Shown here one piece after another: positions 1 to 64,000 of a DNA stretch of 64,000 bases. Below the pieces are notes generated by a model that was given only the letters and a program-made list of their open reading frames with translations, did not search any database and was not told the origin of the DNA. The stretch comes from Octopus vulgaris (Eukaryota), in contig OX597822.1 of the NCBI GenBank assembly GCA_951406725.2, positions 81,034,001 through 81,098,000 of the forward strand, read 5' to 3'. A program made the position numbers and the translations under genes. Every line of letters starts with the position of its first letter. Position 1 is the first letter of the stretch.

Positions 1-67
1 ACTGTAGTTCTATTGCCATCTGATGCGTCTTTGCTTTGAAGTGCTTCTCTGCTGTTCGTCGATTTTT

Positions 68-905
<838 letters not shown>

Positions 906-994
906 ACATATATGTTTTCAGCGGTGTAGAATTTAAAATGTAATTATTCTTTTTCATTCCAGGTGCCATTATATTAAACAGTTGCGAAGAGTTA

Positions 995-1413
995 ACATAC
1001 CACGCACAAAAATTCAGCAGAACTGTCAGATTTTCAAAGAGGTCGTATTGTTGGGCAATCTGTAGCTGGTCTTAGCCAGCGAGAAATCTTCAAATTTTCC
1101 TTGCTACTGTAAATAGAATTATAGTGTAATTCAAAAGCCAAGGAAAAGAATCAACAGATTCTCGTCTCGGCTGACCTGGGCCATCGGAAAGGAAGCTTCG
1201 CTGTTTGAAGACAATTGCGGAAAACGAACCTCGTTCGAAGGCTTCTGACATTGCAAAACAGCTAGAAGTTAGTCCAAGAACGTGTGTTACATATCTACAT
1301 AAGCTTAGGTATTATGGACGATCAGCCAGAAGAAAACTTCTCCTTCAACCAATTAATATCAAATAAAAGATTTTGAAAATTAAAGGTGTCTATTTACTTC
1401 CTGCATGTCAGTG
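995..1413 (+). mobile_element. Tc1-like transposon remnant (N-terminal HTH + right end)
   Basis: Translates to 'ELSDFQRGRIVGQSVAGLSQREI' and later 'YLHKLRYYGRSARRKLLL', typical of Tc1 DNA-binding regions. Ends ggtgtctatttacttcctgcatgtcagtg followed by TA. The DDE domain is deleted. Confidence 0.7.
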
Positions 1414-3184
1414 TATATACGTGCATATTACCTTATTCAGTGAAGCCAACAAGGGGTGTTTATATATGTGGGCGGTTGATTAATTAGAAATTGCGGGTAG
1501 CTTACCCCCAAATCACACCTTAATATTTTAAGATAAGAAAAGCTATCAAATAAATCACCCCTAGAGTTACATAAAAGATGGAATGGTCATAGTTCAATCA
1601 GAGATTGGTAATAGCTGTTACTAGGATTAAACAACAACAGGTTAAGAGGTAAAGGCGTCCATCGATCATGAACGAGCATGGGATTGTACCAAGAAAGTTC
1701 CCCTCCAAAGTACAAATTCGCGAAAGGTTTTTCTTTTTATGGAAGACCTGCAGTCACTCATGCTTATGAGTGGGAATTCGATGCTCTAACCACTAAGCCA
1801 TGTGCCTTCACAACAACATCAGCAACGACATTAAATACACTTGTTAATAGTTTTGTGTTTGTAAATTAATTTTCGGAAACTTAAAAACAGAGGTTAGACT
1901 GTTTACAGATATACTCATTTCCATAAATATAAGCTGGAATAAATTCTCATTTCTGTGACATAAGACATAAATTAATTGTGTACGTTTCATACAGTAATTG
2001 ATTTGTTTAACCGACGTTTAACTTCAACAGTTGTTATCTTATTAAATCATTATATATTTACTGTTATCATTAAGTAGGTTGTTCATCTTTGTGTTATGTT
2101 TGTCTATTGCCCTAGTAACAAAAGCATTGCTTTTATATTTTCTGTATATTACCATTTCGTCTTTGCCTATTTGGATCATACAGAGCTTTCCTGCGTTTCG
2201 TTTTAAGTATTTTGATATTACTGTGCACAGGTTTAGTGTGCCTATGTGTGTGAGAGAGAAGGAGAGTGTGTATAAGTATGTGAGTGTTTGTGTATGTGTG
2301 AGTGTGTGTGTATGTGTGTACGTGTATGTGCGTATATATGTGTGTTTGAGTGTGTGTGGACGCATGAGAGAGTTTGAGTGTTTGTGAGTGTGCGAGAGTT
2401 TGTGAGTGTATGTGTATGTGTGAGCGTGAGTGTGTGTGCAGGAGTGTGTGTATGAGTGTGCGAGTGTTTGTGTGTGAATGTGTGATTGTGTCAGTGTGTG
2501 TATGAAAGAGTGTGTGTATGTGGGCGTGTATGTGAGAGAAAGAGCGTGTGTGAGTGTATGTGCAGGAGTGTGTGTATGTGTGAGTGCGTGTGCTTGTGTA
2601 TGTGTGAGTGTGTGTGTTTGTGTATGTATGGGGGGTGTATGTGTGTACGTATATGTGCGTATGTGTATGTGCGTGTGAATATGTGACTGTGTGTGTGAGA
2701 GAGTGTGTGTGTTGCGAGTGTGTGTGTGTGTGTAGTATTTATATTTAATGCTATCAACGAGGAATAAATCTTGAAGCCTGTCCTCTCCGTTATTATGGTC
2801 TTATCACCAAAGTTCTCTCGAGATTGATTGAGGAGATTGAAATCAGCTTTCGTGCAGTTGGCTTTGGTCATCGTTGCCACTATACGTCGGCAGGTAGGCG
2901 TTGATACCCAGGTTAATGGGTTTAATTCGATTTGGTTTAGGTACGTGCTATGAAAGATTAACGAATTTACTTACCTGTGTGGGAAGCAGGGTTTTACCAT
3001 TCCAGAGTCTGTGCGCTGTTTTTATCCTGTTTTGCATTCAAAGTAACAGTGATTTATGTGTGTTATCAATATTCCTTTACCTGCTTTGAGGAGCACTTTT
3101 ACATACAGGTACACGTGCAATCTCTCATTTGCAGGGAAAACGTAATAGCAAAGCCACGATGTATGTGTGTACGCCTCGGTACCA

Positions 3185-3216
<32 letters not shown>

Positions 3217-3603
3217 TTATGCTCGTGTATATGTATTTGCGTGAGTTTGTGTGTGAATGTGTTTGTGTTTGTGCATGTGGGTATTTGTATGTATGCGTCC
3301 GTGTTTGTGCGTGTGTGCATATGAATGTGGGGTATGTATGTGTGTGTCTCTTTGTTCGTTAATAGCTATTTTGCCTTCATTTATTTTCCCTCGGTCACAA
3401 TGACCTTTGCAAAACCCTGATTTCTCTGCATACCTATCACTCGTTAGTCTTATCACTCTGCATCTATTTCGGCAGTGATTCGAAATAGTCAAAAGGTCAG
3501 TAGTTAGTGAAGTTACTGAGGGTACGATTATATGGTCACTCAACCTGCTAATGACACCACCCAAATCTCCCTCAAACCACATACAACCGACTTTTACATA
3601 GAT

Positions 3604-3755
3604 GAGGCGGCCAACTGGCAGAATCGTTAACACTCCAACCAAATTGCTCCGCTGCATTTCGTTTGTCTTTAAGTTCTGGGTTCAAATCCAGCCGAGGTCG
3701 ATGTTGTCTCTCATCCTTTCGGGGTCGATAAAATAAGTACCAGTTGAACAAAATT
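3604..3755 (+). mobile_element. tRNA-derived SINE, family A (degenerate)
   Basis: Matches other in-window copies: ggcggc..ctggcagaatcgtta head, gttcaaatcc B-box, central cctttcggggtcgataaaataagtaccag. Confidence 0.7.
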
Positions 3756-3938
3756 GCTACCCGTATGCCGAAAGTCGAAATCAAAAGAGAAGGGAAAGAT
3801 GATGTAATTTTACATTGCCTTAAAACAACGCAAAGGTCACGGCCGGAATATCTTTCTTCATATGTTCCCTACTTGTACGCAGCCATCCTTTAATAGACTG
3901 TGCAGAATACCAACCCATGAATCACCTATCGGAGTACC

Positions 3939-4342
3939 CAGGGTTGGATTAACACCTATACAAGCCCTAAGGACTTAAGATAGTTCGGTGTCCCCATTAT
4001 ATGTAATTCAAAATATACAGCATAATATTTCATAAAATAAATTTCAATTTTTCAAAATGAAACAAAACTAACAGTAAAATGGAAAGTAATGTTTTATACT
4101 CCCACTTTATATCAGAAAAGTTTTCCCCTTTTTTTGGTTTTTAATTGCAAAGTCCTCACCATGACACCACGAACACTTTGAACTTATATTTTCAATCGTA
4201 TAAACCTCTTCTAATATTATTTTAGCAAATTTAAAGTGATTTCTTTTGTGCCGTAAACCATTTACCATTTCTATGGTGTCCCCTTCCTTCTCTTGATGCC
4301 CTAAGCACGTGCTTATTTTGATTAATGGTTAATCCAGCGATG
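3939..4342. mobile_element. hAT-type MITE
   Basis: TIR-like ends cagggttggattaac / gttaatccagcgatg, with degenerate 8-bp flanks ggagtacc / ggtataac. A second copy lies at 37376-38090. Confidence 0.65.
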
Positions 4343-4419
4343 GGTATAACCATAAGTAGATTTTCTTTGTCGTTTTTCTAGAGCGGAGCCCCTGACAGAA
4401 ATTTCCAAAGATTTGGAAG

Positions 4420-4830
4420 ATTCTTTTCTACTCTAGGCACAGGGCCCGAAATTTTGGGGGTAGGGGGCAAGTCGATTAGATCGTCCTCAGTACGCAACTG
4501 GTACTTAATTTATCAACCTCGAAAGGATGAAAGGCAAAGTCGACCTCGGCGTAACTTGAACACAGAACGTAAAGACAGACGAAATACCTATTTCTTTACT
4601 ACCCACAAGGGGCTAAACACAGAGAGGACAAACAAGGACAGACAAACGGATTAAGTCGATTATATCGACCCCAGTGCGTAACTGGTACTTATTTAATCGA
4701 CCCTGAAAGGATGAAAGGCAAAGTCGACCTCGACGGAATTTGAACTCAGAACGTAGCGGCAGACGAAATACCGCCAAGCATTTCGCCCAGCATGCTAACG
4801 TTTCTACCAGCTCCCCACCCCCGCCTTAAA
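4420..4830 (-). mobile_element. Dimeric tRNA-derived SINE, family A
   Basis: Two tandem copies of the central gtcgactttgcctttcatcc..gtcgataaa..aagtaccag block joined by an internal tail. The same dimer recurs at 26997-27380 and 38190-38440. Confidence 0.85.
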
Positions 4831-5199
4831 GATTTGGAATATTGTCATGACCAGTGTAAACTTCGTGAGTAGTTTACACGCTTCCATGATTCCGAAAATA
4901 ATTTTTTGAAACTTGTGATAATTGAAAAACAGATCGTTAAAAGGTTAAACCAAAGAAGAAAACAAAACAAAAATAAAGATAACAATGAAACAAACAAGAA
5001 TAATTAGAAAGACAACCTTCAAATTTTCTGAATTACCAAATGTCCTTCTCTTTATGAAACAAAGCCAAACTGTTTGCTGAATCAAAATATTATCGTCTGT
5101 CTATTCGACACTAAATATTTCGAACTTAATTTTACTGTTATGAAACGACAGACTAACCAGGTGTCAAACACTTTAGAACGCTTTTTAAAAAATTGTCTG

Positions 5200-5580
5200 T
5201 GGCGCTCCGTCTGTTACGACGACGAGGATTCCAGTTGATCCGATCAACGGAACAGCCTGTTCGTGAAATTAACTTGTAGGTGGCTGAGCACTCCACAGAC
5301 ACATGTATCCTTAACGTACTCGGGGAGATTCAGCGTGACACAGAGTGTGACAAGACTGGCCCTTTGAAATACAGGTACAACAGAAACAGGAAGAAAGTGT
5401 GAGAGAAAAGTTGTGGTGAAAGAGTACAGCAGGGTTCGCCAGCCCACCCCCTATCGGAGCGTCGTGGAGCTTTAGGTGTTTTCGCTCAATAAACACTCAC
5501 AATGCCCGGTCTGGGACTCGAAACCGCAATCCTAAGACCGCGAGTCCGCTGCCCTAACCACTGGGCCATTGCGCCTCCAC
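5200..5580 (-). mobile_element. tRNA-derived SINE, family C (tail type 1)
   Basis: Reverse complement is near-colinear with 55738-56110. A-box tggcccagtgg and B-box gtttcgagtc are present. Confidence 0.85.
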
Positions 5581-5929
5581 TAAAATTGATTAAGCTATGT
5601 TATGGTGACGATCATTCAGTAAGTGATAATGTATTTCGTGTAAGGAGCTATAGAAGTTATTACGCAGTCCAGAAAAAATATTTTTTACATGTTCAGCCAT
5701 TGGGCTGCAGCCATGCTGCGGCGCCGCTTTTAATGACTTTAGACAAATAAATCAACGCTAGAACTTAAGTTTAAGCCTGCTACTTATTCTAGCAGTCTCT
5801 TTTGACGAATCGCTGATTTACGGGGACACAGACATGCTAACACTGGTTGTCGAACGGTTTGTGAGGGGGTACAAACACAAGACACAAACACACACACACA
5901 TACACATATATACATAGGTATATATGAAT

Positions 5930-6135
5930 ATAGTCAATCCCAACAAGAACAAGCAAGAAAACACAACGGCGCGAGGACGTGGAACAAGTACTGTGTGATT
6001 GGACGCTCAGGAAAGGAAAGAAAAGAAAGAGGATTTCATGTTTCGAGCGGAGCTCTTCATCAGAAATATAGAAATGTCACAAGAAGGGAAGACGGAGAAA
6101 GAAAATTGCCAAAGATACACATGCGGTCACATTAT
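5930..6135 (-). mobile_element. Short Penelope-type repeat with minimal hammerhead motif
   Basis: Minus strand reads ttt-CTGATGA-a-GAGC-tcc-GCTC-GAAA-catgaaa. The repeat is flanked by TA-rich microsatellites. Confidence 0.6.
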
Positions 6136-6136
6136 G

Positions 6137-6183
<47 letters not shown>

Positions 6184-6196
6184 TATATATGCATAC

Positions 6197-6240
<44 letters not shown>

Positions 6241-7156
6241 ATATACATACACCCACCTGAGACAGACATGAATATGTTTCGGTCTTGTGACTCTATCATT
6301 GCAGAACACATTTCACTGTTCAAATGTACAATAATGTCCACTGCTTGGTAATGAGAGAGACTTCTTCGAGAATACATAACCCAAATACGTAATCCATTTA
6401 CAAATGCACTGATGATGCAACAATATTGAAACTTCTTCGGAGTCGCCTTTTTTTATTCGACGAAATATTTCGATATCGCTTCATACTCACCATATAACAT
6501 CATGTGCACGCGATATTAACTGTTCTTATTTGATTTCACTCTCTTTGCATTTCTGTTTGTTGGCTCACATTTAGAATTGGAATTTCTCTGATGATAATTC
6601 AATTCTTTACTCATATTCTAAAACAACACTTGTATGTTTTCACTTTGGGCCATTCTCGTGAAAGTTAAACCAAGGCAGGTTTTCAAAGATTCGGAGAATG
6701 CCCCAAAATGTCACCATTTGCTCTCCATTCTGTCGGCCAGGAGCAACTATAAACCTATCAAAAGCATATTCTTTCCAGTTCTTCCGCAGGCAACGACTCA
6801 ATCACGACGGAATTACCGGCGAAAGGATACTTGTAACATGTAAAAAGAATTTCTCGGCAAGAGCACTGGGCAGCACATGTTGGAATGGTTCATTACGATT
6901 AAATATCGATACAGGAACGCTTTCTTCCAGCATTACACTATTTGTAAGATCGAGAAAATATTTCTTGAAAATGTTGCATCCATTCTTCGTCAAACACTTC
7001 ATACCGAGTAAATGATAATTCCGACCAAATTGTGTGGTAGCAAACCCATTTGCATTTCTTTTAACTTTAAAGGTTAATGTAAATAAGCGCTATGAGGTTT
7101 TTTATACTGTTCTGGAGGAATATAGAGAGATTAGCTGTTAAGATTTTCAGGTGGAA

Positions 7157-7365
7157 AGGCGGCGAGCTGACAGAACCGTTGCGGCGCCGTTCAAAACAGC
7201 GGTATTTCGTCCGTTCCGAGTTCAAATTCCGTTGGGGTCGAATTTGCTTTTCATCCGTTTGGAGTCGATAACATAAGTAGCATTCTAACTCTGGGATCGA
7301 TGTAATCGACTTAACTCAATCCTGAATTTTCTGGTCTTGTACCAAAATTTGAAATCAATATTTTC
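7157..7365 (+). mobile_element. tRNA-derived SINE, family A monomer
   Basis: aggcggcgagctgacagaaccgtt head, gagttcaaattcc B-box, tail ...ctggtcttgtaccaaaatttgaaa. Confidence 0.75.
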
Positions 7366-7750
7366 AGGCGAAAAATAGTTATTTTACGCTGTGTCACGAA
7401 CGTCACACCCATTGGACACTTTTCAAAAACTTCAAAATAAATTCCCACATCGCAATTAATGAATGTTGCCTCTGCATACACACAAACACACATTCTCACT
7501 CCTTCTCACACACACAGTGTTACATATTACATGTGCCAATGTGCATTGTAATGTAGTATGTATATATGTATGTATGTGTGTGTATGTATACACACACACC
7601 GCTATATATTGCTGCGTCTTGTGTATGCTACTGTATTTGTCATACATCATACATATCTCTGTAGATATACGCATGTGTGTGTTTGTGTATGATGAAGATG
7701 ATTATATTCACACAAAGGCTTACTCCTAGTACACCACCACATAGTGCTAC

Positions 7751-7800
<50 letters not shown>

Positions 7801-7924
7801 GACTATGTATATATATATATATATATATATACATACATAAACATTTAGACGCATAGAATATTATAGTGTCTGTGTGTTATATATACATTCTTACACACAT
7901 CACTGTATACTGCTATATATATAT

Positions 7925-8097
7925 TTTTCTATTTTCTATTTTCTCTCCATGTATATTTCTGTGTTGTTTTCTGTTGAAAAGCGTAGGCTCGAAACATAAA
8001 AGACTTTCTGACTTCCCGAACGTTAAACCAATACACCTGTTTGTTCTTTATACGCCAGCCTTCGTCTTTTGTTCTTGCTGTAAATTCTCACTATATA
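7925..8097 (+). mobile_element. Short Penelope-type repeat with degenerate hammerhead motif
   Basis: ctgttgaaaagcgtaggctcgaaacataaaag followed by the same ~95-bp tail as the copies at 33.5, 39.4 and 56.3-56.5 kb, ending in ctatatata. Confidence 0.65.
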
Positions 8098-9062
8098 TAA
8101 ATATATTTCGTTTTGAGATTTGGTTTACAAGATACTTTATCTGAGTTCGTGTTTTGAAGCCTATTTTGTTGTGTCTGGGGAGAGTCATTAAATTATAAGA
8201 CAGCAGAAGAGAATGACTCTCCCAGACACAACAGAATATATATATATATATTCGCTTAATACATATGTTAGTAGTCAAATAGGGAAAATGAATCAGTGCA
8301 GTTCTTGTATAACTTCAAGACTTACAGCTTAGATATTTCATACATTTTGGTCGTCACGTACGTCTTGCGAGAATGGATATTTGCTCTGCCTTATTGGTGG
8401 CACTATTCTTTATATATAACCCCCTTTTTTTCAGTGATCCCCCTGCAATATTATTTCTATATAAAATTGTTTGATATTATGTACAACAGGTGCAGCTATG
8501 CTATGCTATGAAGCAGCTCGCTTTGCAAATAGGCGGTCTTGAGTTCAGTCCCACTATGCTGCACCTTCAGGAAGTAATTTCTACAATGGCGGCATACTGA
8601 CCAGCACCCCGTGAATGAATAGGGGAGACGAAAACTGTGTGGAGGTCCGTTCTGTGCGTGTATAAATGTGTGTGTGTGTGTGTGTATGGATCTGTACAAG
8701 AATCTGAAGGGGTGCATTTATTACGGCATATTGAGATGAAGAATTTTCATCCCTACTCTTTGCAAAACCGTCTACACTGATGCAAGTTACGAGTGCTGGA
8801 GTATCTCCAACTATTCAAGGACATTCGCTCCGATGAAATAACTTTCCCCAAAAGGCTTTTGTCGAACCTTCTCTATGGGATATAAAACTTTGGCACAACG
8901 TGTTCAAAGACATTGAACTTTTCTCGAACTAACAAACATCCATAACAATTTCCAGTCACACTGATTGGACAACAAAATTTCCATCACCAATTGACGTCAT
9001 CATCATATCCTTTAGACCAGTGACATTGTTAAGAAGAGTATGACATTGATTTATTTTCGTTA

Positions 9063-9392
9063 TCTCTCTATATATAAACGGCAAAAAGTCTGTGTGTGTG
9101 TCCTTTATACAAATCCACAATTGTTTAGTTAGAGGACTCGCACTATCTATGGTTATTTAAAACCGTCAAAGGGTGGTCGTGCATATCTTTACATTTCCCC
9201 AGTCACCCAGCAAAGCCATTAAAAATATCAATAGAAGTGACTTTTTTGTGAATTTTCTATCCAAAACCCAATCAAAATGCCCGAAACTTGATACGCCAAT
9301 TGAATGCCAGCTAGCTGTATGTGATTGGTCGGAGATTTGGACAGTACCCGCGTGTATGTGCGCACGCACGCAGCTGTATATGCATGCACTAG
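9063..9392 (+). mobile_element. Possible non-autonomous Helitron
   Basis: 5' A|TCTCTCTATATATAAA start followed by a short (TG)n, which is typical of short Helitrons. It ends in an imperfect GC-rich hairpin then CTAG (9389-9392), but the next base is C rather than T. Confidence 0.45.
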
Positions 9393-9477
9393 CACTATAG
9401 TGATAGTCCTAGATAAAACATTAAGATAACTTATTAGCTATCTATCTGGCTAGCTAGCTACCTGCCTAGCTGAGTAC

Positions 9478-9855
<378 letters not shown>

Positions 9856-10739
9856 AATCGGTTATCTATCTAGCCATCTGCGCCTGTCTGTGTGCCTCTT
9901 TTATCTATATATCTTTTAATTTGCGTTCTCTGTCTGTGTGTCTGTCTCTCTGCCTATCTGTCTGTCTATCTGTGTATCTATTTATCTATTTTGTCTATGT
10001 GTCTGTCAGTGTGTCCATGTATTTAACATATCTAGCTAGCTCTATATTTATCTATTGACTGAACTACGTATGTATCTTCCTGCCATCCACCTATCTTCTT
10101 ACCCAACAACCTACTTACCGACCTATCTTTCCATCTACTTAACTATTCTATCTGTCAAACACACAAGATTCTTCAAACAAGATGCATCGCAACATCTACC
10201 AGAAAAATCACTGAGATTTCTGAATTCCGATTTCTTGCCTCGCCTAATGTATTTCAAACCATCCTATTTAATTCCAGTCTTTGTTTCTTTTAAATATCTC
10301 TTCCTTTCACTCGAAGACATGTCATTCATATATCTTAAAGCTTTCTATTGTTAAACGAAAAGATCTTACCGATTGTTATTGGAATTCACGAAATCTCTTA
10401 ATCGTTTTAAGTGAATCTTACGAAGAGTTTGCTACAAGCTGCCATTTTGAAAAGATGCAGGATTGTTTCTTAACCGATTTATGTGAATCCACGAGGCTTA
10501 CGGATATTTATGACAAGCACATAACGAGAGAGATGAAAAAAAAAACGTAGAGAGACTGAGAGGAGGGGAGAGACAGGTAGATAGATACAACAGGTAGATA
10601 GATAAACAGCTTGACATACAAATCGACAAGTTGACAGACAGACATACTGACAAACAGTCATACATACAGACAGACAGATGGATAGACAGAAGACAGACAT
10701 ACGGGCAGGCAGGCAGGCAGGCAGACAGGCAGAGAGACA

Positions 10740-10908
<169 letters not shown>

Positions 10909-10909
10909 G

Positions 10910-11490
10910 ACCTACTAGTGCTGTTCAAACAGCACTGCGTATAGCTTTGTTGCTAGTTACTCACTTAAGTTTGTATTTGTTAGCGATTTCGGGTCAAGGA
11001 CCCCCCCCCACCACCACCACCACCACCACCATCAGACGTTCTGTGCTTTTCTTTTTTATGGTGGTTATACCAGGCGTTGGTGAACGGCTCCGAAAGTAAT
11101 AGATGGATCTCCAGTCGTCAAGTCAATTCCGGCAGTTAAGCCTGGCTGTCCTCTTTTTCGTGAAATGTGCCTCCTTTATTCTGAGGTTGACTGCATCCGT
11201 TCCCTTCGCCAGTATACGGGTGGAGAATTTCCCATCACAATGTTGGTGGTGTTGGAATACGGTGCTGCGTAGTGGTATGGCCATGCGGATATTTTCTTTC
11301 ACTCTGATGTGAAGTTGTCTTGTCGTTCACCGCGTGAGATTCAAAACATAGCCGGGCACTGCTCGTTAACCGTTTTGCTTTGATAGGGCATTGGTTCAAG
11401 CAGCATGTCTCCAGCACGTTGATTGTGTGAGAGATGTAGTGTCTAAGGACGTGGCCTCGTCTCCTGATTCTGACGAGGAAACCAGATCTT
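10910..11490 (-). mobile_element. Penelope-like element 3' remnant (GIY-YIG endonuclease C-half + pLTR)
   Basis: Minus strand reads 'TTRQLHIRVKENIRMAIPLRSTVFQHHQHCDGKFSTRILAKGTDAVNLRIKEAHFTKKRTARLNCR', resembling the PLE GIY-YIG pattern (T.R.L..R..EH ... L.IKEA..I ... LN). A disrupted hammerhead motif follows downstream. Confidence 0.7.
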
Positions 11491-11588
11491 TTGATGTTGT
11501 TCTTTATTTTGTTTTCTATTCATTTTCCATGGTATGGAAAGTTGACGTATAACCATTTAGTATTTCTCCAATACTTTCTGTCTGTCTG

Positions 11589-11636
<48 letters not shown>

Positions 11637-12099
11637 ATTTCTTTCCGTCGTTATTTCTGTTGTTGTCGCAGTGATTGTTGTTGTTGTTGTTGTTATTGAT
11701 GGTGGTGGTAACAACAACAAGAACAAGAGTATGAAGAACTACAAAAGTAAGCAAAGACAGTTCAGATGATTACTTCCACTACTGCCCACACCGAAGAAAG
11801 CCTTTACTAATCAGAGAATTTTCGAAATGACGGCAAAAAACACATTGATTAATAACCACCACCACCACCACAAACAAGTACTATCAGTACCACCAATGCA
11901 ACCAGTGTCACTGCATTCGCCACCACAAAACAATAAAAATATCCCAAAATACAATCAAGCACAGCACGAGGAACTCAAAGCATGAGAATCGCAAAAGAAG
12001 TGAAAGCAACAACGAAACCAAAACTGAAGCTCTTCCAGCTCATCATTTCTTCTGATGTTTCAAAGAGCAGAAGGGATTTACGAAAGAGGTAGTGAGACA

Positions 12100-12475
12100 A
12101 CACTACATGTCTTTCGTCATTTATCCTTTACATGTTTCACTCATTAGACTGCAGCTATGCTGGGGCATCACCTTTAAGGATTTTAGTCAAACGAATCTTA
12201 TTTCTTCGCAACCTGGTACTTGTTCTTTCGGTATTTTCTGCCGAACAGCTAAGTCACACCACCAACAGTTGTAAAGTGGTGATGTGTCACGCACATACGC
12301 ACAGTTATACGCAATGGGCTTCTTTCAGTTTCCGTCTACCAACTCCACTCACAAGGCATTGGTCGGTCCGACACTATGGCGGAAGGCACTTACTGAAGGT
12401 ACCACGCAGTGGGACTGAACCCGGACTCGTATGGTTGTAAAGCCAACTTCTTCCCACACAGCTATGCCTGCGCCT
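12100..12475 (-). mobile_element. tRNA-derived SINE, family B (CORE-like central block)
   Basis: Reverse complement has the head ggcgcaggcatagctgtgtggg...gggttcagtcccactgcgtggtacc and an internal microsatellite. Family members lie at 8495-8670, 18870-19100, 22640-23000, 23150-23590, 24412-24860, 26020-26440, 39110-39680 and 44162-44440. Confidence 0.75.
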
Positions 12476-13358
12476 AACTCTACCAAAAGCAAACATTTCG
12501 AAGAATTCTCGAAGAAATCATTACCATAAGTATATTCATATCAAATATCCTCTTATCATAGATCTCCTTGTAAATAATACCAAAAAAACATTTTAAAAAA
12601 AGACCTCTTTATGGAACTCATTTGAATAACTGAGCAGATCGATGAATCTTACCATTCTCGAAGAGCAACTTAAATGACCTCTCCATTTGGGGATTCGCCA
12701 ACTAAGTGCTCAGACAAGAATGCATAAATTCATATGCGTATATGTTTTGGATCAGTCTCGAAGTACGATCATTTTCTCAATAATATGAGATCAGTTAATA
12801 GCCAAGCGGTAGCAATGAATGAAACCAGGGTTTCGGACAGGTGCATGTTTGTGTACATTTTTGACGACTATGAGATACTCATCCGGGAACGAACGAAGGA
12901 ATCTTAGTTTTGTTTCGAAAACGCTTTGTTCTATGTGCATGGGTGCTATTCTTGGACCATGAAAACCAAAAGTTAAAGTCGGTAACCGCAGCGGCTTTAA
13001 ACTAGATTCCATGTATGCACCGATTTGTGTCAGACAGCCAGATTTCGTCAGTTTTCTAGAAAGGTCTCTCCAATTCTGCTAAAACTGTAAATTACTATTT
13101 TACACACCTAGAATTGTGAGCAGGTAAACGATTGGAGAGAGGACGTCAGTAATATCGGACTGCTTAAAACTGTTTGATAAGTATCGATTTTAATATCTGT
13201 GAGGTTAATTGCATGTTTTTGAAACCTACATATTTCAACTTATCTATAACGTACATACATATATACAAAATACATATTCATATACATACATATATACACA
13301 AATACATATGTGTGTATGTAGGCATGTAACGATTTGTTTGGAGACACAAGATGACTTC

Positions 13359-13482
<124 letters not shown>

Positions 13483-14259
13483 CATATATTTAATATATAA
13501 ATTAGAGAAAATCCACTATTATGCAATTGAAACAGTGATAGACATAAACCAAATCATAAATCATAAATAGAATATATTTTTTAAAACATATAACTAGATC
13601 ACAAAAAGTACAAAAATGAATAAATACATATATTTATATATATATATGTAAATATATATATGTATGTATGTATGCATGTAGATTGTAGATGGGTATGTAT
13701 GTTTGTGTGTGTGTGTGTGTTGTGTGTTGTGTATACACACATATATATGCGTGTGCTTGTATATGTATGTACACGTTTATGAATATGTGGCCCTGCGTAG
13801 CGCGTTCGTGTGTATGTATGTGTAGGCGTATGTGCATGTATAGTGTACGTAACCGATTTCGCTTATTTGCATACCGGAAAGAAAACTCATAAATCAAAAT
13901 ACTGAACCATTCACCACCATTGATGGCCGTTAAATACATTTGCAACCGAAATCAATTTCGGTTAATTGCAGCAGCAGATTTTTAGTTATTTATTTATGTA
14001 TTTACAGTAAAGATTTTCCTAAATGTTGCTTCAACTTAATAATCTGATTTGATATGAATTGATTGATGAAGCTTTCATTATCGTGATGAGTTAAAATGAC
14101 AGCAGGTAGAACTTCATATTAACAAATAACTGATGTCAGTCGAATCAAGTACTTTCGTGAATTTCATACCATTTTAATGAATTAATGATTCTTTTAGTAG
14201 AGATTTTACCGTGAATATCTCGTGTTTTCATTTATGTTCAAACTTTCTTCAATAAATAT

Positions 14260-14628
14260 TGTTTTATTTCGCTTTTGTATTTGGTTTGCAAGATTCTTTA
14301 TGTGAATTTATGTGTTGAAGTATATTTTGTTGTGTGTGGAAAGAGTCATTCTATTTTAATGCCTTATTAATTAAGACACTCACCGGTTCGATTTACACTC
14401 ATTTACTGTTTTTTTTTTTCTAAAATCACCGTTGCTTCTTACAAACTGTTCAATAGGTGTTGACTCTGTCCGAACAGAGTCAACAAATATTGAACAGGTT
14501 GTAAAAAGCAACGAAAATTTTAAGAAAAAAAAAATTTGAGTAAATGAGTGGAAATTGGCCCAGTGAGTGTATTAATTAATAAGGCATGAAAAGAGAATAA
14601 CTCTCCCCAGACAGAACAAAATACATTT
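14260..14628. mobile_element. Long palindromic MITE-like element
   Basis: Imperfect inverted arms of about 150 bp (14321-14469 / 14474-14624) centred on ttgactctgt-ccga-acagagtcaa. An internally deleted copy lies at about 8103-8240. Confidence 0.75.
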
Positions 14629-14774
14629 TTATTAATATATATTCTATCTTTAACTTGTTTAAGTCATTTGATTTATTTAGACTGCAGCCATGCTGAAGAA
14701 CTTTAGCTGAACATATCCACTCTGGTACTTTTTTTAAAATCTTGATACTTATTCTGTCGTTCTAATTTGCCGAA

Positions 14775-14935
14775 TCGATACAAGAGACAGGGCAGCAAAT
14801 GCGAGCTTAGCATTACTGAAAAGTTAAACATTACAACATCAAAAACGAACATTTCAAATATCCGGGAGGAAACCCTCTCCCACGGCATGCATCAGCAACA
14901 TTTCCAAAATTTCAAGCAGGAATCCCCAATTACTT
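14775..14935 (+). pseudogene. Penelope-like GIY-YIG C-terminal remnant
   Basis: 'YKRQGSKCELSITEKLNITTSKTNISNIREETLSHGMHQQHFQNFK' resembles the PLE C-terminus (Y....K.C.LC..EK..I....LN.R.E....C.H...F). Confidence 0.55.
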
Positions 14936-15249
14936 TCCTGCTGCTCCAACCTGGACAGGCTTTTTCTTCTCTGAACATCAATTATATGCATTACACGAAC
15001 TTCATGCATAAAACGCACATGTCCCTTAAACTTGTCCCCCATCATATAAATATGAGGACATCACGCATATCCATGACATTATATGATACACAAAAACTTA
15101 TGAACCTTATGAACAATTTAATATCAGGGAGATAATAATCCAGGAGTTGTTCTCCCTCATATGAATAATTGTTATTTGAATAATTCTTATTTGTACCATT
15201 ATGTTCTACTTTTTATTTTTGTGTTTTTCTTTCATGTTTATAGAATAAA

Positions 15250-15720
15250 TCTAGTTTTCTACTATCAAAGGAAGATATTATCCTAAAAAAGTTGGGAGAA
15301 ACTGAAAATACGAACCTGATATGTTTGTTATTAAATATTTTTGCATATCTAGTGTTTTAAAAGTTTTTTTATTAATAATCATTCTAATAGATTTAATAAA
15401 ATTTGTCTTTAATTGTTTAGCGAAAGGTATTATGATCCATGTGGTTTTATCTGGGTCTACCTTGCTTATGCATTGATTTCTAGTCAGAATATCATTTTTT
15501 GTCACACATGGTATGAGTTTCTTTCTAATTATGTTTTTATTAACATTATTACTTTTATTATTATTGTTATTATTATTGTCATTGTTAATAACTGAGCTCG
15601 TGCTGTTTATATTTTCATTTTTTGTCATTTTTATGGGTTTTTTTCCTTTCAATGAAAACTTACTCAACAATAATATGAACAATTTTTGATATACACTATC
15701 AAACAAATAAAACCTTTCTT
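15250..15720 (-). pseudogene. Penelope-like RT-to-EN linker remnant
   Basis: 'TWIIIPFAKQLKTNFIKSIRMII' then, after a frameshift, 'KIFNNKHIRFVFSVSPNFFRIISSF', resembling PLE 'WFNPPY..NVKTN...KIFN.N..K.SYS..PN...IISS'. Confidence 0.55.
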
Positions 15721-16676
15721 ATATACTATAGCTCTATATCGGATTATATATATCGGATTATATAAGTTTATAACGTAAGTAATCCCCTTTATTTCGACTT
15801 TATTTATAAAATATTACTCGTATTATATATATTTCTAAATTTTCTTTAAAACATACCAATACTGTGACTTACGACATTTAATACTTATTTTTGTCTATGA
15901 ATATTTAGTGGTCTGTCGACTATTATTTACAACAAGTACTTAAATTATAAACTTTATGAACTTGAATTTATTATTGAATGCTATTAAACACCATTTTTTC
16001 TAAAATTTTCTAAAGTCGAAAGGATATTTGACGGCTAAGTAAAAACTAAATTTGTACTTGAAAATTCATTCACATCCTTATTTGGATTCCTCATCGTACA
16101 TACAAATACAGCCTGACCAGTAATATAATTCATTTAAGGAGTTTTATATAGACACACATATGAGAATCCATACAATGTCAGTTTTTTATATTACATATAT
16201 TAGCACCCACTTAGATATTTTGTTTGTTTTAATTTAAATAGGCATGACTTTAAGAACGAACACATTAATACGATATGATTACTAAGAGAAAATCTATGTA
16301 CTTCTAATGTCTGTTTTAGTTACTATCCAAGCTACCAACGAGTACAAATTTGACTATTATGATTTTCTATTATGAATATCTGAGTCTTCTTGTATGAAAC
16401 AAATCGTTTAGCAACGTGAATAATAAAAACTATACTCCGTTTTAACATCTAATCTCCTCTATTTTCATAAATATGAATGAATTTGTTGAACTGTGTTTAA
16501 TAAGTTAAATCATATACTTAATATTTCTATACAAGTTTTCATACCTATACAAATTTACATAAGTATATTCAAAAATAAAGTAGGAAGAAACAACGTTAGA
16601 AATCTTTGGAAAATACTTTAATGAAAGGACAACCTCACATTCATCCATAAAACATATATATATATATATATATAGT

Positions 16677-16982
16677 GGAGGCGCAATAATGGCCCAGTGG
16701 TTAGGGTAGCGAACTCGCGGTCATACGATCGCAGTTTCGATTCCCAGACCGGGCGTTGTGAGTGTTTGTTGAACGAAAACACCTAAAGCTCCACGAGGCT
16801 CCGGCAGGGGGTGCTGGTGGTAAACTCTGCTGTACTCTTTCGCCACAACGTTCTCTCACTCTTTCTTCAGTTCGCTTGTTCGCTTAGCCAGTGGGGTGGC
16901 ATCATATGAAGGCTAAAACAATGCGAAGTGCATTGTGACCAGCGATGTGTAGCAACATCTGGTAGCCTGGTCGGTCACGATG

Positions 16983-16985
<3 letters not shown>
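16677..16985 (+). mobile_element. tRNA-derived SINE, family C (tail type 2)
   Basis: Head identical in layout to 55738 but with a different 3' half (gcttgttcgcttagccag...ggtcacgatgata). Embedded in (TA)n. Confidence 0.8.
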
Positions 16986-17075
<90 letters not shown>

Positions 17076-17581
17076 CAGATTTTCATATTTATATCTATCA
17101 ACGCTAAATATTAGTCGACAGACCCCTAAATCTGAGTCAGCCAAAATTGTTTCAAATTTCTTTCTGTTGTTTTATAACAGCTCTATTGTTGCAGAGAAGG
17201 TCCTCGTACGAAGGTCACCTCACAGTGTATGCCGCCATGATTGGGTGATGGCATACACCATTGGTGAGTGAGAAGTTTTCCCTAAGTGTCCAGACAACTG
17301 AACTCTCAGCCTCCTTCATGTTTGACTTTCCATTTTTGCCACGAAATCTACGGAAAATCCAGCAAATAATTTTGCCTCAGTTCGAAAACCCAAGGGAACA
17401 GTGTTTGTCTTATCTCCTTTAATTTACGAAGCACCTTTGTATAAATCCTATAATTTATCCTATAATTTATCCTCGTCACTATCTTCTCTCCGATCAGTTT
17501 CTGCAATAAAACCCCTCATATTATTTTCGTCTACTTATTTTCATATATTCCGTTCCTTGGCATCCATTCGTTATGACTAAT

Positions 17582-17631
<50 letters not shown>

Positions 17632-17646
17632 TATACATACACACAC

Positions 17647-17681
<35 letters not shown>

Positions 17682-17757
17682 TGCGTATATATATACAAAT
17701 ATGTGAGCTTCTTGTGGGGGATACGCGTATGTATGTTAGTGTGTGTGTGTGTGTGTG

Positions 17758-17836
<79 letters not shown>

Positions 17837-18441
17837 TTTCGTGCACATGGGAACACAATTCTCTATTTTTAGAAGCAAGTGCATATCAGTTTCATCAACC
17901 TCTGGCTAAAATATGAACAGTATCCCCAACCTCACCTTCTTCCCCTTTATCTATCTCCTTCCTCATACTCTCTCTGTCTCTCTCTCTCTCTTTCTCTCTA
18001 TCCCTCTGTGTTCTTGCTTGCTCTGCCTCCTCTCTTTCATCGTTTCTGTAAATAAACTATTTAAAGAGAAGTCCCCTTACTCTATAATCCGTACATCCTC
18101 CTCGTCCATTCTCCCTCTCTCCCTTTCACTGTCTGTCTCTCACTCACACAGCTTCTTACTCTCTTACTCGTTCTCTCTCGCTTACTCTCTCTCTCTCTCT
18201 CTCTACCCTCTTTCTCTCTCTCACTCTCTCTCTCATCCTCTTACTCTATCTTTCAAACTTTCTCTCTCTCACTCTTACCCTCTTGCTCTTTCCGTTTGTC
18301 TCTATGTCTCGCTCTTACTTTCTCCCTTTCTTCGTCTTCCTCCCTCCACTGCTGCCATCTTTAAATATACATATCACAGAATGTAGATTATTAAACCTAA
18401 TTCTACGTGAACTTTGTAATTTCGTCCACATACGCCCGCAG

Positions 18442-18479
<38 letters not shown>

Positions 18480-19213
18480 GCTATCTATCTATCTATTATC
18501 TAACTATCTGTCTATCACTAATCTCCCTCTCTCTCTCTCTCTCTCTCACTGTCTCTCCTTCTCTCTCGAGCACTCATTCTTTCTCTTCCGCACTCTTTCA
18601 CTCACATTCTTCTTCACTTTTTTTTCTTTCTGGTAGCGTCTTTGCCAGTTTCCCATATTTTTATCCAATCAATGATTAAATGAGTCTATTAGTCTGATAT
18701 AAATAGCAAAATCCTCGCTCGCTATATATAGTTGAGCGCTTATTTTTCTCATATTATGAAGATATCGCAAATATCACTAGCTTTTGGATAAACATAATGT
18801 CGTCACTGATAGATTTGATACGCTGGATTATAGCTATTATCTACCTACCTACTTATCTGACTTTATATATATATGGCTGTGTGGTAAGTCGCTTGTTTAC
18901 CAACCACATGGTTCCGGGTTCAGTCCCACTGCGTGGCACCTTATGCAAGTATCTGCTACTATAGCCTCGGGCCGACCAAAGCCTTGCGAGTGGATTTGGT
19001 AGACTGAAACTGAAAGGAGCCCGTCGTATATATGTATCTCTGTGTGTATGTGTGTGTGTGTGTGTGCGTGTGTGTAATGTATATGTGTGTGTGTGTGTGA
19101 GTGTGTTTAATTAAATAACACAGAGGAAAAACCTTCAGGGATGCTATGCAAAGCTCGTCCACAGTTATAGGCTACCTCATGTCTCCATATAGTGGAAATG
19201 GTTTTGCAACTGG

Positions 19214-19245
<32 letters not shown>

Positions 19246-19255
19246 TCATGCATAT

Positions 19256-19311
<56 letters not shown>

Positions 19312-20892
19312 TCATGCATATTGATGCATACGTATACTGTTACACTTACATAATTGCTGTAACTCATTTTCGAGCAATGCTTGATTGCTCACTTGAAGAT
19401 GAAGAGCCTAAAATTGATTTTTCGATCAGGCAAAAGACCTACACTCTTTTGCAAAAATGTGGTAGCGATGGTTGCCTCTTGCAGTAGTTGTTGAGAGAAT
19501 TTATCCTCTATTTGGGAACATCTCTTCATTCCATCGGGGTATTCTTCACTCAGTGCTTCACATTTCTCGTCTAGGGTCATCTAAATCATACAAAACATAA
19601 TAGAGATGTAAAGAACCAAATGATATATATGTCACAATTTTTTTTATATGAAGTAAGTCTTTGTACAGGACTAATCTTACTCCTTAAACCTTTTGTGCTT
19701 TTGCCCCAAAAGAAATACTATTTTACATCATTGGAGGCAAATGAAGTTGCAGCTGTTGCATTAGTAGTTTCCTTCTCCGAGAAACACGAGAAAGAAAGAC
19801 TAAATTTCCACCACTCCCACGTGATGTACGGCTGTTCATTGCTGAAGTCATCCGACATTTGACAGGTTTTGTTTCTCATTCCACAACAAAATGCCACCTC
19901 CTCTTTACTAAGCAGGTTCCTTTGGATTACCGATTTAACCGACGACGGTACGACAATACGACTAGTTGTACTAGTTCAAACGTTACCAGTAACACTGCGG
20001 GTGACCTAACATAATATACATACATGCAAACAAAATTATACGTACTTTCTCCCGGAAATATTTCGGCAGCGAAAGATTTACTCGTGTCCGAACGCATGCG
20101 AACCGGTTGAATATGACTTTACTCGAATATATCTTATTGGAAGCTACTTAGTTCGACATTATTCCTTTCATTTTAGCTAGACCAGGCTTTGCATACATAA
20201 GCAAGTGTAAGGTATTTTGATGAGAATAAATTCGTTGTAATCAGACTGTGGATGGCAGATTTGGTGTTCGTAGTCGCCGAAGTGAAAGAACACAGAAGCA
20301 CATACATTATACGATCCAATGACGTCATTCACGACCCATTATGGAGGTTCACGCAGACCTAATTCCACAACAGATGTTCGTCTCGTGTTCAAATGCGTGC
20401 GAACCGCTTAAATATAGCTTTACATGAATATATGTTATTAAACCCTGCTTCGTGCGGCAAAATATACGTTATATATATGTGTGTGTGTGTGTGAGTGTGT
20501 GCGTATGTATGTATATATATATATATATGTGTATGTGTGTGTTTGTAATGTATGCGTGTGTATGTGTGTGAGTGTTTAATTTATTTAGATTATTCATCTG
20601 AAGATGGTGCTGGTTTCTCACAAAAATAGAAAGCTCCGTCTGTGAAACATAGATAGCCAGAACAATGTCACGCTTTGGACTTGAGGAAAGTATGTTTTTG
20701 ATTTTCACTCTCGATAAATTTATCCCTTTTTTGTGTCCCTATCACTTGGCATCCTTATTTAGGAGCCCTTAATTATATTTCTACAGGAATAATATTTTTC
20801 TATATGAATAATATTTTGTCTAATGACAAATTCGTCTTTTGTGCGGGGCCACTGGTAGTAATCTATATTATTACCCTTTTGATTATATATAC

Positions 20893-20923
<31 letters not shown>

Positions 20924-21315
20924 TAATAAGTATGTGTGTATATGTGTGTGCGTGAATGCACATGTATGTAGGTATTATATAAGTTTATAATACGCATGTA
21001 TATAAAAGTCGACTGTAAGGTACTCCTTATCTAATAACCTGAAAGTTTTAGCGTCAACGAGGCGAAAAACAGTGATTAGACTACAGTTTAATTTCTCGTT
21101 TGAGAGGTAAATATTATTATTGTGATGAAGATCTGAAAAGTCTAGAAACATTTCATTTCGATTACAGCTTTTCTTATTCGACTTGAAGTTACACTTTTCA
21201 TAAGAAAGCGAAAGTCCTAAAATGGTTTGTTTAAGAAAAGAAAGCGCAGTTTACATTTCAAATAATCGGAAACATTTGTTTAGTGCTGTTTTTTTTTTTT
21301 TACATCATTTCATGA

Positions 21316-21530
21316 AGGTGGCGAGCTGGCAGAATCGTTAGCACGCAGGGCGAAATAGCGGTATTTTGTCTGTCTTTACGTTCTGAGTTCAAATTCCGCC
21401 GAGGTCGACTTTGGCTTTCATCCGTTCGGGGACGATAAATTATGTACCCGTTGCGTACTGGATTCGATCTAATCGACTGGCCTCCTTCCCCAAAATTTCG
21501 GGCCTTGTGCCTAGAGTAGAAAAGATTATA
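21316..21530 (+). mobile_element. tRNA-derived SINE, family A monomer
   Basis: aggtggcgagctggcagaatcgttagc...gagttcaaattccgcc...aaaatttcgggccttgtgcctagagtagaaaag. Confidence 0.8.
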
Positions 21531-24411
21531 TTATTCCATGTTATCAGGTGGACGCAGTGTCAGGAAGTTACACTCAGGAAGTCTGCATTTGGGACGCACA
21601 GACGATTGGGCGCAAGTGTTTGAACGGTGAAGATTTGGCGCGGTTGAATGGCAATTTGGCCTGTTTTGGAAACACTAAATTTTCGGCACTTGGCTGACAC
21701 ACATAAACAAACACACATACACACAGACACGTAAACACACCCACACACACGCACACAGACACGAACATACGTACACAAATATACACACAAACACACAAAC
21801 GCTCACGCACACAGACAAGCACACACGGCCACGCACACATAAGCACACACGCATATACATACACAAACACACACACAAACGCACACGCAAGCTCACAAAC
21901 AAAGACACGTACACACTCATACATGCACACAAACACACACACACTCACGCACACATACACGCACGCACACATAAAAATATACACAAACGCACACACAAGC
22001 TCACGCACACAGACACGTACACACACATACACACAAACACACACACACACACACTCACACACACAGACACGCAAACACACAAACACACACGCACACACAC
22101 GCGCACGCAGTAATATACACATAGTGAAAGTGTGAGAGAGACCCAAGTGTTTCAAATGGTTCTTATCTCATCGACCCAGGAACGATGAAAGGCAAAGTCA
22201 ACACCGGCAGCATTTGAACTCAGAGCGTAAGGTCGGATGAAGAGTCGCCGGCAGTAACGATTCTGCTAGCTCGCTGCCTTAGAATAGCAGAACACTATAA
22301 TACAAAGGTGAAGCGTCAGGATTGATCTTACAAATTAAAATCGGCTAATTAACTTAGATTCATTTTAGAATTCTTTCGTTCTACATCACCACAGCCTTTA
22401 ATTGGAAATAATATTTTCACTTCGGCAGAAGGCTGCAGGCAATAAGTGAAAAATAAGGTCAATGAATTTACAAGTAATTAAATAATGCTTGACATTTCGA
22501 CCGCGTTCCATAGTTTCTGCGAATCAAAGATTTTGCTTTGATTTGGTTCGGTTTTTGGTTTTGGTTTTTAAGTTCAGCACATGACAGCGGAATCGACAGA
22601 GCAACCGAGGCAATGGCTAGCATTTAATCTTCAATTTTTTAGTTGTTTGAGTCACTAGACTGCGACCATACTGGGGTACTGCCTTTTTTTTCTTTTTTGT
22701 CAAATGAATCGACCCCAGTAATTTTTTTGTAAGCCTGGTACTTATTCTATCGGTCTTTTTGCCAAACCGCAAAGTTATGAGAACGTTAACACACCAACAC
22801 CGGTCGTCAAGCGGTGCATAAATACAGACACGAAGTCACACACACACACACACATATACAATGGAGTTCTTTCAGCTTCCGTCAAAATCCACTTGCAAGC
22901 GGGGTCTGAGGTTCAAGTAAAAGATACTTGCCCAAGGTGTCACGCTTTAAGACTGAGCTCGGAGCCATGTGGCTAGAACGCAAGCTTCTTACCACACAGC
23001 AAAGAGTTCATATCTCATAGAGGTCTATTTTACCATTTAATCCCTTCATTGGCCATACAAACAATAGCGGTCAAGTACTGTGGTCTAATGTTTCTTTGAG
23101 CAAATTGCGATGAAGTCTGAAATTCACATCGTATTAATACTTAGCCGTGAGATTAACAAGCCTGCGTTACTACTTCGTTGCTTTGGGTTCAGTCCCACTG
23201 CACGACACTCTGGATAAGTGTTTTTTTCACAATAGCCACGAACTGATCTGTGCCTTGAGAGAATTTGCTATAAGAAAATTTTGTGAAACCTCACTGTGTG
23301 TGTATATATATTTTTTGTCTGTGTGTGTGCCTATATGTGTATATGCCTCTGTGTATATGTCTGTGCGTGTGTGGCTGTGTGTGCCTAAGTGTATGCCTGT
23401 GTGTGTGCTTGTGTGTGTATCTGTGTATCTTTGTCCACCCCACCTCGGTTCGACAGCCACTATTCGCAAAAGAGATTGATAGAATGAGGACCACGCTTAT
23501 AAATAAAAAGACCGGATTCGATTTGTTTGACTATAAAAAGAGCATTGAACGCGTTGCTCCAGCATGACCGCAGTCAAATGAATGTAATACATAAACGACT
23601 GTTGTTTCGCTTTTGTTTTATTCTCTTATTTTCAATATAGAATTATACGTGACTTCTTCACATAGATGTAAGCACAATGTGTTGTCATTATGTACAAATC
23701 ACGTTTTGACAGTTAATAAAGAAATTGAAACTATTAAGTCTTTAATTGCTACAACTATTATTTATGGTATTTCCATGAAAAACGGCATTTTTCTTCTAAT
23801 GCTTCCGAGCTAGACTTCTTTATCTACGTCTATTTATTTCCGGTTATCGCGAATTTAATTAAATCACTCGGTGGTTGCCAGTGAGACATATCCTCCACTT
23901 CCTCCTCCTCCTCCTCCTCATCATCATCATCATCACTATCACCATCATCATCATCATCATCATCATATCTTCATCGTGGTAGTCGTCATCACCATCATCA
24001 ACGACGACAGCAACAACCAAAACAAACCCCTGGTTGTTGCTATCTCGACTCATAGAACTCGCAGGACTGGTCACTCGGCTTCCATGGCGTTTCGGTGGCC
24101 GAGATGAGAGCATACATTGCTCCTGTGCGCGACACCAATCGGATGCAAGTTTACTAATTGACAGCCGAGTAGACGGGATTAACGTGAAGTGTTTTGTCCG
24201 GTCCGAGATTGAAACCACGATCTTCCGATTTAGAGTGCAATACTCTATCTACTTGGCCACGAACCTTCACAGAGAGGCACAAGAGTCGATTAAGTTCCAA
24301 TATTTTTTCCCTTTCTGGCTAAGTTATAATGTATAGAAAATAGTGAGATCCGTCGCAGCGAACAAAATGCTATGCGCTATTTTGCTACCTTCTATTTTTA
24401 CCTTTTTCTCC

Positions 24412-24588
24412 AGGCGCAGGCGTGGCTTTCACGAATGAAATTATACTTACCAACCACATGGTTCCAGGTTCAGTCTCACTGTGTGTCACTTTGGGCAAGT
24501 GTCTTCAATGATAGCCTCAGGCTGACTAAAGCCTTATGAGTGGATTTGGTAGACGGAATCTGGAAGAAGCCCGTCATATATACGTATA

Positions 24589-24639
<51 letters not shown>

Positions 24640-24860
24640 GTCTTTGTCACTGTGCTTGTCCTCCACCACCGCTTGACAACCTGTGTTGGTGTCTTTACAT
24701 CTCTGTAACTTAGCGGTTCAACAAAAGAGAAATATAGAATAACTATCACGATTAGAGATTTAAAAAATAGGTACGGAGGACAATTCATTCAATTAAAAAT
24801 CATTCGAGGCGGTGCTCCAGCATGGCCACAGTCTAATAACTGAAACACGTAATTGATAAA
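24412..24860 (+). mobile_element. tRNA-derived SINE, family B, near full length
   Basis: ggcgcaggcgtggc head, ctttgggcaagtg CORE-like block, internal (TG)n, tail ggcggtgctccagcatggccacagtctaataactgaaac. Confidence 0.8.
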
Positions 24861-25330
24861 AAGCAAAAGGTAACTTTGCTTTTCTTCTGTCCGGGATCGA
24901 TACATCGATATGTTGAATACCAACAAGATATTGGTGTTGATGTAATCGACAATACATCTCTTCTGAAATGTAATGACTTTTTACGATATTGGAGACAGAT
25001 ATTATAGTGTATGCGTTTATAATTATATATACATATATAAAGATTCTGTTAGATATACACGCATTAAACATACCAATACTACGTGTTCTTAATAAAAAAA
25101 ATAAAAAAGGAGCGTAGCAATGTGTCTCCATTGAGTATATAGGAAGACAATGAACTGCTCAGAGTGACCTCATAACGAGCGACTTTCACTGTTGCTAACA
25201 ATAATAAACTGTACGGTTCATTAAGCTAGATTTATTAAAATATGACCATTTTATGTGTTACATATATTGAATTTTCGAATTAGTGAACGATGGCGGTCGT
25301 CTGCGTTTCTGATAAATTGTCGTGGGAATT

Positions 25331-25364
<34 letters not shown>

Positions 25365-26220
25365 GGACGGGGTTGGGGAATATGAATGCTTGTGTGTTTG
25401 TGTGGAAGAGCGGGAAAATGAAGGTTGGATGTTAGTCAAAACGAGACGGCGAATGAGAAATAAGAGAGGAAGAGAGATGAAAGGAGACAGGAGAGAGAAT
25501 CAGAGAGAAATACCAAGGGAAACAGAGAGAGACTGATACAAAGATAGAGACAGGGGTGGAAAGAGGCGTAGGATGTGGGACAGGAAAAGAGAAAGACAGA
25601 AAGATATCGAGAGAGTAAGAGATAAACGGTGGCAGTAAGAGAAACACAACGAGAAGGAAAGAGAGGGAATGATATACATGTATGCGTGTGTGTGTATGTG
25701 TATGTATGTACGTATGTACGTATGTATGTAGGTAGGTATCTATATGAACTTTTATATGTATCTGTGTGTGTATTTGTATGCAAACGTTAAAAATAAATGG
25801 CAAAAGAGAAAACGTGAGTGAGAGAGCGAGAGAGAGAGAAATAGTGGTTTTGCATATGAGAAAAGTGGAGGTAGTTAGCAACATAGAAACCATGCGTCTG
25901 TGTGTATATGTTTGAGTGCATGCGTGTGCGTATGTCTGTGTGTGTGTGCATGTGTCTGTGTATGCGTGTGTGTGAGTTTGCATACACATACATTCACATA
26001 CACACACGCATGTTTTATCTTTTATCTCTTATTTCGGTTATTAGACTGCGGCCATACTGGAGCACTGCCTTCAGAAGTTTCTAGTCGAATGAATTGATCC
26101 CAGTAGTTCTTTTTTTAACCTGGGACTTATACATTCGGTCTATTGCCGAACCGCCAAGTAACGGGGACGTAAACACACCGATACCGGTTGTCAAGCTGCC
26201 AGACACTGACGTAAAGATAT

Positions 26221-26251
<31 letters not shown>

Positions 26252-26996
26252 AAAACACACACACACACACACTCTCACACACACACACACACACATATAT
26301 ACATCTACGTCGGGCTTCTTTCGGTTTCTATTTACCAAATTCACTCAGAAGGTGTTGGTTGTTCTGAGGCTATAGTAGAAGACATTTACTCGACGTACCG
26401 TGCCGTGCCGCTGCGTGGCACTGAACCTGCAACAGTATAAGCAAAAATGAACTGAAAAGAATTCTTCAGAATACCTTGGAGTATATATTTGAACGATATA
26501 GACAAATATAGGTATGTGAAATAACATACATCATAAAATCATTATTTAATTATATTATCTCCGCCTTGAAAAGGGGAGATAATCTCCAGATTCAGTAAAA
26601 TCTCCACACTTGACATAGCATTAAGGAACAGAACGGTGTTATTGTTGAAAGATAAGAGAATATTCTGTGTGAAAATTTGATATCCAATTCTGATTGTCTC
26701 CTTTGTTGAAGCTGATTGACAAAGCATATCGCGACTTTTGTTCGTAGAAACCAGACAGGTCCCAATGGACAATATTTTCCCCTCTGTTCCATATTAATGA
26801 CGCTGACAAATATTGCAGCTTTGTATATTTTAACTTTGAACTGTTCATTTAGCACTCAGTGGCTGCTGATGTCTCAGCTTAGATCTGTCAAGTTCATTGC
26901 ACTCAACATCTGTGTGTTTATCTGTGTGCGCGTGCGCGTATGCGCGCGTGTAAACATATACGATCAAACACAACCTTACACATGAACATATATATA

Positions 26997-27380
26997 CTTT
27001 TCTAGTCTAAGCACAAGGCCCGAAATTTGGTGGGATGAGGTCAGTTTGTCAGATCGAAACCAGAACGCAACTGGTAATTAATTTATTGACCCCTAAAGGA
27101 GTCGACCTCGATAGAATTTGAACTCAGAACATAAAGACAGACGAAATACCTATTTCTTTACTACCCACAAGGGGCTAAACACAGAGCGGACAAACAAGAA
27201 CAGACAAACGGATTAAGTCGATTATATCGACCCCAGTTCGTAACTGGTACTTATTTAATCGACCCCGAAAGGATTAAAGGCAAAGTCGACCTCGGTGGAA
27301 TTTGAACTCAGAAAGTAGCGGCAGACGAAATACCGTTAAGCATTTCGCCCGATGTGTTAACTTTTCTGCCAGCTCGCCGC
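26997..27380 (-). mobile_element. Dimeric SINE, family A
   Basis: Colinear with 4420-4830. Confidence 0.85.
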
Positions 27381-29386
27381 ACATATATAGACATATGCAT
27401 ACATATATATGTACATATCTATATGTATACCTATTTATGTGTGTGTATGTGTTTGTATGTATATCTATGTATATATAAATATATCCATATACAACGATAG
27501 ATAGATATAGATACATACATACAATACACATGCATATGCATATACAGACATATATATTAGTCTACAATATTGCTTAACCACAATTAGTCATGGCTAATCA
27601 ATGCATTGAAACCAGAACCATATACAGTACTGGGCCTCTTATCCGACTTCCAGAAATCCATCAATAATGAACAATATTAAGCAATACTCTTTATCCTGGA
27701 TTGAGTAAAGAGAGCTGTTTTTGAAGCTGGTTAATTTGCATACAGTGTGTTAGAAACAGTTTGGTACTTTACTTAGGTTTATTGATAACGATTAAATATA
27801 TTCAGCATCAGAAACGTATTAATTTGCACCTGTAAGCTTTAAATACAATTATTTTCTTCCTTTAATTTTCATCCGACAAACATTATACTTTATACATGAT
27901 AGATTATGATAAATGCGAAGAGTTTTAAATGTTTTAGCAAATATCAAACAAACCCTGCTTTAGAAGTCTTTTAATTACCACTTAGTTCTTTTCATAGTTT
28001 ATTTTATATTTTCAGTCTGTATTTAGGCTGTCTCTCTAAAAAAATCGGAATAATTTAGATATCCGGTTCGTTTCCGGCCCCAAGCTCGCCAGGTATTTAG
28101 TCTCGTACACTACTTTCACTCTTACTCATAAATTGTGCATTCTGCTGGACATTAGGCAGTGAAAAACGCCCTATCTTTGTTTTAAGCTGGAAACTGCAGT
28201 TTCCGGTTTATTTGTCTTCTAATTATATGGCCTATCCTATTCTTGGGGACAGCCAGATGATAGATTTTGTCTTTGGTCTCCAGTTCAGCCCTCAACTGCT
28301 GATCTGGGTTAAGTAATAACAAAAACTGCAATCTATATACAAGTTACATACTATCGAAAAAAGGATTAAAGATTCTTCCCTTGCTATGGGCTCATTAGAG
28401 CGAAATCTGTGGCGCCGATATTCTCCACCTTGGCCTGGGCACCGGGCACTCAAAGGATCAGTCACTTTTACCTGCTGATCGAACTGGAGCAGCGTGAACC
28501 GAATAGTTGCTACAAGATCACAACGCATCGTTTGATCCAGGAGTCGAAACTGCAATCTTATGATCATGATTGCAACACCCTAACGAGTGACCCACGTGCC
28601 ACCACGCTTAATACTCTAACCATTATATGCACGAGTTGTATGTAATACGAACGATTGCTCAGAGCACAGCACATTACTAGGCAGACGTAGATTGTGAGGA
28701 GTGATGCCCAGACGGTGTATAGATTTCTGTTTTTCTCAGAACAAGAGTTTTTTTTAGAAAACAAATGAAACTGTCGCACTCATGGGGCAATGTTAATCGA
28801 GGTGGTTCCGAAAATAGGTAGCTGAAATGGATGACCAAGAACAAACGTTCGTGTGGTCATTTGACCTGCTGATAAAAGCAGCCAGATCGCATTTAAATCG
28901 AATGCCATCGTCTTAAAGTTATGGAGGATGTATAAGACAATGTAGTTTTGTATAAACTAGTCTTCTGTCAGTAACGATAAAGAGGGTTCCATTTGATCAG
29001 ATCATCGGGACAAGCTTGCACATGGAATTAATATGCAAGTGGTTGAGAACTACACAGTCACACACATGTTTAACGTACTTCTCAGGGAGATTCAGTGTGA
29101 CACAGAATGTGAAAAAGCTGACCCTTTGAATGACAGATGCAACTCATTTTTGTCAGCTGAGTGGAATGGAGCAATGCGAAGTAAAATGTCTTGCTCAAGA
29201 ACACAACGCGACGCCAGGAACCGAACTCGTGATATTACGGTCATCAGCTGAATACCTTCACTATTAAGCGACGCGCATTCATTTAAAAAAAATCACAAAA
29301 TCCTTAACAATAACCATCAGCAACAACAACAAAACCCACAACAACAAGAGCACCAACAGCAACAACAACATGAATATTAACGACGG

Positions 29387-29610
29387 CAAGGGCGGTAACT
29401 TGGCTGAATTGTTTCCACGTCAGGCAAAATTCTTTGCGGTACCCTCGTCCATTTTTACATTCTAAGTTCAAATTCTGCCCAGGTCGACTTTGCCTCTCAT
29501 CCATCCAGGTTGATAAAACAAGTACCAGTTTTACAATGAGGTCAATGTAATCGATGGACGCCATCCCTCAAAATTTCTGGCCTTGTGCCTAACTTTGAAA
29601 TCAATATTAG
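29387..29610 (+). mobile_element. tRNA-derived SINE, family A monomer (degenerate)
   Basis: gggcggtaacttggctgaattgtt...aagttcaaattctgcc...gtcgactttgcctctcatcc...aagtaccag...ggccttgtgcc. Confidence 0.7.
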
Positions 29611-29700
29611 CAATGACAACAGCAAAACAATATTTACAATATGGCGTTTCGGCGAACCAATCTTTATTAATCCGCTTCTCTTCGTTTTCTTTCCAATCTC

Positions 29701-29786
<86 letters not shown>

Positions 29787-30425
29787 ACACACACACTTTC
29801 ACTGCCTTTGTCTCCTTCTCTCTCACACACACACTTTCACTGCCTTTGTCTGTCTTTCTCTCTGTCTGTCTCTCTGTCTGTCTCTCTGTCTGTCTGTCTC
29901 TCTCTCTCTCTCACTTTCTTTCTTTCTCTTTTTTAAATGAAATCCTTTCATCATCGACGTGTTTGCTAACAAGAGAACCGAGCCAATTTTAGTATCCTTG
30001 GGGTATCAGCGCCAAACGAACTGCATTTCACAGATTTCAGAAGATCAAACGTAATGACGGCCTTAAACCTCAAGCTGAGGATAGTGGAGATAACAACAAC
30101 AACAACAACAACGACGACGACGACGTTGATGATGATGATGAGAGCAACTACAATAACATACAAACATGATAACGATAATGAGAATAATAGCAATAAATTT
30201 AACGACAATAATAAATAGCAATATGTAAATCTAAGTGGTGACGATCGTCATCTTCGCCATCATAATCATCGTCCTTGTCATCATCCTTGTTGTCGTCGTC
30301 GTCATCGTAATCATCATCATCATCATCATCATCATCATAACCATCATCATTATGAAATATATATATTATAAGTGGAAGAATCCATGTACTGGACAAGAAC
30401 TCAGAACGAGCATGATTGATAAAGT

Positions 30426-30476
30426 TACTACTACTACTACTACTACTATTACTACTACTACTACTACTACTACTAC

Positions 30477-30546
<70 letters not shown>

Positions 30547-30630
30547 ATTACTACTACTACTACTACTTCCACTTACTGTTTACTAATACTCGTACTGGCA
30601 TGCACTGCTCTCTCAATCAATCACTCAATC

Positions 30631-30665
<35 letters not shown>

Positions 30666-30672
30666 CAACAAT
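30426..30672. repeat. (TAC)n/(AAT)n trinucleotide microsatellite cluster
   Basis: Directly visible. Neighbouring (ATC)n/(GAT)n tracts occur at about 30305-30350 and 31097-31150. Confidence 0.9.
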
Positions 30673-30720
30673 AAATGTTGTATGACCCTTTCACCCACGA
30701 ATAGTAAAAAAAGATGGTAA

Positions 30721-30811
<91 letters not shown>

Positions 30812-30835
30812 CAATCCTCTTAAGTACGAAATATC

Positions 30836-31078
30836 CGGGCTATGGAAAACGAAAAAGGTGCGGATTATTTTTAGATCCTAGGCATCAAGAGGAATATAAA
30901 CGAAATTGGAATAGAATACCCAGTAGAAATGTTACAAAAGGTTTGCCTCTTTGACGCGGCCAGAATAATCTGGAAAGTATTAAATAGCTGAAAAGAATGG
31001 ATTGCATGGTACCGTGGGCTGCAAGTAGTAAGCCGCTACGCATACAAGACTCCGGCAGTTCCAACAATACCTGTGATA
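30836..31078 (+). mobile_element. R4/Dong-type non-LTR retrotransposon 3' end
   Basis: 'EIGIEYPVEMLQKVCL...ARIIWKVLNS*' matches the terminal LQK..LL..ARI.RKVL motif of R4/Dong restriction-like endonuclease elements. A short 3' UTR runs into trinucleotide repeats. Confidence 0.6.
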
Positions 31079-31095
31079 AAGAGAAAATGATGAAT

Positions 31096-31150
<55 letters not shown>

Positions 31151-31171
31151 GAATAATAACAATAATAATAA

Positions 31172-31540
31172 TAATAAGAGCACTCAAAGAGTGCAAGCCT
31201 CCGCCAAGGCAACACCAATGTCCTCTCAATAATTAGCCAGATATGATTTTTTAAATGAGAATATCTGAAATAAACTCGACTGCTCTCACAAACGAGAATA
31301 CTAAAAATGAACCCGACCGTTCTCAAAAATTAAATTTAAAAAAAACAGAAAAATAATACAGAATCCTTGTCCAGTGCCAGATTGATCCCAAAATCTAATC
31401 AGTTCATGCCAGTCACAAGGCCAAATATCCCTAAAAGTTTCATCTAAATCCATCCATCGGTTCTTGAGACATCTTGCCCATGAACAAAAACAAACACGAC
31501 TGAAAAACAATACCACCGCCTTCGCTAATGTGGAGGTAAG
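31172..31540 (-). mobile_element. Helentron-associated (HINE/DINE-like) non-autonomous element
   Basis: The ends carry related cctcc-containing subterminal motifs in inverted orientation (gcctccgcca near 31197; tgtggaggtaa near 31529). There is a terminal hairpin gcactcaaagagtgc and no ORF. Confidence 0.5.
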
Positions 31541-32317
31541 AATCAATGCTGTGAGAACGATTAATGCCCATTCTATTCTTTTATTTGTTTCAGCCATGCT
31601 GGAGAACCGTCCATATGAATAATTTTTTTTCCTTCATAACTTAATTTGATTTTGCAAATGAGCAATCTGCTGTATTGATTTTAATAGCTGATCAATATAA
31701 ACATTGAGATTTTTTTTTTACTTAGGTGTCGGGAAGACACTCGGCAGAAATGGAAACAAAACTAAAAGAAGGAAAAACTCATAATAATAACAACAGCAGC
31801 AAGAATGGCAATAACAATAATAAGAAGAATAACAATGACAGATGCGTGGATTAAATTAAAAATTATGTCGGCAGTGGTAGAGAGAGACGTTCATTAGTTA
31901 AAGTGAGAAATAGTTACTATTTCATAATGAATGCAATGATGATGATGATGATGATGATTGTTGCTGTGGTGGTAATGGTGGTGGTGGTGGTAGCAATAGT
32001 GAAAGTGATAATGATGACAGCGACAACGACAGGAACTGATGATGACGCAATAAGATTTTTTTCTCTTTTCAGAAGAAATATTTAATGATTCTACGCCTTT
32101 CTACATGTTTGTTTGTGGGTTTGTGTATATATGTATTTATGTATGTATTTTTGTATGTATGTATGTATGTATGTATGTATGTATGTATGTATGTAGGTAT
32201 GTAGGTATGTATGTATGTATGTATGTATGTATGTATGTATGTATGTATGTATGTATGTATGTATGTATCTATGTATGCATGTAGGTGCTATTATGTATTG
32301 AAAATTATTTATATTTA

Positions 32318-32374
<57 letters not shown>

Positions 32375-32407
32375 ACATATTTATCTATCAAGCTATCTCT
32401 ATCTCTT

Positions 32408-32482
<75 letters not shown>

Positions 32483-33417
32483 TGATTCTGTTGTAGCAAT
32501 TTAGAGTATTTAGCGTCAAAATATTTCGTTGCATGTCTCCGAAATACTTTCTCCCTTTCTCTCATCACATTTCTTTAATAATGACCATGATTTTGCTGTC
32601 ACCATGAAGCAATCAACCTGAAGTCAATTTTACTGCCTTTGTGCTCGCCTCAACTTCGTCCGCCCTGTATGTCCGGCAAAGACCGAAATTTCTAAAATCA
32701 TTGAAAATGGTTACAACTGCAAAATAGTTGAACATTTTCTGACGAGCAACTTCAGCATTTACAACCTTTGCTAATAAGTTTTTAATTAAGGAAATAATCT
32801 TCACGTCAAGGATATAAACTTCAAAACGCTGCTTTCAGCACAAATCTGTTAAGCGATGTATGGGTCATTTTACGTGATTTTAGGCAGGTTTTAGTTAACC
32901 GCAGCGTGCTGGACACTTGGTTATGTAGGGCGTTAAGTTGTGGAGACTTACGCAGCCTATTAGCGGTAAAAGGCCTGTCAACTATTTTGATGTTACTGGT
33001 TTCAACTCCTATCAGAGCTCAGTGGGAACAGAGATCACTGATGCGGTGTGAATGTGTCTCGGTTGCAACGGCTGCCGGAAGTATTTACTGATCCTTTCTT
33101 CTGTACTTTTTTCATGCATATATATGTGTGTATACGTGCGTGTGTGTATATGTGGACTTCTCTGTGTGTGTGTGTATGTGTGTGTGTATGAGTGTGTGTG
33201 TGTGTGTGCGTGTGTGTGAGTTTGTGTGTGCGTAAAACCGTATGGTCTAATAGTTAGGGGTGCTGCATGCAATAGCGTGGTTTCGCTTCCCGAGCTGGGT
33301 GGCGTTTTGTGTGCATGAGCAAAGCACTTGATTCCCTCTTATTCTGCGATTAATGTGAAACCTGACGTAATGGAAGGGGCGAGTTTATGTACGCCACAAA
33401 CAATTAATTATATATAT

Positions 33418-33619
33418 AATTTCTCTCCTTGTTTTTCCTTGTTTCTCTCCTTGTTTTTCTCACATTTTTTCTCTCCTTGTTTTTCTGTGTACCTTTCTGT
33501 ATAAGAGCGTAGGCTCGAAACGTAAAAGACTTTTTCTATTCCTGAGCGCTATACTAATACATCTGTTTGTTTGTACAACACCTGCCTTCGTCTTTTGTTT
33601 ATTTTCGTAAACTTTCCCT

Positions 33620-33625
<6 letters not shown>
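33418..33625 (+). mobile_element. Short Penelope-type repeat with hammerhead-like motif
   Basis: cttt-ctgtata-a-GAGC-gtag-GCTC-GAAA-cgt-a-aaag, flanked by (TA)n on both sides. Confidence 0.65.
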
Positions 33626-33660
<35 letters not shown>

Positions 33661-33769
33661 TATCAAGTTACATCAAATACTGTGTTCACACAGGAAGGAT
33701 GTCAACATGTTATTGACAGAAACTGCTGTGAACTTTTAGCTCACGGTGAAAAATTATATAAACTCTATG

Positions 33770-33853
<84 letters not shown>

Positions 33854-35852
33854 GTGTATAAATATGTATGTATGTATTTGTCAATTCGAACATACCTCTC
33901 CTCCTCTCTCCCATTGCACTCTCGCATTCACGTACACAGACAAATAATTATATATCATGCAAATATGTGACTATGATTGAGTTTGCGCATAAATAACTAC
34001 TACGAATAAATGCACTAGACAATGATGTAAGTATGATACAGAACGAAGTGGCAGCCAAGTCACATCCTGGCAATAAACATGGCGCGATTACACACCTACT
34101 CATGCATGTAGATACAAACTAGAAACTAAACCAACAGCAACAACTAAAACAATAACTACTACTTTTGCATCAACAACAACAGCACCAACAACAGCAACAT
34201 CAGCATCAATGGTAGTTCAATAGCAACAAAGCAAAATGGATAAGTACAGTTTTCAGATTCGGCACAGAGTAATGATTGAAGATTGTGAGGTGATATGCAA
34301 CATCTATATTTACAGGTTGTTAAAGATCATAGAGCAAATTTGCAAATTTGTAAATGCTAATAAATGCCAATGCATACATACATACATACATACATACATA
34401 CATACATACATACATACATACATACATAAATACCTACATACATACATACATACATACATACATACATACATACATACATACATACGTAAATACATTTATA
34501 AATTCATGCATACCTATACATACATCCATATGTATGTATGTACGTATGACATAAATGACCCACTGTAACAGACGAACACGCCAACGGCGGGGAGAAATTG
34601 TTGGTTAAAGGTTGGCTTTTCATAAGTATATATTTGGCGTAAATTAGTAAATCTTTGCTGCTAAGGCGGCTACTAATTTTGGGAATTTTGGGAAACTTCC
34701 GAAGATAAAAATATTTTTAATGTCGGACTGGTGCCAAACATTCCTCCCATCATTAATATCCGCTCTGTGTTTGACTTTTGCTCTTCTTTTACCTGTTTAT
34801 TTTTTCCTGGTTTTGTCTTATTTCTTGCTTGTTTTTCTCTTTCTTGTTCTATCAATGCTTATATATGAGCGTATGCATGAGTGTGTATATATGTATTGAT
34901 AAAATACACACACACACCTATACTCACATACAAACAGACTCTCCCACACACACTTACACACATATATGATATTATATAATATATATATTTATGCAAAAAC
35001 ACCGAGCATCAAAAAATCTATAGCTTGTACCGTCTACGCTGTATAACGTAAACAAATATAGTTAGTCTCTTCATTAATTCCAATATGTTTCATGGCTTAT
35101 TGGCTGCTCCTCAGGAGAGACGCGCTCTTGATACACCTGCAAGAATAGCAGTAACATGAACGACAATAAAATGTACGATAACAACTAAAAACAAAAACAA
35201 GGAGAACAGCAACAACAACGATGCGAATATTGCACTGCAGCGAAACATTATTAAGTTCGGTGCACCGAAAGAAGACATGTTAAGACAACGTAGACATTGA
35301 CAACAAAGAACAACATCTGAGTTATACCTCTTTAACCACATGCTGACAGCGAAGACAGCCGCAACAATTTCACCAAATGTACAACAAAGATATAAATGAT
35401 TTCGTCAAAATTTACGGCTATTCATGCAAATATTGTTAAATCTGAGAAGAGCACAAAACTGTAACAGTTCTAAAGCTCAAATGAAAGGATGAGGTAGCAA
35501 AGACACATCGCCACCAGACGTACTCATCTCCAATCCATAATATGATTTTACAGTACGATACTGTAAAATCAATAACAGACAAAGCAGAAGCTAACATAGA
35601 AAAAATGTTGACTCAGGATACACCACACCCCTATACTTATATTTCTAAGAGCTATCAACATCGGAGAAGCTAGTATCCAATAGTTGTCTCAAAAGATTTA
35701 CAGAATGTACCACGGAACACTAGCAGGTCTTCTATCGTTCTTAAATCGTTACATATCTCAGCTGATTTTGCTATTATAATAGCAACTTATAATAATTTAT
35801 TATTTTTTAAATATTTTCTTAATATTTATTCAGGTTTCCAAAGTTGCCGCAT

Positions 35853-35907
35853 TTGAAGGCAAATAAGGCGGACCCTTTACCAAAAGGGTCCACCTTATTT
35901 GCCTCAA
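35853..35907. repeat. Short near-perfect inverted repeat (hairpin)
   Basis: ttgaaggcaaataaggcggacccttt-acca-aaagggtccaccttatttgcctcaa. Probably a collapsed Tc1/pogo-type MITE. Confidence 0.7.
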
Positions 35908-37375
35908 AAATATCACCTTGGTTCCTATATGCAAATACGGACCTCCCGTAAGTTACTTTTGTCCTTGATGCTCACTACTATAGCCCAATTCTAATCCAGA
36001 CAGTCATCTCTGATTAGCCTGACTCCATGAAAATATTTCCTTAAACATAATCATTATACAGTAATGTTTTCTACGACAGTTATGGCACTTTTGTAATGTT
36101 TTATAATTTACTTATACATTGCTTTAAAGATTATATGCTTTAATGTACAAAATATTTTCCGGAATATGTGCTGTTCAAATTGGGGTGCGTCTAATACGTC
36201 CGTGCATCTTTTATGAAATCAAAAATATTATAGAAATATTTCGGAAGAAAATAGTGATCATTGAGAGCATATGACACTCTCGAGTGTTTTATAGTGCCGT
36301 TAATTGCGATTTGTGAAAAAAAAACCCATGTCCAAATTTCATACTTGGTGTTTAAAATATTGCCTATAGTTTTCTCAAGCTTTTGCAGTTTTAAAATTCT
36401 GTTCTCAACACTTTGGTATACGCTACAACGTCTACATACCAATAACATTGTGTAACAAAATATTTCTCTCTTTTTTTTTTTTTGTCTTTGATAAGTGTCA
36501 TTTCCAATTGCTTCTATCTAGAAATCAAAGAAAATAAATGAAGTTATAACACTTTCCTTCAAATTCTGCTTTTGAGACATGGACATCAATGTTTTGAAAC
36601 TAAGCTATTTTTCATTACATTCAGACAGATTCCATTACATTTCAGCCATGTGTTGCTGAAGCAGAAATATCGTTATAGAAAATATTCTGCTCAAAACCAC
36701 AGATTTGCTTGTCAGTTACTTGTTCTTAACCACTTGAGCATGTCTCTTAGTAGCTGACAATATGCGCATCTCTGATCATAAGCAAACGTAACAGGGAAGC
36801 ATCATGGCCATCTGTTGAGACGGATTCTATGGCTTTTGAGTAAATGTAAAAAAAAAGCGTAGTTTGAAGGAAATATTAGCCATGCGTCATACTTTCTAGT
36901 GTAAACAAATAGGAAATAACAGTTGCTACTCGAGGACAAAAATCGTATTATACAATGTAATCTTAGGTTTCCATGGTCCAGGCTACCTCCCAAGCTATCA
37001 ATAGATTCTACAGTGTAGAATAGTTCAATTAACGTTAGCAATATTATCAAACAAATGTATCACCTATAAATATGAACGCGATTCACTCGACTGAACGAAT
37101 TTCACTGCAAACATATGATGGTGCGCCAAGTGAAGAGAAATCAATATTTATTGGTTACATACCAATACCAAAGACTAACCAACACTGTTAACAATAGAAC
37201 GAGAGCAATGAAGTTGCAGAATTGTTAATGGTGATGAAGAAGGAAGTGGTTTGGGATGGAACAGAATTTCCGGCGTTCCAGCGAGTATGGCGCTACAGAA
37301 GCCGCGTTGATAGTCTCAAAAGAGGGAAAGTTAGTCATGTCGATGAAAATTGTGATTGTTTATAACTGTCCTAGT

Positions 37376-38090
37376 CATGTCAGGATTAAAACCCACAGAG
37401 GCCACTTAAAAGATTTTGGCGCCCCCATGTATATGTAATTCAAAATATAAACAACAATAAACCATAAAACAAATTTTCAGTTTTCAAAATGAAACAAAAC
37501 CGAGGGAAGATAATGTTTTGTTTCTTTGTTCCTTCTCGAGCCACGCCTAGCTCATAAGGACCGGTTTCCCGGTTTCCTTGGCGTATAGGTTCCCCACCTG
37601 GACGGGACGCCGGTCCGTCGCAGGTGAGCTGCAAGATGCAGGAGGAAAGAGTGAAAGAAGGTTGTGGCGAAAGAGTCAGCAGAAGTTCGCCGTTACCTTC
37701 TGCCGGAGCCGCGTGGAGCTTAGGTGTTTCGCTCATAAACACACACATCGCCCAGTCTCAGATTCGAACCCACGATTCCTCGACTGCGACTCCGCTGCTC
37801 TAACCACTAAGCCATGTGCTTCCTGTGTTTTGTATACTTCCCCTTTATTCAAATTTGAAAAGTTTTTAGTTACATTTTTTTAATTACAAAGTCTTTGCTC
37901 ATATCTTCACTATGACACCATGACCAATTCAAAATTATTTTTCCGATCATATAAACCGTTTTGAAAATTCTTTTAGCAAGTTAAAAGAGATTTCTTTTGT
38001 GCCGTACACCAATGATCATTTATCTGATGCCCACTAACTTTGATGCCCTAAGCATATGCTTTTCTTTGGTTATTGGTTAATCCAGTGCTG
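37376..38090. mobile_element. hAT-type MITE interrupted by a SINE
   Basis: Colinear with 3939-4342 apart from an insertion at about 37520-37822. Right end ggttaatccagtgctg. Confidence 0.65.
37520..37822 (-). mobile_element. tRNA-derived SINE, family C-related (tail type 3, V-domain-like)
   Basis: Reverse complement has the tRNA head (tggcttagtggttagagc...gggttcgaatc) and the tail ctgcgacggaccggcgtcccgtccagg...gaaaccgggaaaccgg. Confidence 0.75.
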
Positions 38091-38189
38091 ATCCCAATCA
38101 ATCATCGAAAAGTTAAAAGTGGAGTCAATGGGTTGGTAGTTGGCAGGGGTCTCAGGCATTGGCCCCAAGGTAGGAAAACAGTCTAATTA

Positions 38190-38440
38190 CTTCTTAATCT
38201 TCCAAACCCCGAAAGGATGAAAGACAAAGTCGACCTCGGCGGAATTTGAACTCAGAACGTAAAGACAGACGAAATACCTATTTCTTTACTACCCACAAGG
38301 GGCTAAACACAGAGAGGACAAACAAGGACAGACAAACTGATTAAGTCGATTACATCGACCCCAGTGTGTAACTGGTACTTAATTTTATCGACCTCGAAAG
38401 GATGAAAGGCAAGGTCGACCTCGGCAAAATTTGAACTCAT
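38190..38440 (-). mobile_element. Dimeric SINE, family A (truncated)
   Basis: Same internal junction ...gtagtaaagaaata|ggtatttcgtctg as 4420-4830. Confidence 0.8.
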
Positions 38441-38500
38441 ACACGCTCACACACGCACTCATACATAAATATACGTATAAATTGTAGATGCATACACATT

Positions 38501-38533
<33 letters not shown>

Positions 38534-39324
38534 CAAATCCATGAGCTATACACACAACTTATAACACAAGCGCAAATTACATTATTCATACGCAAATTGC
38601 AAGACACGCACAAACTACCAGAAAGTTACACGCATAACAAATACAACAGACACACACGCACACAGTTAAGCGCGCGCACACACATATTCAAACAGACGAA
38701 CGGCCATTAGCTCACAAGTCTGCTTGTTATGAATTTAACTATACAAATGTAATTACTTTTTACAGATTTATTAATCAGTTTTGAGTGGATTTTTCTATTT
38801 TGGAACATATATTTTTAAAAAAGCAGCTTTCAATAAATGCTTTCATTCTATTGGAAGAAATTATATGGAATTTGTAAATAATAAATAACTTTTTTTTAAG
38901 CGCTGCATGCGTGCATTTGTGAATGAGAGGCGAATAAATGATTTATATGTAAATTCTATATTTGCATATCTGTGCTGCCCTTACTCGGTGATCCGTCTTT
39001 GGACGCTTTCATAAACATAAACGTTTGTAGTTCGTTTTGAAATTTAGAATTCGAAGTTATTAATAATTCTTTCTACTATTCTCCCATTCTGTTATTCTAT
39101 TCTTATTTTACTGGTTTCGTGTAATTTTGACTGTGGCCATGCTGGAGCACCGCCTTTTAGTCGAAGAAATCGACCTCTGGGACTTATTCCTTGTAAGCCT
39201 GGTACTTATTCTATCGGTCTCTTTTTCCGAACCGCTCAGTTACGGGGATGTAAATACACCAACATCGGTTTTCAAGTAGTGGTGGAAGGAAAAACACAGA
39301 CACAAGCACACAAATATATATATA

Positions 39325-39515
39325 TAGTTGAAATTTGCAGAAAAACAAAAGACGAAGACAGGTTTATGAACAACAAGCAGGTGTATTAGTTTGACGCCCG
39401 GGAAAGTGAGAAAGTTCTTTACGTTTCGAGCCTACGCTCTTCAACAGAAAGGAATATGAGAAAATAAACAGAGAGAATAAAAAGAACTTGTGGATCTAGC
39501 GATCAATCAATCATG
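39325..39515 (-). mobile_element. Short Penelope-type hammerhead repeat nested in a family B SINE
   Basis: Minus strand reads cctttctgttgaagagcgtaggctcgaaacgtaaag. It sits at the internal microsatellite of the SINE at 39110-39680. Confidence 0.7.
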
Positions 39516-39684
39516 GCGACGACAGGCTTCTTTTAGTTTCTGTCTACCAAATCCACTCACAAGGATTTTGTCCTCCCGAGGCAATATAGTAGAAGATAGT
39601 TGCCCAAGGTATCACGCAGTGGGACTGAACCCGGAACCATATGGTCGAGAAGCAAGCTTCTTTATTTCATTACATTTGCCATAA

Positions 39685-42002
39685 AGGCAGTACATAGAGT
39701 AAAGTAGCTTTGCGGGCTGGACGAGGACATTAATGAAATGAATGATAATGAAAGAAAGATGATAAGGATGGGAGAAGACAAAAAGCGCCCGCCGACTTCT
39801 GCTTCTCTAAAACATTGTTCTTTAAAACCAAACACAAAACAAGGTATTAAACCTCTTACAACTTTTACAACTTTTCAATTTTTGGACTTAACAGTCCATT
39901 ACAAACAACAACATAGTTCAATAATTACATATAATATAAATACAATACACAAAGCCCCTCCTCCCAGACCTGGCTTACACTTCCCTTAGGAATGCGCCAG
40001 CTCTAGGTCGGGGCCCCTCAAGTCGTATCTAAACATGTCCTATCAAACATAAAAAATACATTATCACTTCTCCCTTCCTCCTCTTTCCGGACCTCCAGTC
40101 AAATATCTAGCCGCCTGCAGAGCAGACCACTTTGACAGCCGGGGAGTTCAGAAAGAAAGCAAAGTGCCTATTATCAAAAGTTTGTGTCACACAGTGCCAC
40201 CATTTATGACTCATCCTCAAAATAACTTGTGCCCGCATCCTCTGCCATCCTCCACGCCTCTTCCAAAACCGCATCGAGTTCCGTGTTAGCGTTGCCCGGG
40301 TACAAGCGATATTCCTCATTGAGCTCCTCCAGCTCAAACGTCACGTCGAACGTCGTGGCCTCCACAGCTATCTGCGCAGGCCATTCGGGGTCCTGTGTGA
40401 AGGCTGAAGGTGCTCCCTTATGGTGCCTTTCCATCACCTTTTCAATCTCTCCGCCTCTATGGAAGAAGATCAATACATCGTCTTTTCACGGGGGCGGGAT
40501 ATTCAATTCTTTCATTGGCGGCACAGTTCCCGCCAACGGTGTTTCTTCTGTCGGTGGCACAACCCCAACCGACGTAGTTCCGGGACATTCCGGTACTATG
40601 TCACCGACTGCCGGCAATGTCCCGTTTCTCTTCCTCTTCCTCTTTTTTTTTCTTTTCAAATGAGGGAGGGTGCGTCTCCTCCGTGGCCGGAAGATTCGCA
40701 TTTCCCTCCTCATCCCTAGGATCCTTTGGTGAGCACCCATTGTTGCTCACCTTCTTCCTCTTTCGGCCCCTGTTTGAGGAGTCCTCCGCTTCCTCGGCCG
40801 TCTTCATTCCCTCTTCTACAGGGGTTTCACTTAACTGCTCCGGGATCTTATTTTGTTCCCGGGTACAGTTTTTCTTTATATGGCCAGACACCAGGCACCG
40901 ATGACACCTGGGGGCGACCCTCAAGTATCACCGGGTACCTGCACCCGGCCATTTTCAAAAAATCTGGAAAAACCAGATTGGCTGACTGGGTCCAAAGGGT
41001 CAAAATTGCTTTTGACCCAACCCAAACAGCCGCAGGAAGAACTTTCACATTAAGAAGCTTGGTCCCGCTGCCACCCAGACCCCGGAGGATAGTCTCCTCT
41101 ATCCACTCGGGTTTTATCCCGGGTGGCAGCCCGCAGATCCAAGCTTTCGTCAACCTCTTCCCATGATACGTGGGAAGAAATAAAATTTCCTTACCCTCCA
41201 GGGGTTGACTAGCAAATTTGCGAGCCTCTTCAGGGATGTCAAATAGCAACCACACCGTTGCATATCTGACACCCCTGGAAATGAATTTAATTGTTGGCAA
41301 ATACTCTGCCAACTCCTTTTCAATTGCCGTCTTTTCGAATAGGGCGATGGTGTCGAGTGCCTTGGAGTAGGTTCTCAACACCACCGTCCTATCTTCACGG
41401 TCTTTTAACCACTTTTTAGGTAGTATAATCTCCCATTCCAAAATTTTGTCATTTTTCATTGCCATGTTTCTTTTTTCTTTTTGAAATATATTCAAAATAA
41501 AACTTAAAAAGCGAGAAGAAAAAAGAAATCAAAAGAAAGTCACAATAAACAAAAAGGAGAAAGTCAAATAAAGTTTAGAAGAAAGTCAATAGTTCAGGAA
41601 CATAGCAAAAAAATCTACCGGACATTCGGTACTCCCGGCCTAGGTTGAACCCGGAACGCCACAACTGGAACACAATTTTCACAAAAATTGATATACAAAT
41701 TGTTCAATCTTCGGAGGCAAAACACTCCCCCATACAGCAGTTCTCACAATTATTAAAGTTCTTCAAAAGGCACAATACAAGCAATAATTCTCATAATTAA
41801 GTGAGAAAAATATTCACTCAACGTAAACCGAAGACGAGGATACGCCCCACCAAAAATGAATCCAATAAATTCTCAATACACAAAAACAGCAGCCGCCGAG
41901 AGCAGGCGAAATTGTCCCAGAGCTGGACACAATTTACTGAAAAAATAATTCACACGCAATAAATTGTTGCTCGGCTCGCTACCGATCCTTCTAGCGCGCC
42001 GC
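39685..42002 (-). mobile_element. ORF1-only Tx1/L1-related non-autonomous retroelement (boundaries approximate)
   Basis: About 500-bp 5' UTR, one gag-like ORF1, about 500-bp 3' region, and no APE or RT motifs. Confidence 0.65.
40204..41495 (-). pseudogene. Tx1/L1-type ORF1 (gag-like, CCHC zinc knuckle), about 430 codons when reconstructed
   Basis: ORF 40848-41495 shifts in a C-run into 'PRCHRCLVSGHIKKNC' (CX2CX4HX4C). It shifts again in an A-run into 40486-40740 and continues through one TGA into 40204-40473 (same frame). It aligns by eye to the LINE ORF1: 'FLPTYHGKRLTK' vs 'MIPSYHGQRVTK', and 'VILEGRP' vs 'LVVEGRRPRC'. Confidence 0.8.
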
Positions 42003-42719
42003 TTTAATAGCATATAATTGTTGAGTTAAAAAAAAATTTATTGTATTAAAAAAAAAAGAGGGTTGCTCAAGCAGCAAAAACCCGCAATCTTTGTAAGCAT
42101 GAGAGGTGTTCTACCATTGGACCAAAGTAATACTTCGAATTTCACACTTCATTTTAGAAGCTTTGTTCTTCCCATTAAGAGACGTGACACAATTCGTTTT
42201 AACTGCAAAACTCGAAATAGATAAAGCTATAAATGATAGTGTGTGAATATTGATTGGAAAAACCTTTTGGATAGAAAAAGTCGAAGGTTGTCAAAAAGGG
42301 TTTTAACCTAATGTTATTATATCTCCTTCCAGTTCTACGGTTTAAATTGAAATATTTCCCGTTTCCCGAAAGTTTTAAGTCCTTGTAACGTAAACATCAG
42401 TTTGTATGTATGTATGTATGTATGTATGTATGTATGTATGTATGTATGTATGTGTGTGTATGTATCTGTGTGTGTGTGTGTGTGTGTGTGTGTACGTGAG
42501 GACGTATGGCCTAGTGGTTAGAGTGTTGCACTCACGATCTTAAGATTGTGGTTCTAATTTCTAGTCAGGGTGTTGTGGGTTACTGTACAGCATGTACATT
42601 TGATCACTATATAAACAAATGATATGTGCAGGTCGTTCGGCAAAGTCTGAACTCCCATACGTCATCTTCGGCGTATGAGTCCATCATAAACACACACACA
42701 CGTATATAACGATAACGAT

Positions 42720-43010
42720 ATATGTCGTCCTTTTCAAGCCTAGCCAGGCACATGGGCCCAGTTTCCCGGTTTCTGTGGTGTATGTGTTCACCCCAGCTGG
42801 ACGGGACGCCAGTCCATCGCAGCGTTACTCAAGAAACAGGAAGAGAGAGTGAGTGAAAGTTGTGGCGAAAGAGTACAACAGGGGTCGGTACCAACGCCTG
42901 CCGGAACGTCGTGGAGCTTTTAGGTGTTTTCGCTCAATAAACACACACAACGCCCGGCCTGGGAATCGAAACCGCCGAACACACACACGTATGGGCCATT
43001 GCGCCTCCAC
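42720..43010 (-). mobile_element. tRNA-derived SINE, family C (tail type 3, V-domain-like)
   Basis: Head ggaggcgcaatggccca..., tail ctgcgatggactggcgtcccgtccagc...gaaaccgggaaactggg. Confidence 0.8.
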
Positions 43011-43694
43011 ACACACGTATATATTCACCTAAAAAAGTTGTTCATCACATCGCTCAATCTTTCTCAGTATTTGTATACAAAAACATGTGAGCGACCCTCC
43101 TTTCTACACTTCTTACAACCACGTAACGCAGTCGACCCAATGACAGACAGAGAGAAGAAGAGACTCAAGTCCTTATTCATCGAATCATCGACCGACCTCG
43201 CAAAGCAACTGATCCAACACGTTAACAGCTTTACCAATTCGCCAACAAAAATGCAAATTAACTCTATATAATAAAACTTATCGGTTTCTTTCTATTCTGA
43301 ATATAGACGTTGTCTAATATCAGCAAGGGGATAAAAGATAAATTAGTCATTCGGTATCACTTCATTTGACTATGAAATGATGTTAGTGACCTCGTATCTC
43401 ATCTCAATTTATTGGTAAAAAAAAATAATAAATAAAATCTGACGAAACTAGTGATCTACTGCGTCTTCCAAAATTAAGCTTTCATCTCTCCTTTTAAATA
43501 TCATTCTTATTTCCCTTCTGTTTCCTCTATCTCACCCCACTGTTTTATATCTCATATCTTTTGTTCCATCCGATTAATCATTTCGCTCCCGTCCCAAACC
43601 CTTCTCTGTCTTCGCCCGACCCAACAATCTATCTCTCTCTCTCTCTGCCGCGCGCTGTAAGTGTATGTATGTGTGTATAAATGAATGTCTTATG

Positions 43695-43729
<35 letters not shown>

Positions 43730-43970
43730 CTAGATATAGATATAGATATAGACATAGATAGATATATACATATATATATATATATGTAGAGAGAGGGGCG
43801 ATAAGTGAGACAGGGGGAAGGAGAAAGACATAACTTATCAGCTCGTCTATTTTCCTGTAAGTGGGAACATATGGGTGGCACATAAAAGACAATGCTAATG
43901 ATAGAATATTTTCATAACAAACAAACACATATATACTATATATTCATATGGATGGATGGACGGATGGATG

Positions 43971-44161
<191 letters not shown>

Positions 44162-46426
44162 GGGCACGGACGTGGCTGTCTGGTAAGAAGTTTTCTTCCT
44201 AACCACATGGCTTCGGGTTCAGTTCCACTGCGTCACATCTTGGGCAAGTGCATTCTACTACAGCCTCGGGCTACTGAATGTCTTACGAGTCGATTTGTTA
44301 GACAGAAAGAGAAAGAATCCCGTTATATATAGATGTGTATGCCTGTGTGTGCGTGTGTGTGTGTGTGTGTGATAGATAAATATATAGATATGTATGAATA
44401 TGCGTATATATGTGCGTGTGTGTGTGTGTCTGTGTGTCTTAGCCAATAGGTATGTAGCTATCTAAAAATATATTCATTCTTCGTAGCTCCACATTTGATG
44501 ACGTCCCGATGTGGGGCAAGGGGTATCGTTGAAACGTTCGACGTGCATTAGGCACTTTCAAGCTTTTGGAGCCTCACTGCCCATATCTGAATAGAAACGA
44601 TTTGAGAGAGAGACTGAAGAGAGAGTAGTTTCTGAATCAACTTCAATCGTGGGCAGATGCTTAAGAATTACCCCTCGAAATTATCAAAGGCAAATATTCT
44701 TTCGGCGGGATTCAAACTCCGAAGCTAATAATGGAAGACCTACTATCTCACGTTCTACTAGCTCTAAGGCAGCAAAAAAAAAAAAAAAAAGAAAACAGAA
44801 AAAATTATAGTTAATGAAGAGCAAGAGTAAATGGAACGAAGTAGTAATAAAGCACGTCCACGGTTTTAAGTTGGATATGTTACGTGGAACCAGAAGAAAA
44901 ATTATATGCTCTGTTGTGGAAATCAGTTTTTCTCTGAACACCAATGTGGTTGGAAAAGTAGAGCAGAAAGAGGACATCTATGAACTACTATTAAGGCTTT
45001 TGTAACTCCAACACCCAAGATTTCATACCTATTATTATTGGAATAACAGGATAGCTCCCTACATGTTTCGAGAAAAGTATGGCTGATGTTGGGTTATTGG
45101 GAGTGAAATGCGACTTCTTAATTCATATGCTACTATAAATAAGGAAATCTGAGCGAGACAATAAAAATATGCCAGAACTTCTTAAATTTTAAATAAAAGA
45201 TGAATAAAAGAATGAAACGTTCCTTCATAACCTTGATACCAAACAGGCAGCCGTTCAAAGTTAACTCAAAATCAAAAATAGATAACGAAAACATTTATGC
45301 ATTCGCACACACATACATACAACGAAACATACAAATCTGCACACGTATTGACTCTTGCACACATACAAGCATACAGTCACAACTATCCTGTTGATATTGA
45401 ATTTCCAATGAAGGAGCCTTGGATCTACATTAGAAAGCTGCTCTTTGACCGCTGGCAGGAAATCTAGAAATAAAATTCAATAATACATACATTTACACAC
45501 ATACATACATATACACATGCATCTGTACATTCATGCACATATATACACAAACCCAAATACTCATTTGTTCTATTTCTCCGACTTCCTCTTTTCTCTCGTT
45601 CTCTTTCTTATATTCTTTCCCTTATTTTCAGTTTCTTTCCTCGGTCTTTCACACTTTTGTCTAATCCCATCAAACAATCCCCAACACAACACCTTTCCCT
45701 GACCCTTGATGTATGTTTGTCGCCCTTCTCCTTCACCAGCTTCCCGTCCTTCCACATCGTCAAACTCTCTCAATCTAATCATCCGTTTTATATTATATTC
45801 CGCTAACCTTGAAGACGCTACTAATTACTTTAAAAGGACGTAGCTCTGTACTATAATTTTGCTGTCACTTTGAGAAATTCCAGCATCAGGATACAATCAT
45901 TATCAGTCACTGAAAGTCAAACAAGGAGATTAACTTTAAACATATGAAAGAATTCAATACGGTTCGCTATTCCAGGTTTGGAAATTTTCCATATTGTACA
46001 CACTTTCTTATAATACTAATTGAACTTCTCGATGATAATAGCAATATGTAAAGGTTAACAACAACAGCAACAACAACAAGCATGCCTTTACAATATCCAG
46101 ATATGTATCCGGTTGTTAGAAATAGCTAACAGTTCGTAGTATATACATTCTAAGAATATTCAGATATATACAATAAGCGAAATGTTAACAATACACCTGA
46201 TTTTAGCATTATAACTAGATGCTACATCTTGATGTTAATTGGATCCGGTGTTTCCAATATTCAGGTATTAGCATTCTCTAGATATATTAACAATAAACGA
46301 TAAACAGATATATCAGCGATATCGGTTATACATGTGGAGTGTATGTTTGTACGTCTGTGTATGTTTATCTGTAAACACGTATGAGTTTATAGATTTACAG
46401 AAGTATGCACTGTATTTGTGTGTGTG

Positions 46427-46458
<32 letters not shown>

Positions 46459-46734
46459 CAGGTGTATGTCTTTATGATTCTTTCGATGCGCCATTTTAGT
46501 ATACATAAGTTTGTGCTTGTGAATGCGATCATAAACATGTGTAGCTCTTTAAGAATATGTGTTGTATTCTAAAAGCTATTATTATTGATTCGTGAGGGCG
46601 CTTTGGCCAGTGGTTAGGGTGTTGTACTGACAATCGTGAGATTCATGGTTCCAATTCCTGGTCCGGGTGCTGGGTGTGTTGTGCTTTTGAACAAAACAAT
46701 TCATCTCATGTTGATCTGCGATCGCATCGATACA

Positions 46735-47445
46735 AGGATGCGGCGAAAAATACAACTTCCGAAATTGGTAACCAAGAATCGATATTTTGTTGCGAATTAG
46801 GCTAAAAAGGAAAGTGTATAAAGAACTTTGCGGTTAAATAGTTTCTCAGACTCTGCAACGCAATTGAAAAATTTTTAAATCGCTAATTTTGGTAAAATTT
46901 GGTATTTCATGGTCAATAAGTCATAAGGAATACCTATTTCTACCAAGAAGAATGCATTATCAATAAATAGAGTTTCCTTATAAGGTTGCAACCCAAATAT
47001 CAATATAATTAACGAAGATCTTAAGGTTCTGCATTGACTATAAAGAGATCTGGAGTGAAAACTTCTCCCCTGCGCCCCTGCAATGGTCGTTGCATGTGGA
47101 CGTACGTCGTACCCGTGTGAATTTTTCTGCTTTGTACCTTGACTCTTGTCCATTGTATTAAAATTAATGATCGTGTTAAATTTAGCGTTGTTTACATTTA
47201 ATGATGACTCATAAGCCAATAACGCATCACGATATTGAATGCCCAATATTTCGTACTCCATGGTATCTCAGCGAGCAAGGTTTGCCAACTTACAAGGACG
47301 TACTAAAATGTGTTTTATTGGAACGAGAAAAGGGAAAGAATGTAGTTAATAAAGACGTTTCAATTAATCAAAATTTTCAAGATTGTAGCAGAAACATACT
47401 CAACACATAAACTTTTTCACGCATAAACGTCCATAAATACGTTTA
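46735..47445 (+). mobile_element. DNA transposon 5' remnant (hATm-like, tentative)
   Basis: ORF 47201-47410 'CPIFRTPWYLSEQGLPTYKDVLKC' resembles the CP.FG.P..L....LPT..DV N-terminus I recall from hATm-type transposases. It is truncated at a (GATA)n tract. Confidence 0.4.
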
Positions 47446-47449
47446 CATG

Positions 47450-47555
<106 letters not shown>

Positions 47556-47687
47556 CATACATACATATATACATACATACATACATAGATGGATAGAGAG
47601 AGAGAGAGCGAGAAAGAGAGAGAGAGAAAGAGAGAGACAGACAGACAGATATTCAGACAGACAGATATTCAGACAGACAGACAAATG

Positions 47688-47768
<81 letters not shown>

Positions 47769-47828
47769 ATAAATAGATAGATAGATGGATAGACAGATAG
47801 ATAGAGAGAGAGAAAGAGAGAGAGAGAG

Positions 47829-47914
<86 letters not shown>

Positions 47915-48221
47915 CTTTCTTTTATTAGCCACACAGGGCTGAATACAGAGGGGACAAATACAAATGTAGAGCTTTTCTTTCCGAGGGTGGAAAATAAAAA
48001 GGAAAATAAATGTATGATTTCGATCAAAAGGGATCGAGAGGAAAAATAAAAACAAATAAAGAAACGTGTATCACAGAAGCACTTTTTTTAAAGAAACATT
48101 TATAAAACAAGATTAGGTTCATCCGTGGGAAGAAAAGCCTACAGAAAAGACCACGGGAACCTCAGTCAGGGAGGAAATAACCACATGAGAGCAAAATACT
48201 CTCTCTCTCTCTTTTTATGAT

Positions 48222-51200
48222 TTACAGGATAATGCTCAAAATGGTTTCATCACTCGCACGCACCATCTTTGCAACATTCACCCATCCTTTTTTGAATCTT
48301 TCGCGAGACAAAACTTCCCTCTCCATTCTCACCTTCCTTTTCAAGTGGTACTTGAAAAAGTTGATGAGCGATTGGCCAGAGAGGTAAGTGTTTGTCTCTA
48401 ATCCTTTCGCTCGGGTCCACCACACACATTCTTTCACCATGGCCACCAGTACGATGAAAACTGTCTTTCCTTCCCGGTCGAGGGAAGGGGCGGAGCAGTA
48501 CTCACGATAGACTCGGCCGATAGGCGGACTCGTCCCACACGTGACAGCAGCAGTTCGGCATAAGCCCACAGGTCTGAAATGGTTGGACATTGCACGAGTG
48601 CGTGCAGAACGATTTCGTCGCTCTGACCGCATCTCGGCTAAGTCGGTCCAGTGTGTCTGGAACCGTGTCTGTAGAGCTTATCCCGAACAGGTAATGCTTC
48701 TCGATAGCACTGCCAGGCCAGGGATCTTTGGTGATTGTTCATAGGTCCCGGCCCGAAAGTTGTCCTGAACAGGCGGGTCAGGTGTTCCTCGTCGACGCCC
48801 AGACTCTGCCCGAGATCGTCGTCGCACCTCCCCACCACTAATCCTCTATATAATGCCTTTGTCGTGATGGAGACGCACAAGTTTGATCCCGGACGGCAGA
48901 GTTGCTTCAGAGCAACGCGACACTCGCGGTGCCATTCGCCTAGACTCGGTCTCTGCTTGATCCATGACTGTAGTTCGGCCAAGGAGACGAGCTGCGGGAA
49001 AGCGCGCCGCACAAAAGGCGACCACACCTGTTTACCGTCGTCTATGAAGCGCCGGAGATGTCACAGTCTCAGCGCATGTCTACGCATCATCAACCACGGC
49101 ATGCCCAGCCCTCCATTTAGCGGTTGTTGACAGCAAATGGATCGCCTAGCCATCGGAACGTTTCCCTTCCATAGGAAGCGGAAAAGTATACGTTCCAGTT
49201 TGGCGATGGTAGGGTCGGGACAAGGCACGACGGTCAGACGATACTCTATGATGGATGCGATGTATGCGTTCGCCACCTCCGCCAGACCTTTTAGGGATAG
49301 CTTTCTCACAGCCCATTTCTGGGTGAGAGTAGCCACTCTAGTCGTTATTTCGCCCCAGTTCTTCTCCATTTGGAGGTCCGGACCGAACCAGACCCCGAAC
49401 AATTTAACCGGTCCGTCGGTCCAGCGTCCCACGATGAAGACGCTGTTGGACGGCATGGGCCTGCTTCTCCAGGTGCCGAGCCGCAAGCCCACTGATTTTT
49501 CCCGGTTAATTTTTGCTCCCGTTACCGCTTCGTATTCTTTTAGTGTCTCGCCGACCAGCTCGATGTGCTGGTAGCTCGACACTATGACGGTGACGTCATC
49601 TGCGTATGCAGACACGCTCCTCCCGCATCCCAGCTCTCGTGGGATGCCCCTCAGCGTCGCCAGTTTCCGCAGTAGTGGCTCAAGAGTCAATACATACAGA
49701 AGCGATGAGAGGCGGCATCTCTGACGAACCGAACGCATGATGTTAAAAGGTCTGGATAGATGACCATTTTCGCGAACTACTGAGCGGATGCCGCTGTATA
49801 AGGCAGCGATCCAACCGCGGAAAACTGGACCGAAACCAGCCGCTTTAAGAAACCAGCCTCCAAGTAGTGATGGTCTACCCTATCGAAAGCTTTTGATTGA
49901 TCCAAATTGATCAGCGCCCCACCCATGCCAGGATTCTTGACTACCCTGTCTATGATGTAGCGCATCAGATGGAAGTTGTCATGAATACTTCTACCCGGCA
50001 CGGCGCATGTTAGCGCCTTGTCGACTTGCTTCTTGATGACAAGCGCCAACCTCTCGGCTAACACCTTGGCCAAAATTTTCAAATCTGCGTTGAGCAGAGT
50101 GATTGGCCTGAAATTATCTATGACGTCCCCCTTGTTTGGGTCTTTCTTAATGAGTGCCACTGCTCCTCGCTTTTCAAAAGCAGGGATACTCCCGTTGTGC
50201 TGCCAGTTGCAGTAGACAGCTGCCAAGACGCCTCCAAACAAGTCTGGCATATGACAATAAAGTTCGTAGGGCAGACCATCCAAGCCTGGTGACTTGTCTC
50301 TCGCGTAGCCTGCCATCGCATCCTGTACGTCCGCAGCTGTGATAGGCCTTTCACAAGACTCCGCCTCTCTTGCTGAGAGTCGTGGCAAGGCATGCAGGTA
50401 GGCACTAAAGTCTACTCTGCGTTCTGACCCACCACTTGTCTCAAACAGTTGGGTGAAGTGTTGTTGAAAAGCCTCACACATCTTTTTAGGCTCAATCAAT
50501 TCGCGCCCCTGTTCATCTGTAAGAGACTTGATGGTGACCCTGTTGCCTCGTTGCGTCTCCACCACTCGGGCTTCTTGGGCGGCTCCAACTCCTTCGTTCC
50601 TCAGAGCACGCATCCTAGCTCTGACAACGCATCCTTCGTGTTTGGCGTTGAGGTGTTGGTCGAGAGCCAACCTCGCTGCCAGTACGTTGGACGCGATGCC
50701 AGTTCTAAGTGCCTCTTCTAAAACCTTAACTAAATCTCCCTCTATTCTATTTCGTTCTAATGCTAGGGCTTTACTGTACCTGACTGATTCTGCTTTAATT
50801 GCTTTTTTTAGGGCATACCACCATCTGTTGTTGATGATGGTACCCGTCAAAGCTCTCATAACTAATGTGTTGACCGGTCCCTGTAAACCTGTCGTGCTGT
50901 AAAAGACGCATTCAGCTTCCAGTAACCAGGACCCTGCCTATGTGTCTTATCTAAGTCAAGTGTACAAGTCACAAACTTGTGGTCTGTGTAACTGACTATA
51001 TGAAATCGTGGACAACCTACACTATTTTTATCTATTGTCCTACAGAATACTCTATCTAAGTACGATCTGGACGACCGGATGCGGTTACTCCATGTCCACA
51101 TTGGCACATTCGGGTGGTCCAGTTGGTACCTATCAGACAGTTGGAAACGTCTGAGCAGGTCTTTGAGGCATTTGCATCCCCTCCTATTGCTATCTCTGCC

Positions 51201-51659
51201 CACATAGTCTAGATGCGTGTCCAGGGTGGCATTCCAATCCCCCACTAAAAGTAAAGGACGAGACGTTCCCATGAAAGACTCTAGACGTGGAAAGAAATCT
51301 GGTCGGCTTGTTAAAGACGGAGCATAAACTGTTATCAGTCGAAAAGCACACTCATTGCTGCCATCGACATCCAAAACGACCAACCTACCCTCTGGGTCTA
51401 GGAAAATTGCTCTTACTTTGAGGTCCAGACTCTTCCGGAGAAGCACCGCGGTGCCACCTCCGCCCATTCTCGGTAGACACGCAGAAAAATAAATGTTGAA
51501 ATGTGTGCCGAACATGTGCTGGAGTGTCCGCGATCTGTGGAGTCTGGTCTCACTGATGGCTATGATATGCAGATTTAGTGACTTGATGTCGTTTAACAGG
51601 TAGCCTTGTTTCCAAGGCGACCCCAAACCACGTACATTTTTACTGCCTATTTTGAGCAT
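48222..51659 (-). pseudogene. LINE ORF2: APE endonuclease + reverse transcriptase (fragmented)
   Basis: APE: 'IGSKNVRGL', 'ISETRL', 'VYAP', 'VGDWNA', 'YLDRVF', 'TDHK', 'YWKLN'. RT: 'KSPGLDGLPYE', 'FRPITLLNADLKILAK', 'LDQSKAFDRVDH', 'LEPLL', 'AYADDV', 'GGLGMP'. Split over five ORFs. Confidence 0.95.
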
Positions 51660-51729
51660 GTTCCTATCAAAAATTGTGTTTTACACACGAAAAGAAGGTG
51701 AGAAAAAAAGGAAAGAGAGAGAGAAAAGG

Positions 51730-53892
51730 TTACTTATTGTCCGAAAGTCCTTTGTTTTTCACCTCATAGTCTTCTCCCATGAGGTTTTTATAATGTTTCT
51801 TTGATAAATATTTTTGAAATCTCCCAACTGCATCAGGGTAGAGGTATTTCAGGGTGCTGTGTGTTCTGTGTTATGTGTATTATTTTAATGTGTTGTGGTG
51901 GTGTTGTGCGTGGGTGGTTATTTGTTTTTGTGTCGTTTTCAGTTATATTGGTGTTTGACCTAATGTATTCCATTAGGTCGTGGTTGTTTGTGTTTATGGC
52001 TGTCAACATTGTTGGGGGGTTTGGTGATAGTGTATTTGTGTTGATGTGTTTGTTTTCTGTGAATGTTTTTGTTTCGAGAGTGGTGAATCTTCCTGCTTTG
52101 TTTGTTAGATTTTCTATTCTTTTTCCCCTTTTTTCTCCTCACCCCTGTGGCTATTTGTCAATCCTCTGTGTCTTCTTCATCTAATGACATGCCAAAGGAA
52201 TCAGAAAGTGGGAGGGGTCTATTTTTGACTGTGTTGACTTTGTTGTTGGTGTTGGTTGGTGAGCGTTAGGGTGTGGTGTATGGATTTTTGGAGGTGGTGT
52301 GTGGGTATTTTGTGTTTGTGTGATTGTAGGTATTGTTGTGGTGTTTGGGGGGGTGTTTTGTGGGGATTTGGAGTAGTAATTGTTTCTTCATTTCAATGCT
52401 TGTCTTTTTGGTAGATGTTCTTGGTTTGGGAGTTGGTTTCTCTTTGGCTGTTGTTGATGTTTCTGTTCTTGGTACAGTTGGTGGTGTTGTTTGGTTGGAT
52501 AGGTTTGTTTCTTGTTGATTTTCTGTTATTGGTCCTTTTATTGTTCGTGCAAACTGTGGTGTGGGTAATGAAGCTGGCTTTTTTGTTTTTTCCGGCTGCT
52601 GTTGTTGTTGCTGCTGTTTTCTTGCGGCAGATTTGCAATCTCTTTTTAGATGTTGCTCACTGCCGCATATGTAGCAGCGTGGTCTTCTGCCCTCGACGAC
52701 CAGATACAACTTGTGGTCTTCTGATATATAGATCTGGGTGGGTATTTTCTTGATGGCATCTTGGTTGATGTGTAGCAGAATTTCTACTCTTTTTCCCACC
52801 CAGTTTTTGTGTTCAGTGACCGTGGTTTATAATATTTTAAAATCGTCCATTTCCACACATATGGCCGATGTTAGCCACAGAGTGTCCGCTTTTTGCGGAA
52901 CATTGTTTAAGATGACCTTAGTCACTCTCTGTCCATGGTAGCTAGGTATCATTGTGAGTTCATCCGAATGAAGAGTTAGCGTTGAGAATCGTTTTGCTAA
53001 CTCTTCAGTGTGGAAAACTACTTGTATGTGCGCAAACTTGTTCCACCAGGTCACATATTCTTTGAAGTTCCAGATAGGTTGCAAGCATTTTTCGATTTTG
53101 CTTGTGTTAGCCTTCTCTGGACATTTTGTCTTCTTGTTGATTATTTTATATATAATGGGTTTTTTTTTCATTTTCTAGTATTTGGTGTGGTATGTTTATT
53201 TTTAGCTTGCCATCTTCCTTAGTTATTAAAGCCTTGGTATCTTTTATATGTTGTGCAGTAAAAGATACTGTTGTCTTCTTTTCTTTTATCGCCTCGGCGA
53301 AATTTGTTGTTGTTTTGTTATTGTTGTTGCTGGTGATGATGTTGTTGTTGGCTGCAGTTGGTAAATTCGGTGTATTTGGTGTCTGATGTTTGATTGTACA
53401 AGTAGGAAGGGGTAGAAAATTACTTGCATAATTTGTCCCTGCGTTTGAGCAGCTGTCGGCAATTTGTTTGGTGGTCACGGTCTTTTGTTTATCTCTTTCA
53501 GTTCTTGGTGTTGGAGGAAGCAAGGTCTGAAAGGAATTGTTGTTGTTGTTATTGTTGTTATTGTTGTTGGTGTTGGCGGTGGTGTCAGTGGCAGAAGAGA
53601 CAGCCGTGGCAGCAGCTATCGAAATGGTGGCGCAATGGTTGTTATTCTTGTTGTCATTGTTGTTGGTAGTTATGGCAGTGGATGAGATGGTGGTGGTGGT
53701 GGTTTTGACAGGACTATTTATAGTACAAAATTCTCTGTTGTTGACAGCGATGTCTTTTTCAAATTTTTTGTACTTGATTTTTTTTTCGTTTTTCAAAAAT
53801 TCGTTCTTTTTTCCTTCTGTCATTCCAAGACATGGAAAATCTTCGTCAGACAAACTTGACAAAATTTGATCAACGACCAAATTTCTCGACAT
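51730..53892 (-). pseudogene. LINE ORF1 (gag-like, CCHC knuckle; fragmented)
   Basis: ORFs 53146-53892, 52827-53171 and 52266-52799, with 'RCYICGSEQHLKRDC' and T/N/Q-rich low-complexity flanks. It lies directly upstream of ORF2. Confidence 0.85.
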
Positions 53893-54292
53893 TTTTATTA
53901 TCGAGAAATAAATAAAAAATATAAGGTGATGAAAAAGCCCCTAGGGGCGAATTACACACTTCGAAATAGCCAAACGAAGATTTGGCTCTTCAAAATTTAA
54001 AAAAACTCCGAAATAAATTTTGTAAACAAAAAGACGACAATACGTTTATACGTTAGACGCAAAGAAACGCTATGCCGACATATGCAAATATTTGGAGAAA
54101 ACAAAATATTTGATATTAAAACAGGGATGAAAATGCTCCTAGGGGCAAAAATCCCCTAGGTAAAAACACACCCAGACGAGAGCTGGGTGTCTTGCACACC
54201 TTGTATGCGAAAATTTGAAACAGGTCTTATAAATAACACAATAATAAATTCGATAAACTTACGAGCCGACGAATCAGAACACACTATCAATG

Positions 54293-54334
<42 letters not shown>

Positions 54335-54455
54335 CTTCACATATATAACTATCCGTTCACAAACATTGATACGCGCAAACTTACCTACATATATACATAC
54401 GTAGATGTGTATAAATGTTCATACATATAAATATATAAATGTATGTACATACATA

Positions 54456-54501
<46 letters not shown>

Positions 54502-54893
54502 AACACACACACACACACACACATATATATACAAGCACACATTCATATATACATACAAACCCATATACATACATAACAATCAGGTTATTCTTCGACAGCT
54601 GTTTGTTTATTTATCCAACCAGTTGTCTGCTTATAGACATTTACCGATTCTTCACGCAGCAAGCATCAATCTGCTGTAGACGGAACTCTTTTGTTTCCAA
54701 GAATTCGCATTGCCTCCAATGCAGTTCTTTGACAGCAGAGGATTTCACAGAACACCCTACCATTACAATCAATGCTGTCTGTGAAATTTTTCTACATTCT
54801 TGCTGGAATCAATAGTGAAAATCTATAGACACGTAGCCGAGTGATGTCTCTCTTATGTGTGTATAATTATGTATGCATGTGTGTGTGTGTGTG

Positions 54894-54946
<53 letters not shown>

Positions 54947-55198
54947 CTGTGTGCATATGTATGCAAATATATTCTTCCAGCTGAAGACAATGGGAATACT
55001 AGCTGCAAATACCTATTCTCTTTGTAATTTATTTATTTATGTAGGCAATATGTTTGTGTGTGTGTAATGTGTGTGTGTGTGTGTGTGTGTTAACATGTGC
55101 AAGTTATTAGTGAATTAGAAAAAGTGGCAAGTCAGAATTTGTAAATAGACATATCAACCTTCATTATATATTGACTAAATGGTCTAAAAATAGGGTGG

Positions 55199-55253
<55 letters not shown>

Positions 55254-55255
55254 AA

Positions 55256-55318
<63 letters not shown>

Positions 55319-55620
55319 CATACATACATACATACATACATACATACATAGAAGCATGCATGCATATATACTGCAAGAATCAGAACTAAAAGAATTATAA
55401 ATATTAGAAAGCCTATCTCTGAGTGAAACTTAATCTATGCGTTTCACGTATAGAGGATGTATGGACCATTTTATATATATATATATGTGTGTGTGCGTGT
55501 GTGTGTGTGTGCGTGTGTGCTGCGTGTGAGAGTGTGTGTGTGTGTATGTATGTATGTATACATACATACATGTACTATATGTATGCTGTGTGTGTGTATA
55601 TATATATATACATACATACA

Positions 55621-55729
<109 letters not shown>

Positions 55730-55737
55730 GTATGTGT

Positions 55738-56110
55738 GGAGGCGCAATGGCCCAGTGGTAAGGGCAGCGGACTCGCGGTCTTAGGATCGGGGTTTCGATT
55801 CCCAGACCGGGCGTTGTGAGTGTTTATTGAGCGAAAACACCTAAAGCTCCACGAGGCTTCGGCAGGGATGGTGGTGATCCCTGCTGTACTCTTTCACCAC
55901 AACTTTCTCTTACTTTCTGTTTCTGTTGTACCTGTATTTCAAAGGGCCGGCCTTGTCATTCTCTGTGTCACGCTGAATATCCCCGAGAACTACGTTAAGG
56001 GCACACGTGTCTGTGGAGTGCTCAGCCACTTACACGTTAATTTCACGAGCAGGCTGTTCCGTTGATCGGATCAACCGGAACCCTCGTCGTCGTAACCGAC
56101 GGAGTGCTTC
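55738..56110 (+). mobile_element. tRNA-derived SINE, family C (tail type 1), full length
   Basis: Pol III A-box tggcccagtgg and B-box gtttcgattc. Near-colinear with the inverse copy at 5200-5580. Confidence 0.88.
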
Positions 56111-56174
56111 CACTTCCACATTTATGTATGTATGTATATATGTGTGTATATAAATACATATATATTCTACTATG

Positions 56175-56555
56175 TTGAACCGTTAATCCCAACACATTTT
56201 TTGTCTCTCCGTTTTTTCCGTTTCTCTTTTTTTTTTTGTTTTCTCCCCGTTTATCTCTCTTATTCCTCTCTGTCGCAGAGCATAAGCTCGAAAATTCGAA
56301 GACTTTCCACTCTTCCCGAGCACTAAAGTAACACCCCTGCTTGTTGTTCCTTCACCTGTCTTCGTCTTTTGTTTTCTGTAAATTTGAACTTCATATATAT
56401 ATATATATTCTTTATTTTCTTTATTATCTCTCCTTGTTTCTTTCTGTGTTCCATTCTGTGGAAGAGCGTAGGCTCGAAACGTTAAAAACTTTTTCACTTC
56501 CCGAACGTTATACTAATACACCTGTTTGTTGTCTACACCACCTGTCTTCGTATTC
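56175..56555 (+). mobile_element. Tandem pair of short Penelope-type hammerhead repeats
   Basis: Two related units with hammerhead-like motifs at about 56265-56298 and 56453-56486, separated by (TA)n. Confidence 0.7.
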
Positions 56556-57425
56556 TGCACATACAGAAACAGCCATAATGACAACCCAACATACCACCAT
56601 CATCAGCTGCCCCACAGATATCACTATTGTTTCGACACCTGTGCAGTATCACTCAATCTGGTGGTGTCAATACCACTAAAATTAGTGTTGTTTGGGAACA
56701 AACATACCTTGGATATCACGATATACATTCAATCTTAATTCTAGGAATGAGTAACCTCTAACATTATTAATTAAATCACAACAAAGAAACCACATTTACC
56801 CTATGTACAAAGACAGTATCGGTAAATTAGTTGTATAAGTAAACCTATAGCTAACTCCTAAATTATCTTACTAAATGGCAACCTGGCCATTGAAGTGCAT
56901 GCAGATAATATTCCCACCAGTTGTCCATAGTTATTAATATTAAAGTGAACACTTTTATATTCTATTCTTTCCAAACAAAAAGAAACTCGATTGAACTTAA
57001 CTAATAATATAACTAATTCTAATTAAAATATACTATTTCATAACCCAAAAGTTAATAATTAAATCACAACATACGTATTAAATATTTGTTATCCTTACAA
57101 GCTTTAATGTTAAACTCATACCAGTAATTTAATGGATAATACTAAACTATTCTTATTAAATAAGAAAGTAATAAAATGCATACCTATAATTAACAATTAT
57201 TTTTAAAATACCTGTTACGATTGAAGCTAAATATATAACTGTTTGAAAGATAATATAAAATAAAGTACTACCACTTGCATGTTATCAGGCTTTAACTGTT
57301 TGGTGGCGTAGTGCGTAGTCCACTATTTTCTCAAATGTCTTTAACTATTTTGGTGACGTAGTACGCAATTAAAGTGACTTATAAACAGTCCAAATATGGA
57401 CCACCTTCAATCCAAAACATTAGAC

Positions 57426-60400
57426 CAGTGGTTCTTAACTTGGGGGTGCGCTCCCCCTAGTGGTAATCAGCAATTTCCATGGGAGCGCGAGCCCTTAAAA
57501 AAAGCAGGAATTTCTCTATTTATATTTGTTGTTTTCTTTACGAGAGCATGGTCAAATAATGGGAAGTTTATGAAAAAGTTCAAAAGTGTCGCTTTATATC
57601 TTTAGTTTTCTTATTCTACTATCATAGCGCCGCTTACCATTTTCTGTACTTATTGACCCTACTTCATATTTCTCAAAACCCTCCACGAATTCTGAATTGT
57701 AGCTTTAACGCTTGCCTTTATTTTGTAATTGTTTTTGTTACAAGACTCAGGTTAAGAACCAGAACCACTGGCATAAAGCTTAGATATTATTATCGTGTAA
57801 AGACAAACATATTTTTTGGTCAATTGATTTATAAACAAGTTTGATCCACAGACGTGCTGAAACTTTATCTAATTGTTATTGTAACACACTAAGAAATATT
57901 AACTTAATTTTAAAAATTGAAAACTATTTTAAAATTTTAGCAAGATAAAAAGTATGATATATTTAAAAATGGGAAATAAAACAAAAGTCTGTAATAGATT
58001 CTACTATCGCTCAATTGAATAAAGTCTCAAAAACATTTTAACCACAGATTGGCAAAATACAAATTTTAACAATAAAACCAACATTTTTAATATTAAATGT
58101 TTAGTCATTTTTTTTTGTAAGAAAATGAATTGTAATATAAAGCCAAATATTAAACTAAAATTCAGATTCAAACATTACAGAAAGTACGTGGTAAAACCAA
58201 AAGCTATACAAAATCTTTTCTTTTTAAAAGAAACTATTTTAATATTTTCGTACAAATAAATATATTTTATTGTACAAAATTTTCCAATTTTTTTTTCAGA
58301 ACTTTTTACTCCAAGCGTTCTACCCTGGGCTAGCCTTCTAACTTGGGCTTTGACATTACCTTACACATGCATTATCTTTTGTTCGCATATTTGTGTTGTC
58401 CACTGCACATCAAATAATTCGCAATGAATGCAAAGAAACGGAAGTATCTTGACGAATATATTCTATTTGGATTCGTGTCCCTCCAAAAGGGTGACACAGA
58501 AATCCCCCAGAGTGTGATATGTTACAAAACTTTGAGCAATGATGGAATGCGACCCTCACGCTTGGAACGCCTCTTGAGGACAACGCATCCTGCACTTGCA
58601 GACAAGCCCAAAGCATTCTTTGAAACAAAATAACATTCCTTGAAGCAGGCTACGTTGGACGGTAGTAGAGCATTTCGGTAACAAACTTCAATTGTCGTTG
58701 AGGCTTTCTACAAGATCGCCATGTTGATTGCAAAGAGCAAAAAGATCCTTAACATCGGAGAGTCGCTCATAAAACCAAGTGTGCTCCATGCAGCAGAATT
58801 CATTCTGGGGAAAGACAGTGCAAACAAGCTTTCCCAGATTTCCCTATGAAACGATACAGTCAATGGAAGGATCGACGACTTGTTTCAAGACATCAAAGAT
58901 CAAATTCCCGACCGACCAAGTAAGAAATTCTCTAGTTTTTGCCATCCAGTGTTACGAAACGACTGACATCCCTCAATGTTCTCAGCTATTGGTATATGTT
59001 CGTTTTGTGTCAGGCAACTGTGTAAAAAGAAAATGTTGTTCTGTCACACTATGTATAGTTGTACAACAGCAGCAGCTATTTTTCATGCTGTACAAAACAT
59101 CTTTCGGGAAAACCAGCTTTCGAGGGATTCGCTGGTAGGAGTGTGTACTGATGGCGCTCCAGCCACGCTTTGGTCTGCAGTCTGGAGTCATTACTAGGGT
59201 GAAAGAAAAGATCATCTGTTGTAGGTACACACTGCATAATTCATCGTAAAACCTTAGCATTCAGAGCCTTACCTACTGAAATGAGAAATGTCCTGAACGT
59301 GGCTATGAAGATTGTCAACTTTGTTAAAGGTGGAGCCTTAAATAGTAGTCTTTTCAAAATGTTGTGTAACGATATGGAATCTGAACATGAAGCATTGCTT
59401 TTTCACACGAACGAATGATGGCTATCAAAGAGGAACATGCTTGGACGGCTTTATGAACTACGAGAAGCTGTACCATGTCTAGATTTGCAGCAGAAGACAG
59501 ATCTCCGTGACAAGTTCCAGTCTGAAGGCTTTCAGCTAATTCTCGATTACCTGGTGGACACCATGGAAATGTTGAATGCTCTCGACCTTAAACTACAAGG
59601 GAAAATATCAATATTCTCACGCACTACAACACCATTCGAACCTTCATGGCCAAACTCGGCCTCTAAAAATGTCGAATTCAGCAGGGAAATACAACCAGTT
59701 TTAGTTACTTGAATTCTGCTCCTCTCATTCACTGTAGCCTTGATTCTGAGTTAAAGAAGCAAATAATCACTCATCTAACTGACTTGAAAACAGAATTCAT
59801 CAGATACTCCCCAGACATAGATGAAAAGCGTGAAGCTTGGTAATTCACCAGGAACACATTTCAGTGTGAAGTGACAGATGTTTGGGATGAAGTGCAAGAG
59901 GAGTTGCTTGAGCTGAAGTTCAACTCTTCTGTTAAGGGAGACTTCAAATAACTGGATCTTGAAACATTCTGGATCAAGTACCTTCCTGTTTACCCTCTGA
60001 TCTCACATCAGTCTCTTCGGATTTTATCTATGTTTAGATCACGTATCTTTGTGAAGCTGCATTTTCCACGCTCGTCCCAAGTACAGAAACAGGCTGAACA
60101 CTGAAAGGGACTTACATTGTGCACTCTCTGGCATTCAACCACGCATTCAAGATCTTGTAGCTAAGAAGCAGTGTCAAGTATCTCACTAATAATGCGACTA
60201 ATTAATATTCAATAAAAAAATACTTTTTTGCTAAGCAGCAGTGTCAAGTATCTCACTTTTTGGATAATGTGATTATATATAAAATAGATTATACATATTT
60301 TGTATAATGTGACTAATTGATATTCAATAAAAAGATTAAAAACATACCTAAGATTTTATTTAAAATCTGAGAAGGAATTTTATTCATAGATGCAAGTGAT

Positions 60401-60450
60401 GGCGTTGATAGAAGGACAAATTCCTAGGGGAGGCGTGGTAGCAAAAATAT
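57426..60450 (+). mobile_element. Decayed hAT (Charlie/Buster-type) transposon
   Basis: Left TIR cagtggttcttaac with subterminal gcgctccccctag. A matching inverted subterminal ctaggggaggcg lies at about 60424, but the right TIR is lost. Confidence 0.75.
58424..60190 (+). pseudogene. hAT transposase pseudogene (Buster/Charlie/ZBED8-like)
   Basis: BED-like N-terminus 'KRKYLDEYILFGF...PQSVICYKTLSNDGMRPSRLERLLRTTH', then 'FAIQCYETTD', 'VGVCTDGAPA', 'THCIIHR', 'LLFHTNE*WLS' and a C-terminal 'YLCEAAFS'. Many stops and frameshifts. Confidence 0.9.
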
Positions 60451-60469
60451 TTACTAAGTTGAAGGCTGG

Positions 60470-61515
60470 ATATTACACCATATTCATTTAAAATTTCCAG
60501 TTTCCCACCTAAACAGCGATTAAATGTTTTAACTTATTTACCATATTTATGAACTTGTTCTACGAAATGTCGTAACAGTTTATTTATTTTTTCAAAAAAT
60601 CTGTTTTTAATGGTGCCATACCTGATAATCTGGCCTGAAAAGCAACATAACCTATAAAAGGAGGAATTCTACTACTGAACCATGACATTGAGGCTACTTG
60701 GAAACCAAAATCTTCTGTTTTATTATAAATGTCAGTACATATCTCATTATTATCGTTAATTACTAAATTGACCATTTAAATAATTAATATGCTTTATATT
60801 GTTACCATTTCTAGTGGCTATAAGCTCACTAGAATATATTCTTCTGAGTAAAAATTCAAAGAAACCATAATTAAGTATAAATATATCATCTATGTATTTG
60901 CAGCATCCATCAAGTTGTTTAAGCAAACCAAGTTTTTGCCTCGCTTATAGGTCTTTAAGAAAAAGGAACTCTACTGAAGAAAGGTAAATGTCCGCCAATA
61001 GATGGCTACAATTGCCATCCATTGGAATTCCTCTAACCTGTTGAAACACCTGACCCACAAACACTATAAACAAATTATCAATAATAAAACTAATCATCTA
61101 TTTCCTCTTTCTCTTATTTATGTTAGTATATCCCTTATAACAACAATTAAACAAGAAACCTCTGCCATTCTTGATAGATATACATTTATATCCTTTATTA
61201 AATATAATATCTAATATACTAAAAATACCTGCTTCTAAACATTTAAGATTGAGGTTTGTATGCTGCGTCAAAAAATTGTACACATACATACCCTTAACCT
61301 TTTTGCATTTAATCAGTCTTTCCAGAAATTCCTTAAGTTGATCTAACACTTCATAAATAATTAATTCCTGAACTGTTATAAATTTTATCAGACTATATTT
61401 TTTTTAATAAGTTCTAGATGTTTTTAAGGCATCATTAACCAATAGAGAAAGCTGTTTATTTGTACAATTACTAGCTCCTGTTATGAATCTACTTTTAAAA
61501 CGAACTTTATAGGTC
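60470..61515 (-). pseudogene. Penelope-like reverse transcriptase remnant
   Basis: Minus strand: 'RFITGASNCTNKQLS', 'VFQQVRGIPMDGNCSHLLADIYL', 'KYIDDIFIL', 'DIYNKTEDFGFQVASMSWFSSRIP' (compare PLE GIPMG.NCAPLLAD, YIDD, LYDKRDDF.F...P...SNIP). Confidence 0.8.
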
Positions 61516-61524
61516 TACATGCTT

Positions 61525-61932
61525 TGCCCCGTGCAGAAACTGCAGGAGTTACTCAGACGTTTTGCCAATCCTTTTAAATCCAATACAATGCTGGAAACCC
61601 TTCCGTATCACCAGCAAAAATTTCAAGGTCACAAGCGTTTCGCCCCTTAACCTGTACTCGACTACTCATTGAGTCTGTGGGGACTGGGTTAGTCTTCACC
61701 TACGGAAGGATTCCACTTGCGACCGCATATCAAACAAAGCCTTCTCGAGTTTATTTCAGCAGCCGTGTGTATCTCCCTGATGGCTTTCTTCAGCTGTATG
61801 GATTCCAGGCGTATCTTATGCTGGTAGTAGCGCACTGATCCTGCTGAAAGACCGCAGCAACCTAGCTCAATGGAGAATGAAGTTGCCTACCATCTCTTGA
61901 CAAGGTCCTCCTCGACTAAGTTCTGATATTTC

Positions 61933-61935
<3 letters not shown>
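61525..61935 (-). mobile_element. HERO/NeSL-type (restriction-like endonuclease) non-LTR 3' end
   Basis: 'KYQNLVEE...W*ATSFSIELGCCG...LKKAIREIHTAAEINSRRL' resembles the KY..L ... P.EVGCRG ... AAE..S.WLW terminus, followed by a 3' UTR. Confidence 0.6.
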
Positions 61936-61983
<48 letters not shown>

Positions 61984-62044
61984 TTTTTTTCAAGGTCTGA
62001 TCAATAAGTATCCGGACCCAGTTTATTGATATATCTAAGGTACT

Positions 62045-62250
62045 GAACGGGAAGAATCTTCAGCACCCCGGACAAAATGCTTAGCGCTATTTCGTCCGTC
62101 TTAACGTTCTGAGTTCAAATACCGCCGACGTCGACTTTATCAGTCATCCTTCCAGGGGTCGATAAAATAAGTACCAGTTGAACGCTGGGTCCAATGTAAT
62201 CGACTTGGTGCTTCCCACAAAATTGCTGGTCTTGTGCCAAAATTTTAAGC
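62045..62250 (+). mobile_element. tRNA-derived SINE, family A monomer (degenerate)
   Basis: acgttctgagttcaaatacc...gtcgac...ggggtcgataaaataagtaccag...ggtcttgtgccaaaattt. Confidence 0.7.
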
Positions 62251-62485
62251 AAATTGCTACACATGATTCCATACCACTTTCATTAATCAAGACGTTATTA
62301 ATTTAAATAATATGGCTAGGAAGTGAATGGCAGCGAAATGAATGGTAAGCGGTCTCTTTATAAATATAGAACTTAGGACCTGACTTGAACTCTTTTGATG
62401 TAAACTGCAAACACACACGCACATACAAATTGTCTCTCTCACATACATTCTCAGACGACAGCACAGGCACTTTCCCTACTTTTTT

Positions 62486-62530
<45 letters not shown>

Positions 62531-62906
62531 TCACACGCATACACATATTCGTATACGCACAGTCACTCACTTTTAATGTAATACGTTTCAAGACGCAACT
62601 CAAAATATCTCGATACAACTATAATCCAGTCTATTAATCAATATTAGTTGTATCGATCGGTTAGAAGATGAAAGATATTCGAATAAATCCTCCACCGAAA
62701 AGTGACTTTAGTACACATACTTAGTGATTCAGCCAAAACTGCTTTAATAAGTTCTGTAAAGTTTATATTACACTTGCAAGGTTATAATAAGGCCGGAACA
62801 TGTTCAAAATTGTTTTCTGTACTTGCAGAAATAATTAAGATAATAATAGTCAATAATATTGATGTGTTCGTCACCTCATAATTATTTCAAGATAGCTATT
62901 TACTTA

Positions 62907-63453
62907 GAAAATTGTTATTTTTAAATCTCACAACGAGAGATATTCAGCAACAGTACTTTGGAGTAAAAATTGTTTGCCAACATAACATGGCAGACCTGGT
63001 TTAGGACGAACGTTGCTGTAATTTAGCCCCAGGAGACGTCGTCTCCAGCTGGCTGTATGACACGATCAGTGTCCTTATATTTTCGAAAGTACTCCAAAGT
63101 ACTGTTACTGAATATCTCTAGGTGTGAGATTTAAAAATAGTAATTTTCAAATCTATAGATCAGTGACTAGTTGTCATTTTGAAAACTACATATTTCGAAC
63201 GGGAATTTGGCAGCGCCACCACTAGTCGAATAATTAATTGTTCTGTGTTGATGAAGGGAAATAACCCGGAAATTGCGATACACAGATATTGTTTTGAGCT
63301 GAGTGAGGGTGCTAGATTCTCTTGTTCGAAAACATAAGGACACAGATCGTGTAGTATAGCCAGCTGGAGACGATGTCTTCTGGGGCTAAATTACAGGAAC
63401 ATTCGTCCTGAAACCAGGACTGCCATGTTATGTTGGCAAACAATCTTTACTCC
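62907..63453. repeat. Interleaved inverted repeats (A-B-A'-spacer-B')
   Basis: A 62907-62965 is the reverse complement of A' 63090-63148. B about 62960-63088 is the reverse complement of B' about 63325-63453. Confidence 0.85.
63242..63286 (+). ncRNA. Candidate minimal type I hammerhead ribozyme
   Basis: TCTGTG-TTGATGA-a-GGG-aaataa-CCC-g-GAA-ATTGCGAT-A-CACAGA: 6-bp helix I, 3-bp helix II, near-palindromic helix III. The core is U3 instead of C3. Confidence 0.55.
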
Positions 63454-63544
63454 TAGCTATTTAATGTTTTCCTATCGGGTTATTATTTTATTTTATGCGT
63501 TTCAGTTCAATGGCTGTGGCCTGGCTGAGGCACCACAAGTGTAA

Positions 63545-63805
63545 TGACGTTTTCAATGGCCATTCTTTTGTGATTTGTGACTGGCTTTTGGTGAAGGAAG
63601 AACTTCGATATTACTGCTATCTTCTGAATTTCTTCGTGTGATGGTAGTTCATCTGGGGCCTTGGGCAGCTATTTCTTGAAAATCTCTACGCCTACTCCAT
63701 GTATATCCATCAGTTGTTTTGACAATGTATTGAATAGCCGTGAGCCCTTGACACTCAAACTGTTGCAGTACATGGTACTCATTCTAGATGGAAGCTTTGA
63801 TTGGT
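63545..63805 (-). mobile_element. CR1-clade LINE 3' remnant
   Basis: 'SRMSTMYCNSLSVKGSRLFNTLSKQLMDIHGVGVEIFKK*LPKAPDE' resembles the CR1 ORF2 C-terminus (NS....G.RLFN.LP ... FK..LD ... PDEP). Confidence 0.65.
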
Positions 63806-64000
63806 TAGAATGTTATGAACTTGTTTGTTGAAAAATATTTTGTTGTATCTAGGGAGGGTCATTATGTCTATAACATACACGTACACTGGTTATATTTCAC
63901 TTCTTTTATTATTTTTTAGTTGGCTGATGTATTTGACTATTTAACTAATTGATTGTTTGACTAAGCATCCGGTTAATCAATAAATCAATCAGTTATCTTT

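Follow-up and report, generated by a model that had tools for sequence, protein, structure and literature searches.

The window analysed here, a 64,000-nucleotide stretch of the Octopus vulgaris genome, carries on its minus strand a copy of a non-autonomous retroelement that encodes ORF1 and no ORF2, hereafter called family A (Table 1). A gag-like ORF of about 430 codons had been predicted at this locus; the ORF is present on the minus strand, but its length is about 420 codons. The alignment with the intact copy L142 (94.5% identity) reveals exactly three breaks, namely a frameshift in a C-run at about 40909, a frameshift in an A-run at about 40651 and a TGA at 40488-40486, in agreement with the two homopolymer shifts and single TGA of the original prediction. 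As described there, ORF1 has a CCHC knuckle and an acidic C-terminal region, no APE or RT follows it, and the very divergent homology to ORF1 of the neighbouring LINE was recovered as well (26% over 120 aa, E 3e-10). The 3' end, on the other hand, had been misplaced at 39706-39730, where the wrong stretch was aligned to the LINE end. The true end lies at 39660 (…ATGAAATAAAG), and the SINE head whose right half forms the 3' flank had been overlooked.

The window copy is atypical in its 5' part. Where full-length copies have a further ~140 bp at the 5' end, preceded by the left SINE half, the window copy has 37 foreign bases, which resemble another SINE head only weakly (E 0.13); no left SINE half was detected in the window at three or fewer mismatches. 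Because the left target half has been replaced by the foreign stretch, the window copy shows no target-site duplication.

Table 1. Features of the family-A copy and of its surroundings in the window (positions refer to the window).
Feature	Position	Strand	Evidence or remark
Non-autonomous ORF1-only retroelement (family A), copy incomplete at its 5' end	39660..41965	-	17 near-full-length matches elsewhere at 89-96%; 3' end common to siblings
5' UTR	41466..41965	-	~140 bp shorter than siblings L002-L010, which reach the SINE junction
Foreign 37 bp in place of the element 5' end and left target half	41966..42002	-	Missing from siblings
ORF1 (~420 codons), ATG 41465 to TAA 40204	40204..41465	-	Alignment to intact L142 and L141; intact relatives 395-427 aa
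Two predicted RRM domains	40911..41430	-	Model of intact relative L148
CCHC zinc knuckle, downstream of the first frameshift	40862..40905	-	zf-CCHC in intact relatives
Acidic C-terminal region, fold unassigned, position conserved among family-A subfamilies	40207..40485	-	Alignment
3' UTR	39660..40203	-	Sequence; without ORF2 similarity
4-bp tail hairpin	39677..39689	-	Pairing and covariation across 30 tails (families A, B, partner)
Right copy of the ~12-bp target duplication	39648..39659	-	Same 12-mer behind the tail in siblings
Right part of the target SINE head	39519..39647	-	B-box-like stretch 39619-39638 judged by eye
Tail part of the target SINE	39100..39326	-	Recurs in flanks of other loci
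Neighbouring LINE (APE-RT type, decayed) within a (TATC)n/(CT)n microsatellite	47912..54290	-	Pfam APE, RT, zf-CCHC; flanks

Family A is a multi-copy family whose members share a 3' end and target-site duplications and do not run into an APE-RT ORF2, as the original prediction required. In a DNA search of the same genome (best 40 of 3,252 candidates), 17 other copies cover at least 2,100 of the 2,318 bases in one piece with 89-96% identity, and all of them extend beyond 39706-39730 to a fixed tail matching the window to 39660. The tail is in view in 28 of the 29 siblings, 27 of which have the same 12-mer behind it; in 26 of 29, the 5' end is preceded by the left SINE half. Therefore, the element splits the SINE head at one base, with a duplication of ~12 bp. 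The tail carries no poly(A) and the target site is single; both target halves were seen at 36 of 50 further family-A loci. The SINE site occurs in 23,152 exact empty and 228 exact filled copies (~1% filled), and the reversed control patterns gave none. No tRNA match was found in Rfam for the SINE head and nothing relevant for the element, the A- and B-box-like stretches being judged by eye. At one locus (L014), a different SINE with a LINE-like tail is inserted beside the same target site, just 3' of the element.

A protein search scored 136 places, 26 of which have a frame of 400 aa or more with no stop inside the match. Among 20 fetched relatives, which had been picked for long frames, 19 contain an intact ORF1 of 395-427 aa, all 20 have the tail and target ends, and 12 are 97.5-99.9% identical in the ORF, indicating that family A spread recently. 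With natural ORF2 frames as query, no ORF2 was found behind the family-A ORF1 in 30 sibling loci, 30 tail-anchored loci and 50 further loci, and the sole two ORF2 matches in these loci fell outside the elements. A search for longer (fused) forms of ORF1 also found none, which is weak evidence. When 30 of the 228 filled places were examined upstream of tail and target, 11 contained a family-A ORF1, three an ORF1 of a second family (family B, see below), five an ORF2 end and 11 non-coding sequence, mostly truncated ends.

The same SINE site is also occupied by an autonomous APE-RT element, hereafter the partner. Two ORF2 loci represent elements of 5,460 and 5,446 bp lying between both SINE halves, with a knuckle in ORF1 and APE, RT and zf-RVT domains in ORF2. 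ORF2 frames of 1,133-1,150 aa occur in 14 of the 150 places listed, and all 30 top copies as well as all 20 further, mostly older ones have the target behind their tail. The partner is a young element specific for the SINE site (L121:2035-7495; L289; L290), with intact ORF2 copies of 1,140-1,150 aa. The partner shows the Tx1 traits of a knuckle in ORF1, an APE-RT-zinc finger ORF2 and a preference for a target sequence; we call it Tx1-like, a label that follows its architecture and the original prediction. As far as can be judged from the tail, target and 5' ends that the two have in common, on which the assignment is based, this 5.45-kb element is the likely mobiliser of family A. Meanwhile, the neighbouring LINE is full-length with both ORFs broken, lies inside a (TATC)n/(CT)n microsatellite, and is 47-61% identical to the partner in ORF2; therefore, it is a relative and not a likely mobiliser. 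The earlier proposal of trans-mobilisation by a Tx1 ORF2 thus holds in so far as a co-targeting APE-RT element with the same tail exists, but the neighbouring LINE is not that partner. The loci L221-L240 represent eight or more additional related LINE families, whose ORF2 is intact and whose flanks differ; one of them is arranged in tandem at 5.4-kb spacing on C2, and L230 ends in (ATT)n.

The tails of family A, family B and the partner have a 4-bp hairpin in common. Across 30 tails, 93% of the cells are paired and two-sided changes are seen in three of the four pairs. The covariation is 0.30 versus 0.11 in shuffled tails, with none of 500 shuffles as high and slid controls far lower; the hairpin comprises only 4 bp, and kinship of the tails can inflate this measure. 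Folding of the whole tail gives unremarkable z-scores (-0.1 to -1.3). The hairpin is likely to be the signal that the partner ORF2p reads.

The ORF1 protein was modelled on an intact relative, L148. An earlier structure prediction from 11 close sequences gave a pLDDT of 30; that from a 75-row alignment is usable for the core only, with a pLDDT of 85-98 over residues 11-200 and poor values beyond. The L148 model resembles tandem-RRM proteins in Foldseek (best E 7e-5) and the La RRM (Z 10.2, rmsd 2.6 over 82 aa). The zf-CCHC match in intact relatives (E 0.001-0.02) is under the Pfam cut-off, and the knuckle profile matches nucleocapsid knuckles in the PDB. Family-A ORF1p is predicted from the model to be an RNA-binding protein with two RRMs and a CCHC knuckle, and RRM-RRM-CCHC is described as the type I layout of ORF1 (PMC4120745). 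No match to PF02994 (Transposase_22, L1-type ORF1) was found in the family-A ORF1. The acidic C-terminal region, with a pLDDT of ~50 in the L148 model, has no Pfam match, and its similarity to the C-termini of autonomous ORF1s is not significant (hhalign 14.3, best of 40 shuffles 11.5; shallow alignments). The closest database protein to ORF1, and the sole match among 1,256 candidates, is labelled Octopus sinensis and shows 63% identity. The ORF1 core is 24-30% identical to that of the partner and 21-33% identical to those of six other autonomous families. In ORF1 trees, family A forms a well-supported long branch, and the trees neither join nor separate family A and the partner (AU p 0.50). 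In view of this low identity and the AU result, no parent LINE is named for family A, and the trees do not show the independent evolution that the original prediction had assumed.

The original prediction had pointed to dN/dS among the ORF1 subfamilies as informative. In the core, dN/dS is 0.16-0.22 in ten subfamily pairs with dS of 0.5-1.4, with bootstrap upper bounds of 0.27-0.31 in four pairs. The C-terminal region gave 0.27-0.64 in the same pairs, with bootstrap intervals that reach 1. A value of 0.58 was obtained for the close pair L167/L168. Singleton changes in 12 young copies, meant as a neutral control, gave 0.37 where ~1 was expected; dN/dS is biased down because the copies were picked for open frames. 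Within a sample biased in this way, the family-A ORF1 is under purifying selection and its coding capacity is maintained.

A second ORF1-only family of ~1.47 kb, family B, has the same tail and target and was first seen stacked ahead of a family-A copy (L023:1-1350). It comprises several subfamilies (L241-L270) with 61-94% aa identity; the left target half was found at 20 of 30 loci and the right half at 20 of 30, and no ORF2 occurs within 1.5 kb in the 30 loci. Five family-B pairs gave a core dN/dS of 0.18-0.35. The family-B ORF1 shares 37-44% identity with most autonomous ORF1s and 20-29% with that of family A; a common origin of families A and B is not rejected (AU p 0.56). Head-to-tail stacks are mixed in composition, with the partner followed by A at L217, B followed by A at L023, and A followed by A at L021. 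Elsewhere (G000), ORF1-like matches recur at ~1.7-kb spacing at C3:20079379-20088245, C5:100951728-100957211 and C14:53076788-53078880, and these are possibly further ORF1-only families in tandem arrays.

The 5' ends of these elements are heterogeneous, family A having many unrelated types of 5' UTR. The first 17-39 bases are common to half elements and partner subfamilies in three cases (L015/L121, L173/L272 and L176/L273), and many 5' ends open with motifs that we take to resemble NRF1 or ETS sites. Of 29 ends, which are not independent of each other, 22 contain a splice-donor-like motif (e.g. L148:415-420) at a distance of 75-142 nt from the 5' terminus, versus a shuffle mean of 0.6, and this motif recurs across unrelated UTR types. 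The motif might be a U1-binding site. Signs of a 5' UTR intron were looked for and not seen: one 5' type had no spliced copy in the genome, four runs (contigs, only guessed to be RNA) contained no joint, and no acceptor is conserved. One variant of the left 12-bp duplication is common to L149, L150 and L183, whose right copies differ from it, and the two halves of the duplication are identical in only seven of 12 young copies. The left copy appears to be partly element-borne, which would fit RNAs starting inside a target-derived tag. Left-duplication variants are likewise common to L182 and L189 and to L015, L156 and L176.

The unit in the window is thus very probably a disrupted member, incomplete at its 5' end, of a long-lived family of ORF1-only elements with a one-base target in a SINE head, likely copied in trans by the ORF2p of a co-targeting APE-RT (Tx1-like) element. 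We infer that the partner is the element that mobilises family A. In this process, the family-A ORF1p would coat its own RNA, the partner ORF2p would bind the tail hairpin of that RNA, and the partner endonuclease would nick the SINE just behind the A-box-like stretch, where target-primed reverse transcription would start. The tail of the element ends in bases similar to those of the SINE to the left of the cut. Since the tail end mimics this sequence, the site would be rebuilt by each insertion, so that later copies stack head to tail.

Alternatively, such copies might have been produced again and again by internal deletion from an autonomous LINE with this ORF1 that escaped the searches, the selection signal then being inherited. 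Short internally deleted copies do occur (L036, 1.47 kb), and because the genome searches scored the best 40-150 candidates, a rare parent or one with a closer ORF1 could be missed. However, subfamilies at dS ~1 all share the same ending without ORF2, and the ten fetched partner copies that retain ORF1 (L121, L122 and eight of the 20 further copies) carry an ORF1 that differs from that of family A, with 24-35% identity; one more copy, L284, shows a weak ORF1-like match only. We therefore consider a deletion origin highly improbable. A mobiliser other than the partner, that is, the neighbouring microsatellite-sited LINE family or any LINE of the group, is if anything even harder to credit. All LINEs of the group have a loosely similar tail, and the neighbouring and other LINE families also bear a similar hairpin; but it is the endonuclease that determines where insertion takes place, as PMC4494074 describes, and the neighbour sits in (TATC)n. 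Moreover, the SINE target was found behind the tail in none of the 30 top zf-RVT LINE loci, the site being common to the partner family only.

A further alternative addresses the reason for ORF1 retention and not the identity of the element. ORF1 could have been retained to serve the host or to restrain the partner LINE, as a dominant-negative or decoy, and not to package its own RNA. Autonomous ORF1s have an N-terminal extension that is missing here, the C-terminal region is peculiar to the family-A protein, and at the filled sites ORF1-only copies exceed ORF2 ends by 14 to 5, all of which would suit this idea. However, selection along lineages of dispersed, still-spreading copies (young ones 97.5-99.9% identical) fits a benefit to the element, and a host or decoy role seems unlikely to us. 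A three-tier parasitism can be proposed tentatively, as a picture that is possible though rather doubtful in its entirety: the SINE would host a site-specific LINE, and the LINE would host at least two protein-coding half elements whose own, strongly divergent ORF1s capture the partner ORF2p, with RNAs that start in a tag inherited from a previous landing site and 5' promoter modules that parasite and partner exchange in stacks.

On the preferred reading, ORF1-only elements would be extended to a target-specific, Tx1-like group. The locus also leads to a matched natural set, consisting of half elements that are young and intact, partner copies whose ORF2 is intact, a putative tail signal of 4 covarying bp, and a defined target of which >23,000 copies are empty. 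This set makes it testable why a non-autonomous element retains its own ORF1p though SINEs manage without one. Since the family-A ORF1 is three-quarters different from that of the partner, cis-packaging and partner interaction should be separable.

Target-specific Tx1 elements described previously include Xenopus Tx1 in Tx1D, Keno in U2, Kibi and Koshi in microsatellites, and Tx1-Mar in Mariner-N4 (PMC4494074). Like the partner, these are APE-RT LINEs at a fixed site in another repeat, and they sometimes bring SINEs (SINEU-3) there (PMC4494074). In contrast, the targets named in the available part of that paper include no SINE head, and the passengers it mentions are non-coding SINEs, not ORF1-coding half elements (PMC4494074). 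In octopus, L1-Tx1 families have been counted, and the main text of that report, as far as available, makes no mention of non-autonomous or target-specific ones (PMC13282606). Our literature searches brought up neither an ORF1-only Tx1 family nor the present pair of elements with its SINE target; Repbase, Dfam and supplements may contain them.

Family A can be regarded as a new variant of the class of ORF1-present non-autonomous LINEs (HAL1/HeT-A/Ag-Sponge). It encodes ORF1p only, forms a dispersed family with defined ends, has a maintained ORF1, and has a 3' end common to an autonomous LINE. L1-like elements have a poly(A) end and dispersed insertion. The strict traits of HAL1 are not seen in family A, whose ORF1 is not of the L1 type (coiled coil-RRM-CTD), whose end is not poly(A) and whose insertion site is fixed. 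HAL1 is similarly non-autonomous, encodes ORF1p only and has long kept its coding capacity, and for it the use of ORF1p in cis and ORF2p in trans has been proposed (PMC5753468, PMC3627910). However, HAL1 derives from L1, whereas family A combines an RRM-RRM-CCHC ORF1 and poly(A)-free, site-specific insertion in a SINE with a hairpin common to its partner. The ORF1-present non-autonomous LINEs named in the available part of PMC5786205 come from Jockey (HeT-A), L1 (HAL1) and CR1 (Ag-Sponge), not from Tx1. HeT-A and Ag-Sponge are close to family A in being ORF1-only and dependent on an autonomous relative (PMC5786205), as family A would be. HeT-A differs in its target, which is the chromosome end and not, as for family A, an interspersed SINE. 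HeT-A builds head-to-tail arrays with its partner.
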